From Klebsormidium nitens (lineage: Eukaryota; Plantae; Klebsormidiophyceae): a stretch of 64,000 bases of DNA. Each line of letters opens with the position of its first letter. Within the stretch, counting starts at the first letter, position 1. Of the stretch, positions 1 through 64,000 are shown piece after piece. Both the position numbers and the translations under genes were made by a program. The stretch spans positions 57,852 to 121,851 of the forward strand of contig DF237198.1 in assembly GCA_000708835.1 (NCBI GenBank), written 5' to 3'. The notes beneath the pieces were generated by a model, which made no database searches, was not told the origin of the DNA, and saw only the letters and a list, made by a program, of their open reading frames with translations.

Positions 1-8
1 AGAGGGGC

Positions 9-1786
9 TTGCGAGACATGAGGAGTAATCTCCCTTCTGAGATGGGGCAGAAGAAGGCTCAGAAGCCCGTCAAAAAAGAGAGTGCAGAGGACTTAGCGGT
101 GAGGAGGGCGAACGAGGCAAATGAGGCATTGAGAGAGGTGGCGAACGTCGCTTGGTGGGGGCCCACAGTCCTCAGTTTGGTGCCAGGGCTCAATGGGCTG
201 GCCTGGTTTGCGGCAACGGATGCTTTCCCAACAGCTGTGGTGAGTGCTAGTTGGTTTCTCTACAAATTGCATGTCAAGTCAGGGTCCTTTGGGGTCTTGA
301 ATTTCAAAGGGAAGCAGTCACTCAACCGAAAATAAAACCACACATCCAATTTTGCGCGGTGAGGTTGGAATTCTATGCAAGAACGACCTGCGTTGATGTC
401 AGCTTTATGTCACCACAAGTCCGTACGATGCTTTGCTTCCAACCAGTGGAGCAGTTGGGTTGCAAATCGAGGCTGTTAGCTCACTGGTACCTTCTTTCAC
501 TCCGCTGTCTGCCTGTCCCTCTGAAGTGTTTGCAAGCTCGTTGCAATGTCGTGTCTATCCACACCTTCAACCTTCCTCCGGCCACAGTTGCTAACCCTCT
601 ATTTCTCCTTGCAGCAAGGTACCCGCCGCGGCGCCTTCATCCGCAATGCCCTCATCTACGGCGCTCCTGCACTGCTGTACCTCTTGTCAGCCCCGTTCCA
701 GGGGGTATCAGTCCTGGGGTATTTGAGGGGTGAGGCATGGTGGCTGTCGCTCGTGTTTGGGCTGGTGCACCTGCAACTAGAGCGGAAGGACATGGTCGAG
801 GAGGCACGCACGCGTGCGCGAGAAAGCGCACTCCCGGAGCCCGACGAGCTGGAGCGCGCGTCGAAAGAGTTGATGGAGTTCGACGCTCAGTTGTCGCGTG
901 TGGCGTGGTCGAGCGGTGAGTTGCCTTGGGCCGCATCGAGTTTGTTTGCGCAGCAAGTCGACAGGATTGTCTTTGCTTGATTTGTGGTGAGATCAGTGGC
1001 AAATTGACAAAGTTGTCCTGCGTAATCTGAGGGAGACTAGATTCTGACTATTGGTTTCGAGTTAGGGGCAGTTCGGTGCAGATTCGTCTGACATTATCTG
1101 TGCTTGATCCAGATCTGGCAGCGTTGCTTTCAAAAACTTGTCGATATTTTGGGTTCGAGGTCCTGGGGAGTTCCTATCCATTTCCAAGACCGCTTTGAAC
1201 AAGTCGTTTTCTTGTTGGCTGTTCACGAAATTGTCGAATGTGGTGCTTCCGTTCAATCCTCGACCCTTTCGTCGATCTTGGGCATGCTTCCGACAACTCA
1301 TGGCCGACAACTCATGGTCTCAGGATGAGGCTGCCTTTCACTTGCTGCAGCCAAGAACTTTGAATTCCAGGCACTCTAGCGCACAGTTGTTTTCCATTTA
1401 CCCAGGAACATATTCTTGCTGCAGCCAACAACTTCAATTCCAGGCACTCTAGTGCACAGTTTTTCCAAATACCCAGGATTTTCTTTTTTAAATGTTCAGA
1501 GTCACCAGCTTACGATTCCCTACCACCCGCAGAAACGCCGTCGAAGTGGACGGAAGCGAACGTCGGGGAGTGGCTGCGCGCCGAGGGGCTCGGTCGCTTG
1601 GTGGGCGCTTTCGCCGAGCAACACATTGACGGCTCGGTGCTTCTGACACTCAAAGGCGACGAATTGCGGGACGAGCTGGGTATCACCAGCTTGGGCGACC
1701 GAAAGAGAATTTTGGCGGCAATCGAGCGGCTGCAAGCCAAGGATAAGGAGTGGGCCGCTCGGGTTGTGCAAGAGCTGGATACGTGA
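9..1786 (+). CDS. Membrane protein with coiled coil and C-terminal SAM (sterile alpha motif) domain; 5' end probably outside the window
   Basis: Exons <=9..239, 615..915, 1533..1786 join in phase (donors GTGAGT at 240 and 916; acceptors ttgcag and ccgcag). The last exon reads ETPSKWTEANVGEWLRAEGLGRLVGAFAEQHIDGSVLLTLKGDELRDELGITSLGDRKRILAAIERL, a classic SAM signature. The N-terminal half has several hydrophobic segments. Confidence 0.8.
1344..1487. repeat. Intronic tandem duplication, 2 x ~74 bp
   Basis: gctgcagccaagaactttgaattccaggcactctagcgcacagttgttttccatttacccagga (from 1344) recurs as gctgcagccaacaacttcaattccaggcactctagtgcacagtttttccaaatacccagga (from 1418). Confidence 0.9.
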
Positions 1787-2874
1787 CAGTAATAGCTGTA
1801 TCATAGATGTTCACTCTCACTTTGATTCATTAGGCGGGCCTCTTTGTTTGGATCCCCTTGTATACTTTGACGCAAAGCTCATCATAGCATGCCGGTCAAT
1901 GTACGTACGTACGAGATCAACCCTTTGTACCCAAACAACGCTGGACACGATCGATCAACTGATATCGTTATGCAACCTTGCTTCCAACAACCGAACAGAA
2001 GAACAGGCATGGTCCCCTCCATTTCAGTAGCCCCTCCATTCGTACTGTTGCGTAGCTCTCAGAAGACTCCTATAGCAGGGCCGTGCGTCCGGTCTCAATC
2101 AATGCACATGATGCTGATCTGCATTGAGATGAATACCATGGACACATGTCAATACACGCTACGACGCACAGATGTGTGGGCGCGCAGGGACCGCGGCCCC
2201 TAGTTCAATCGAGTATATCTTGCCAGTTACGGAGTCACGTCGGACCATTTCAACAATCTACAGGCTCGCGATTGCGTTACTAGTAGCTCGGTTTCGATCA
2301 ATCATTATTGCATGCACACAAATATGTGACCTACAATTCTTTACATGAAATATTGCTGTTCATCACTGGCATGTGCTATGCAGCTATAGCGTCAAGACTT
2401 AATTAGAGAGCTTCATTGGCCCTCGATCAAATCGGGCTGCCATCCGCCATGTGCATGTGTACCGTGAGGTGCGCACACATGCAAAATGGCGGCCATAACA
2501 GAACGACACAACCTAAACTGAGCACCGGCCCCTGAATCACAGCCTCCTGCACTAAAATGCATGATACGCAATCCTCAATACTTGACGTACGGAATGAGCA
2601 TCAACGACTAAACCCAGGTGCTGCGATCCTCTTTGCGAGATAAAATTGCAAAAGTGTACCTATATTCCGTATAGTAGCTTGCGAATGTATATCATTGAGC
2701 AGCTTCAACATAGTTTCCTACAATACATCTTTGTCTTCTGGGCTAGGATTTAACAAAGGCGTCAGATTGCCCTTGGAAAAGCGACAAAGCAGGCGCACGT
2801 CTTCCTCGTTCTCAAAGAAGACTCTCCGATTTAGATGGTTTTATACAGACTTCGACCCTGTCGCCAAGCATATG

Positions 2875-6225
<3,351 letters not shown>

Positions 6226-7227
6226 AAGCGCACAAAGCAATGAAGCACCGCAACTGCGATTGCAACGAATGATGTAGCTCTACTCAGCTTCAGAACAAGA
6301 AAACTCTCTCCCTCCACTCAGCTCAAGAAAAGCTTGGATTGAGCGTACGGACGAGAAAGCAGACCTGAATGAAAAACCCTTGGATTGTATCGCTCAGATG
6401 CAATTTGTTGTGGCAGAACCTTCCAAAAGGTACGTTTGTGCTGAAGGGCAGGGGGAAGATGCATGCGACTTCAGCAGAAGGGACAAGTTTGAAGTTCTGA
6501 CATTTCAAATTTGCAATCTCAGAATCAGAAGGCTGGTTGCGAGACCAGAAATCTGCGCTTCATATTCCCTCAATTCTACCCACATCATAAGACATTTGAA
6601 TGCCTTTTCGAAGTGGGGAAGATATTTATGCCACGTCATCTTGAACGGCTACGAGGTGCCCGGTTTGCGTAGTTTCAGCACAAAACCGCCCCCGGTCCAT
6701 ACTTATCAACGCGAAAAGTAGAAGCATATCCCTCTCCAAAGCTTCAAAATCGAGAAAATAACAAGCGTTAGTAACATATGCAGGTCTACAGAAGACGCAA
6801 TGCAGCCCTCATGCAGAAGCAGTGAAGCACAAACCTTCGGCTCGTCTCAAACCTAGGCGTCCTCTAGGTATTCTAGGTTGCTTTTCAAGGCGCTTGCTGG
6901 CAACAAGGAAGTCTTTCTTGGTAGCTGCGGTCAGGTCGCTTCGTACAAATTTGGGGGGTGCAGGTTTAGCCATGTTCTGTGGAGACGCTCAGAGCGTCCC
7001 ATCAATCAAAAGACCATCAATGTTTCAGATGATGTAAGGCATGGCCTTTGTACCCCATTGTCCATCTGCAGTATCAGCAGCCCTCTCGAGTTCCGCAAAA
7101 GGTGCCGCTCATTCAAACCCACCCCCAGGCAGGATCAGTTCACTCTCAAGGACGCGCTCCATCTCTCCCACAAGGTCTAGGAACAACCCCATCTCTCCTA
7201 GGGGAAGGCAAACAAACGCCGAATTCA

Positions 7228-9177
7228 ATGGCAACATCAACCGCGGTCGCAGCAGCGACGCTGACAGGGTCACTAACCCTGCCTCCAAGATTGAGGTGCC
7301 AGAGAGACTCGAGGGCACATCCCTGCCGAAGGACTTTCAGTCGAAGCACGGGTCTCACCTCCTGTCACTTGCAGAGTTGGAGCAGTTCTCAGTTGAGGGG
7401 GAGGAAGGGCTACCAGGGGAAGCATCCTGATGGGACCACTCTGCGATCCTCGTTCAAGGGAGAAGCTGTGAGGACAGCTCCTGAAGGTCAGTCTACACTG
7501 CTAATGTGGACCAGAAAATTCGCCATTCTCTTCTCGTATCAAATGGAAGACTAGACCGGCGGTCGGGGGGCGTGATGCATGAAGGTATACTGCCGAGAGT
7601 CCGAATTGGAATGCAAGGTTCATGCAGGTTGTGTTGGATGTTCCATGTTCTCTTTGCTTGCTTCCTCCTTGGACGAGACCTGCAGCTCCTTGTTTTAGTC
7701 AAGACCGTCAGTCAGGAAGTCGTTTCACGACCTTCACAAGCAAAGAGTTTGCGAAATAGCCTTGATGTGCAGTGCATGTGCACCCCGTTCCGTGCAGGTT
7801 CAAGACCCGTCACACATCAGAAAACACTGATCGAGGCAATCCTCCCGAGTGTGCTCGTTCTTCCCAACCTCGCCCAAACAGCGCCCTCCTTCCTTGCGCG
7901 CCTGGTGGGTTTCTACGTGCTTATGCGAGCAGGCATTGCGGTACCATACAAACGCGAGGTGACAGAAGGTATGCAGCTTTTTTGCTAGCAAACCTGATTG
8001 GACGAGAGTGGTGCATTGTGCAGAAGACACATCCCCTAAAGTAAACGAGCAGACCTCTTGGATTCGGTGAAAGTCTCCCTTGTCACCCTGCAAGGTCAGG
8101 CTCGTGTGGACGCCTGTACGCTTTGCAGCTGGCACGAAGAAAATAACAATGACCCTGAAAGAATTGAGCAAAAGCTCCAAACTTTGAGGAGTGGGATGCT
8201 GGCTTGTGTGTGCTTTCTTTGATCAGATTCTGGCTGGAATGTGGTTTTACCGTGGCCCACTCTTCCTGCTGTGCAGAGGAGCAAGAGACAAAAACTCTGA
8301 GAGCAACAAAGCAATGGAAGATTGTCAACAACTACAATGGAGTCCCCTGCATACTGCGGCGAAAGTGGCGGTGCGCATCGCGGGAGGATGGTCGGAAGAG
8401 GCTGCGAATGATATGCGACGTCCTCTCAGAGGACGACACCTTCCAGATGTCAGACACGCACAAGGTATGCTGCCCCTGGTAGTTTGACGAAGTTTCCCCG
8501 CCAAAAAATCCTTGACCTGGAATCTGTTTTCGTGGTTGCGTTGGTTATTCTCAGGGACCCGTGGACGCCTTTTCTGATGTAGGTTTGAGCGTGTCTCTCG
8601 CTTATCGCTGCACTGTCTCAATGGTCTCTTTCCCACTAAAGGGTCATCAATTGCTTAGAGATGAGCACTGGATTCTGCTTCCATAGAAGGAGTGCACAGG
8701 TTTGCGAGTAACGCGTCGAGTCCTAAAATGCTTGCCATCAGAATCTCTGATTTAGTATGCTGAGGCAAACCGCTGTTCGCTACTTGGTTATAAAACGCTC
8801 GAATCAATGCAAGCACCTTCATATTTCCACCTTCAAAAATACATTGCAACCCACATTCATCCAGATTCTTTCGCCTCATCTTCTGTCTACCACGAAAAGG
8901 ACTGGTCGTCTTGGGACTGAGAATTGTTTCGAGTCTGATCGCCCCTGATGTTGCATTCATACTAGCTACCTTCGTTTCCTCCCAGGGTTGCCAGATTCGG
9001 CGTGAGAGCGCGCATTCAGAAACTGTCTCCTGCAACGGCGTGAATGCCCTGTACGATGACAACCCCTTTCCCCGTATGAAAATCGACATTGCTAGGTTCC
9101 CTGAGGGTCGGGTTGGCATGGAAGAGTACTACAAAGCCGAGAAGTTGGAGCGGGTCCTCCACAGCAAGGCGCGATAG
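7228..9177 (+). CDS. Conserved green-lineage protein, probably plastid-targeted, with a degenerate pterin-4a-carbinolamine dehydratase (PCD)-like domain; ~269 aa
   Basis: Exons 7228-7486, 7798-7968, 8277-8464, 8986-9177 join in phase. The N-terminus MATSTAVAAATLTGSLTLPPRLR...SSFKGEAVR is transit-peptide-like. The C-terminus is QWKIVNNYNGVPCILRRKWRCASREDGRKRLRMICDVLSEDD...GCQIRRESAHSETVSCNGVNALYDD...MKIDIARFPEGRVGMEEYYKAEKLERVL. Possible upstream UTR or coding exons near 6398-6934 are uncertain. Confidence 0.7.
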
Positions 9178-9940
9178 GCACGCCCTTTCTTTAGAGCACC
9201 AGCGCGAGACTCCTAGGTTGTACAGAGTCGTTTCTAGGCTCATCGGCTAGCTTGTACATATGTAGGAGATGCTGGCATAGAGAGGCTCTGCTTTTGGGTT
9301 TGGCAAGATTCATCAGACCTGCCATGCCTGTGCTGTAGAGTTCGGGTCTGTAGGGTAGTGTTTGGTGTGTTGCATACAATCCGAACCCTGCGAGACAGCT
9401 CAGACGCTCAAATTCATTGGCTTCGTGGCCGCCAGTTGTGAAACTCTTGCAGCGGCGACCGATCAAAGGGAGACAGAAGAGATCCCATGAAGCTCTCTGC
9501 GTTGATTAAGACCATACTTTTTTCTTATATCATATGACGATGACGTGTGAAGCATGCTTCAATTAGCATATTAACCGGATTGGTTGAGGTCTTGCTCAAA
9601 CCGTACATGTGGATTGCAAGTTGCACGTCGAATCCAACCCCATGCCATGCATGCAAGGTGCCCATGATCAATTGGAACGGGCATGGTGGCCTGTGCAACT
9701 CCACTTCATTTCACGTGCAGTGCAGCCATGACGGCACAAAGCAGATAATGCAGCTGAAAGCACGATGGTGCATGCAGCAGTAAAAATTTGAAGCTGAACA
9801 TTCGGTGCATTTGACAAATGCGCCTACCGGACCTGCCCAGTCAAGCGTGCAAGGCATCAATCAGCAGCCCGCCAGGACTTCTCGTTTACACTGAAGCGCA
9901 CCGTGGCTGAGTTTGTCAGCATCCTTGCAGTATACTCGTA

Positions 9941-12900
9941 TCACCGTACGTAGATCTTGAACGGCCGTCCTAGGCACTCAGAGCCCACTTTTGGATGACT
10001 TTCGTCCTCAGTATTCGTCAATTGGTGCTGATTGATTGTTGCTTGCACAATGCAGCTGGGCACGAGGGTATACTCCCCTGGAACCTGGAAACAGTGATAA
10101 ACATGGGGCGTTATGTTAAGGTCAGCAGATGAACATCCCATTAGCGCTTGAAGCAGCCGTGATTGGACAGTCGAGATGGAACACCAACAAGCGCAGCGTC
10201 CATCTTACAGACTGTGAGCACTTCATAAGCAGGCACGAAGAATGGCCTTGGAGAGGCTCTAAGTCGGCCGAAGTCGTGCGACATGATTTGCAGCGTGGGC
10301 TCACAAAAACTGTAAAGGGGAGTTAAAGACTAGTGACGACTTACCAGAAAACAGAGGGCAAACTTATGGACGTACTGCCCCCGGGGCGGGGCCTCCAAGT
10401 GCACGGCCCCCAGAGCACCGGCCCACAACACCGTGGCCTTCGAGTTGGCAGGTCGCAAGCAGTCGGTTCCCGTTACGTCTCTGCAAACCAAAGTGATTAT
10501 TCAGAAAACGCCTTGGACAGCGGGGCGCAAGCGACGCGAGCAGTCAGTCCCGTGGCGTTTCTGCGATCCAGAGTGGTCGTTTGATAAACAAACGAAAACC
10601 TTGTAGGGTCTCGAGATCTCAAAGCCGGGCGCTTTGCTGAACAGAGAACCGCTTCAGGGTGCAGTTTAAGTCAAGTAAGGTGAGTTGCAAGCTTATAAGT
10701 CGAGTAGAGGCAATATTTAGCAAAGCATCCCATGAGGCACAGCTGCTGTGAGCCAAGCAGGCGCTCCGTCCACACTTTGTTTGAGGCAGAGTACTCACTT
10801 GCACATGACGGTCAGAGCTATATGTACAAGTTCCGCCGAGTTGTTGCGGATGCTCAACTCGACGGGCGTCATCTCCCGGGCCGCGACCACATTGTGCGTG
10901 CCTTTCGAGGATGTAGGAGTCCCGTTTACCAGGGGCGATTGCTTATCTCGGTACGATGAGGCATCTGCAAAAGACAAACAGCGGTTAGTGAGCAAGGAGC
11001 CGTTCTTTAGCGGTCGTCTTCCTTCGACTGAAGCAAGTGCGACAATTGTGTCAAGAGGAGCTTGAACAAGGACATCAAGGCAGGACCCCAGGAAACAGAT
11101 GGTGGCAAATTGACGCCAGTATCAACGATCACGTGGTCACGGGCGGTGACGAGAGCAGAGTGGGGCCGGCGGGTTTGTTAGTGAGAAGAGGTTCAGGTGG
11201 GCAGCAACGTCAACCTCAAGCAAGGCCCTTTCCACTTTAGCCTGCCTAACGTGTCCGCCTCAGAACCAGACGGATCCATTCCAGGTCCCATACAACAAGC
11301 TGCTTCTATTCTTCCACCGAACCTCGTAAAAAAGGTAGCACAGAGCCCGTTGTAGCACATGGGAACTACAAGGAAAAGTTTGATCTGACGGTCCACCGCT
11401 CACCTCGTGCGATCCGGAAGGCAAAGCCCAGCAGGTCCGGCAGTAACGCGTCCAGCGACGGCCCCTGCAGCGCCTCGCGCACGGCGTCCCTCACCGGCAG
11501 CTCCCCCGTGCTGTTCAGCCCGCTTTGCCACCGCACGCTGATCTGCGCACAAAGCGCGTCCACGTACGCCTCGAAATGCGCCGCCGCTGCGCTCTCCGCC
11601 GGCGTCATCTGCCGCCCGCTCGCGCTGCGCTGCAGCACGAACTGCTTCGTGGGGGTGGCCGCGCCCGGAGCCCGACCCCCCCGGGGCACAAAGAGTCCCC
11701 GCAGCGGAATGAGCACCCGGGCGGAGCTGTCCCGGTCGATGCGCGTTGGGGGGTGTGTGAATAGGCTCCCGAGTTCCCCGTCGACCGCGTCGGCCTCCCC
11801 GCCCTCCGCGCCACGTGTCTCGACCGCGACCTCGAACACGACGTCGGTGCCGTTCCAGAGCTCCAGCTCTAGCAGCCGGATTTTGGACCCCCTGAGAGCG
11901 CCCGGAATATTCGCCCCCCGATCGTCGCTTTGGTTCCTTTTTGGGGCTGCCGCCTCGTCTGGACCGTTTTCAGGTTCCCGCAAAGCAACTTCGCCGTTTT
12001 CCAAACCAGACGTGTGACTTTCCTGCCCGCTTGTTTCGTTCGATCCGCCTACGGCACTTACTTGTGTCCGGTTTGCACCGTCTGATAAATCGGACGGCCC
12101 CCTCGAAGCTTCCGATGACGAGGCCTTTCGAGATCCGGTCCGAGATTCACCCGCAGGGAAAGCAGCAGCTGGTTGGGTGCTCTCCGGAGCGTCCAACGTC
12201 AGCAGTTTGCCCTGAACTAACACTAGCCCTCTTTGCACGTGAAGTTGTAAGGGAAGGCCTACTCTCCGGCCGGGGGTTAGCTCCCCCGCCGTCGGCTCAC
12301 CCCCTCCAGACTCCGGTTTGCCGTGCGCAGATGCTCCAGAAACCTGTGGCCAAAAGGCTGACAGACGTTGAGCAATGTCACAGAAAACTTCTGGACATAT
12401 AACAAAGAGCTTTGAAGGAAGGAACAAAAGCTGGATTCTGACAACAGAACATAAATAGGCCGGTGACGTACGAAGGAGCTGCTACAACTTTACGTTTAAA
12501 TCCACAGCAATGGTGGTCGTACAAACCTAAGGCCAGGTCGACAAACCCTTTCCAAGTCTCTCTTCAAGTCTGCGGCTCATTCCGCCAGCTCTTACAATTC
12601 AGCAGCGGTCATTCACGTTTTGATAACTGGATCGAGCAAACCAACCCTGCTCCGCAGATGCTTTTCTAGCAACCTTGAAAAACCTTGCGCTCCTTACCTT
12701 AGTCTGCTCCTCCAAAATGGTCGACAGGCCCTTCCCGTCCAACCCCTTCTCCCCGGTTGGCCGAAACACATCCCCCGCATAGTGGATTGCCAAAGTGGTG
12801 CTCGCCGACCCCGCCGACGCCCGCGCCGCGTGCGCTGGCGTGTGCCCCGTTCGGCCCATGTCTAGTTTGGTCACCGTCGGACGTCCGGCCTTGAGGCGGA

Positions 12901-15900
12901 CCGGAATGGAGACGGAAGCCCCCGGTGCGAGCGGAAGGGCGGCGGCAAGGCCCTCCTTCCCGACGTGAGTCACGTGGTCTCGGTGTTTCCCGGTGAGAGA
13001 CACGTGGGCCTCGGTCACCGGGACGACGCCGGCGTTGGTCAGGCAGACCTGCGAAATGAGGTCAGGAGGTGAGAGCTCAAAGGATGGTTCGCTGTGCTGG
13101 GGGATGGATACGTGAGCGGCAAGCGTTTTATGAGCCTTTCGACAGTCCCGTGGTCCACTGAAATGTATTTTGGTTCTAACCTGACCACGTTCGATGTGAA
13201 GCTTTCACTATCTGGGAAAGTCGGGCTGACATCTCGTATGTGGTGGATCAACAATCAAGTTTTGAAAATAACGCTCAACACTGCATGTCGAGGTCCCCGC
13301 CTGTGGTCTCCAACGCTTCTGATTTCGTTCCAACACATTACACTTGAAAACGCTGCGTTGTAAAATTTCCTTGAAACGTTAGAATGTCCTTTATGTTGCC
13401 CCGCCGGAGCTGGAGTCCAGAACACCAACCTGCAGATCCCGGACCTCCCCCTCATACAGCACCGCGGCCGCTTCTCCTCCCACAATGCTCGCTACCAACA
13501 GCGGCAAGGGGGGGACCACAGAAACCTGGACGCCCCTCTGGCCCAGCCTCTTTCGTGCCCCTTGCCCCTTGAACGGGTATGCAGACCCGTTTGCCGGCAT
13601 TGGCAGCAGCTGGGTGCCGTTGACCGTGACTTTGTCGTCGAAGCGGTGCTCGCTTAGAACCCCGAAAGACTTCACGAAGCAGCCCCGGACTGTTACCTGA
13701 GGTAAGGAGTGGAGGGAGTTTTGCCTTGACTCCGGTTACTTGATGTTCGTGATGTTCGTCCAGAATTCAGCATGATGGTTTGTCAGCTTGTGTGAGCAGC
13801 AGAAGGCCCTTTTACCTGATCAGAGGCGAGGAATTGTAAGAAAACAGTTGCGAGAGTCGTCTTGACCTCTGTAAGGTCGAAACCCGGGTTTTGGAAATCC
13901 CTACTGTCCGCATAACAATCCTGCCTGCGGTTGAAGACGAAGACAAAGCTGCACGGAAAGGCCACCACAAGAAGTGCCTGCAATGGTGCTTATGCTTACC
14001 GATACAACCTACACACAGAACTGCAACAGATGCACATCGTTGGGGCGCGACTAGTGACATAGTTACTCACTGTGCCGGACGCTCGCGGGACCCCTGACAG
14101 CGCCAGGAGGTGGCTTGCGGTGTAGGGGAGCAGGCTCAGGGACACCGGGAACGCTTCAAAATCGCCCCCCTCAACGCTCAGGAAGACGCTCTCAACATGG
14201 ACCTGCGGAGACCGGTGCTTACGTTTGTTTTGTACTGCTTGCTGTAGAAATCAAGCACGATTACGCTGCATGCACGAGCAGATGCGCAAAACTTCTTCTT
14301 TCCGGCTGGAAGTCCACTTCAAGTGTTTCAGAATAAAGGAATGACAGCCGAAGAAAGAGAAAATCAGGGACGCTGGAATCTGTCAGGCTAGTTGTGGTGA
14401 AGTGCTAACCCATGCAAGCCACCTTCGAATCATGCTTAGCGGCAATTCCTCTCCAAATAGAGACCTGGTTGTTGAAGCTAAATGCGTCGAGGTAAGGAAG
14501 CAATGAACACATCGATCGAAGCTGTTCGAGATGGAGCCAATCGCAGAAGGAAGCGTTTTGACATTACAAGGCTCGCTAGATGGCAGGCCACCTTCGCAAC
14601 GGTTCAAAATGATGGACAAGCATTCGGTTCTCAAGAGTGGTCATCCCAACCTCCACTAACCCACCTCAAACCCGCAGGGGTTTGTGAGCTCGACCACCAC
14701 CTGAGCGACCTCCCCCACAACCCACACCACCGGTTCCGCCCCTTTGGAGGCCTCTTTTTGGAAGGGCGAGTACAGGAAAGGGCCCGGGTTTGCACCGCTC
14801 CGTTCCCCGGGGGCTCCTCCCGACCGCCACTTCCCCTGCGCGTCCCTTTTCAGGGGCTGCAACAGAGGAGGGGAGTCGGACAGGATGAGTATTCAGAATT
14901 TGGACAAAGGTTAGAGAATTGGAGACAACTCTGAGTGAACGAGGGAGGCTGATTTTACTGCCGACATGGTTCGGCAACTTGACTGGACGAGTGACCTAGC
15001 GCAGGAACAATCGCAGCTATTCCGTCGCCCTTCAGGCTACACACGGAGACATATGCCTTCTTTAATGTAAGTTGCTGAAACGTACTTGCTTACTCGTCGT
15101 CGTAAACAAGTCTCCGCTGCTGTAGCGGATTGACATTTAAAACCTAGCTTTACTGTAACGAGTACCAGATCCACATCGGTAATAACTCTCTTCACGACTT
15201 CGGGCGGACGCCTAATCAGAGAATGCAAGCGAGCACGTGTCCTTCTATTCGTCCTACTTTACTAGTCTTCAAGTGAAACCACTCCGAATATCTAACTCTG
15301 GCTTGAGCTCGCTCCCCCCGAACATTGACCCACCTGCATCGGAGGCGGGAGTGGCGTCAGCCCTTGCAGCCGCACGAACGGCAGCGCGGGGTCCGTCCCC
15401 CGTGTCCCCGCCGGTAGCTTCTCCGCGGCCGCCTGCATGGCAGCCGCCAGGGACAGCTGGCCGGTCGGCGTGATGAGCGCGTAATGGTGCCGGAGCAACC
15501 GGGCGGCTGCCGTCCAGGCTGCGAGGGGATCCCCCGCCCTGACAGCTGTCGCCAGCATGTCGCCCAGAACTTCGACCTGGATGGCGCTCCACTGCCCGGG
15601 GGGAGTGCCCGGGGGGAGCAGAACGGGTGTGGAGATGGCCTTGCCGTTGACCGAGACAGGCGTCGAGTGGACTCGGTACAGGGGGCAGGTGATGAGGAGG
15701 ATCTGGAGCAGGGTGGGAAAGTTGTGAAACGCGCTCGTATGCAAAAACGAAGCGGGCAAGCGCGAAAAGTGTGCATGCTCTGAGGCTCCGACTTGCTCGT
15801 CCGTTCCCTTGCTTCGAAAAACAGTGAACGTCAGAGAAACTGCCTGTTCTTCAACCGCTTGAGCGCTGAGATCTGAGGATTGAGGCTCGCATGCAGCTTA

Positions 15901-18900
15901 CTTGGTTTCGGCATCAAACGAACGAGTACAACTCATCGCTGGCTTTCGAATAAACAATCTGTATGGGGCACTTTACAACTCGGCCTCGCAACGTTCCCCT
16001 CCGCAAGGCTCCCTGTAGATTCTCTATATTGTGACGCAACTTGCGTGCAAGTAGAATCGGCATTACACGAGTTCTACGCACTGCCAAATCGGCTCGGGAA
16101 ATTTCACGACAAAGTCGCTTACTTGGAGTGCACTGATGGCGGCCCAGCGGGTGTCCTGTTGCTGGTATTGCTGCGCCACCTGGCGCGCGAAGAAGGCGGA
16201 CTTGCGCGCATACCCCAGCTGGCCGTAGATGCGCGAGCACTCAATGTATGCAATCAGCCGGTCGCTCGGGTCACCTAGGTACTTGCTGAACTCGGCTGAG
16301 GCAGTCAGGATCTCGGTCACGTCCCTGTAAGGGCGTTGGCTTTGAAGAGTCAATTATAGGTCTGGTCAGGTTCTTGTAAGTGGCTTTCACAACTTCGTCA
16401 GAATCTTTCTCAAGTCCCTCTTATATTGTCGGCTTTGAGCACTTGATCGTAATCTCAGTCACGACCTAGTTCATGACTACGTAAAGGTTGTTGTCTCAGT
16501 GATAAGCGAATGGGGAACTCGCACTCTCGCACTTTTCGAATTTTGCGGGACTGTGATTCTTGGTGGCCAATTGAAGTCATTTTCAGGCACCGTATCTGGC
16601 TCCGTCTGAAGCTTCTATCGACGACGATCCGAGATTCAGAAGCTAAGAAAGTGTCCAAACCGAACAAATGAGCAGACTGCAGAAGGCAAATTTGCAGTTT
16701 GAATGCCCGCAACTGGTTCCTTTCCTCTGCTTTCTGTGAAAGAGCAGGCGAGAAAGGGAGTTGCAAATCCGAGGAGAAAAAGAAGCATTGCTGCGGATGA
16801 ATGGAGCGTACTTTGCGTTCTCCCTCCTCGCGCTGAGGTAGCGCGCCAACTTGAAGCTGGCCTCGAGCTCGAAGGCCAGGACTTGCATCCGGCGGTACAG
16901 CGCAATCACCTCCATGTACTTGCTCCTTACCTCCTCGTCCACGATAGCGTCCCGCCCCTTTTCCCCCCTGCCAAGAAAAGTTGAGATTTAGAAATAACGT
17001 TTGTGAAGAGTGAGCGGGGCTAACGTGACTTCGTCTCTGAGGTTGATGGCGATGACAATCGCTGAGCCTCCTTACGCACGCTCCGAGATCCAGCGGTCCC
17101 ATTATGCACCCGTTTTGCAACAGCCTGCAGTATGTGGAATTGCATCCTTCAAGCGTTGCAGAAATATACAATCGAACAAGTTGGCACGTGATAAACAAAG
17201 GTTTTGGTTTGTCATCGTACAAAGGACCCCTTCGGAACGAGTTGACTAACTGTGGCGCCCCACGACCGAAGGAGTTGGCAAGACGTTTTACGACCAGTGG
17301 AAGAGCCTACTTCACCGATTGCAAGAGCCCTCGGCTCACCTCTCCACTACCAGGGCGCTGACATGCCCTTCCAGAGCCCCCGCAAGCCAGAAGTTGTCGA
17401 ACGTGGTCCGGGCCAGCTCAATTGCGGTCGCATAATGAGCGTGTGCGTCCAGGGGAGAGCCTGCGAGCAGGCAGAAGTCCCCGATCGTCTTCTGGACGCG
17501 GCCCAGGCGCCGCCGCTTGGCCTGTGCAATGTCTTCTCCTTGCCTGACTGGAGCTGGTTGCTGCAAGTTGAAACGATCAGCCTCAGAAACTGGAGCTGAC
17601 AGACGAGATGTGCCTGCTCCGGATTGCAATGAGATCCTTCGTTGAAGCAATACGACGAAAGACGTCTGAAATACGTCCATAAAACTGAATCAGAGATTCA
17701 TTGTTCAAGGAGAAGTGTGACGCAAACTGTCAAAGGGAAGGGCTTTCAGAAATTGCCTGACCTGGGCATCCAGGGGTGTCGTCAACCCTGCATTGGTTGA
17801 CTCTGCATTCAGTGTCCAACTCTCCAGGGCCATCAGCACGCTGGCTGCAAAGTCCTGCAGGAAGAGGGGGTGGTTAGATCCAGTAGCATGCCAGGATATT
17901 AACAGCCCCAATAAGGGGTTATCAATCTGGCTTAAGGGACGAAGCCATCAGCGTCATTCTGATCGGCGATGGATGCTGACAACAGGAAAGGACAAGGGCG
18001 CTCAAAGGCGCTAAGCAAGGTGACTTGAAGTTTCCAACAAGTTCCAACATACATGAGAGATGAAATTACGCACCTGCATCATGGTGCCGAGATGAAACTC
18101 GAGAAGGTTCCGGTCGGAAGGGGGGAAGATGATCAGATGCTGGCGCTTGTCGTTTGCTTGATTGGTCTGCTGAGTGGGCATGTCGGGAAACATGACGAGG
18201 GGCTCGCGGATGTCATCATCCTGCTTGACCTGTGACAAACGAAGGAATCCTCAGAATCATAGATGTTGACAAACTCTTTTCGAGGGTTTCCACCCAACCT
18301 GTCTTCGATTTGTTGATTCAATGAGTATTGTCAGTAGTCCTCCTACTCTGCTTTCTAGTCCACCTTGTGGCATGCATGTGAGTATAACTCCCCACCACTA
18401 GTTACGAAGTGCACTACCAGATCCAGTAGCAGAGAAGCTGAGGCTGGGGTGTACCAAAGCAGGGGAATGGGGGCTGGCAGACTAGAGGTTGTACCTGCTC
18501 GTCGCTGGGGTCGAATGCGAAACATCGCCTTGCTTGCGCACCAGGATACGCCTTGCAGGCGTTGAGGAAGTCGTTGTACGCCTCCGCAATATCAGGAGAA
18601 TGAGCACAGTGGCAGATGCCAATCACACCCAGGATCCTTCTATGAGCTTGGTACTCCTCCCAGACCCTGCAGATTGGCACACAACCTGAATCAGCGAAGT
18701 CTCCTTATGGTGCTGCAACTTCAGAGACTGCAAGTGACGTGCATTTCCTTGGCCACCACACACGTTCAAGTGGAAACACTTAACCATACTTGCCCATACA
18801 TTTTGAAAAAGAGAAACGCCTTCACTCTGCAGAGCTGGTTGTATGTCCGCCACCAATTGCGATCAGAATTTTAAATCCTCTCAAGATGGGGACAACTCCA

Positions 18901-19228
18901 GCTCATCTCTGCAACAGCCAGACTGCGTCGCTTGCTCCGACACTTTGCATCAACCACTTACAAGAAACGAAAACTGGCTTGAAACTCACCCCCGGCTTGC
19001 TCCCCCCAAAATGAATTTGAACTGCAAACAGCCTGTGTCCCATGGCTGGTACTGGAACGGGCTTTTCTGGTGCTCCGTGTAGAATGAGCTGACGTGGGGG
19101 AGGTCAATCTTGTGCGAAGCAAGCACCATGGACGAGTACTCCCGAAAAGTGGCCGGGCTGATATCCCCCACAGGCAAGACGACCACTCGAATCACTGCCG
19201 CACCTTCGATGCTCACGTCTGGCTCCAT
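9941..19228 (-). CDS. TRS120: TRAPP II complex subunit TRS120/TRAPPC9, ~1,311 aa
   Basis: 16 in-phase exons: 19228-18990, 18666-18495, 18229-18074, 17854-17762, 17560-17340, 16967-16812, 16324-16123, 15702-15334, 14856-14665, 14202-14071, 13696-13430, 13048-12698, 12343-11404, 10964-10799, 10480-10345, 10084-9941. Plant TRS120 motifs MEPDVSIE, SSFYTEHQKSPF, KRRRLGRVQKTIGD, AVRAGDPLAAWTAAARLLR, VPGEYTL. Confidence 0.97.
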
Positions 19229-19813
19229 GACGGCTCAACAGTAGACTGTCCAAAAGGAACCACGCAATCGATCAGGCAATCCTATCGGAGAACAATTGAG
19301 TCTGCAAAAGGAGGGAAGGGATTCATGTGCGAATAAAAACGAGCTCAAGCCCTTGAATTTTTGAGCAGCAGCGCAGCTGGCGCAGCAGCAGCGCCACTTG
19401 GAAGTCGGCAAGCTTCAAGTTCTGCCCTTTGCTGCTTGCATTTGCCCCCAGGGCCAGGGACAGAGTTCAGACCTCAACAACCGAGATTAGGGTTTTGCAA
19501 ACGCGTCTTTCATTTGCCCGCTTATGAGGTCGGTCGCAGCTTATAGGACGATATACATCAGCAGGCTTGGCTCCCCTCTAAAGTACGGCTCGACACTCGA
19601 AGCAGCGCCGGTGCAACTCGTATCGAGAAAGGTTCAATGGCTTATATCATCTTCAAAATTCCAAATATGCTGCACATCGGAACGGGAAAAGAATGAGCCG
19701 GAAATCTCTCAGGCTCGGATGCCAATGGTGAGGCGTGTTCGCATGGCTGCGGCCTGGGGAGTGCGCGAATGATGTGAGTGCCAAAGAAGCTGTGAGGCGC
19801 CCCATCGGCCTCA
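19229..19813. promoter_or_regulatory. Probable bidirectional promoter (TRS120 / NYN-LOTUS) with a telo-box
   Basis: 585 bp between divergent start codons. TTAGGGTTTT (reverse complement AAAACCCTAA, the plant telo-box) at 19487-19496. Confidence 0.55.
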
Positions 19814-22800
19814 ATGGCGTCTTCTCTACAAGCGTGGAGCTCCTCCCAAGGATTTTTGTGTGCATTTCGTCATCATGAGGGGCCTGCCTCCGTATCGCAG
19901 CACTGCATCTCCCACACCACATGCACATCGACTGCGGATAACACACGGTTGCATGGCCCCTCTGAGCATGGTGGGTCAGTGATCTCCCGCAGCCTTCAAG
20001 TGCATGGGAAACTTGATGCCATCAGGCGCCGCCACAGGACACAATCAGCAGAAGAACATCTCGATCGGCTAGCTCGCCCCCTCACACAGTCGGCATTCTT
20101 AGGCAGCAATGTCCTTGCGACCACCGCTGACATCGCGCTCGGCCGCGCCGTCATCGTTCGGGCTTGTTTTGCCTCATGGCCAGGCGCCAACGGCGCTGCT
20201 TACGGCAATGGTTACGACTACGACGGCAGGATCCCTCCCCAGCCAAAGTACATCGCCTTCCCAGTGCCAACACCCCCCATCGATGCACAGTTTCTTCCAA
20301 GCAGTGCGCTCCGTAGCCCACCGCCACAGTACTATCAACAGCAGCCACCGCCGTACTATCCGCCCGTGCCCCACCCCTCTGCGCAGCAGCCGGTGGGAGT
20401 GTTTTGGGACATTGAAAACTCGTCGATTCCAAAGGGCGCCAGAGTCGGAGCGGTGGTGCGGAGGATCCGGGCGGTGGCGCAGCAATTCGGGTGAGCGCCT
20501 TCATGTTTTCTTGGTGATGGGTGATAGAGCCCCTTAGCAGCAGTTGAACTTGAAGCATGCCTGCAAAAGTTGGCACAGGTTATGAGTGGCGTAAAATGCA
20601 CTTCAAGTACGTGAATGACAGCCCTGTAGATTGCTTGTATTCAGCAACGCCAGGAATCCCCTCCGTTTGAGCTTTGTTAATCAGATTGTGCTTCACATGT
20701 GGGAGCCTGCGCCCACGACCTCGTTGCACTCAGGCATCTGCAGGGATCAAAGGTGTATGATAGTAGGGCGTAGTTCTGTTGAGAGAATCTGACCAATGAT
20801 CGTGTCGCTGAAGTCAAAAGTACGCCTTTCATCTAGATCAGCTTAGAACCTTACGATCCTGCAGTCCCCAAAGAAGTGCCGAGCTCTTCTCAATTGCCAA
20901 AATTCTCCCCCCCCAGGCGCGTGCGAAGCCTGAAGGCATACGGCAAACTAGACGTGATAGAGCACTACATCGATGACCTAGTGGCGGCGGGCGTGGAGGT
21001 GCTGCCGGTGCCGGACGGCAAAGAGATGGCGGACAAGGCCATCATCACGGACGCCCTTCTCTTTGCGCTCGACAGCATTGACCAGCCGGGGGGGTAAGTT
21101 CGGAGCCATGAGAACCCCTGAAGTTTTTAAGGTCGAAGATTGCAAGAGACCTTCGTGGGGGCTCCATAGTGAGGTTGATGGCTAGGGAGCCCTTAGGAAG
21201 AAGCGGACATGGTCTAGGCAAATGCGTACTTGACGTTCCGTAGGGCTCTGAATGTTCTGGAACCAAGTGCCACAGATCCCCTTGATGTTCGGCGGCAAGT
21301 GGAGAGTTTTGCTGACTGAAACCTTGACCAAAAAAACTCAAAAATTCTCTAGTCGATTGATGCCCTTCTTTGAAAGGTTACACCCTCTTTTGATGAGAAC
21401 TACTGAAATGTCCAACAAGGATACATTCAAGTCGACAATGACAGTCTTTGTTGGGTGTCCGCCGCAGGGCTACACAACGTGGGGCGGTGATCATTGCCTC
21501 CGGTGACAAGGGCTTTGCATCGGTCCTGGGAAAGTTGAGCGCGAGGGGCATCCAGACGGTGATGCTGGCTCGCAGGCGCACTCAGGTGAGTCTTGCCACC
21601 TTTCTGGTGCTTTGGAAGGCTTCTGTTTTCTTGCCTCTCCCTTCTTGTTTGTAGTGCTGTCAGAACGGGAGCCTTTTAACGGTCTCTGTACGCTTTTAGT
21701 GGGGTTGCACCGTTTGTTCGTTCAGAACGTCTTTTGACCACCTCTCTTGTGCTTATCTCCTGACCTCTTTCCTACTCGACTGGACTGATCTTCTTTCTTT
21801 TGGGGCACCAAGAGTTCAAGGAGGTCTACGATTGGTGCTCTGTGTGGAAGGTGTAATTTTCTTGCGAGCTGCTTACAAAAAATGAGGGCCACAGAAGAAA
21901 GCAAATGTATTGACGAGCCAGGTCATTCAAGACTTCTTTTAGTGGTCATGAGAAGATAGTTTTGCGTGATTGTAGCGAGGAGGCCGCATCCCCACCGTGA
22001 TCACCAACTCGGTGGACTACACTTACGACTGGGAAGACCTAGTTCCCGACGGCCTTCGGGATCTTAGTCAGGAGCCGGGCCCCGCTCCGCCCCCTCCCAG
22101 AGCAGTCTCGCCACCCCCCCAGCCAACAGCGAAGGCAAAGAGCAGCGCCGTTGCCAATCAGAGCAGGTATGCCTCTATTTCTGTGCGACAGCAAGGAAAG
22201 GTACATCTGAATGCAGTGCGGCCTTTATGGATAGTACAGAATAATGGCTATGAGCGGAGGTTGGTTTGATGTCAAATTCTAAAGTGCTTTTGCGTGGTAA
22301 AAACGGAGAGTCTTCTCGGTTTGGCTGCAAGGGCGGCTGCTGTCAACCGCCGTCTCGATGACCACCTTCTGATGTTCGCTTCGTTATCAGTGTGAAGCGT
22401 TCAAGACCTAAGAGTCGTACTTCTTCATGACAGTGACCTGGGGCCCCCGCCGATGTGGAAGCCCCTCAGTGCACAGGATCCGACAAACGGGAAAAGCAAG
22501 AAGAAGTCGGCGGCGAAAGTCGAGGCCGCTCCCGTCGAGCCACCGCCCAAAAAAGCGACGGCCAAAGAAACGAGCGGCAAGGAACCATCTCCGAACGGCG
22601 CAAAAGGCCCTGTTCCGTCGAAATACATCCTCGAGAAGCTCAGAGGTCTCTCTGAGCAGGCATTGACCAGTGCCCCGGACAAGGCCTCTTCTCCAGAGCC
22701 GGAGAAGAAGCGAACTCCAATACCCACGGCGGTCGAAAGCGACAGTGTCGAGGAGGACGAGTCTAGCGACGAGGCAGACGAGTTTGACACCATGGAACCG

Positions 22801-25800
22801 CTCACGGAGATCCGGGGAGCGCCGATTGGCGAGTCGGGGGTGGGGCGGTTGGGCTGGCCGAACTGGAAGACATCACTGCAACAGGAGTCGAAACGGAAAC
22901 CGCAGACGAAAAGCCCGCCCCCGCCGAAACCGCAACCGCCGCCGAAGCCGCAGGCAGCCACCCCTCCGACACGGGAGACCGTCGTTTGGAACCCGCTAGA
23001 GGACCCCCCGGAAGCAATTCCAAAAGCAGAGGAAGCCGAACCTCCGACGACGCCGTTCGCATACCTTCCCCTAGCTGAGAAGATGCTGAGCGAACGGACC
23101 CCCCTGAAAGGAAGCGAAGTTGCGGATAAGGCGCTTGAGCTTCTGCAGAGTGCGCTTCGAGATCAGGAAAAGGCTCTCGTTACCGGAACAGGGGGGGCGG
23201 CTGGAAAGGGGTTAGGAGCAGGGGCTAAGGTTGACCCGGAAGCGCGGCAGAAGTCTGCGGAGCTGCTGGCGGCGGCGCGGGAAAAGATGATGAAAGTGTC
23301 AGCGGAGCGGAGCAGAAAGAAAGGAGAGACCGAGGTAAGGGTGGAAAGGTCGTTTCTCATCGCCGTGAAGCGTCTTTTAACCGCTGCTTATACTTGCGAT
23401 GCGGAACGAATTTTCGCGCTCTTGATTAAGATGGAAATGAAGGCTGCGACTTGTTGCTAAAGGAGTTTTCTGTGCTCGGAGAGGTCGATAAGATTGTTCA
23501 GCAGAGACCTCAGCAGGAAAGAAAGTTGTGCAAGAGAAAGCTGGATCCGCATGATTCAGCAGATTTCTTTTCAAGAAAATCTGGATGACAGATGCAAGTA
23601 GACTTCCAGTTTGTGTACTCGGCTTTCCAAGGGGGAGGAAAACCAGATCATCAGGATTTGGAAATCAAACTTGGCACAATTAGTAACGAGACCCTTGGTC
23701 TATACGCAGGCTGGAGACACTTCATCAAGTAAGTCGGCTGGCGTCAGTGGCTCTTCCAACGTTCCGGACAGCGCCAAGCCAGGACCGCCAATGCCACCGG
23801 ACGTGGCAGATGACGTCACAACGGAGCGTTCGAAGGTGACGGACGCCTCTCTGACGCTAGCCGCCGAGATCGGCTTCTCGCAAGAGCAAATGGCGCGCAT
23901 GATCCAGGCCGCCGTATCGACGAAACCCGGTGACGTCAGCGGATATGGTGAAACGACGCCAGAAGCTTCCGGAGGGCCGGGCGATGACATCACGCCCGAG
24001 GCGGCATCCGAAAAGGGCGCGGGTGAGGAGGCGGGGCAGCCGGGCAGCAAAGGGCGACCGTCGGATGACGTCAGTGCGGGCGGTGCTGAGGTCAGGCTGG
24101 TGCGGCTTAAGAACCAGCTGCGGCTGACGCTCTACCAGGAGGGCCCGTGCGCGTTTGCGTCGCTGCCGGGCAAGTATGCCAAGGTGGTGGGGCACCCGCT
24201 GAAGCTGGCGGAGTTTGGGTTGAAAAAACTGCAGGTGCGCAAACATTTTATGCTGGTCTTCAGTGCAAGTTTACCGAAGTGTCGAAGCGGTCCCGTCAGC
24301 CCACGTCTTCTGGTAGAGAGTAAAGGAAAGACTTTGTCTGCTTTGCCTGCCACTCTATTGCCACTTAGCCTCTAAAGCACATTGAAAGTCTCTCTGTCTT
24401 CTGCAAACGGCCTTTGAAAGCTGACAACCCGATTTTTCCCTGGTCTTTGACAAACTGCCAAAGCGGTTCAGCAATTGACGCCTGCCTTCCCCAGAGAGTT
24501 GGTGTGTATTGACGATGGCACTTCACACCCATCGGCATCTTTCCAGGACCTCGCGAGCTTCGATGACGTCATGAGCGTGTCGATCGACTTCCCGGACGGC
24601 TCCAAGGCGACGGCGGAGGAGCGCGAGGCGGCCGCCAAAGAGCGCCAGGCCTTCCTGCGCGACACGCCCCGCAACGCGCAGCTGCTCGCGCTCATCACCA
24701 GCGGCCTGCGCAACCTGCTGTACGAGTGAGTGGCATTTCATGCTTCCGTGGTCTTCTGCTGCTTCCTCGAAGCTCCTTCGTACTTTAAAGGGTCTGTAGA
24801 CACATAGACGGCCCCTTCCTGGCAAAGCTGGTTTTCATTCCGTTTCATTCCGCTCGGTCTCCGATTTAATGGTTTCAAGGGCCCGTGTCAGCGACATCAA
24901 TGTAGAAGCGGCCAGGGAGGCATCCTCTGACAAGTGAATGAACATCTTGAAGTTGTCCGTCCCGTCAAATATTCTTTTGTGCTGCTGCTCCCTTCAGAGC
25001 GCCAAGCATCGGGCCGACCGGAAACTTGCAGCTCCGTTTTTGAAAGAAGACCGAGAGTCCTGCTCTAAACCTCATAACAAAGTCCTCGTGTGTCAGACTT
25101 GGTCGTACATCCCTCCAATCCCGCTCGTTTACGAAACCCTCGCTTTCTCGTTCTCGCAGGGCTGCTGTCGGATGCAAGGACTCTCCTGACAAATACCAAT
25201 GTTAGTCTGCGTGTCCCTGCCCTGTGAAACCCCTTGTCGTGCATTCCCAACCCCGCACACTTTTCAAACCCCGCAAACCCCATTTCAGGTTACTCTCGGA
25301 CTGCGCGACGGGCGGCGTGGGCGGCAAGACGGTGGGCAGCCTGGTGTACTGGGTGACCGTCTGCACCAACGCCAGCATGGAGTCGCTCCTGCTCGCGCAC
25401 GGCTACCTGCCGCGCCCGGGCCTGCCGCGCGCCGACCAGGAGATTGCCACACACATCCTGTTCATGGACATGGCGGACGTCGTCAGGTGTGGCCGACTGA
25501 AACTAGTCTTGACCGTCCTCAGTCTTAACTGGTTTGCAACGTTCCCGGAGTCTCGCATTCTATGTGAACTCTCTCTGTATATGATGGTGTTGGGGTGTTT
25601 GGGAGGTCTGCCTAGCCTCAGAGGGTTCGTACAGGTTCTCTCAGCGATCAAGAGGCTGCCGATGTTCTTCTCAATTGAAACTCGATATTTGTGACTGAAT
25701 CGTGACTGATGCTTGCAACAATATAACAGGGGGTCAGTCAAGAACGATTGTTCGTCCGTATTAAGGGCTAAATCACCACATAAGAAGCAGGAGCAGAAAC

Positions 25801-28800
25801 TACCAGAAACGAGAGAAAGCGGTTCAATATCCGCCTGCTCATTGTGTCCACTTCTGGTCCTGACGCGCCTCCCCGCCACCGTTCTCCAGGCTGGACTACG
25901 GCACGTGCGAGCGCTTCAAGAACGTCAAGTGCTTCCTCCAGGACGGCGCGGAGCGGGACCCCGGTCAGCCGGCCCCCCAGGGGGACGACGTCCCCTACCG
26001 AGCGCCGGACCCCTCTGTCAAGTATTGCGATCCCGGGGTGATCCCCCCGAGTTTACCGATGGCACAAAGTGATGCGGCCGCTGTTTCTGACGAGGATTCG
26101 GAGGTTTCAGATGAGTCGTCTGAAGAGGTGAAGGGTTTAGACGGTGTTGCGGAGAGCGGGGCGGTAGACTTGGCGGGTGCTGACGTAGGGCCCCCGGCTG
26201 ACGTTAGTGCTGACGAGGGACCGCTTGCGGGTGGTGACGGTGACGAGGCTCAGGTAGGAGAGGTTGTTTCCGAAAGCGAGGCGGAGACGGGGAACGAACA
26301 GGGCAATGATGCTGAACCACTTGAGGGCGCATTTGAAGGAGGCGAAGAAGCCGGACAAGGAGTTGCGACGGGAGAATCTGCAAAGGTGGCAGGGACTGAC
26401 GACGGAGATGGAGCGAAGGCGCAGGCGGCAGAGGCGGCTAGATTTCAGACGCTTCTAAGTGGTTGGGAAGGGGTTGTCGAGGGCAGGGCAAGCGAGGATG
26501 CATTGAGTGCGGCGCAAAGTCCGGAGACTTTGACGCAGGCTTCTGAATCTTCCGTGGCTGACCAAATTCTTCCGGGAGCAGAGAGAGCAGCCTCCTTGCC
26601 GGCGGAGGCGGCTTCTGAAAATCTGCAGGCGGGCGATATGGATGCCCCGCAACTGATACTCTCTGAAAGGGAACCCTCGGCAAGCCCGGGGCTCGAGACG
26701 CTCCCCGGGGAAAGGCCTTCGTCACCCACAAAAACGCCTTCGCTCAGCAGCGCCCCCGAAGCGGCTCCGGCACGACCAATCCCCGCTGATGTCACAGCTG
26801 AGTTACGTGCTGAGGAAAAAGAAGCAGCCACCGAAAGCCCCTCATCTGAGGCGTTTGAAGCCCACCCCCCTCCGCTTTCCTCACCGCTTGAGGGCAGTTC
26901 CGGTGCTTACGATCCGATCGAAGCCGCCCGCCGTAACTGGGAGCTCTTCAAGCCCCCCGAGGTGATTGACCTGCGGTCGTCCGTCAAAAGCGCGCAGGCT
27001 GCTGACGCCAGCCAAGCTAGTGACGTTACAGTTGCGAGCACCTCGGAGATAGCCACGGCCGCAAAAGCTACCGAGGTGATCGAAGCAGATGCTAAAAACT
27101 TGGGAGTGGAGGACGGGCTTTTGTTCCCTGAGGAGTCTGTAATGATTGCTGCTGTTGTCCAAGCTCCGGACTTGGCTTCCCTCCAGCCGGGTGCTGACTC
27201 CACCCTGCCCGGAGACGGGGAGATGGTCAATGGTGAGCCAATCCGAAGCGTCGATTTTGAGGGGTCAGCAGAGTCTGAGGAGTCAGCAGGAGAAACGACC
27301 GATGAAGAAAAGTCTTTGCGGGAGGCGTCAACCACTGACGAGGAGGGAGAGAGCGAGGGCGGGCCGCAAGGGGTAGGAGAAACGGAGCAGGACGCGTGGG
27401 AGCGGGACCTGATGCACTGCCGCTGGCGCATGTTCAACCATGACGTCATGGTGCTTGTGGCGGAGGCGGCAAAGGACGGGAACGCACTCTCTGTGGAGGT
27501 GCGTCTGCACAACAGTCTTGACAACGGACTCTGCACGAAAGTTGGACGCACATGCCTGATAGAGCAAAGGAAGGCCCCGAAGAAACATCCGAGAAAATGA
27601 GTCGAAAGCAATCCCGTCAGTAGGTGGGACTTGTGTGTTGAGAGAATTGCTACACTGGCCCTTGTAGGTCGGAGCCTGCTTGCCCCCCCCTGTAACGCCT
27701 TGCGTTTGGTGTCTAAGTCCTACGTCATCACCCTTTAATCTGTCGCATGGCTCGTTGACCTCACCATAACGTCCGCTGGCACTTGCAGACCCCGAGCGCA
27801 ATATATTGCTCACACATAACCGCAACAGTCGTTTACAATCGCTTCCGCGGTTTGATTCGACCTCCAAGGTGAAGCAGGAAACTGTGTGTTTCAGGGCCTG
27901 CTGGCGCGGTACGAAGCAGTCTTCGGACGCCCGATGGACTCGGACCAGTACCGGACGCGCGACGGCGTCCGCACGACGCTGCGCAAGCGGCTGGCGGCGA
28001 TTCCGGACATCCACGGCGTCAGTGAGGACGCGCTTCTGATTAAGAAGCGAAAGCGGACGCTTGGGAAGCAGCACGGGCTGGCGTCCGGACTGAGGCAGGT
28101 GGGCGCTTCTGCCAACGGTTCGGACTGGCTCTTTCTTTTCTCTCTCAAAGCTTTCCTTTGGACAACGAGAGCACAGCAGTACAATTTGTCTCTTGGGGCG
28201 CCCCGGAAACTCGTCCTTGTTCTCAAATATGGTGAAGTTTGGTGGTTGAGTATACAGCGGGACTTGACTCAATAAGAGTTTGTGCCGGCTTTTGAGGAGG
28301 GCCTTCTTTTGTAAGACGATGCTCAGCCGCTGACGACTGAAAATGTCCGTCAGTTGCCGATGTCAAAGATGTGCCAAACAAGACGCGCTTATCAACATTG
28401 CAACTGAGTAGCGAACCAGCGAAGTGCGGAGCTGCTTGGTCTCTCAACAGATTATGCGAAATGGATTGAGACGGACTCCCGTTCGCTTCTGCAAACACCA
28501 TCACACGTAATGTCTAAGGTGCGAGAACTGCTTGTGGCATTGGTCGCTTGCTTTTCCTCGACTAGGAGCGAGGTCCCACTGTGCGTCCGGTGCTTATTGC
28601 AGGTGTTTTGGACGATCCTCGCGGACGCATACCCCCGTCGGCTCCCGTTCGACGAGCTGGCCGGCGAGACGCTTGCGCGACTGCCAGGGCACTCTGTGGA
28701 GTCCATTCTGAAGCAGCACGCCTACACTGACGGGGGCCACGCTATGAAGGGCCTGGTACTGGACAACTGTGACTTCATCGTGAGGTCAGTGGGCATGCGC

Positions 28801-31800
28801 AGTCCGAACTGCTCGATTAGAAAGGCACCCGTCGACAAGTAAACTCTACCCATTGAAGTCGCAGTCAAGGTAAACCAAGAAAGATAATAGTAAGCCAAGA
28901 TAATAGTAAGCTCCGACTAACACTAAAAGCACTAACCCAAAAAGACACCCGCTCCGCATCCGTACCCACCCTAACCACCAAACTAATTCTACCCGTCCCG
29001 GTGCGATTACCTTATTATTATCTCGGCTTACTATTATTTTCTTGAGTTTGATGCCGTCAAGACCAGAAGTCCCACAAACCGTTGCGGAAGGCTGCTCCTA
29101 CTAGCCTCTCGCCACGTAAATGTGCGTCCGTCAGTATGTGCTGGCACATTTCGGTCCGGGACAGAGCGATTTGGCCTTCGACGGCCCCCCGGTCGGGAAA
29201 CTGTGGGTCAGTATATTTTGAAGGAAGGTACTTTTGCCCCGCTCTAGCATAATAGTTCGCCTGACCTTCTGCTCGACCACAGTTCTCAGAACACCACGCA
29301 ATTGGCTCATCTCGCAGACACCAGAACTCGTGCACGATCTGCATCGACGACCCCCCCCCTTTGCTCCGGGACGCCCGTCTGCTGGGCGTCCCCCCTGCGG
29401 AGTTGAATTTGCCTTTGTTTCAAGAATTGGAGCAGAAAGGGCTACGAGGCGAGGGGGAAGGGCCGCTGTACAGCTGGCTGGAGCAGTGTGAATGGGCCCC
29501 CGAGTGGCTGGACCTGGTCGTGCGCTGGTTCAGCGAGGCCGAGAACGCGTCGAAAGTGGGCCCCGTGACGGACAGCGTGGCCACGTTCGATGCGAAAATG
29601 GAAGTGGGCGCTGCGGAGAACGGAACCCACGAGACGGACGGGGCCGTGATCCAAGCTGAGAGAGTGGCGGAGTCGGAGGCGGAAAGCTTGGACGAGAATG
29701 GGCGGATAGATGAGATGGAAGAAGGTGAAGAGGAGTGGGGGGGAGGAAGTCTGACTGAGATAAGGGAGTTCGCACCGCCCCTAGAAAGTGAGGATGATGA
29801 ATCAGAAGGGCAGAAGGGGGATGAAGAAGTCGAGGATGTAACCGGGGCGGCATTTGTGGACAGCGCGCACGCTGCCAACGACTCTCATGACGTCATACCG
29901 GATGATGGCGCAGACAACGGACGGCTGGCGTTTCAAGCCGTTAGCGACGAGTCGGACTCGGGCTCCGAGGCCCTCTCTTTCCAAACCGTTGATGATGATT
30001 TGGAGTCAGACGTCGAAAGTGACGACTACAACGGCGGCCCCATAGAAGAACGGGGCGAGCACGCCGTTTTGAACGAGGGGTTTGGGGTGACGGGGGCGGG
30101 GTTTGGGGTTTCTGGCGAAGATTCTGGAGGTTTTGATGAGGGGTTTGGGGCTTCTGGCGAGGATTACGGAATTTCGGGCGACGGCTTTGGCGTTTCTGGT
30201 GAGGAGTTTGGCGTTTTCGGAGAGGACGCGGACTCGCTTGCGGCTGGGGGGGTGTCGTGGGAAAAAGTGGTGGCGCTTCAGGAGGCGGCGCAGGCGCGGC
30301 ATGAGATGATTCTGATCCTGGGCTCGTTGCAGGGTGGGGCGCACCCGCGGGGGGTCAGCTACCCCAAGCTGAGGAAAATATACAGGTGGGTTTCGTGGCT
30401 AAGCCTGGGGGCCGGGGTGCATTCAGCCGCGTGCTGTGTTAGCGACAAACACTTTGTGGTTCTAAATATTTGTTTGCTTCATCTTGCCGGGTCTGGTAGT
30501 AACATACGAGAGTAGCTGAAGTTGGTTCTTTGGTTGCATTATGTGATGGAACACCATTCGAAGTTCCTCATTGCCCCAGCCACCTCTCTAGACTTGTCGT
30601 TCATCGCCGTTCGACTTCGCAACATACACCTGTAACATGCTCGGCATATTCCCCTCCCGGAATGGAATGCTAGGTCGCTGGAATCTTGCGGCCCTCGGAC
30701 GCAATCATATTGCCGAGCCAACTGCCCGGTAAAGCTGACCCTTAGGAACGCCCCTTATCTGCGCAGGGCCCGTACGGGCAAAGAGCTGCGGCTGGGTTTG
30801 GACGAGCTGCTGCGAGCGAAGCGGCTGATCCAGCTCACGCACTATGAGCGGACCGGCCTTCTGACGATCCACATGGACGACCACACCCGCCTCAGGCTCA
30901 GCGCCGCCAAGTCCGGCCTGCGCCAGGTACAGACGCACCACTCTAGGTGCTGGTTCCCTTTCCGCCGTTCCCGTGGATCGCTCTGTAATTCGTTGAGTTC
31001 TGCCCTGATAATGCGCTTGAGATGAGAAGCTCCCTATGGCTAAGGCTTTGAGAGGAGCATTGAAAAGCTGTGTCGTGGAGGGCACTCCGTTGGCTTCAGG
31101 CTTACAGCTGGCTAGATTTGGCGACAAAAGCCCGTTACACAAGGATCTTCGTGACAGTCACCAACCGGAGCCTGTGTCCGACCTGGTTCAAGTCTGACTC
31201 TCTAGGGAAGCAGACCCGAACGCCTGCAACCCCCTTGCTGGAGTGGCCAAATCCGCGCTAAACCCATTTCGCAAACCCGCAGGTCATCTGGTGGATCGCC
31301 CAGCAGGAGCACCCAAAGCCGATCGTTTCCACCGACATCGAGCACCAGTTTGCGCGCCTCTGCTCGCTCGACCTCGGCACGTGCCTCGAATTGCACGGGC
31401 TGGGACCCCAGGCCAACAACCGTTTCCGGGGGTGGGCTGTTCTCGGCGCAATCAAAGAGCTCATTTGGTTCGCAGTCATAAACAAGCCCCCCCCGGGGCA
31501 GTGGGTCCCCCCCCCCGTGCATCTGTGGAAAGCGAGCCCCCCGCCCATGATGAAAGACCCGCAGCTGCTGGGGTTAAACCCTAACGAGATGGAGTTCGAG
31601 ATCCTGAAACAGGTTAAGGAGGATTCCGGGGTTAGCTGCTGGCGGCTAACCCACCCGACGATCGGGGCGCGGAGCTGGAGGAAGGACTTCAAGAAGCTGG
31701 TTAAGAAGTGGAAGAAGGCGCGGCAGGCGGCGGGGGTGCTGGGGCTGGAAAGGGAGGGGGCGCCACGCGGCAGCCTGCGGGGGCGCCACGCGGTGCTCTA

Positions 31801-33829
31801 CGAGAGCGAGGACGATTCGGACGAAGATGGGGCGTTTGGTAGGGCGTACGAGCTGGGGGGTCCGGAGGCCCACGTGGGCGGAAATGGTTCCGAGTACGAC
31901 GACGAAGAACTAGAGGAGGTAGAAGGTGAAGAGGAGAGCCGAGGCGGACCGAAAGCGCAGGCGTACGATTCGGACGGGGAGGAAGAGACGGAGTATGACG
32001 ACGGCAGTGACGTGGACTCGTGGCGGACGGTGCGCGCGGACCGGGGGGCAAGCACGGACGATGCGGAGTCGGACTTTGAAGAAGAGTTTGACGCCGGAGA
32101 GGATACTGGAGCACGGGGCGCGCTTGGGTGGGGTCCGCTTGAGTACCAGAGCACGGCGGAAGAAGAGATTGGGGAAGAAAGAGAGGAGGAGGGTGGAGAA
32201 GAGGAGAACGAAGGAGGGGAGAACGACGAAGATGAAGAGGAGGAAGAACTAGAGAGTGAGGGGGGCAATGAGGAACTTGAGGCATCTGGGCAAGAGGGGG
32301 AACTAGAGCGGGAGGAAGGAGAGATCAGCGACGGTGAGGAAGACGGAAGGAGGAGAGGAACGGGCACTGCTGTGGAGAGCCGATGGGACTCTGACGAGGA
32401 GCGGAGCGACGGTGAAGAAGATGACGTCAGTGATGACGCCCGGGGGCTGCGGCCGGAGTGGGCGACGGCGGACAGCGACTCGGAGGCGGATGAGGAGGTG
32501 CCACGTGGCGGGATGTGGGCGTCATCGGGAAGCGATGCTGAAGAAGGGGACCGAGGTACAGTATCGAAGTTGAGGGGGGGGATTGGAGACGAGAGGGAGA
32601 TGGGCTGGGTCAGTGCGGAGAGGGATAGTGACGTCAGCGATGACGAAGGGGCCCCAGAGAGGGGGGGTTTGAGCGGAGGGGAAGGTCCAAGGGGCCGTGT
32701 CAGTATGGAGTGGCTCAGTGACGAGAGTGAGTCGGATGAGGAGTTGGAAGATTTCGAAGAAGAGGGGGCGCGAATGGGGCGCGCGGGAGAAGGGGAAGAG
32801 AGCGGGCAATCGGGGTGGGCTGGTTTTAAAGGATTGGATGAAGAAAGCAGCGGAGATGGTTTTGGGAGCAGTGGGATCACTGAGCAGAATGGGCGACCCG
32901 TAGAAGAAACAGCAGGCTCGTGGATCGCCCCTCCAGGCGACGAGATTGAACCAGAGTTCAGTGCTGCTAAGGAGGGTTCTGATTCCGAGGGAGAAGATGG
33001 ATGGGATGCTGAGCTGGCGGTCCCTGGTTGGTCGGGTGCTGACGTCATGGACGACGCGTCAGCCGTGTGGCTTCGCGGGGGAAGTGCCGACTCGGAAGAA
33101 GACGAGCCGTTCGAGGCGGGTTCACGGGTCATGCGCAGTGATGACGCGAGCGACCGCCCCGCTGATGACGTCAGAATAGGGGTCACTACGGAGCTTGGAA
33201 GCGAAGGCGAAGGAAGTGATAGGGGCAGCGCGAGAGAGAGAGAAAGGAGAATCGAGCTGATCGGTGAGAATGGGAGATCGCGGGAAGCGCTGGTGCTGCA
33301 TTTGCAAGCGAACGACCGGGAGGACAAAAGGGGAACGCAAGCCGTTGTAGAAAACCTGGCAACACCCGTCCTTGTAAAGACGGGCTCGGATTCAGATGGC
33401 TGGGACGAAGATTTCGTTGAGGAGCCGTTCGTGGACGCTTCGCAGAGTGGAAGGGGTTACGGAGGGGGAGCTGACTCGCACCCATTGGACGAGCAATCAT
33501 TGGTTGCCGCCATTGCAGGTGGCGAGGAAGACGTGCTGCCTCAAGAGGACACGTGGCATGCGTCTAGTGAGGGCATGAGCAGCTCAACTGAGAAGACGTT
33601 GGCGGCCGATGCTCCTCAATCAGATGCTACTAGAAAGACAGGGGATCCGGCACTTGTTGATGCCAGTACCAGTGCGATTGGAGTAATGGAGAGGGGAGTT
33701 CCAGCGGATAAATATGAAAGCTTAGCAGAGTCTCCTCTGCTTAAGGAATCGGTCAGGGAGGAGGACGAGCGTCCTTACACAGGGCCGAGTTTCTTCGATG
33801 AGTGGCAGCAGCCGGCGGTCAAGGGATAG
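19814..33829 (+). CDS. Giant NYN-domain (PIN-like) ribonuclease with multiple LOTUS/OST-HTH-like domains and long acidic linkers (MARF1/MNU-like), ~2,911 aa
   Basis: 14 exons, all splice phases compatible: 19814-20490, 20917-21093, 21468-21585, 21976-22166, 22434-23334, 23710-24234, 24547-24725, 25289-25486, 25890-27498, 27895-28098, 28603-28784, 29318-30385, 30767-30926, 31283-33829 (8,736 nt). NYN motifs VFWDIEN, LKAYG, EMADKAII, IIASGDKGF, DYTYDW. LOTUS-like motifs SLPGKYAKVVGHPLKLAEFGLKKLQDLASFDDV, LLARYEAVFGRPMD...LAAIPDI, YPKLRKIYRARTGKEL. Confidence 0.85.
28872..29049. mobile_element. Small foldback/MITE-like element in an intron of the NYN-LOTUS gene
   Basis: Left arm 28872-28910 aaaccaagaaagataatagtaagccaagataatagtaag. 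The right arm 29011-29049 reverse-complements to aaactcaagaaaataatagtaagccgagataataataag. Each arm holds two copies of a ~15-bp subrepeat, around a ~100-bp C/A-rich spacer. No clear target-site duplication. Confidence 0.7.
30078..30224 (+). repeat. Coding minisatellite, 7 x 21 bp (GFGVSGE-type heptapeptide)
   Basis: Units such as gggtttggggtttctggcgaa, gggtttggggcttctggcgag and ggctttggcgtttctggtgag encode GFGVTGA GFGVSGE DSGGFDE GFGASGE DYGISGD GFGVSGE EFGVFGE. Confidence 0.9.
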
Positions 33830-34804
33830 AGCAAAAGCAGCAAACGCTGTTTAAAGTTCCTAGCGAGCGAACTGAGTAACAATGAAACATTGATCAGTTG
33901 CGAGAATAAGCACGCGACTTTCTCACTTTGTCGGCAATCATTGAAGGTCAAAGACGACGGTTTCTCAACCTGCGAGACATTGAGTTGCAGTGCATGGCTG
34001 GTACTTCTAACGACTCACGGTCTTCTGCCTCAACTATGACGGTAGATTTCAGGATAATTACACGAGCGTGAGTCACGGTAAAACGATCCTTGTAGCTTTT
34101 GACTTTTGATTGGACCGGATCGATCCCGCACCTGTGGCATGCATTGTCTGTACTAGGTAGTACTGTATCCATATGCACAGCTGTTAATTCAGGTGTCGTT
34201 GAGGCCGATCGGAGAGTCATGCAGCTAGCTCCGCGCACGCGCAATCCGCGCTGGACGGCGATGGTTTCTTTTCACATGCGCCGTTGTCAGTGCGCCCATA
34301 GGCTTCTCATGGCATGGTGATCACAAAAGCTTAGCGAATTGATGATCGATCGATCGATGATAACTCTACATGCCGCGCTCTTTGTGCAGAGCTGGGTCCG
34401 ACTAATTGCCAGCTTAATTTAGCCATGAGTGACGTGAGGTTAAGAGCATTTGTGTGACTGATCCGTGTGCGCATGCATTTACGATTTGTAGCTGCATTTA
34501 CAATCGTGCACAAGTAAAGCAGCAGGAGTCACTACACTCGGAGCCCGGCGGCTGCACTTTCCGCGCTGCGTTTCCTTGCAGTCTTCATGATCCGGTGAGA
34601 CTAAGGAAGCATGCAGCGTGGCAACGAAGACCGTCAAGATCCTTGAGCTAAGCAGTGTGTAGTCCCTTGATCGCATCTTGGCAACGAGAGTTGTAGGCTG
34701 ATCGAGCGTACAACTCGATCGACCGTCGGACAAAGCAATCAGCTGCCACTTAGTGTGACTACAGTGGGAGCATGAGCCGCTCAGTGTTTCAAGTGGCAGC
34801 ACCA

Positions 34805-37800
34805 TCAGTGCTTCGCGGCTATGACACACCAGTTCGACTTGTCAAAGAAGTGATCCACAATGGTGCAACCTCCGACCTCGTTGACTAGCCTGCCAAGGAA
34901 CAAGTCACCTTGTTAGTAGATATACAAGGAACAAGTCGACGGACTTAAGGCCGTGCAAACATGTTCAGTACCAGAATTAACAAAGCGAGCAAGAAACCGT
35001 GTAGAGCACGCACGACCCAAGACCGAAGGCCGGAGACCAAGTGTAGATGAAGCAAGCACAATGCTAAAAGACAAGTCAAGATGCAAAACAGCGATCCAGT
35101 GATCAGGTTACCTTTCCAGTTCCCCCTCCACGAACACGTGGTAGTACCGCTCGTACACGAGCGCTTGCTTCAGGGGGTCCCGCCGTGCCAGTCCCCGCTC
35201 CCCGTCCCGGTCGGCAACCCCGATTTCCACCCGGTGATACGGCAGATGCCACGGCACAAAGTACTCCTGGACGCTCCCCGACCCGTCCCCCGGAAGAGGG
35301 GATCCCTCCGAGGCTTCGCTCAACTCTATACTCGTATCTGCTTGGGCGGAGCTTCCGGAAGGTGGGCTGTCGGGATTCTCCGCTGGATCGAGAAGCACTT
35401 CTCCTTCCCGCATACTTACTTTGACCTCGTTTGCCGCCCTGTCAGGCTTAGGAGCCCCGGCCCCGCTTTCCGGTATGCTCTCGAGCGTCCCGCTCGGCCG
35501 CCGCTCTCGGAGCGGACTTTCCGAAGCATCCGACGGCCCGTGTCCATTCTCCGTTCCTTCTCCCGTGGTCCCAACTTCATTTCCACCTCTGTCTGCAAGT
35601 CCCATCTTTTTTCGCCCACTGCCCCGCCCTTCTTCACTCGTCCTCTCCCCTGCCAAACCCTCCACCCCCGAGGCTTGCTCCTGGGCACTCCCCCTGTCGC
35701 CCGGTTGCTTTCCCCCGGGCGCCACCAGGTCCTCCGGCCAGGCCTCGGTCCCGATCAGCGGCGTCCACTTCCCGAGCAGTTTCGGGTCTTCCTGCTCCCG
35801 CGCCCAGACCGTGATTAGAATCCGGTCCCCGCTTTTGACGATGCGCAGAAGCTCCCGGATGGCCTGCCGGCGGCGCGCATCGGAACTCAGGTGGTGCAGA
35901 ACCGCGATCGAGATGGCTGCGTCGCACGAGGCGGTGCGGTACGGCAGCCGGAGCGCGTCGGCGACTGCCACGTCGAAGCCCCTGCGGAGAAAGAACGGAA
36001 CGGTCTTTGAACTTGTGAGTGGGCGGGGAAGGCAGTGTCAACAATCTTGCTGGTGGAAATATGCAATTTTTTGGCAAAGAAAAGAAGGTTCAGGACCTTG
36101 ATGACCAAAGATTCTGGAACTCAATCAGTGTTGGCGCAGCATGAGAGCAGAAGCGATACGTGATACAAGGCAGAGGCCCGTCTCGCAAAGATGAAGGCTG
36201 GGAGCTTTCGCAAGCACACTTCCATACGCTTTGATCAAAGCACCCGGTCTGCAGTGACAAGGAGGAAGAGATGCGCACCGCTTGCTGGCCATCCCGACCA
36301 GAGGCGCGCTGATGTCACAGCCGAGGAAGAAGCAGGAGGGGTTGAAGCCGAGGTACTTCCCTGCATCAGGAGAGGCCCAAGAAAGTGTCGTAACTTGAGT
36401 GTGTATCGACCAAAACCTTTCGAAACAGTCTGCTCAATCCACGGAGCAAAGAGGAAAAGGGAGGCAGAGACAAGACTCGATAATGAAAAGGCAGACTATG
36501 TCAGAATTCCATACTTTGATATGGACTTCGCAAGTTACAGAGTGCTCTTTGCCTGGCACGAGTCTTTGACGACATCACAAGAAAGCATAGCGCCTGCCGC
36601 GAAAACTCGTCGAAACAGCGCAAGCTCTTATCATTATCACTCATGCTTTGTTTGGGGATCGACTGCGCTTATATATGGCAACCAGCAAATGGGAAGCGCT
36701 GATCAGAAGAGACTCGTCCTACGGCGCCTTCTACTTGGAGGACAAGTTTCTGTACACAAAAAGCTTGCCGTTTCCAAATTCAAGCCAACCAAAAAATGAC
36801 CAATTTGAACGGCTTGTTGGGACTAGGCCCATTGGCAGACATTGCGTTTTCTCCTCAGAGGAAAACGGACTCACCGTTGCCGCAGCCCGCATCCACCACG
36901 AGGGATCCCTCTGGCAGGCCCTCCAGGAACTGTGCAACCTTTGGCCACTTTGCAAAGCGCGTGGCGCTGAAGTGCATTGCGATGGCGTCATACACTTGGT
37001 GCACGTGCCGCTTCTCGATCTCGGGGACCACAAAAGGCGAGGCACCACCCGCACCAGAGCTCTCCTCGCTAAGTAGCGGGTGGACCGACCCTTCTTCCGG
37101 TGTCAATCTTGGTAAGCATTCCGACCTTGATGTATTTGTCGATCCATCCCGTATCTCTACGGCCTGGGGGCTGAGATTTGTCCTAACGTCCAGGGCTTCC
37201 AGCGCCTCTAAAGTTTTGTCCGTTGCTGTTGCCAGATCCATGCCAGCCTCTCCAGTTTCTTGCACCCCGCTCTCTCGAGCCCCTTCCATCCTCATCCACC
37301 CCCCCTTCTCTGCCCTCTTCGGCCCCCCCTCTCGCACGCCCTGCTGGGAGTCGCAGCTCTCGGGGTATTCACACCGGCAGGGGCCCGTTCGCACCTTCCG
37401 GAAAGTTAGCGAAACCCTTCGCCTCCCCCTGAGTACTATTTCCCCTCGTACAAGGTCGCTTTTCCGGTGCGGGATGTAATGCTGCCAAGCATACCGCGCT
37501 TCGCCTGTCAGAACGAGTAGGGAGCGAGGGGCTAGAAACAGGCACCGCCGCTCGAGAAGCCCATCGGTGGTGTCAGTACTAGACGACCCGTCGGGGGCCT
37601 GAGCTTCTTGACACTGCCTGCGGAACTCCATGACGGTGGGCCCAGCCAGAGAGAGCGAAACGATTGCCCCATGGAAAGCGGAGTGGGTATCGACGTGAGG
37701 GGACAGCCCTACGCCTGCGGGGTACTCATTCACCGTAAGCTGGTCTAGCGGCCAGGATTGCTCCGCCTCTGTTTGTTTTCCGCCTGTAGCGTCATCTTCC

Positions 37801-38408
37801 GAACAAACTTGTTCACACTCCCCTGTAAGCAGCCGCTCGACCCTCTGTGATACTGATTGGAGGGGTGGTGGGAACGCACCCAGCTCTGCCGTCGGGTCCA
37901 CATTCCGAGACTGATACTTGAACTCATACCCGTAATGCTGCACCCGCCGCTTGGCCAAGCGGTGCCAATTCCCATCATCCACCGCCGCCACCAGCTCTCT
38001 CTCTTCCTCCTCAGAAACAAAATCAGGAATGCAAACAAGCCCCGGTATCCCAACCTGCTCTCCAGAGACACACACCTCTGGCAGCGGAGGCCCTGTTTGC
38101 AGCCCCGCCGTTTTCAGCTCTGCATACTGGATACTGAGGACCCGGCCTCCTGCAGCCAGACAAGGCCTCTCGTGAAGCGCCGCCCGTGCTTCCTGTGCAG
38201 AGGCGCTATCCGCAAAGCTAACGTACAGCCGGTTCCCGGACTCCCCTGCTTCTTGGAGGTCTGTGATGGTGCCGAATGCCGCAAAGATTGTGCGGGCCTT
38301 CAAAACGGACACCCCGACCGCAGGGCCCAAGTTGGCCACGTAGAGGTGGCAGGTGGGGGGGGAGCCGGGCTTGGGGCGCACGAAGTCCCCTACACAAGCT
38401 GCAACCAT
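34805..38408 (-). CDS. ALKBH8: tRNA wobble-uridine modifying enzyme ALKBH8, fused RRM + AlkB dioxygenase + Zn motif + Trm9-type methyltransferase, ~856 aa
   Basis: Exons 38408-36875, 36360-36279, 35981-35112, 34889-34805 (2,571 nt, in frame). Motifs: RRM LYVANLGPAVG, AlkB RRVQHYGYEF / QLTVNEYPAGVGLSPHVDTH / RVSLTFRKV, CRCEYPESCD, MTase VYDAIAMHFSATR / DAGCGNGKYL / AVLHHLS / YERYYHVF / DKSNW. An acceptor just upstream of the ATG implies a 5' exon further up. Confidence 0.95.
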
Positions 38409-39067
38409 CCTGTAAACAGTGACAAGAAGGAGTGCTGAATTATGGCAAGTTCAGCAGGACAACCTACGGTCAGTGTTGCTAGGATTAAGTTTAGCTCTAA
38501 CTAACCAGGAGGCCTGTCTCGGTTTTACCCGTATTACTCAACGTTGTTGCCAACCGTGGGCCCGGTAGAAAGTACTGGGCCAGTGAGCGAAAGGAGCCAG
38601 TTGTGGCAATTTGGTCCCGGGGTTTCGTGCTCTGGGGGATCGAGAAAAGGTTACGCTCCAAGGTTGCAAGCAGACCCGGCGGTCGTAGGGTTCAAGTTAG
38701 GGTTAGCAAGGTTCGGTGAAAAGTGGCGGGAGAACACTTTGGAAGAAAAGGATCTGGCTTGAAGTTGCAATTGAATTTGAATGCATGAGCAGGAAAATTC
38801 AGAGAACAGCGTCCAGCCTGAGGGGATGAAGATGGCCGCATCAGCGGCATCACGGCGTCCAGAGAATGCTGCCTCTAAATAGAACTGAAGTGTCGGTCTG
38901 AAATCAAATAAGATTTCTTACAAGCTCATTGAAGAAATGTTGAACTGTGGTTCTCTATAGCAAGGTGCAACGGTATGATCTCGGATTGAACAGCCTGAAG
39001 GCCCCTTCAATGCAGGGGCTGCTGCTGTCACTACCCAAAAGGATTCTTGCTAGAGGCGTGGTTGACC
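38409..39067. promoter_or_regulatory. Probable bidirectional promoter region (ALKBH8 / RAP1) with site II-like and telomere-like motifs
   Basis: 659 bp between divergent ATGs. TGGGCC at 38557 and 38576; TTAGGGTTAG at 38697-38706. Motif function is inferred from plant promoter conventions. Confidence 0.4.
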
Positions 39068-42000
39068 ATGGAAGCAAGTGCTCAGCTCTTTGTCCGTTCA
39101 GATGGGAAGCGAATGTGCTTTTTCCTGCCCCCATCTGGTGAGGGTCACTGCCAGCTTGCAAGCATAAACATGGGATCTCATTCATTTGCTATGAATTGTC
39201 TGGCTACATTGCAAGCTGCTTGTTTGAAGCTGGGCTGGACTTTTGACTGCAATGTCTCCTCTAATGCTGATTGAAACTCGTACATCAAGGATGCTGGACT
39301 GACTTTTCCTATGTTGTTGATCATAGTGCGGGACAAAGATGGGGTGGTCCGGAAGCAAGTCAAGGAATTGGTGGAGAATTACGGTGGGAGGTTCAGAACC
39401 CCAAGCCTAAGATTGCCTCAGGACGACGTGGTGATTCAGTTGGTTCATGTCGGCGATGCTGGGAATGAGAAAGCATTGCAAGCTGCGAAAGCACGAGGCG
39501 AAAAGGTTGGGCATCCTTTCGCGTTTTGGTTGCATCATGGCTTTTGCAAGTGCAGGTTTGTATCGGCTTTGGCAATGCCAGGTGTTCAATAAAGCCTGCC
39601 TTGTCAGAAACGTTTTGCTTACATCAATGTTGTCTTCCCCCAGTTAATAGACCATTTGTCATTGATAAAGGTCAGTATCGTCGTTATGTGGGGAGAGGAT
39701 TCGAGAGATTGCTGACGTTCTGCTGACAGTCTTCTCTGTGAATCTGCTTTCAGCTGTACTTTTGTACATATGTCCTGGACAGCGTCAAGAAAGGGATACT
39801 ACTGGTAAGCCAGAAAGGTTATCCACTCCATGGACATGGAGACTTCTCTTGATAGTACAAGTCGTTCAAAGGAGTGTTTTAGTTGATCAGAGGAACTGGA
39901 ATTCTGAGGTTGATACTCTTCAATTGAATCTTGTTAATCGCTGCCCTTTCAGTCAATCTCCAGCTTTGTCATCTCTTCTTCCTGTGGCCGTTGTTATTTC
40001 ACTCTGTCTTCATCACTGTTGGCTCCCCTCTCCCTTTTTAATCAACTTTGCTCTTTGCAGAAATCGGAGGATTATGAGGTGCATCCCCCTCCCCCATCGG
40101 CCGGTCCTAAGCGGACTTACCACCACTGGACTCGAGAGGAAGATAAAGCCATTTTAGAGTATGCATCTAAAAGGTACGGCCTTTGTTGATTAAGTTGAGA
40201 ATGCCTCAAGTAGACCGGGGCGCATTTGCTTGCACGAAACCCTCAGAGCCCTAAAACCCTAAATGGTTCAAGCAGAAGAAGGATTGTTTCCTTCAGGAGG
40301 AAAAGTTGAAAAGCGCACGAGTTTTCTTATAATCACAATCCCCAGAGCTCTTCTGAAGCACTTGGTCGGCCTCAAAATTGTGCGCACCCTCAAACACCAA
40401 AACCCTAAATCATGTTTTTGCTCACTGACGAACTTGCAAAATCAAGCATAAAGTGTTGCAGACACGTCAGCGCTTTGATTGCCGCTGGGTTTTTTGGTGT
40501 CGCAGTATCTTGGCACGAAGGGGTGACATCTTCTGGCAGGAAGCAGAGCGTCAGAAGGTGAGAAAGAATCCAGATCTCCCTCCTGCTTGATCAGCTGCAA
40601 TCCAATTCAAGAAAGCGCGCCCTTAAGTAGCATCGTCTCTCTATGTGACTCGATTGTCACAAAGCCAGGCGATTTTGGCGAAGACCATCTCCTTATATCG
40701 TCTATCTGCTTGGACCGTAAAACGGCTCTTACTATTTTCCTCCTAGAATGTTCTTTCCTCTAAGTGAAACAATAGCAACAATCTGTACATACACTAACTT
40801 CACTTCTTTCTGCCTCGAACTGACGCCTGTCTCTGTAGTCCCAGCTAAAGAAGCGAGAACTATCGCCTGCCTCTTTGCATTGCAGGTCACCCCGCACAGT
40901 TGGCAGGCCATGAAAGAGCGCTACAACAAGTATCTCGCCCCTGCTCAGAAGCCCAAGGCCAACGCCCCACCTGCCGGACACCCCCCAACAGACCTTGCGC
41001 TGAGAGCTGGATCAAGCCAGCCTCACCTCCCAATCACCCCTAGCGCAAACGAGCATGCGGTTACGCCTGGCCCGGCTGTCGAGAAGCAAACGGCTGGGAG
41101 TGCTAAGCAGAGTCAGAAAGCGGGGTCTGAGGGTCCCAAGCAGCGGGAACGTGAGCAGGAAGTGCAGGCAGTTAATTCAGCAGCCACACCTGGGGCAAGA
41201 GTGCCGGAGCCGTCTCGGGGGGGACCAAAGAACGGGCTTACGGATGCCGGTCAAAAACAGCGGGAAGCAGGACAAGAGGCTGTGCCTGTTCATGGCCCCT
41301 CAGTCAACGAAACCGCCCCTCGAAAACCGCAAGGGAAGCAGCCTTCGGCTAAAGCGGTTCCTGAGCTTGCGCAACAAAACCAAACCCCTCTCCAGGCGAC
41401 CTCGCACCCGAAACCGGGCCAGAAGGCTCCACTTTTGTATACCAGCCAGGCAGATAAGCTGCAAAAGCAGCCCCTGGGGAAAAGTGAGCGAGCCCCTGCC
41501 CAAATACCCCCCAAACCGCTTCAGAAAGTCCCTCCTCCGGGTGCTAACCAGCCAGCCGAGCATCCACAGAAGGCCCCCGAACCGAGTCCTGTCCCAACCG
41601 CCCGACCACTCCCGCCCAAAACAAGTCAGCCCGCCCAATTGCTCACATCTTCGCACGGTGCGGCCGTGCTGAGGGCCCCCCCAAAAGCTGCACTTTTGAA
41701 GCCGGTTCCTGTCCAGATCCTTGGCGCGGCAGCGGCTGTGCGGGAGCGGGCGCACAGGGACGAGGTGGGGGCTGGGCAAGCTCCTACGGTTCCGCGCGAG
41801 GCTCCCTTCACCCAGGCCCCGGACTTGGAGTTCACCGTGCCAGAGACACCCCCGGAAACGTGGGACGGTTCTCAGCGAGAGGAGGAAGCATTGGGGAAGC
41901 CAGCAGAATTTGAGATGAATGAAGGTGATCAACAGAGGGTCGCGGCTGTGGAGCGTAGGGAAGGCAGCGGCGGTTTGGAGGAGGCGAGAGCGAGAGAAAG

Positions 42001-42901
42001 AAAGCGTGCGAGGGATGATGTAGGGGCCGGGGCGGCAGCAGCACCGGGAGTGGTAGGCGGTGCCAAGAAGCAGCGGATAGAGGCTCAGAAACCCTCTGCG
42101 AAAGGAGTCCTGCCAGGCTCGCCTCGTGAGGAACTGTGGTTTGATGTCTTGCCACCTGTTAAAGAACAGGAGCGTCACGCAGATGGAGGGGACGGCGCTC
42201 AAGCAGGAGTCGGACCATCGAATGCAGCCCCTGAAGCCAATAGCCGCCTGCCAGCTGTCACCGCAAAGGGGCCTTCCGACGACAGACATAGAGGACGAGG
42301 AGCCGATCTGGGGGGAAGTATAGAGATGGGCGAAGCCGGACAGCATCAACGAGAGCCTGACGGGGAGGTCGGACCTGCAGAAAAAAGCGGGACCGTAGGC
42401 GGAGAGAACGCTGAAACAGGTCGAGTCGCAGAGATCAGAGGGGAGGGAGGGCGCGGAGAGGATAGAGCCTCCCAGGGCCTGACAAAGCAGTTAGAAGAGA
42501 CAAAGCGGCGGCGTTTACGAAAAGCAAACGGGGAGCTGGTCGGGGAAGCCAAGAGGCGCGGGGCCGAGCCACCGCCCGCCCGACCGTCCGATGTGCCGCC
42601 AGAGAGGGTGGCCGTGATCCGGTCGTGGGTGGCGGACTTCGTGAAGCAGTACGGTTGCAGCCAGGATGACATCATTGCAAAGGTGATAGAGGCGTCCGGC
42701 GACTTCGAGGCTGCACGACCGTTGCTTGATCCACGGAGTCGGAGCGCTGCGAAGGGCCCTGTTTGGAGTTTAAGAGAGGACCATGTGCTTTTAACACAGC
42801 CGGTAGATGAGAGAGATGTGCACCCCGAGTACGTCAACCTTCGAGAGGTTTTTGGGAGTACTGCAGTGGAGAGCAGACTGACATTTCTGGGACGGTTATG
42901 A
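39068..42901 (+). CDS. RAP1: Telomeric RAP1/TERF2IP homologue: BRCT - single Myb - long disordered linker - Rap1 C-terminal (RCT) domain, ~826 aa
   Basis: Exons 39068-39137, 39327-39505, 39754-39804, 40061-40173, 40506-40557, 40886-42901 (2,481 nt, in frame). BRCT: QLFVRSDGKRMCFFLPPS...RKQVKELVENYGG...LYFCTYVLDSVKKG. Myb: RTYHHWTREEDKAILEY...RGDIFWQEAERQKVTPHSWQAMKERYNKYL. RCT: IIAKVIEASGDFEAA...GPVWSLREDHVL...LREVFGSTAVESRLTFL. All three match human TERF2IP motifs as I recall them, in the same order. Confidence 0.9.
40249..40409 (+). repeat. Telomere-type repeats in RAP1 intron 4
   Basis: Tandem CCCTAAAA-CCCTAAA at 40249-40263 and AAAACCCTAAA at 40399-40409. Confidence 0.7.
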
Positions 42902-43761
42902 TAGAAAGAACCAGGAGTTTACTACTCACTGCACCCTGACGAAGGCCAAGCTCTGTAGCGTCCATTTTCGTTGCACCTTCGACGATGCCACATTGGCTTT
43001 CTCAGTACCAATAATTGCAATTGGCAATTAGTTGTGAGCTAGCAACCGACTCTTCAGATCAAAAATCGACGCCACAAATGTGCACGTCCTTCTCATGAAT
43101 CCCATTATGAATCCCATTGAAGCTCCCGCGGCCCTTACAGTACAGGAATGATCGGTCTAAGGGTATTCGTCGGCCATATACCAGCTAATCTACGTTTCAG
43201 ATGACGATAAGCAGACGGCCGGAGACGTACGTTGCAATTCCATTGAAAACGTGCAAGCTGCATTTGCATTCGCTCATGATTGATGGCCGCGCTGAGTGAC
43301 GAGTCATGCAGCTAGGAACCGAACCGCAACTCACGCATGTACTCCTATGTCATGATGCAACCACGTACTGCTGCATATGAGCAGCTCGATCCTTGATGCT
43401 GCCATGATCGATTCGAATCTAGCTTCCGAGGCGTCAGCAATGACATAGCAAACTTATGGACTCGTTCACGGTTGCATCGGCTGCTGATTCCAAAGCTTAA
43501 GATATGTTTGCGAGGCCGGCCGATCACTGGCACTAAGAAAAATAAACCTCGCCTAAACGGTTCGCGCGCACCACACACATCCAGCTCATGAATAGTGGAC
43601 TAAGACTGGTTCTTGAAATATTACGGGTCTTTGTGTTCTTGATTTGCCCCTGCACTATTAAATCCAGCTACACCCAAGTCCCTCGACCGTTTTAGCTGAA
43701 CACGGCCGCAACCAAGCCGGTGTACCCTTTGGTTAAAATAACCTAGCTTGATTGCAGCGCC

Positions 43762-45967
43762 TCAAGATTTACAGGCCGGCAGGTCGCCAGCGCTTTTCTC
43801 TGCAGGCGTCATCCTCCGGTAAGCAGCAAAGAAATCATTAGATCCGGGCCACTGTGGGATCTCCATCCTATGGTCCATCACCCATTCAGTGGATCGCACT
43901 CCGTCCGCGGTGGCCTGCTCCCCAACCCAGAAGATGACGTCACCGGTGTACCCTTGCAGGTACGGCCTCATGACGCCCTTGGGCCAGCTGAAGAAGAGTG
44001 CACGCTTTTCGGCGTTGGCGACGCTGACGTAATCCGCTGCGTCTGCGTCTTGAATGTCGAAGTAAAGCGGGCGCTGCGCCTACAAGGGGACAAGACGAGT
44101 AAACTACACTCCATTGGTTATTGCCAGTTGCAAGAATACCTTTCAGGAATTCCTTCTGGACGATTGCGAAGCTTAAAATCACATCCTTGCTATTTCCGGC
44201 CTTCGGCCAGCTGGTCCACAGCACACTGTATTCCAACCAAGCTCGTAAGTGCTCGCCTCTGCTGGGCTAATATAGCAGTTCGGTCAACTCTGAACACACG
44301 ATCTGCTGGGGAATGTGGGATAAACGAAAAAGTTTCCAGCGCTCTTCCCGCCTTTCCCGTGCGTTTTCGCTGCTTCGCTTACTCGATTTTAAGTGATAAC
44401 GTTACCGTCACGAGTCATTGAGAGTTAACAGTGAGCGAAGCAAGAGATTTCATGATTGCTCTCGCTTGCGAAGCCAGATCACTAGTTCGTTCCTCGATGC
44501 TTGGCGACTGAGTACCGCCCATCTCTCGCCAAGAGTGCGTGAAGGATGCAAAACATATACACCCACCTCCAAGCGAACCTCCGGAGAGTCCTCTTCGCTC
44601 ACTTTGCCCTGTCTCGGCCACCACGAGAAGTTGTCCACCGCTTTGACGTCCGCACCCAACCCTGCCAAGAGCGCGCTCCAGTACCCGGTTCCCGCACCCA
44701 CGTCCAAGATGCGGCCGCCGGGCGCGGTCTGGACCATGTACCGGAGAACGGGGAGCGTCGGTACGGACCAGGCGATTTGCTGCCGGATGGCATCAAATGC
44801 CAGGTGGTTCGCAGCATTTCGGATCGGATGGTTACACGCTATAAACGTTGGCGATAGAAGAATGGCCCTGCAAGAAGTACGATTTTGAGGGAGCGTTAGG
44901 AGAACGTCTTCAGAGGGTGATACGGTGCACTCTCTGACCCATTTTCGAATCATGCAGATCTTGAACGGTCTATATAATGACTGGATTAATTTGGCTCTGA
45001 ATTCCTTACAGATGAATCCGTGCAAAGATGGGTAACCAAGGACTACCGACGGAAGAAGCTTTGTCAACGTGAAAGATCTGGAGCCTTTGAAGAGCTCTAG
45101 CAGGTCTTCCTCATACTCAGGCAGCTTGTAAGGTGACGTTGAAAGCAGCAACTTCACTTTTATAGAAGTGAGCATATAGGAGATATTCTCCTCACAAAAG
45201 AAAAAAAGAGGGTGGTAGCAATCTTGATTGTGCTTCGGGCTATTCTTCAGCACCTGAACGGACTTCTATCTGAGACGCATCGAATTGACCTTCGATTCTG
45301 CGTTGAGGTGGGCGTGAGCACACCATGAAGATGGTAAGCATGCGTAATCAGAGCAACGGAATCAGGGGGCTAAAGACGTGAATGGTGCATCAAGGCGCAT
45401 ACTGCATCTCAGTCTGCCTCCTCTCGAATGGCAGCAGCTTATTGCGCGAGAAAGCACCGCGAATCAAGTGGCTTACCGTGCCCAGGGGAGCCAGAATCTC
45501 TCCAGCACCGGATTAAAGCAGTCAGTCCCGGGGATGACGGGTGGAAGTTCCTCTTCGTCTCCCAAGAGGACCTTCATGAATTTGTCATGCTCTTCTTTTC
45601 TTGCGGGCTCATCTTCGACCCGTTCACTGTATAAGCGTCCCGAAGACCAATCCTGTATCTGCCTGTCATTCCAGGAATCCTTGAAGTATGGCAGCCAGCT
45701 CTCTAAACTTGGAAAAACGTACCGCTTGCGGACATCCAGAACCGCCGAGAGGAGCAAAGGGTTGGGACAAACATAGCACGGGGGCCATGCTGACGCAAAA
45801 GCAGGCTCTTGTAATGATTCAGCTCTCTGCACGTGATTGGAACGGGTAGGTGAAGAGCTCTGTTCAAGATCTCTTCCATCGGTGCTGGCGATCATAGGCA
45901 TTCCGTGGAGGGCAAGTTCTGTCGCTCCTGGGTGCCCGGCCTCGTTGCCATCCTCTAAGACATCCAT
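43762..45967 (-). CDS. Uncharacterised class I SAM-dependent methyltransferase-like protein, ~357 aa
   Basis: Exons 45967-45477, 44867-44603, 44079-43762 (1,074 nt, in frame). Motif I RILDVGAGTGYWSALLAGLGADVKAVD preceded by IAWSVPT, then RALFFSWP...YTGDVIFWVGE and IPQWPGSND. Confidence 0.8.
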
Positions 45968-47685
45968 TGCTTGCTAAGTATAGCTCAAATTCTGTCTCAT
46001 GGGAGGTCCAGACAACCGTCCAGTTATTGAGTCTATCGTTTTCTTAGGACCAAGATTTGAGGCGTTGAGATGCTAGCCTTTCTGCAGCGGATTCCTGGCG
46101 CAGGCAGCTGCTCCTTTTTTTTGATTTTCCTCTATGATTACACAAGCCCTACAATTAGATTCTTTGATTATACTGCCCTCCTGATCAACTGACCATTTTT
46201 GCAGGTTGAGCCTTCCTCCTCGACTTAGTTGGTATTCAGAGTGAGTACGGGACGCCTTGCGAGATGTGCAAGTTGACTACAGATACATCTTATGTTGCTT
46301 TCTGGCGCAGGACCAGAAGCGATGAGCAAGCTGGCGTCAAAAAAGCCATGGCGGGTTATGCAGACCGAGCATCTGTCTTGTCACGAAGTCTTTGCTGTTG
46401 GCGCTTTGCATCACAGGTAAAATGCTTATGATTACGCAAGTGATGTGACCTTTCGCCCAACTCGTCAAACCTTGGCCGCTTAATCAGAGTCCTGATTTGA
46501 ACGATTCAGAACCTTGGTTCGTCCGATGGCAAGACCGTCAGTTCCGTGTGTGAGAATTAAACGCGGGTCTCCGCTAAAGAATGAGGTACACTTCCGGCGG
46601 AGCTTCCGGCGCCGCACCATGCACATCAGCCGTATTCACCGGCACTCTGCGGAGCCTCTCATGTTGCAACATGCTCATGATTACGTAGTTGGTGAGTGGG
46701 CGGCCATGCTAGGAAGGAGATGCAATACCAAGCGCCTAATACTGCTCCATGTCTCTTACTTGGGTCAATTGGAAATTCGAGTTCAGTCATGTCCGGCCAT
46801 TTACAATATGCTGTCTATACACTCACCTGTCAACCTAAGTTATCCGGAGGTTACATGCACGACCGTCGACGCCTCGAGGGTTTGAAAGGTTTATCAAGGA
46901 AGGGCGGCCGCGCCCGAGCGCGCGTAGCCCCATCCTTTTGCGACAAACTCGTGATATTTCAAATTCGTCACACGCGCATGTCAGCATGCGAGTGCACAGA
47001 AGCCCATACGATGGCGTTATCATAAGATCGCTTCCGCAAAGATTCACATATTTTCCGACGAGTCGGCTTTATAATCCCATCATTGCCTGGGACGGTTGAT
47101 GCGCGCAAGACATTGATAAGCTACGCGCCCATGACCTGAAAAGTTTACGCATCGCGCCCGACCATCACCATTTTCAAGTGATTATTGTATGCATGACTGC
47201 TTGATCTGCATGATTGCACCACGGACGCAAATCGATCGAATCGTAGATTGTGGAGCTAGGTTTTGCATGCTCAAACCGGCCCTCATATAAGCTGTTGAGC
47301 TAGCCGCAATATATAGCAAAGGACCTACCAGTGTTAAATGTCTCGTCAATACTTGGAAGTATCTCTGAGCTTCCGCTACATACTCTCTTCTACGCTGCCA
47401 CAGTCCCGAAACTTAACACTGAAAGCTTGTCAACAGGTACTCATCATCTGTATAAGTCCGTCAGAGCGAGGAGGTACGGTGAAAGTATGCCAGGCTTCCC
47501 TACGTCATCTCGTCATCTTTTGACGACTTTGCAACAGTCGGCTGGCTCGCATTATGCGGTACCTTCTGCGCCCGCAAAAGCTGTACACTCTACCCTACAC
47601 CTAGATATCCAACGCAAACTTTGTTAGCCACCCGTATAATAAGTTAGTTCGCACGCATCCTAGCCCCATGCACAGGCCGCCCTAG

Positions 47686-50600
47686 TTACCGCGGCGTAAG
47701 ACCGCCAAAGTCGAAGTTCTGGGGTTTCGCGGCCGACGCAGCCGTCGACGGCCTGCTCGCGACCGGGAGGTTCGGCAGGGGCGCGTTGCCGCCCGGGTGC
47801 CTGCTCGGTTTCCTCAGAACGCCCGAGCTTTCCGCTGCGTACGGCGACCGGTAGAGGAGCCCGGACGAGCTCCTGCCGCTAGGGCGCCGGTTCTTCTGGC
47901 CGCCGTCAACCGACCCATCTTCGCTGCTGGCAACCGGGGACGTCGTGCCCGGGCGGCGGCCCGCTAGGCTCTGGGAAGTTTGGGGCCGAGTGCCGTTAGA
48001 GGACTGGAGGGCGCTCCGGGGGGTCATGATCAGGCGCCGAGGTGACGTGGCAGGCTCCTCTGCAGAGAAGGAAGCGGAAAATTAGACTGCTGAAATGTTG
48101 AGCAACTTCGTGGCACTGGAACAGATTCCCTGGCTTACGATGACCGACTGGTTATCGTGTTTTATGAGTCAATCGACCTTCTAAGTCTCAAAAACCAGAA
48201 CCAAAGTCTCGTGGTTCGACAACCTAGTTTGTCGGAAATCCGATCAGACTCGTCGGAAAATTGCCAGATCGAGTCAAAATCTGGTTCTACTGCAAGGTGG
48301 AAAATCTCGGTGGCACTTCTTGGATCCAAAAGCACTCGCGATTGTTGATAAGCACAATTGAGTCAAAGTGAGCACAGACAGGAACATCTTCCTCTTCCAT
48401 AGCCGGGTGCACTTTCCGGAACGAAACCGAAGGCCACCCACCTTCCTTGCCGGCCCCCGCGGGGCCCACTTGCGGCGACCCGTCCAGCTGGCCCCAGACC
48501 TCCATGCTGACGTTGTTGACGCGCGGGGTCGCCGTGAAGGGGCGCCCGTTCTTCTGCAGCGGCACGAAGGGCCCCGGGCGCTTCTCGGGGAAGAAGCCCA
48601 GGTCCGGCTTGGTGCCGAGCACTGTGTCAAAGGCCGCGAACGTGACGAAACCGGTCTGTTCGGGGTCCAACCTGGGGGAAAGGAAAAGGAGGGGGCGATC
48701 GAAACAGGTTCGAAGAGCCAGGCAAACCAGGGTATTGTCCATCTGTGCTCGAAGGGCCTCGCAATGAAAATGAACGATGCAACAGCTTTCACGAACCTGG
48801 CAGGGGCTGGCACGGAGGATTTGTCTCAAGGCTCCAGGACTTGTGGTTGGCTCCGGTCTGAGAGATGGGCACCAATGTACCGAACGGGAGCGGTCTCGGC
48901 CCGTCCGATAAAAGCAAGCACTTCTCCAGGGAGTAAAGCCCGATGGAAGCAAGAAGGTGACAAGGGAGCTGATGCAGGGAGCCAGGTGAAAGCCCTCGAG
49001 GCTGAATCGCCGGTGAAAGGTTGCCCGAATCCGAAGTAACCCGCCAGCGACGGTAATTTTGCGATCGTAAGCAGAACGTAATCACCGGTGGTCCGGAAAA
49101 TGGCGGGTCGATGTCTACCGGTGCATTGCCTGGTCAACCTACTATTCCGTCAGCGTGATGTCGCCGAGGCCGGCAAAAGTTCCGCGTTCCAAGGGGCTAG
49201 ACTCACTTGGCAAGCAGCTCCTGCTTCTGGCTGGCCGTCAGCCGCATGTTGAAGTTCTGGAAGGCCCGGCTGACGTCAGCGTGGTCCAGCTTACCGCGTC
49301 CGGTGACGTCGAAGTGGGCGAAGGCCATGCGCATGTCCTGGAGTTGGGGACCCCGGAACATCAGCGGACAGGCATGACGTCACGTTGTTGAACCTTAGTA
49401 ATCTGAAGACCGCCCGGGTGAGCACGTAATCCCCAAAAAGTGAGCTCAACGGCAGCGGGAGAACTTGAGAAGCCGTTATGTCAAAGTAGCAGACGTGTAC
49501 AGAACCCGCGTTTTACGGTAACATTTTCTCCAGTTGCATCATTGCAGACTCACAACATAGGTAACAAAGGCATTAAAGTGACAACAGCAGAGGCAGCCGC
49601 GCGCGTACCTCTTGCGGGCCTCGCCCGTGGAACCTGCCGGCCACCTTCTCGTTGAACATCTCCGCCACCTGGGCGAGGGTCATTGGCCGCTTGCCGCTGA
49701 CCAGCGCGGCCGCGCTGCCGCCCGCGCGCGCGCCCGCCGGCCCGTCGGCCGGGTTTCCGAACCCAGCCATCAGGTCGCGCGGCACGTGCAACACTTCGCG
49801 CGCCACCGCGCGGTCCGCGGCCGCGCGCAGCTGCTGCGCGAACTGCCGGACGTCCAGCTTGCCGTCCGCGCTGGCGCGACACGTGTCGGCCATCAGTTGC
49901 ATGGCTTCGTCATCCAACGGCAGGTGTTTGTCCGCGCACGCCTTCCGGATGCTCTCGAGGGACAGCCGAACGGACGCTTCTGCGCCGTTCGGGTGTGGAG
50001 GGGCCGCCGCTTCCCGGAACGCCTGCTCGTAGAACTCCAGCCGCTTGCTGGATTCCGCTTGCATCTTCTCGGCTCTCCGTTGGGCCATCTGGACGGACGG
50101 AACAGGTTTCAGTATGGTGGAGCGCTACTGGTGACTGAACATGCCAAGTTGAAGGGCCGAAAGAACCGCAAGCTTCAGTCTCCGGCAGGGGCGGGAATAT
50201 CAAGATAACAGCGAGTATCAGATCTATATCATGCTTCTTCGTTCGTAGGCTTTATCTCTACATGGTCTGGAACGGTTCCTTATAGAGAGACTCTCCGCTT
50301 CCCGACATGTTACTGCCCTTCCAGCAGGGCGAAGTGGGTCAATAATTCACAGAATGAGCTCGACAAGAAGATTCTAATAGATTGAAATCAAAAAGTCCAG
50401 CAGCGGTTGGTGCCTCGCCTGTTTCTTTGTCTCGAACTCCGGGGGCATCAGCTTGTCAATGAACTCGTAGTAGTCGATCACGCCGTCGCCGTTGGGGTCG
50501 TACCGCGCGAGCAGTGCAGCGTATTCGTCGGGGCTCGGGTTGATGTTGAACGTGCCCAGCATCTGAGCAAATAAGCGAGCGACGTCAGAATCTGAGTTCA

Positions 50601-53600
50601 CAGTACAATCGTGCAGTCCATCTCTACTCCTCTCTTGCCCCGCGTATTTTCTCGATGGATAGCCAGGTCGGTAAGTCTTAGGCCCCGGGAAACGGCCACA
50701 TCGGCTTGCAAGGCCCGCTCTTCGAACTTTCCCCGACAGCGCGCTGCCTCAGCCCCTTCTACTCAACGTTGTTCTTCGCTTTCGTCTGGACGACCACAGA
50801 CCATTAGAACGACAACCGACCCTTCAAAAGACAGGCACATGGAGCTGCGACAAATCTCCTTTCCACGAAAGCGCAGTTCGCCCTCTTTTTGGCGAGCCCG
50901 AATACAGCCGATACCAGTTCCTTTCACGGCGCGTTGTCATGACAATTAGCCCCCCCGATTACGCACGCTCAGACACTAGCTGACGCCTCACCAGCTGGAA
51001 TTCCGCCGGGCTGAGCTTCCCGTCGCCGTCGCGGTCCAGGTAGCGGAACGCCTTGCGCAGGTGGCTCGGCCCGCCGCGCACCCGCCCCTCTAGTTTCTCG
51101 CGCATCAGCCGCTCCAGGTCGTCCACCGACATGCGCGACTGCCACTGCTGCACGGCCGCCCGCCGGCGCGCCTCGAACGCACGCGCGGTGTTGAGCTTCG
51201 TGATGAGGTAGTTCTCCTGGCCGCCGCCGAAGCGGCCCATGCCGTTGCGCCCGGGGAAGTCCTCCGGGAGCAGCTTCTGGACAAAATCCTGCAAGGAGGA
51301 AGGGGGGCGGGTGAGTCGGGGAAGTCCTCCCGGAGCAGAGTCGGGTAAGATTTCTTCTGGGAGGGAGGGGGACAGTTCAGTCGAGGGAGGATTGAGGGAG
51401 CAGCTTCTGGACGAACTCCTGCAAGGAAGTGGGGAGGTGGGTCGGTCGCTGAAGTACTCCGAAAGCAGCTTCGAAGCAGATGTTAGAAGAACGGGCCGGC
51501 TATCTTGGGTGCACGTGCAGCTTACCCTGTCTTCTTGGTGTCTTGGCGCACAGTGCAGCTGGACTTGTTGCAGACGAGTTGGCACATTGAGTTGAAGAAT
51601 ACCAACGCAAGGAGATTCAGCTACTCGGTCTGCCCACCTTCGTTGCTGAGTGCCGAAGCACGGCCTCGAACCCACACCCCCAGGAGCACACCTCACAACG
51701 GTAGGAATCTACTTTGCGCCTTTCCTTTCGTGCCCACAAACGAACACTCCACGAAGTCCACCCAGCCCTGAAAGCTCCCGTATGCTTGCTTTCAGAGAAT
51801 GCAGGTCACCCGGTGTGCGTACCTCGTAGTCGATGTTGCCGTCCTTGTTCGCGTCGAGCGCTGAGACGAAGGCGTGCAGCGTGCGTGGGTCGACGTCCAC
51901 GTGGAAGGTGGCGAGGAAGCGCCGCATCTCGTCCTGGCTGATGGCGCCGCTGTGGTCGCGGTCCAGCTGGTTGAAGCACTTGAGCAGCTGGTGAGCACCG
52001 CCGGGGGACCGCTGCGCGATAAATCGTCTGTGTCAACAAGGTATACGTTTTCTTCGGTGCTACTTATGATGCTCTTGCGTCTTGAAGCACTTGAGCAGCT
52101 GGTACGCGTCACCCGGGGATCGCTGCATGGGGAATGTTCAGATTAACAAGGTTCGAAAGCAGACGCTAATCTTCTAGAGACAGGTGCTTACGCTCCTCCG
52201 TCTTAAGCAGCTGCTGCGTGCCGCTGCCGGACTTTGGGATTAACAAGGTAAGAGTTTCCTTGGGTACCACCTACGATTCTTGAAGCACTCGAGCAGCTGG
52301 TGTGCGCCGCCGGGGGCCGGCTACAACGGAAACTTGCCGATATCAACAGGGTTCGAGAGCAGACTATTCTGCCTTCAATACCCCTGCTCATGGTCTTGCG
52401 CTCTGAGCTTGAGCAGCTGGCACGTTCTGTCGACGAGGAATTCAGTGTCAAACAGATTCCAGAGCACACAAGAATCTCAGAACCGCTTTCGGTGGTGCCA
52501 CTTGAAATACTTGACCACTTGGGACGCTCCGTCCAGGGCCCGCTGCATGTAAGGAAGGAGGGCAGTGCTTGGGACTCGAGCGAGGTCTATATGTGCGTTT
52601 GCTGAAGTCCCTGCAGCTCCTGACGCTGCCTCCGGGAGCTACACAACTGAAACCGCTACTTCTGCCGACTCCATCTTAGTCCCCCGGAAGGATGCATTCC
52701 TTTTGATTATCTTTGAAAGATATGTTCAGGTGATTTCGAAGCTGATGTGTCAGCTCAGCTCGGCCGCTTTGTGCGTCATCGATTTAGCAAGTCTGTTTCT
52801 GCTTTTTGCGCTTTCACAATCATTTGCATGCAGTTTACAAGCTGAACTAAGCTGTTTCTTGGAGCCGTTTCCGATGGAGCTTGGATAAAAGACCTCCCCG
52901 TAATGCCTTCCACAAAGAAGCACAACCTCCGCCAGCGAACTGTCTGTTAGGAATTTGATGTTGAAGCAACCTTGCCAGACTATTCCAGAAGCTCCAACTT
53001 CATGGAATCGAGTGTTCAAGGCGTTCGAACATCCCCCATAAGTCAACAGAACATGGCGAGTTTTTCGGACCGCGTTCTTACCACAGCTGTTGATCTGATG
53101 AATAGAGGCTCCCACTCTGTCATGAGAGGCCTGAGCTCATACCCTCCGCCAAAGCTCATTAGACAAAATACTACAAACAGACGTTGTGAAAATGCTCCAA
53201 CTCCATTGTGCAGGCGACACCTGATCCCCACCTGCCAGATCTTTTCCCGCAACAGCTGGATCAGCGGCATCCTCTTCCCCGCCACCGTGTATGTTGGCAT
53301 CAGCTGCACCGAGTCCCCCTTCTGCTCCACCCCACCCGCCGTGCCCGGCCTCGGTAGGGGGGCCTTTCGGGGGCTAAGGCTCCTTTCCTGCGCGTCATCC
53401 TCTCGCTTTACCCCCCCTTCCAGCTGGCCCCTCTGCGAACCTGCACTCGCAGTAGACGGCCGCCCTTGGTCTTCCGCACCCCCCCTTTGTAGGTCCTGGC
53501 TTCGTCTCGTTGGGCTCACCCCCGCTGTGGCGGGCCGCAAGTCCCTTGCGGGGCGTGCTCTAATCGGGCTTTCTCCATGCTTATTTTCAGGGTCCTGCCC

Positions 53601-54574
53601 CCCTTGGCTAGTCTGAGCTTCCATCGCTGGACGTACTTTGCTGGGGGAGGGGTGGAGGCTGTTGCCCTGCCCCCCCAGGAGCTTGTCCACCTGATCTTCC
53701 ACCAAAGCTGGGTCCCACTTCTTGCGGGGGCTCGTTGCCTGGAGAGTCATGCAAAGTCGCACATTCAGTGGAGTGCTCGACATAAGTCGAGCTGAGAATA
53801 AGGACCCAAGACGATAGCCTCATTCCCTGTATGTTACCATGACTACAATGGGCTTGTGGTGATGGACATAAATCAAGGATAGAAAGTCTTCAGCATTGCT
53901 TGTAAAGATGCATATGCTGCCCTTTTGACTGATAGATCGGACCAGTTTGCAGGTGCAACATCTTCCTTCTCCAGCACTTGTGAGCAGAAAATCGGTTCAA
54001 GACAGTTGTGGATCCTAGGTTCACCGAGTCACGAGCAATGCTAGCCGGCCTTGGTTGAAGAGAATCAGTGAAGATGAGCCTAAAGATAAATCGTGCAATC
54101 TCAGGAAGCCGGTCAGGCTGGCCCCTTCTGGCTGATGGACTGTGGGGAATGAAGCACGTGTCCCACCTGCAGCAATGTGCTTAAGGCTTCCTTCAAGCCT
54201 TCCCTCTCAAGCATCCTCTGCAGCCTGGTTCTCCTCTGGGGGGATAAACTTCTTGCGCTGTGCACCATTCTCTCTGCTGCCGCTGCATCTGACTGCCCCC
54301 TGAAACTGCGCGCAGACAGATGTCCTAGATTCTCCTTCTCTTCCCTCTGGCTCTGCATCTGGGAGATTGCCAAGGTTGGGACCTTTCCCCCAATTTGCAC
54401 GATTGTTGCTGGCTTTGTACTTTCTGGCTGACTCCCGTCTGGTTTGCCATTGGAAGGACGGCCCTTCCGTGGAGAGAGGAACGAGTTGCCTACTGCAGAA
54501 TTTATCAAAGCAGCCCTGCTTGTCCCAGAGTCTGCAGACTCCCTATCAGGGCGCAAGGGAGGAGCGAACCTCAT
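47686..54574 (-). CDS. Multi-EF-hand calcium-binding protein (about 7 EF-hand-like loops; EFCAB6-like architecture), ~919 aa; start uncertain
   Basis: Exons 54574-54167, 53738-53232, 52011-51823, 51288-50992, 50562-50419, 50088-49609, 49337-49207, 48671-48442, 48059-47686 (2,760 nt, in frame). Loops DRDHSGAISQDE, DANKDGNIDYED, DRDGDGKLSPAE, DPNGDGVIDYYE, DVTGRGKLDHAD, DPEQTGFVTFAA. Repeated REK...GG..L..AF pre-loop motif. Confidence 0.85.
50089..50418 (-). other. Probable second GC-AG intron (EF-hand gene)
   Basis: No GT donor lies between FETKKQ and the in-frame stop at 50374. The donor CAG|GCGAGG at 50418 joins in phase 0 to the acceptor gtccag|ATG at 50088. Confidence 0.6.
51971..52560. 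repeat. Degenerate tandem array (~5-6 units of ~100 bp) copied from the exon start/acceptor of the EF-hand gene
   Basis: The core cttgaagcacttgagcagctggt...ccggggga.cgctgc occurs at 51971 (exon), 52081, ~52201, 52279, ~52405 and 52501, with progressive decay; several units are followed by t(c/t)aacaagg. Confidence 0.85.
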
Positions 54575-55622
54575 GCTTGCTGATGCCTGATCTCAACACT
54601 ACAGTATGTGCAGATGGCTCCCACCAACTTGGAAGCCCATGGCAATCTGGAGGGCTGCTCCCTTCGGACGTTCTCTTTGCAAGGAAGCCGTACATGTATG
54701 AACTGTCCTGATTGAATTTTAAAGTTTCCGAAAAACATTGCACAGCATTGCTTGGAAAAGCCTTCAAGCATCAAGGAAAGGAAGCAACTCGGCCAAATTG
54801 AACACGAAATCCTTCTTCTGGAGGAAAGATCATCTAATCACGATTGCAGCAGCGGCATTTTTGGATCTGACATTGTCACCAATGACCGGCATGTCAGGCT
54901 TTCAAAGCCAATTTGAACTTGAAGCATCAGGATTCAGGATCACATGCCTTGCAAACCCTAATTTCTTGCTTGGCCAATCGAGTATTATGATGGCCAGGAT
55001 CGTAACCGTCCAGTAGATCTCAGAACGATCCGACGGCCATTGTCTTCTCTACAACGATATACAGTCATCAACGGTTTACAGACTATAAGGTCACTTCATG
55101 CAACAAATCGAACGTGGTTCATGGGTCCTGGGCTCACTGAAAATGTACTTCGACGTCGAAACTCGTGTCCGGATCAGAACCGGGTGGCAAAATTCGATCC
55201 GTCGAACAACATGGTACAAACTGCAGCACGGTTCCCGTCCTGCAATTACTGGGCAAGTTTCCCGCCACTTCTCTGAAATTCTAAGAGCACCTTCAAGAAG
55301 TTGCTTCATAAAGTTCTCTTGTCATTGAGACCTGCAAATGCTAGTCGCACTTGCTACGGTAGTCAACTTCAAGGCACGCAGTGGCGGCGTACAGCTCACA
55401 CCTGTTCAATAAATAGGTGGTGTGCTCGTTCCTCATTTTGCTGTGGCCCAAAGTGAGCCCTTCAACCTTCGGCGGGCGGGATGCGGCCGTGCCTGTAAAG
55501 GGAGTTGGACCTTGACAGAGATCAGGGGATATCTGTCGTTTCGGAAGCAGACACTCATTGCTGAACACCAGGTGTCTGGTTCTTGCTGACCTGTATCAAA
55601 TATCACAAACAGACACGCAAAA

Positions 55623-58600
55623 ATGGTGGAGCTTACGAAGGATGCTATTCAGCTCATTCAGGCTGGGCAGACAGACCTGCAGGCAGTGGTACAGGTCACT
55701 GATATCAAGCCTATTGGCAACCAGTCAGGCCCTCAGGAGAGGTTTCGGCTGGCGCTGACAGATGGGAGTCAGATTCAGCAGGCGATGCTGGCCACACAGC
55801 TGAACGACTTCGTTAAGACCGGGAGAGTGAAGAAGAACTCCATCCTTGTGTTGCAGGAGTACATCTGCAACACTGTGCAGAACCGCAAGTAAGTGTTTCT
55901 TTTTGGATGGAGCCTGTCTATGACGTTTGCTCATTCTACTCTTCCACTACTGAGCACTTTTTTCAGAAAAAGCAGTGCCAGCTCAACACAACACCTCAAG
56001 TAGCTCGGGGAGATCTCAGCGACACACCTCAGATACTGAAAAGGTAGACAATGGTGGTACAATTGCCTTTGTACACGACTGGCCAGTGCTTTATGCAAAT
56101 AAGCAAAGGGAATATGTGAAATCGGAAGGCCCTTGGTTGCAAACAGCAATTCCATCATAACCTTGCAATTGCTCACAACACTTTTGAAAACATAGAGAAA
56201 CTTTCTCTGCAGTGAAGGGTTGTGGGAACCCTAATCCTGGATCTTCAGGAAGGTCCTTACAGAATCATTTAATCTTCCCAATGCAAATGAAATGCCTACT
56301 GACTCGATCCCTCTGCTTTGAACTGCACCCTAGCAATCTCCATGGATGTCAAACCGGCTTTGCTGGCCTTGGCTCCATATAACCAATATACCGAACGGCC
56401 AAGGGAATTCACCCAAAAAGAACAATTTTGGGGCCTGTGTGACATTCTGGAAATCAAATGGGAGCCAAGTGTGAAAAAGTGAAACATAACATAATCAAGG
56501 AAAAGGCCGTTTCGTTGACTTTCAGTGTAGAAATATCAACAAAAAGGCTCTTGTGTGAAATGTAAAAAACTACTTCATGGCGCCGGGTGAATCCTCAGGA
56601 TGAACGAAATTGAGTTTTCACACCAGAGATGGTGCTAATTCTCTTGGCGGTACGGTAGGAGACAACTTTAACTCACTTGGTGGATCATTTTGTTACCTTG
56701 CAGAATCATCATCGTGCTGAGTTTGGAGGTGCTTCAGCTGGACGCAGAGCCCCTGGGTCCTCCGCAACCAGGACCAGCAGTTCCCGGATCAGTCATCAAC
56801 CCGGGAGCTGGACCTAACGGCTTTCAGGCACAGCAGGGGCCCCCTCAGGCTAGTGGTGGCTACCAGGCTGCGCCCCCAGCACAAGCTCCCCTCACCCCTG
56901 GTTACGGCAACCCCGCGCCTCCGTCAAACCCTTATGCCAACGCTGCCCCTGCTGCGGCTCCTGCATACAATTCGGGCTATGGCCAGGCCAATGGAGGGTA
57001 CGGACAGCCGGCTGCGAATGGTTTTGGAGGGGGGGGCATGGGCCGAGGCATGTCCATGGGCGGCATGGGGGGCGGTATGGCTGGTGGAATGGGGGGGGGT
57101 ATGGGTGGGGGCTACGGTCAAGGCAGGGGTGCGATGGGGGCGCCTGCGACAGCCCCCCAGTATTCAAGCAGGGGTCCGATCGCCAGGAACCAGGCGCCCG
57201 CGCGGATTGCTCCGATATCGAGCCTGAACCCCTACCAGAACAAGTGGACCATCAAGGCGAGGGTGACGCTCAAGAGCGACATCCGGCGCTACCACAACCA
57301 GAAGGGCGACGGGAAGGTGTTCAGCATCGACCTTCTGGATTCCGAGGGGGGGGAGGTGCGCGCCACGTGCTTCAACCAGACGGTGGACAAGTTCTACGAG
57401 CTGTTTGAGGAGGGGAAAGTGTACCTGATCACCGGGGGATCCCTGAAGCCGACCAGGAAGGAGTTCAACCACCTGAAGAACGAGTGGGAGATCATGCTAG
57501 ACAACAACACAGTCGTGCAGCTGTCCATGGACGAGGACGGCAGCATCCCTCAGCAGGTCTACGACTTCAAGTGAGTTGCTTGAAGAATTAGCATGTAGTG
57601 CTGTGACCTCTAAGCCTGTGCTTTCTGATCTTTGTGATGTTGATATCAGAGGTTCTTGACTACTGCACCATGGCAGTTTTGGAGACCTATGGCATCTGAG
57701 GTTGACGAGGACGGGCAAGGCAGACGTTTTTTTCGGGGGGCTGTTCGTTGGGTTCGGACTTCCCTTACATTCCTGGTCTTTTAACCATCAGTTTGGCCGC
57801 ATGGTTCTTCCACTGCCTCCTTAACACCAAACTTTTTGCTCTCATTTGCTTTCCAGGGTTTAGTCTTTCACTTGGTTCCCTGTGGCTGTCTGTCTCAACT
57901 CCACTTTTCATGGCAGCCAGAATGTACCCCAGGGTTAATTCGTTCAACAGATCTCTATCTCTAGCCTCTTCTGGTGGAGTACTCAATCCCGTTAAACTAC
58001 CCTGTCCACGATCGAACATGAACCGGTCCGTCCTCATGGCTTGTTTCTGGCTGACTGATCCTCTTTGGACCGTCTTGAAATCAGCGACCTTTTTCTTGAC
58101 AGCCCCGAATGTGCTCGAGCTGACCGGCCATCTTGGCATTGCCAGGACCATCGACGTGATCGAGAACGAGGCCCGCGAGTCGATGGTGGACGTGATCGGC
58201 GTGGTGGAGACTGTCCTCCCGACCAACATCATTACCCGCAAGGACGGGCGCGAGACAGAGAAGCGCTCGCTGACCATTAAGGACACGTCCGGCAAGTCCG
58301 TCGAGGTAACGCTCTGGGGCAGCTTCTGCAACCGGGAGGGGCAGCGGCTGCAGGACAGTCTGGACAATGGGCAGCACCCCGTGCTCGCGGTCAAGGGCGG
58401 GCGGACGAGCGACTTTAGCGGGCGCACGATTGGGACGATCTCGACGTCACAGCTGGCCATCGACCCCGACATCGTGGAGGCGCACAGGTCGGTTGTTGTT
58501 TGCATCTCCCGTGCCCTGAATTTTGGGTATCATTCAATTGCTTCTTGTAGTCTGTCCAGACCCGGTCTGTGCGGTGTGCATGCCTCTGTCTGCTTAAAGA

Positions 58601-60739
58601 ACGCGTTGCTTGTGAGGGAGACCATATGTCTCCTCGATCCGGAGGACTGGGTTTAAGCTTCCTGACAGAGCCACTGCTCGTTATCTGAAGACTTCTTGGA
58701 TTGATGGAGAGAATGTTTTGGACGCTCAATGTAAACCAGGGTGCCGGTTGCTTAGCTGGGTTTCTGATCCCTGAGTTCCGCTGTCGTCAGGCTCAAGGCT
58801 TGGTACGAGAGTGAAGGAAGGAGCCTGGCGCCGCAGAGCATCTCCCGTGAGGCATCTGGCGGCCGGGAGACCAGAAAGTTCGTCGCGCAGATCAAGGACG
58901 AGGGGCTGGGCCGAGGGAACAAGCCAGACTACATTGCTGTGCGGGGGACCATCGCCTTCATCAAACAGGTCAGCTCTTTCAACTTGCCTACAAGCGACGG
59001 GTCATTGAACCAGCTTCTTTGCTTTCGGCCAATTGTGGGAGCGCCGAAGATTCAGCCATTTACTCGCTTGGGCGTCGCTTTGATTGGCATCGCCTCGTGT
59101 GGATCCAGGAGTCCGGCCCAACAATCTGGCTTGGATACAGATTCGCCTGGGCGCTTCTTGTTCTTGAAAGTGAATGATTCAGGCCCATCAGGATTCTCTG
59201 TCTGGCGCGTCACAGTCCCTTCTTTCCACAAAAGCCTCGTTGCTAGCTCTGCCGACTTGTGCATCACTGCACTCATTCGAGACACGTGCCAGCAAGCTGA
59301 AGCCACTTGCCTCCGCTTCAAGCGCTGTGCCTCGTCAGACCCTCTCCTCAAACCGATCCTCTTTACCCAACTCCAGGAGAACCCGTACTACGCGGCGTGT
59401 CCGAACAAGGTGGAGGGCGACCGGCAGTGCAACAAGAAGCTGACCCCGTCGACGGGCGGGTGGGCGTGCGAGCGGTGCAACCGGGACGACATCCCGGCCC
59501 CCGAGTACCGCTACCTGCTGGGCGTGCAGCTCAAGGACCACACCGGGGGGGAGTGGGTCACCGCGTTCCAGGAGACCGGGGAGGACATCATGGGCATGAA
59601 CGCGGGGGAGCTGTACAGACTGAAAGTGAGCGCGCAGTAGAGCTGGGTGCCCTTTGCAAAAGAGGATGCTTTACCGGCTCAGATTCTCGTTCTTGACAGA
59701 AACGCAGGGGAACGGTGTCGTTCAACGACGCTCAGAAGACTGCGTATGCTTTTAAGCGGTGCCAAGTAAGGAGTTGAGTCGCTGCAAGACTTTTTTTCGA
59801 TCGGAAGTAGGTCTACCCTAATCGCTCAAGCTTTCACCGCTTTTCAAGAGGCCCCTGCCGGCACTTAGTGATACGTATGGAAGTCTGACGATGGGGTTCA
59901 ACTTGTGGTGCAGGAAGAGGCCGACAACACGGGGAACAATATACCGTACACAAACGCCTTTGTGAACGCCCAGTTCGATCACTGGCTGATGAAGCTCAAG
60001 GTCAAGGAGGAGACGTACAACGACGAGCGGCGGATCAAGGTCCAAATCATCAAGGCAGAGAAGGTGAGCTGAGAACGGGCCGTTCGTAGACAGCTTTCTG
60101 CTCAGGCGGCACGTTTTGTTTCTTTCTGTGAAGCATGTAGTGACGTGTTTTCCTTTGCTTGCTATTCGCGTCGCTTGCTGAGGGTGTCGCATTCAGTTTT
60201 TGTCAGGGGCGGAGCTGACAAACACTCGTCGTGTGTGCGTTTGGCAGGCCGACTTCGCGACCGAGAGCAAGGTCGTCGCTGAGCAGATCGCCAAGCTGAG
60301 TCGTGGTGAGCCGCTGACCAGCCCCGTCCGCGCAACCCCTCCCGCAAACAACGGGTACAACGCTCCCGGTGCTGGAGCGTCTTCGTACGGCGGGACCCAG
60401 AGCACGTACGGAGGTTCGAGCTATGCCAACGGCACCAGCGGGGGCGGGGGCGGGGGCGGGAATAAATGCTACCGGTGCGGTCAGGAGGGGCACTTCGCAA
60501 GCTCGTGCCCGAGCGGAGGCGGCGGTGGGGAGCGTTACGGCGGCGGCGGTGGTGGAGGAGGAGGAGGAGGGGGCGGTGCTAAGAGCGGAAGCTGCTTCAA
60601 GTGCGGCGAGCCGGGTCACTGGAGCTCACAATGCCCATCTGGTGGCGGTGGCGGGGGAGGACGGGGTGGTTACGGAGGCGGTGGCGGCGGATACGGAGGC
60701 GGTGGTGGCGGGTATGGAGGTCGAGGCAGAGGGTATTAG
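55623..60739 (+). CDS. RPA1: Replication protein A large subunit (RPA1/RPA70) with C-terminal extension carrying two CCHC zinc knuckles and a Gly-rich/RGG tail, ~847 aa
   Basis: Exons 55623-55888, 56704-57570, 58146-58487, 58791-58968, 59377-59625, 59914-60063, 60248-60739 (2,544 nt). [13 protein letters not shown]...[41 protein letters not shown]...VEVTLWG, DBD-C YYAACP...CNKK...CERC. Tail [14 protein letters not shown] and [14 protein letters not shown]. Confidence 0.98.
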
Positions 60740-61515
60740 AGAGCGGTCCTAGTGTACGTGCATTGGAAGTCAAGGTGTCGCTGTGCGTCCTCTGCAATCG
60801 ATGTAAGATTTCAATGCAGAGGGTTGCTGTGTCTGAGAAAAGTCTGTGCTGTTGTCTACTCGGTCTTAGGCTTTTACGGAGCGAAAACTTTGAAAAGCAT
60901 GGATAGCATCTGCGTATGTTCCATAACCGGGACCTTGTGGCAATCGTGTGCGTTACTGAGCTGAATTATGACGTATCAATCTGCACCACGATTGACGGCA
61001 GAATTACGACCTGGGGAATAGCTACACCCAATGCGCGATGAACTGCACCGCCTGGCAAGTAGGCACGTTGCATCCATAGATGCTTATGATCATGTAAAAA
61101 GTGTCGCGCCGCATATGCGATCGGTTGCACATGCACCTACGTGTAAACACAGGCCCGCCATGCAGCGTGTTGGCTGCATACTACTGAATTAGATGGTTAT
61201 TGGGGTTCCATCCAGCATCACTGATGCACAAGCTGGCCTGCAGCAGCCAGGAAACTTTGCAACACCAATATGCTCGCATTACATAGTCGCAAGTGTACGG
61301 GCATGCTAACCAGCTCTTCACATTCAAGGTTCTCATCTTTTGCAAAACGTAATCTTGGGGACAGAATGCAATGCCTCCACAGCAACCGATTATGAACAAA
61401 CCCCGTCATCATGACATGCAATCCCACATGCGACGACCTCCAGAAGATGTCACGCTTGAAGTTGGAAAGACCTTTCGGAAAGGCTAATCTTATTATGAAA
61501 TCCTACAGTTGCCTT

Positions 61516-63695
61516 TCAACTTATCTGAATAACGTCCTCAATAGCTTGTCTACAGATCGGGCACAGGGGTTTGGCAGAGCTCTTAACCATGTCTATGCAT
61601 TGCATGCAAGCTGACAAATGTCCACAGGGTAACAAAAGAGCATTCTTCTCCCGCTCCATGCATATAACGCACCCTTGCTCATCCTGACCCGTTATGTTCC
61701 AATTGACTGGGGCTTGGACGTCTTCTTGAACATCCCAAGTTGCTTCTGGCCAAGCAGACGCTACTGTATCCCAAGAGCTGTCCCCCAGACTCTCAGTGGC
61801 TGACGAACCCACCAGACTTTTCTCTGCCTCATTCGGGTTTGGCAGTAATCGGGGGAATTGAGCTTGGGAAGCGCGGCTCGGGGAACCGATCAAGGGCGGG
61901 GTATAAGGCCGCCCATTGTCTTTGCTGAGTTGCAAACCATTCTCAACCATGGAGGTTGATGTAGTGGCCGGAATCTTGATGGAACTCCCGTTGGCCACGA
62001 TTCTGCCGTCCAATGGTGACTGACCTTCCTTTTGCAGATGAGCAAGCACTTGCCTCTGGCCCTCCCTTGCAGCCGCTTCTCTTGAATCTGCTTGTGATTG
62101 CACAGAACTGGCACAACCAAAAGAAGAACGTTAAAACTCATCCAGATGCACGGGGGCGCAGCGAGCGGTCAGCATGAAAGCGGTGATGATATCATGATCC
62201 AGCAGAATTGCTTCACATAATGCAGACACAGTGACCATAGACTTGAACAATGACAGTGCCCGTAAGTAATGCAGATCCATACATCAACAAAAGACCTGGG
62301 CAAGTTGGGTCAACGCCTGCCACTGGAACAAACTCACTATGGGCATTTGCCTAGCGTATCATGTACCCACCTTTGCTGAGCCTCCTGCAAGGCCAACCTC
62401 TCTTGCAGGGCGAGCTGCTCTAGCTCCCGTGCTCTCTTCTGGAGCGCCAGCTCATAGGCTCTCGCTTCAGCCATCTGCTTTTCTTTCCGCTTCTGCTCCC
62501 GCATCTCTTGCTTCAACCTTTCCTCTGCCTTCTTCCGCGCCTTCTCCTCGGCAGCTCGCCGCTTGTCGGCCGCCCTCTGCTCCTCTCTCCGCCTCAACTC
62601 CTCAGCTTCCCTAGCCTCCCTAGCCTCCTGCGCCAGCAGATCCTTCTTCCTCCTCTCCGCCTCTTCTGCTGCCACAACTCGCTTTCTGCGTGCCTCCTCT
62701 TCTTGAGCTTCCTTCGACTTCTTCTCGTCCTCAATCTGCCTTAACCTAGCTGCCTCTAACTCCTGTTTCTTCCTTTGCTTCTGCTTCTTCTTCCTCTCTC
62801 TCTCTGCTCTGGCTGCTTTCACAGCCTCGCTCTCCGCTGCCCTCGCCGCAAGAGCAGCCTCCACTCTATCAAGAACTTTCTGAATGTCCGCATCACCCCC
62901 GGTTAGTTGGATCGCGTGCTTGAGATCTGCTTGAGCAGCTTCAAAGTTTTGCAAACCCTCATATGCCATGCCTCTCCTGCAAGCATGTCGAAAACATGGA
63001 GATCACTCCAAGTATGCCCAGTCCCTAGACCCCAAGAATCGTAGCCCAATGTCAACCTAACGAGCACTGACGAAACGTGTTAACGGAGTCACAAACAACG
63101 TTCGCGACCCTGTCAGGAACCTTCTGCTAGTGCAATGCCATCTGACAAATGTGCACGCATGCAAACATGTAGGTCAGAAACCATTATTCTGACATTGGCA
63201 AGAGAGTCAACCTTCTTGCAACCTTCCACTTGCGCTTTCCTGGCAAAAACCCAAATATGACTTCAAGACAGACCTTAACACTGACTGCCTGTGACATAGA
63301 TATGAGAGTGTCAAGGCATACCTGTAGAAGGCCTTGGCGTTCGCATCTGGTCGAAGCTTGATGGCGTAATAACAAAATTCAAGAGCTCTCTCAAAGTTCC
63401 CAAGCTTCGTGTGAGAGGCAGCCAGGTTGAGGCGCAGTGCTTCAAGAAGTTTCATGGCATCATTGTAGTACTTTTTGCTTTCCGACCAAGGAATCTTTGA
63501 GACATCCAGGTAAGCCTCCCTGAAAACCTTTATTGCCTGTTCGAACTCTTCTCCTTTGAACAGGTTATTTCCCATTTCTTTTCTTCCAATATTTGCCAGG
63601 AGAAGCTTTGCATTTCGTACTTCCTCCTTGTTTGACAGCAAGGGGGGTCCTTCCAGATACTTGGTTGCATCGTTAACTAGCTTGTCCAGATCCAT
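61516..63695 (-). CDS. TPR (co-chaperone type) - coiled coil - RING (C3HC4) putative E3 ubiquitin ligase, ~523 aa or longer
   Basis: Exons 63695-63322, 62976-62371, 62107-61516 (1,572 nt, in frame; an acceptor at ~63724 suggests an upstream exon). TPRs RKEMGNNLFK / LRLNLAASHTKL / KAFYRRGMAY, an E/K/R/A-rich coiled coil, and RING CVICMEREKNALLLPCGHLSACMQC...CPICR. Confidence 0.88.
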
Positions 63696-64000
63696 TGCCT
63701 CAAAGGCAAGGGGCGCAAAATCCTGGGCAGCGGAAAGCAAGGAAATCGCAAGGCTGAGCTACTTATGGTTGTGCAAGGGTCGTGCTGCCCAAAATACCTG
63801 CCTGCGATAAAATGTGCACAAACAAAGCATCCAAAATGTCCTCCAGAACGCGTCAAACTCGTGAGAGCATCAACTTCAAGACGTTGTCCAAGAACAAACT
63901 CCGCCAACCGCCCAAGTCCTTGCACCTGGAGCAAGCCTACCTATGCAGCGAACTTTCTGGACGAGCGCTTTAACTTTTTAACTTGTGCGCTTCCGTCTGA

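Follow-up and report, generated by a model that had tools for sequence, protein, structure and literature searches.

Evidence for a RAP1/TERF2IP homologue in the streptophyte alga Klebsormidium nitens and its relatives

To our knowledge, no shelterin has been agreed upon in plant telomere biology, and the locus described here raises the question of whether a complete RAP1 (TERF2IP), displaying BRCT, Myb and RCT domains, was retained in a green-plant lineage. The window examined, i.e. the whole stretch of 64,000 nucleotides analysed from contig DF237198.1, belongs to Klebsormidium nitens; the first-pass annotation, made from the letters alone, had rightly suspected a streptophyte alga.

The gene concerned, KFL_002490150 (38785-43056 of the window, + strand), is expressed and composed of six exons separated by five introns, all of them GT..AG (Table 1). 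Its coding sequence of 2481 nt specifies 826 aa, and the spliced product (P0001) was identical at every residue to the deposited KFL_002490150 protein, which bears the name "hypothetical protein". Five micro-exons had been proposed to splice in frame onto the 2-kb last exon, and RNA contigs bore this out: each of the five joints was present (four runs from four studies), and one 2719-nt contig (run X13, 38969-43040) covered all six exons. Transcript contigs began at 38785-38792 and depth was zero at 38461-38766. Since no depth was recorded over 360 bp 5' of the transcript start in the four runs, the libraries represent RNA and not DNA. The splice sites were also judged right at the protein level because the Pfam matches ran unbroken across the exon joints (Myb_Rap1 over exons 4-6, BRCT_2 over exons 1-4). 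A stop codon lies in frame 5' of the ATG at 39068, and the last upstream orf of the 5' UTR begins at 39010 and runs over the main start codon. The gene model was less hidden than initially thought, the same 826-aa protein being already part of the deposited annotation with precomputed BRCT_2 and Myb_Rap1 matches. Likewise, the guess that this annotation might already tag the RCT was not confirmed, as the deposited protein carries neither a Rap1_C tag nor a name.

Table 1. Features of the Klebsormidium nitens RAP1 locus (positions in the window)
Feature	Position	Strand	Description
Telo-box-like motif	38697..38704	-	AACCCTAA (TTAGGGTT on the gene's strand), silent intergenic promoter region
5' UTR	38785..39067	+	~280 nt, seven upstream ATGs
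Exon 1 CDS	39068..39137	+	70 nt, aa 1-23, start of BRCT
BRCT domain	39089..40078	+	aa 8-106, split by introns 1-3; Pfam BRCT_2
Exon 2	39327..39505	+	179 nt, aa 24-83, BRCT core
Exon 3	39754..39804	+	51 nt, aa 84-100, final BRCT strand and helix
Exon 4	40061..40173	+	113 nt, aa 101-137, end of BRCT, short linker, Myb helix 1
Rap1-type Myb domain	40127..40954	+	aa 123-178, split by introns 4-5; Pfam Myb_Rap1
Telo-box-like motif, intron 4, first of two	40255..40262	+	AACCCTAA
Telo-box-like motif, intron 4, second of two	40401..40408	+	AACCCTAA
Exon 5	40506..40557	+	52 nt, aa 138-155, Myb helix 2
Exon 6 CDS	40886..42901	+	2016 nt including stop, aa 156-826, Myb helix 3, linker, RCT
Linker	40955..42598	+	~550 aa, Ala/Pro/Gly/Glu-rich, without Pfam domain
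Linker motif	41831..41884	+	FTVPETPPETWDGSQREE, aa 471-488, kept among Klebsormidium-type orthologues
Basic motif	42491..42550	+	LEETKRRRLRKANGELVGEA, aa 691-710, kept among orthologues
RCT	42599..42898	+	aa ~727-826; predicted helical bundle, two three-helix halves
3' UTR	42902..43056	+	RNA contig ends at 43009-43056

The N-terminal domains displayed the clearest relationship to RAP1. BRCT_2 was matched with 29.3 bits in the whole protein and 33.4 bits in aa 1-180 (cut-off 27.3), and the AF2 model of the BRCT had a pLDDT of 80.7. In Foldseek, the best PDB match of the N-terminal fold was to the N-terminal domain of human RAP1 (8rd4_D, 7oz0). RAP1 chains were also the sole PDB matches of the N-terminal part by sequence (E 4e-8), the Myb region matching 1fex_A (phmmer E 6.6e-6). 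Myb_Rap1 itself scored 45.6 bits (cut-off 27.1) over profile positions 1-58 of 59. Helix 3 of this Myb (HSWQAMKERY) is of the Rap1 type and not of the telobox type, and displays HSWQAMKERYNKYL, the same as in RAP1. Identity to animal RAP1 was about 25-34% over the N-terminal region.

The linker is of low complexity and presumably disordered, and its basic motif LEETKRRRLRKANGELVGEA is a possible nuclear localisation signal. Recognition of the RCT was more dependent on the method used. In the K. nitens sequence, Rap1_C was matched at the extreme C-terminus over profile positions 3-83 of 84 with 16.2 bits (E 0.011), i.e. below the cut-off of 24.2, and in the Klebsormidium orthologue P0003 with 26.8 bits, above it. 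Scanned against Pfam by itself, the last exon gave no Rap1_C, which emerged with the whole protein or the trimmed C-terminus. Since phmmer, run on the C-terminal 133 aa as a single sequence, returned chance PDB matches only and no RAP1, an orthologue profile was needed. With a profile of eight green C-termini (A3), the first PDB match was the human RAP1 RCT (8rd4_D, E 5.1e-7; 3k6g_A, 1.4e-5), and the yeast RCT was matched over its full length with marginal E. The AF2 model of the RCT had a pLDDT of 78. Its expected resemblance to the human RCT was recovered in so far as 3k6g_A/B ranked first in Foldseek (probability 1.0), but this match was weak (E 0.02, TM 0.44-0.48, rmsd 7 A). VIA Z was 4.9 over 89 residues, and the yeast RCT gave Z 6.0 with an rmsd of 1.8 A over 40 residues, corresponding to the last three helices. 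The profile match thus identifies an RCT at the C-terminus, with weak structural support.

Pfam, PDB and fold searches agreed with the initial proposal of a complete BRCT-Myb-linker-RCT homologue whose N-terminal domains are split over micro-exons, and assignment of the protein to RAP1/TERF2IP is supported by both sequence and modelled structure. The human RAP1 segments quoted in the first-pass annotation were recovered when HMMER aligned the protein with PDB chains 8rd4_D, 1fex_A and 3k6g_A. When aa 1-180 were searched exhaustively with phmmer among 1.84 billion representatives, 228 matches were obtained, of which the best 150 were listed and names looked up for 30 of these 150. The best named matches listed were TERF2IP of vertebrates and Balamuthia together with proteins from Chara and Mesotaenium. 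A frog protein among them was an exception, carrying another name and repeated Myb_Rap1-like stretches. At the fold level, TERF2IP and S. pombe rap1 took every one of ranks 1-10 for aa 1-185 in the Swiss-Prot AFDB (6e-13 to 3e-6), followed by generic BRCT proteins with E of 1e-4 or worse.

Human and vertebrate RAP1 (8RD4, 7OZ0, 1FEX, 3K6G) was the best match for both protein ends by sequence, profile and fold, and displays the same order of BRCT, single Rap1-type Myb, flexible linker and RCT. The K. nitens protein is twice as long (826 aa vs 399 aa for human RAP1) because of its Pro/Ala/Gly/Glu-rich linker, and further differs by an insertion of 7-8 residues after BRCT strand 1, present in six out of six members of the streptophyte clade in the alignment (see below). 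Rap1 of S. pombe shares the BRCT-Myb N-terminus (Foldseek E 2.7e-6 over aa 8-179) and the RCT; it is recruited by the duplex-binding Myb protein Taz1, without DNA binding of its own. It has an additional Myb-like domain and a Poz1-binding motif, for which no counterpart was detected in the Klebsormidium linker by Pfam scan. S. cerevisiae Rap1 is homologous in its BRCT and RCT, but binds telomeres and promoters through a tandem Myb module (Rap1-DNA-bind) that is absent from the K. nitens protein.

The K. nitens gene is a vertically inherited RAP1/TERF2IP orthologue. On sequence grounds, it is not alone among streptophyte algae: proteins of Chara braunii (GBG69065.1) and Mesotaenium endlicherianum (ME000167S01841) formed one clade with Klebsormidium in the tree (support 98/93), extending the retention of RAP1 in the green-plant lineage first suggested from K. 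nitens alone. Further members of this clade were the EukProt transcriptome protein P0057 and two proteins of Logan RNA assemblies, P0009 and P0015; the runs behind the Logan contigs were ERR12684111 and SRR8128902-08, and P0015 and P0057 adjoined Mesotaenium. The distribution originally given for RAP1, i.e. animals, fungi and trypanosomes, was correct as far as it went but proved too narrow, matches being recorded in Balamuthia, the dinoflagellate Effrenium and the glaucophyte Cyanophora, where the match covers the Myb region.

Indirect evidence suggests that RAP1 disappeared at some point along the lineage leading to land plants, or at any rate to flowering plants. No land-plant homologue was found among the phmmer matches listed, ESM Atlas clusters and Swiss-Prot folds. 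In the ESM Atlas clusters that were listed for two queries, carry Myb_Rap1 and have at least 50 members, the commonest phylum was always fungal, chordate or arthropod, although the sampling of land plants is very dense. None of the other phmmer matches listed preferred the streptophyte profile, and the best Arabidopsis fold match in Swiss-Prot was XRCC1, a generic BRCT protein. RAP1, TRF2, TIN2 and TPP1 are listed as absent from Arabidopsis in a 2024 review table (PMC11577926). Word-indexed searches retrieved only Klebsormidium with a 37-sequence full-length alignment, in which low-complexity linker words dominated, and only P0015 itself with aa 1-185 of P0015. Such a narrow yield could not serve to map land plants. 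The phmmer, ESM Atlas, fold and review-table observations speak against the rival view that RAP1 was kept in land plants (in bryophytes, ferns or gymnosperms if nowhere else) as a divergent, micro-exon-split, badly annotated gene or among the unnamed matches. We regard this as unlikely, though it deserves serious attention: P0009, P0015 and P0057 are themselves known from RNA or transcriptome assemblies, names were looked up for only the 30 matches mentioned above, and DNA-PKcs, a RAP1 client in humans, was kept up to gymnosperms. DNA-PKcs occurs in K. nitens, Chara and Mesotaenium and persists from bryophytes through gymnosperms (PMC10419180), so that the two proteins can have been lost together only if RAP1 persists in those groups as well.

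By analogy with characterised systems, a partner-recruited, non-DNA-binding mode can reasonably be inferred for K. nitens RAP1, which would be an adaptor like human and fission-yeast RAP1 and not a sequence-specific telomere binder. Its RCT would dock on a Myb protein that binds the telomeric duplex, for which the TRF2-like TRFL7 lineage is the most attractive candidate; a TRF2-like TRFL7 was reported in K. nitens (2026 preprint, bioRxiv 10.64898/2026.01.29.702503). TRB, TRFL/TRP1 and TRFL7 proteins contain a Myb, are telomere-associated in plants and are possible partners of K. nitens RAP1 but not its relatives: their Myb is of the telobox type, reads TTTAGGG directly and comes without BRCT or RCT, whereas the K. 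nitens Myb is Rap1-type. At the chromosome end, BRCT and Myb would then reach Ku70/80 as well as DNA-PK, a contact that may help to block end joining. Human RAP1 binds KU70 through residues K39, R40 and R55 (PMC12221994). K39 and R40 aligned with R32 and K33 in both HMMER and MAFFT; R55 aligned with R45 (HMMER) or T48 (MAFFT), R45 and R47 being nearby. Within the clade, only the first of these patch positions is an invariant Arg, and human R133, in the N-terminal arm of the Myb, had no confidently aligned K. nitens equivalent.

A main role off telomeres, as chromatin or transcription regulator or as end-joining modulator at telo-box promoters or breaks, seems distinctly improbable. Telo-box-like motifs were enriched in the window (7 observed vs 1.0 expected), including intron 4 and the gene's own promoter, where the motif lies about 85 bp 5' of the transcript start. 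Extratelomeric roles of yeast and mammalian RAP1 are well known (PMC4924339, PMC6356271), and PMC11287191 describes plant telo-boxes as regulatory sites bound by TRB proteins. However, RAP1 is telomeric in all lineages studied, with or without extra roles, and a function of this kind would be compatible with the adaptor proposed above.

Even less probable is that this RAP1 orthologue binds DNA directly, at telomeres or interstitial telo-box sites, in the manner of budding yeast or trypanosomes and without a TRF-like partner. With a pI of 9.85 and a net charge of +6 the Myb region is basic, the KR pair directly upstream of its helix 1 was kept in all six clade members, and the human RAP1 Myb can touch DNA once positioned by DNA-PK (PMC12221994). 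Yet the protein has a single Myb, and Rap1-DNA-bind (PF09197, the second Myb) gave no match up to E 10 in a Pfam search of the whole protein. The generic Myb_DNA-binding model reached 15.5 bits over 15 residues only (cut-off 24.4), and helix 3 is Rap1-type as in human RAP1, which alone does not bind DNA appreciably (PMC12221994). The conservation of the RCT further argues for a protein partner.

That the protein is not RAP1 at all, being an unrelated BRCT-Myb protein by chance or convergence, a contaminant or a transferred gene, is barely conceivable: Rap1_C is indeed under the Pfam cut-off in K. nitens and N-terminal identity to animal RAP1 is low, but three domains occur in the same order, each nearest to RAP1 by sequence, profile and fold, and both contamination and gene transfer were ruled out by the spliceosomal introns, a gene G+C matching that of the surroundings and the orthologues in two further streptophyte algal classes.

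The reading as a whole, namely a RAP1 orthologue acting as a partner-recruited adaptor that contacts Ku/DNA-PK and was lost towards land plants, appears probable to us. The result is an orthologue assignment and not a new mechanism. The domain matches were already visible in public databases, but the protein is unnamed, and no report of RAP1 in streptophyte algae was found in the literature; papers citing PF08914 employ it only as one among several MYB search models. More tentatively, and with appreciable doubt, streptophyte algae may keep an ancestral animal-type TRFL7-RAP1-Ku/DNA-PK end-protection module that was dismantled stepwise toward flowering plants, beginning with RAP1 at about the time of the colonisation of land or thereafter, with DNA-PKcs following in angiosperms. 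If true, such a stepwise dismantling would explain why a RAP1-containing shelterin is not known from Arabidopsis.

An expressed complete RAP1 in three streptophyte algal classes means that the green lineage began with a RAP1 subunit, and raises the question of when it was lost and what replaced it. Because algal RAP1, TRFL7 in K. nitens and a retained DNA-PKcs occur together, a concrete and testable question can now be asked: does the RCT of algal RAP1 bind TRFL or TRB proteins, and does its BRCT bind Ku?

The coding sequence spliced from the six exons listed in the table (2481 nt) translated letter-for-letter into the deposited Klebsormidium nitens protein KFL_002490150, a homologue of the telomere adaptor RAP1/TERF2IP; the exon sizes proposed in the first-pass annotation were exact. 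Every intron displayed GT..AG borders and a pyrimidine-rich acceptor, and a stop codon lay in frame upstream of the ATG. The gene model was not hidden, as had been thought: a search with the last exon retrieved the same 826-aa protein at 100% identity from public annotation, under the label "hypothetical protein". Splicing of the micro-exons to the last exon was borne out by RNA contigs from four runs (four studies), which carried all five joints at the predicted positions, and a single 2719-nt contig linked all six exons (38969-43040). Intron-retaining contigs of low depth were also seen, as expected from pre-mRNA. RNA depth was zero over the ~360 bp separating the gene from its divergent neighbour, indicating that the libraries are RNA. 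By a second contig placement, transcripts began at 38785-38792 in each of four runs. The 5' UTR (38785-39067, + strand, ~280 nt) contains seven upstream ATGs that open short uORFs. The final uORF, 43 codons from 39010, runs across the main start codon, suggesting that translation is controlled.

Features of the RAP1 gene and its surroundings (window coordinates; exons from sequence reading and scripted splicing)
Feature	Position	Strand	Remark
Exon 1	39068-39137	+	70 nt
Exon 2	39327-39505	+	179 nt
Exon 3	39754-39804	+	51 nt
Exon 4	40061-40173	+	113 nt
Exon 5	40506-40557	+	52 nt
Exon 6	40886-42901	+	2016 nt, stop included
Linker motif FTVPETPPETWDGSQREE	41831-41884	+	aa 471-488; conserved in four Klebsormidium-type orthologues
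Basic linker stretch LEETKRRRLRKANGELVGEA	42491-42550	+	aa 691-710, directly before RCT; conserved in four Klebsormidium-type orthologues
AACCCTAA copy	38697-38704	-	~85 bp upstream of RAP1 transcript start
AACCCTAA copy	40255-40262	+	intron 4
AACCCTAA copy	40401-40408	+	intron 4
Further AACCCTAA copies	19487, 31577, 54954, 56227		
Divergent neighbour, first exon	36855-38426	-	RRM-like N-terminus and AlkB-type 2OG-Fe(II) oxygenase

Two of the three expected domains exceeded their Pfam cut-offs in the whole protein: Myb_Rap1 (45.6 bits versus 27.1; aa 123-178, profile 1-58/59) and BRCT_2 (29.3 versus 27.3; aa 8-106). Rap1_C, the model of the C-terminal domain (RCT), fell below its own (16.2 versus 24.2, E 0.011), with a match spanning profile 3-83/84 at the extreme C-terminus (aa 742-823); the corresponding region of P0003, a Klebsormidium-type orthologue, passed at 26.8 bits. 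A second Myb or Rap1-DNA-bind module was not found by Pfam. Against PDB, the N-terminal 185 aa retrieved human RAP1 chains only (8rd4_D, E 4e-8, aa 4-174; 1fex_A, 6.6e-6), and the human segments quoted in the first-pass annotation appear in these two alignments. A profile of eight C-termini of the green clade ranked the human RCT first (8rd4_D, 5.1e-7; 3k6g_A, 1.4e-5), with budding-yeast RCT chains at marginal E and full-length coverage.

Predicted structures pointed the same way. The model of aa 1-185 (pLDDT 80.7) placed human RAP1 8rd4_D and 7oz0 first in PDB. In the Swiss-Prot AFDB, vertebrate TERF2IP and S. pombe rap1 filled ranks 1-10 (6e-13 to 3e-6), followed by a gap and then by generic BRCT proteins, the top Arabidopsis entry being XRCC1 (1.6e-4); RAP1/TERF2IP entries recurred in the AFDB cluster search. 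The AlphaFold model of aa 725-826 (pLDDT 78) is a helical bundle of two three-helix halves. Human RCT chains 3k6g_A/B ranked top in Foldseek against PDB with probability 1.0, yet at E 0.02 and TM 0.44-0.48. VIA-align gave Z 4.9 over 89/92 residues for 3k6g_B; compared with yeast RCT, the last three helices reached Z 6.0 (rmsd 1.8 A). The modelled match is weak but agrees in direction with the profile match. The ~550-aa linker is without any domain and evolves fast, except for two short conserved motifs, FTVPETPPETWDGSQREE and LEETKRRRLRKANGELVGEA, which may serve docking or nuclear localisation.

An exhaustive phmmer search with aa 1-180 (1.84 billion representatives) recovered 228 proteins in all at E <= 1e-3; the names of relatives rest on 30 matches looked up among the best 150. 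These included vertebrate TERF2IP, Chara braunii GBG69065.1 (1012 aa), Mesotaenium endlicherianum ME000167S01841 (690 aa) and the amoebozoan Balamuthia mandrillaris TERF2IP (P0012; BRCT and Myb). The dinoflagellate Effrenium voratum (P0056/P0160) also displayed BRCT and Myb, and the glaucophyte Cyanophora paradoxa (P0130) was matched over the Myb region only. RAP1 is therefore not confined to animals, fungi and trypanosomes, as had been stated, but is older and wider; the Rap1-type Myb in glaucophyte, dinoflagellate and amoebozoan points to a very old eukaryotic origin. The one exception among named matches was a frog protein annotated BOD1L1-like (1428 aa), with four Myb_Rap1-like stretches. 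Three or four such separate stretches occurred in each of P0006, P0020, P0033, P0034, P0051 and P0080; proteins of this repeated type, which include the frog protein, a mite protein and several from metagenomic contigs, are not ordinary RAP1.

Across 37 full-length matches, Pfam recorded Myb_Rap1 and BRCT_2 in 36 each and Rap1_C in 21. In a tree of 38 BRCT-Myb regions, Klebsormidium, Chara, Mesotaenium, P0009, P0015 and P0057 formed one clade (support 98/93); all six members displayed an RCT-like C-terminus, and P0015 all three Pfam domains. The gene has thus been inherited vertically in streptophyte algae.

None of the remaining matches listed (best 150 of 228) preferred the streptophyte-clade profile. 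The commonest phylum of Myb_Rap1 clusters with at least 50 members in the ESM Atlas, shown for two queries, was always fungal, chordate or arthropod, despite heavy sampling of land plants. In the fold search, no Arabidopsis Swiss-Prot model resembled the BRCT-Myb unit beyond BRCT, and RAP1 is not listed for Arabidopsis in a 2024 review table (PMC11577926). On this indirect evidence, RAP1 was probably lost in land plants, or at any rate in angiosperms; a firm conclusion is withheld since P0009, P0015 and P0057 could be land-plant sequences, with 30 matches named and the best 150 of 228 listed.

The telo-box-like octamer AACCCTAA occurred seven times in the window (1.0 expected; seven reached in no shuffle), three copies being in or beside the RAP1 gene. 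The upstream copy places a sequence resembling telomere repeats in the promoter of a gene for a telomere protein; it may have a regulatory role, or simply represent a motif common in plant promoters. Transcripts of the divergent neighbour (2OG-FeII_Oxy_2, 67 bits) start at ~38421-38426, leaving a silent promoter region of ~360 bp shared by both genes. Towards its end, this ORF seems to enter a methyltransferase domain, and the gene may therefore be ALKBH8-like. Within a large ORF region, 32001-34000 displayed strong strand asymmetry (GC skew 0.37, AT skew 0.23, 2-kb bin).

The Klebsormidium protein most likely works in the mode of human and fission-yeast RAP1, as suggested by its single Rap1-type Myb, its conserved RCT and the lack of a tandem DNA-binding module. 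The RCT would dock on a duplex telomere-binding Myb protein. TRFL7 is the first candidate, since a 2026 preprint (bioRxiv 10.64898/2026.01.29.702503) reports it as TRF2-like and present in K. nitens; TRB or other TRFL proteins would be alternatives. As the Myb region is basic (computed pI 9.85), some direct DNA contact is conceivable. Human RAP1 engages KU70 and DNA-PK through a basic BRCT patch (K39, R40, R55) and its Myb, and blocks LIG4 (PMC12221994). K39/R40 align with R32/K33 of the Klebsormidium protein in two independent alignments, its R45 and R47 fall on or close to R55, and DNA-PKcs is kept in K. nitens, Chara and Mesotaenium (PMC10419180).

In our literature search, no paper mentioned RAP1 alongside Klebsormidium, Chara, Mesotaenium or streptophyte algae, and plant telomere reviews treat RAP1 solely as a human or yeast protein. 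Klebsormidium RAP1 represents no new type of system. It adds a member to a known family, from a lineage for which RAP1 had not been described, and bears directly on what plant shelterin is.
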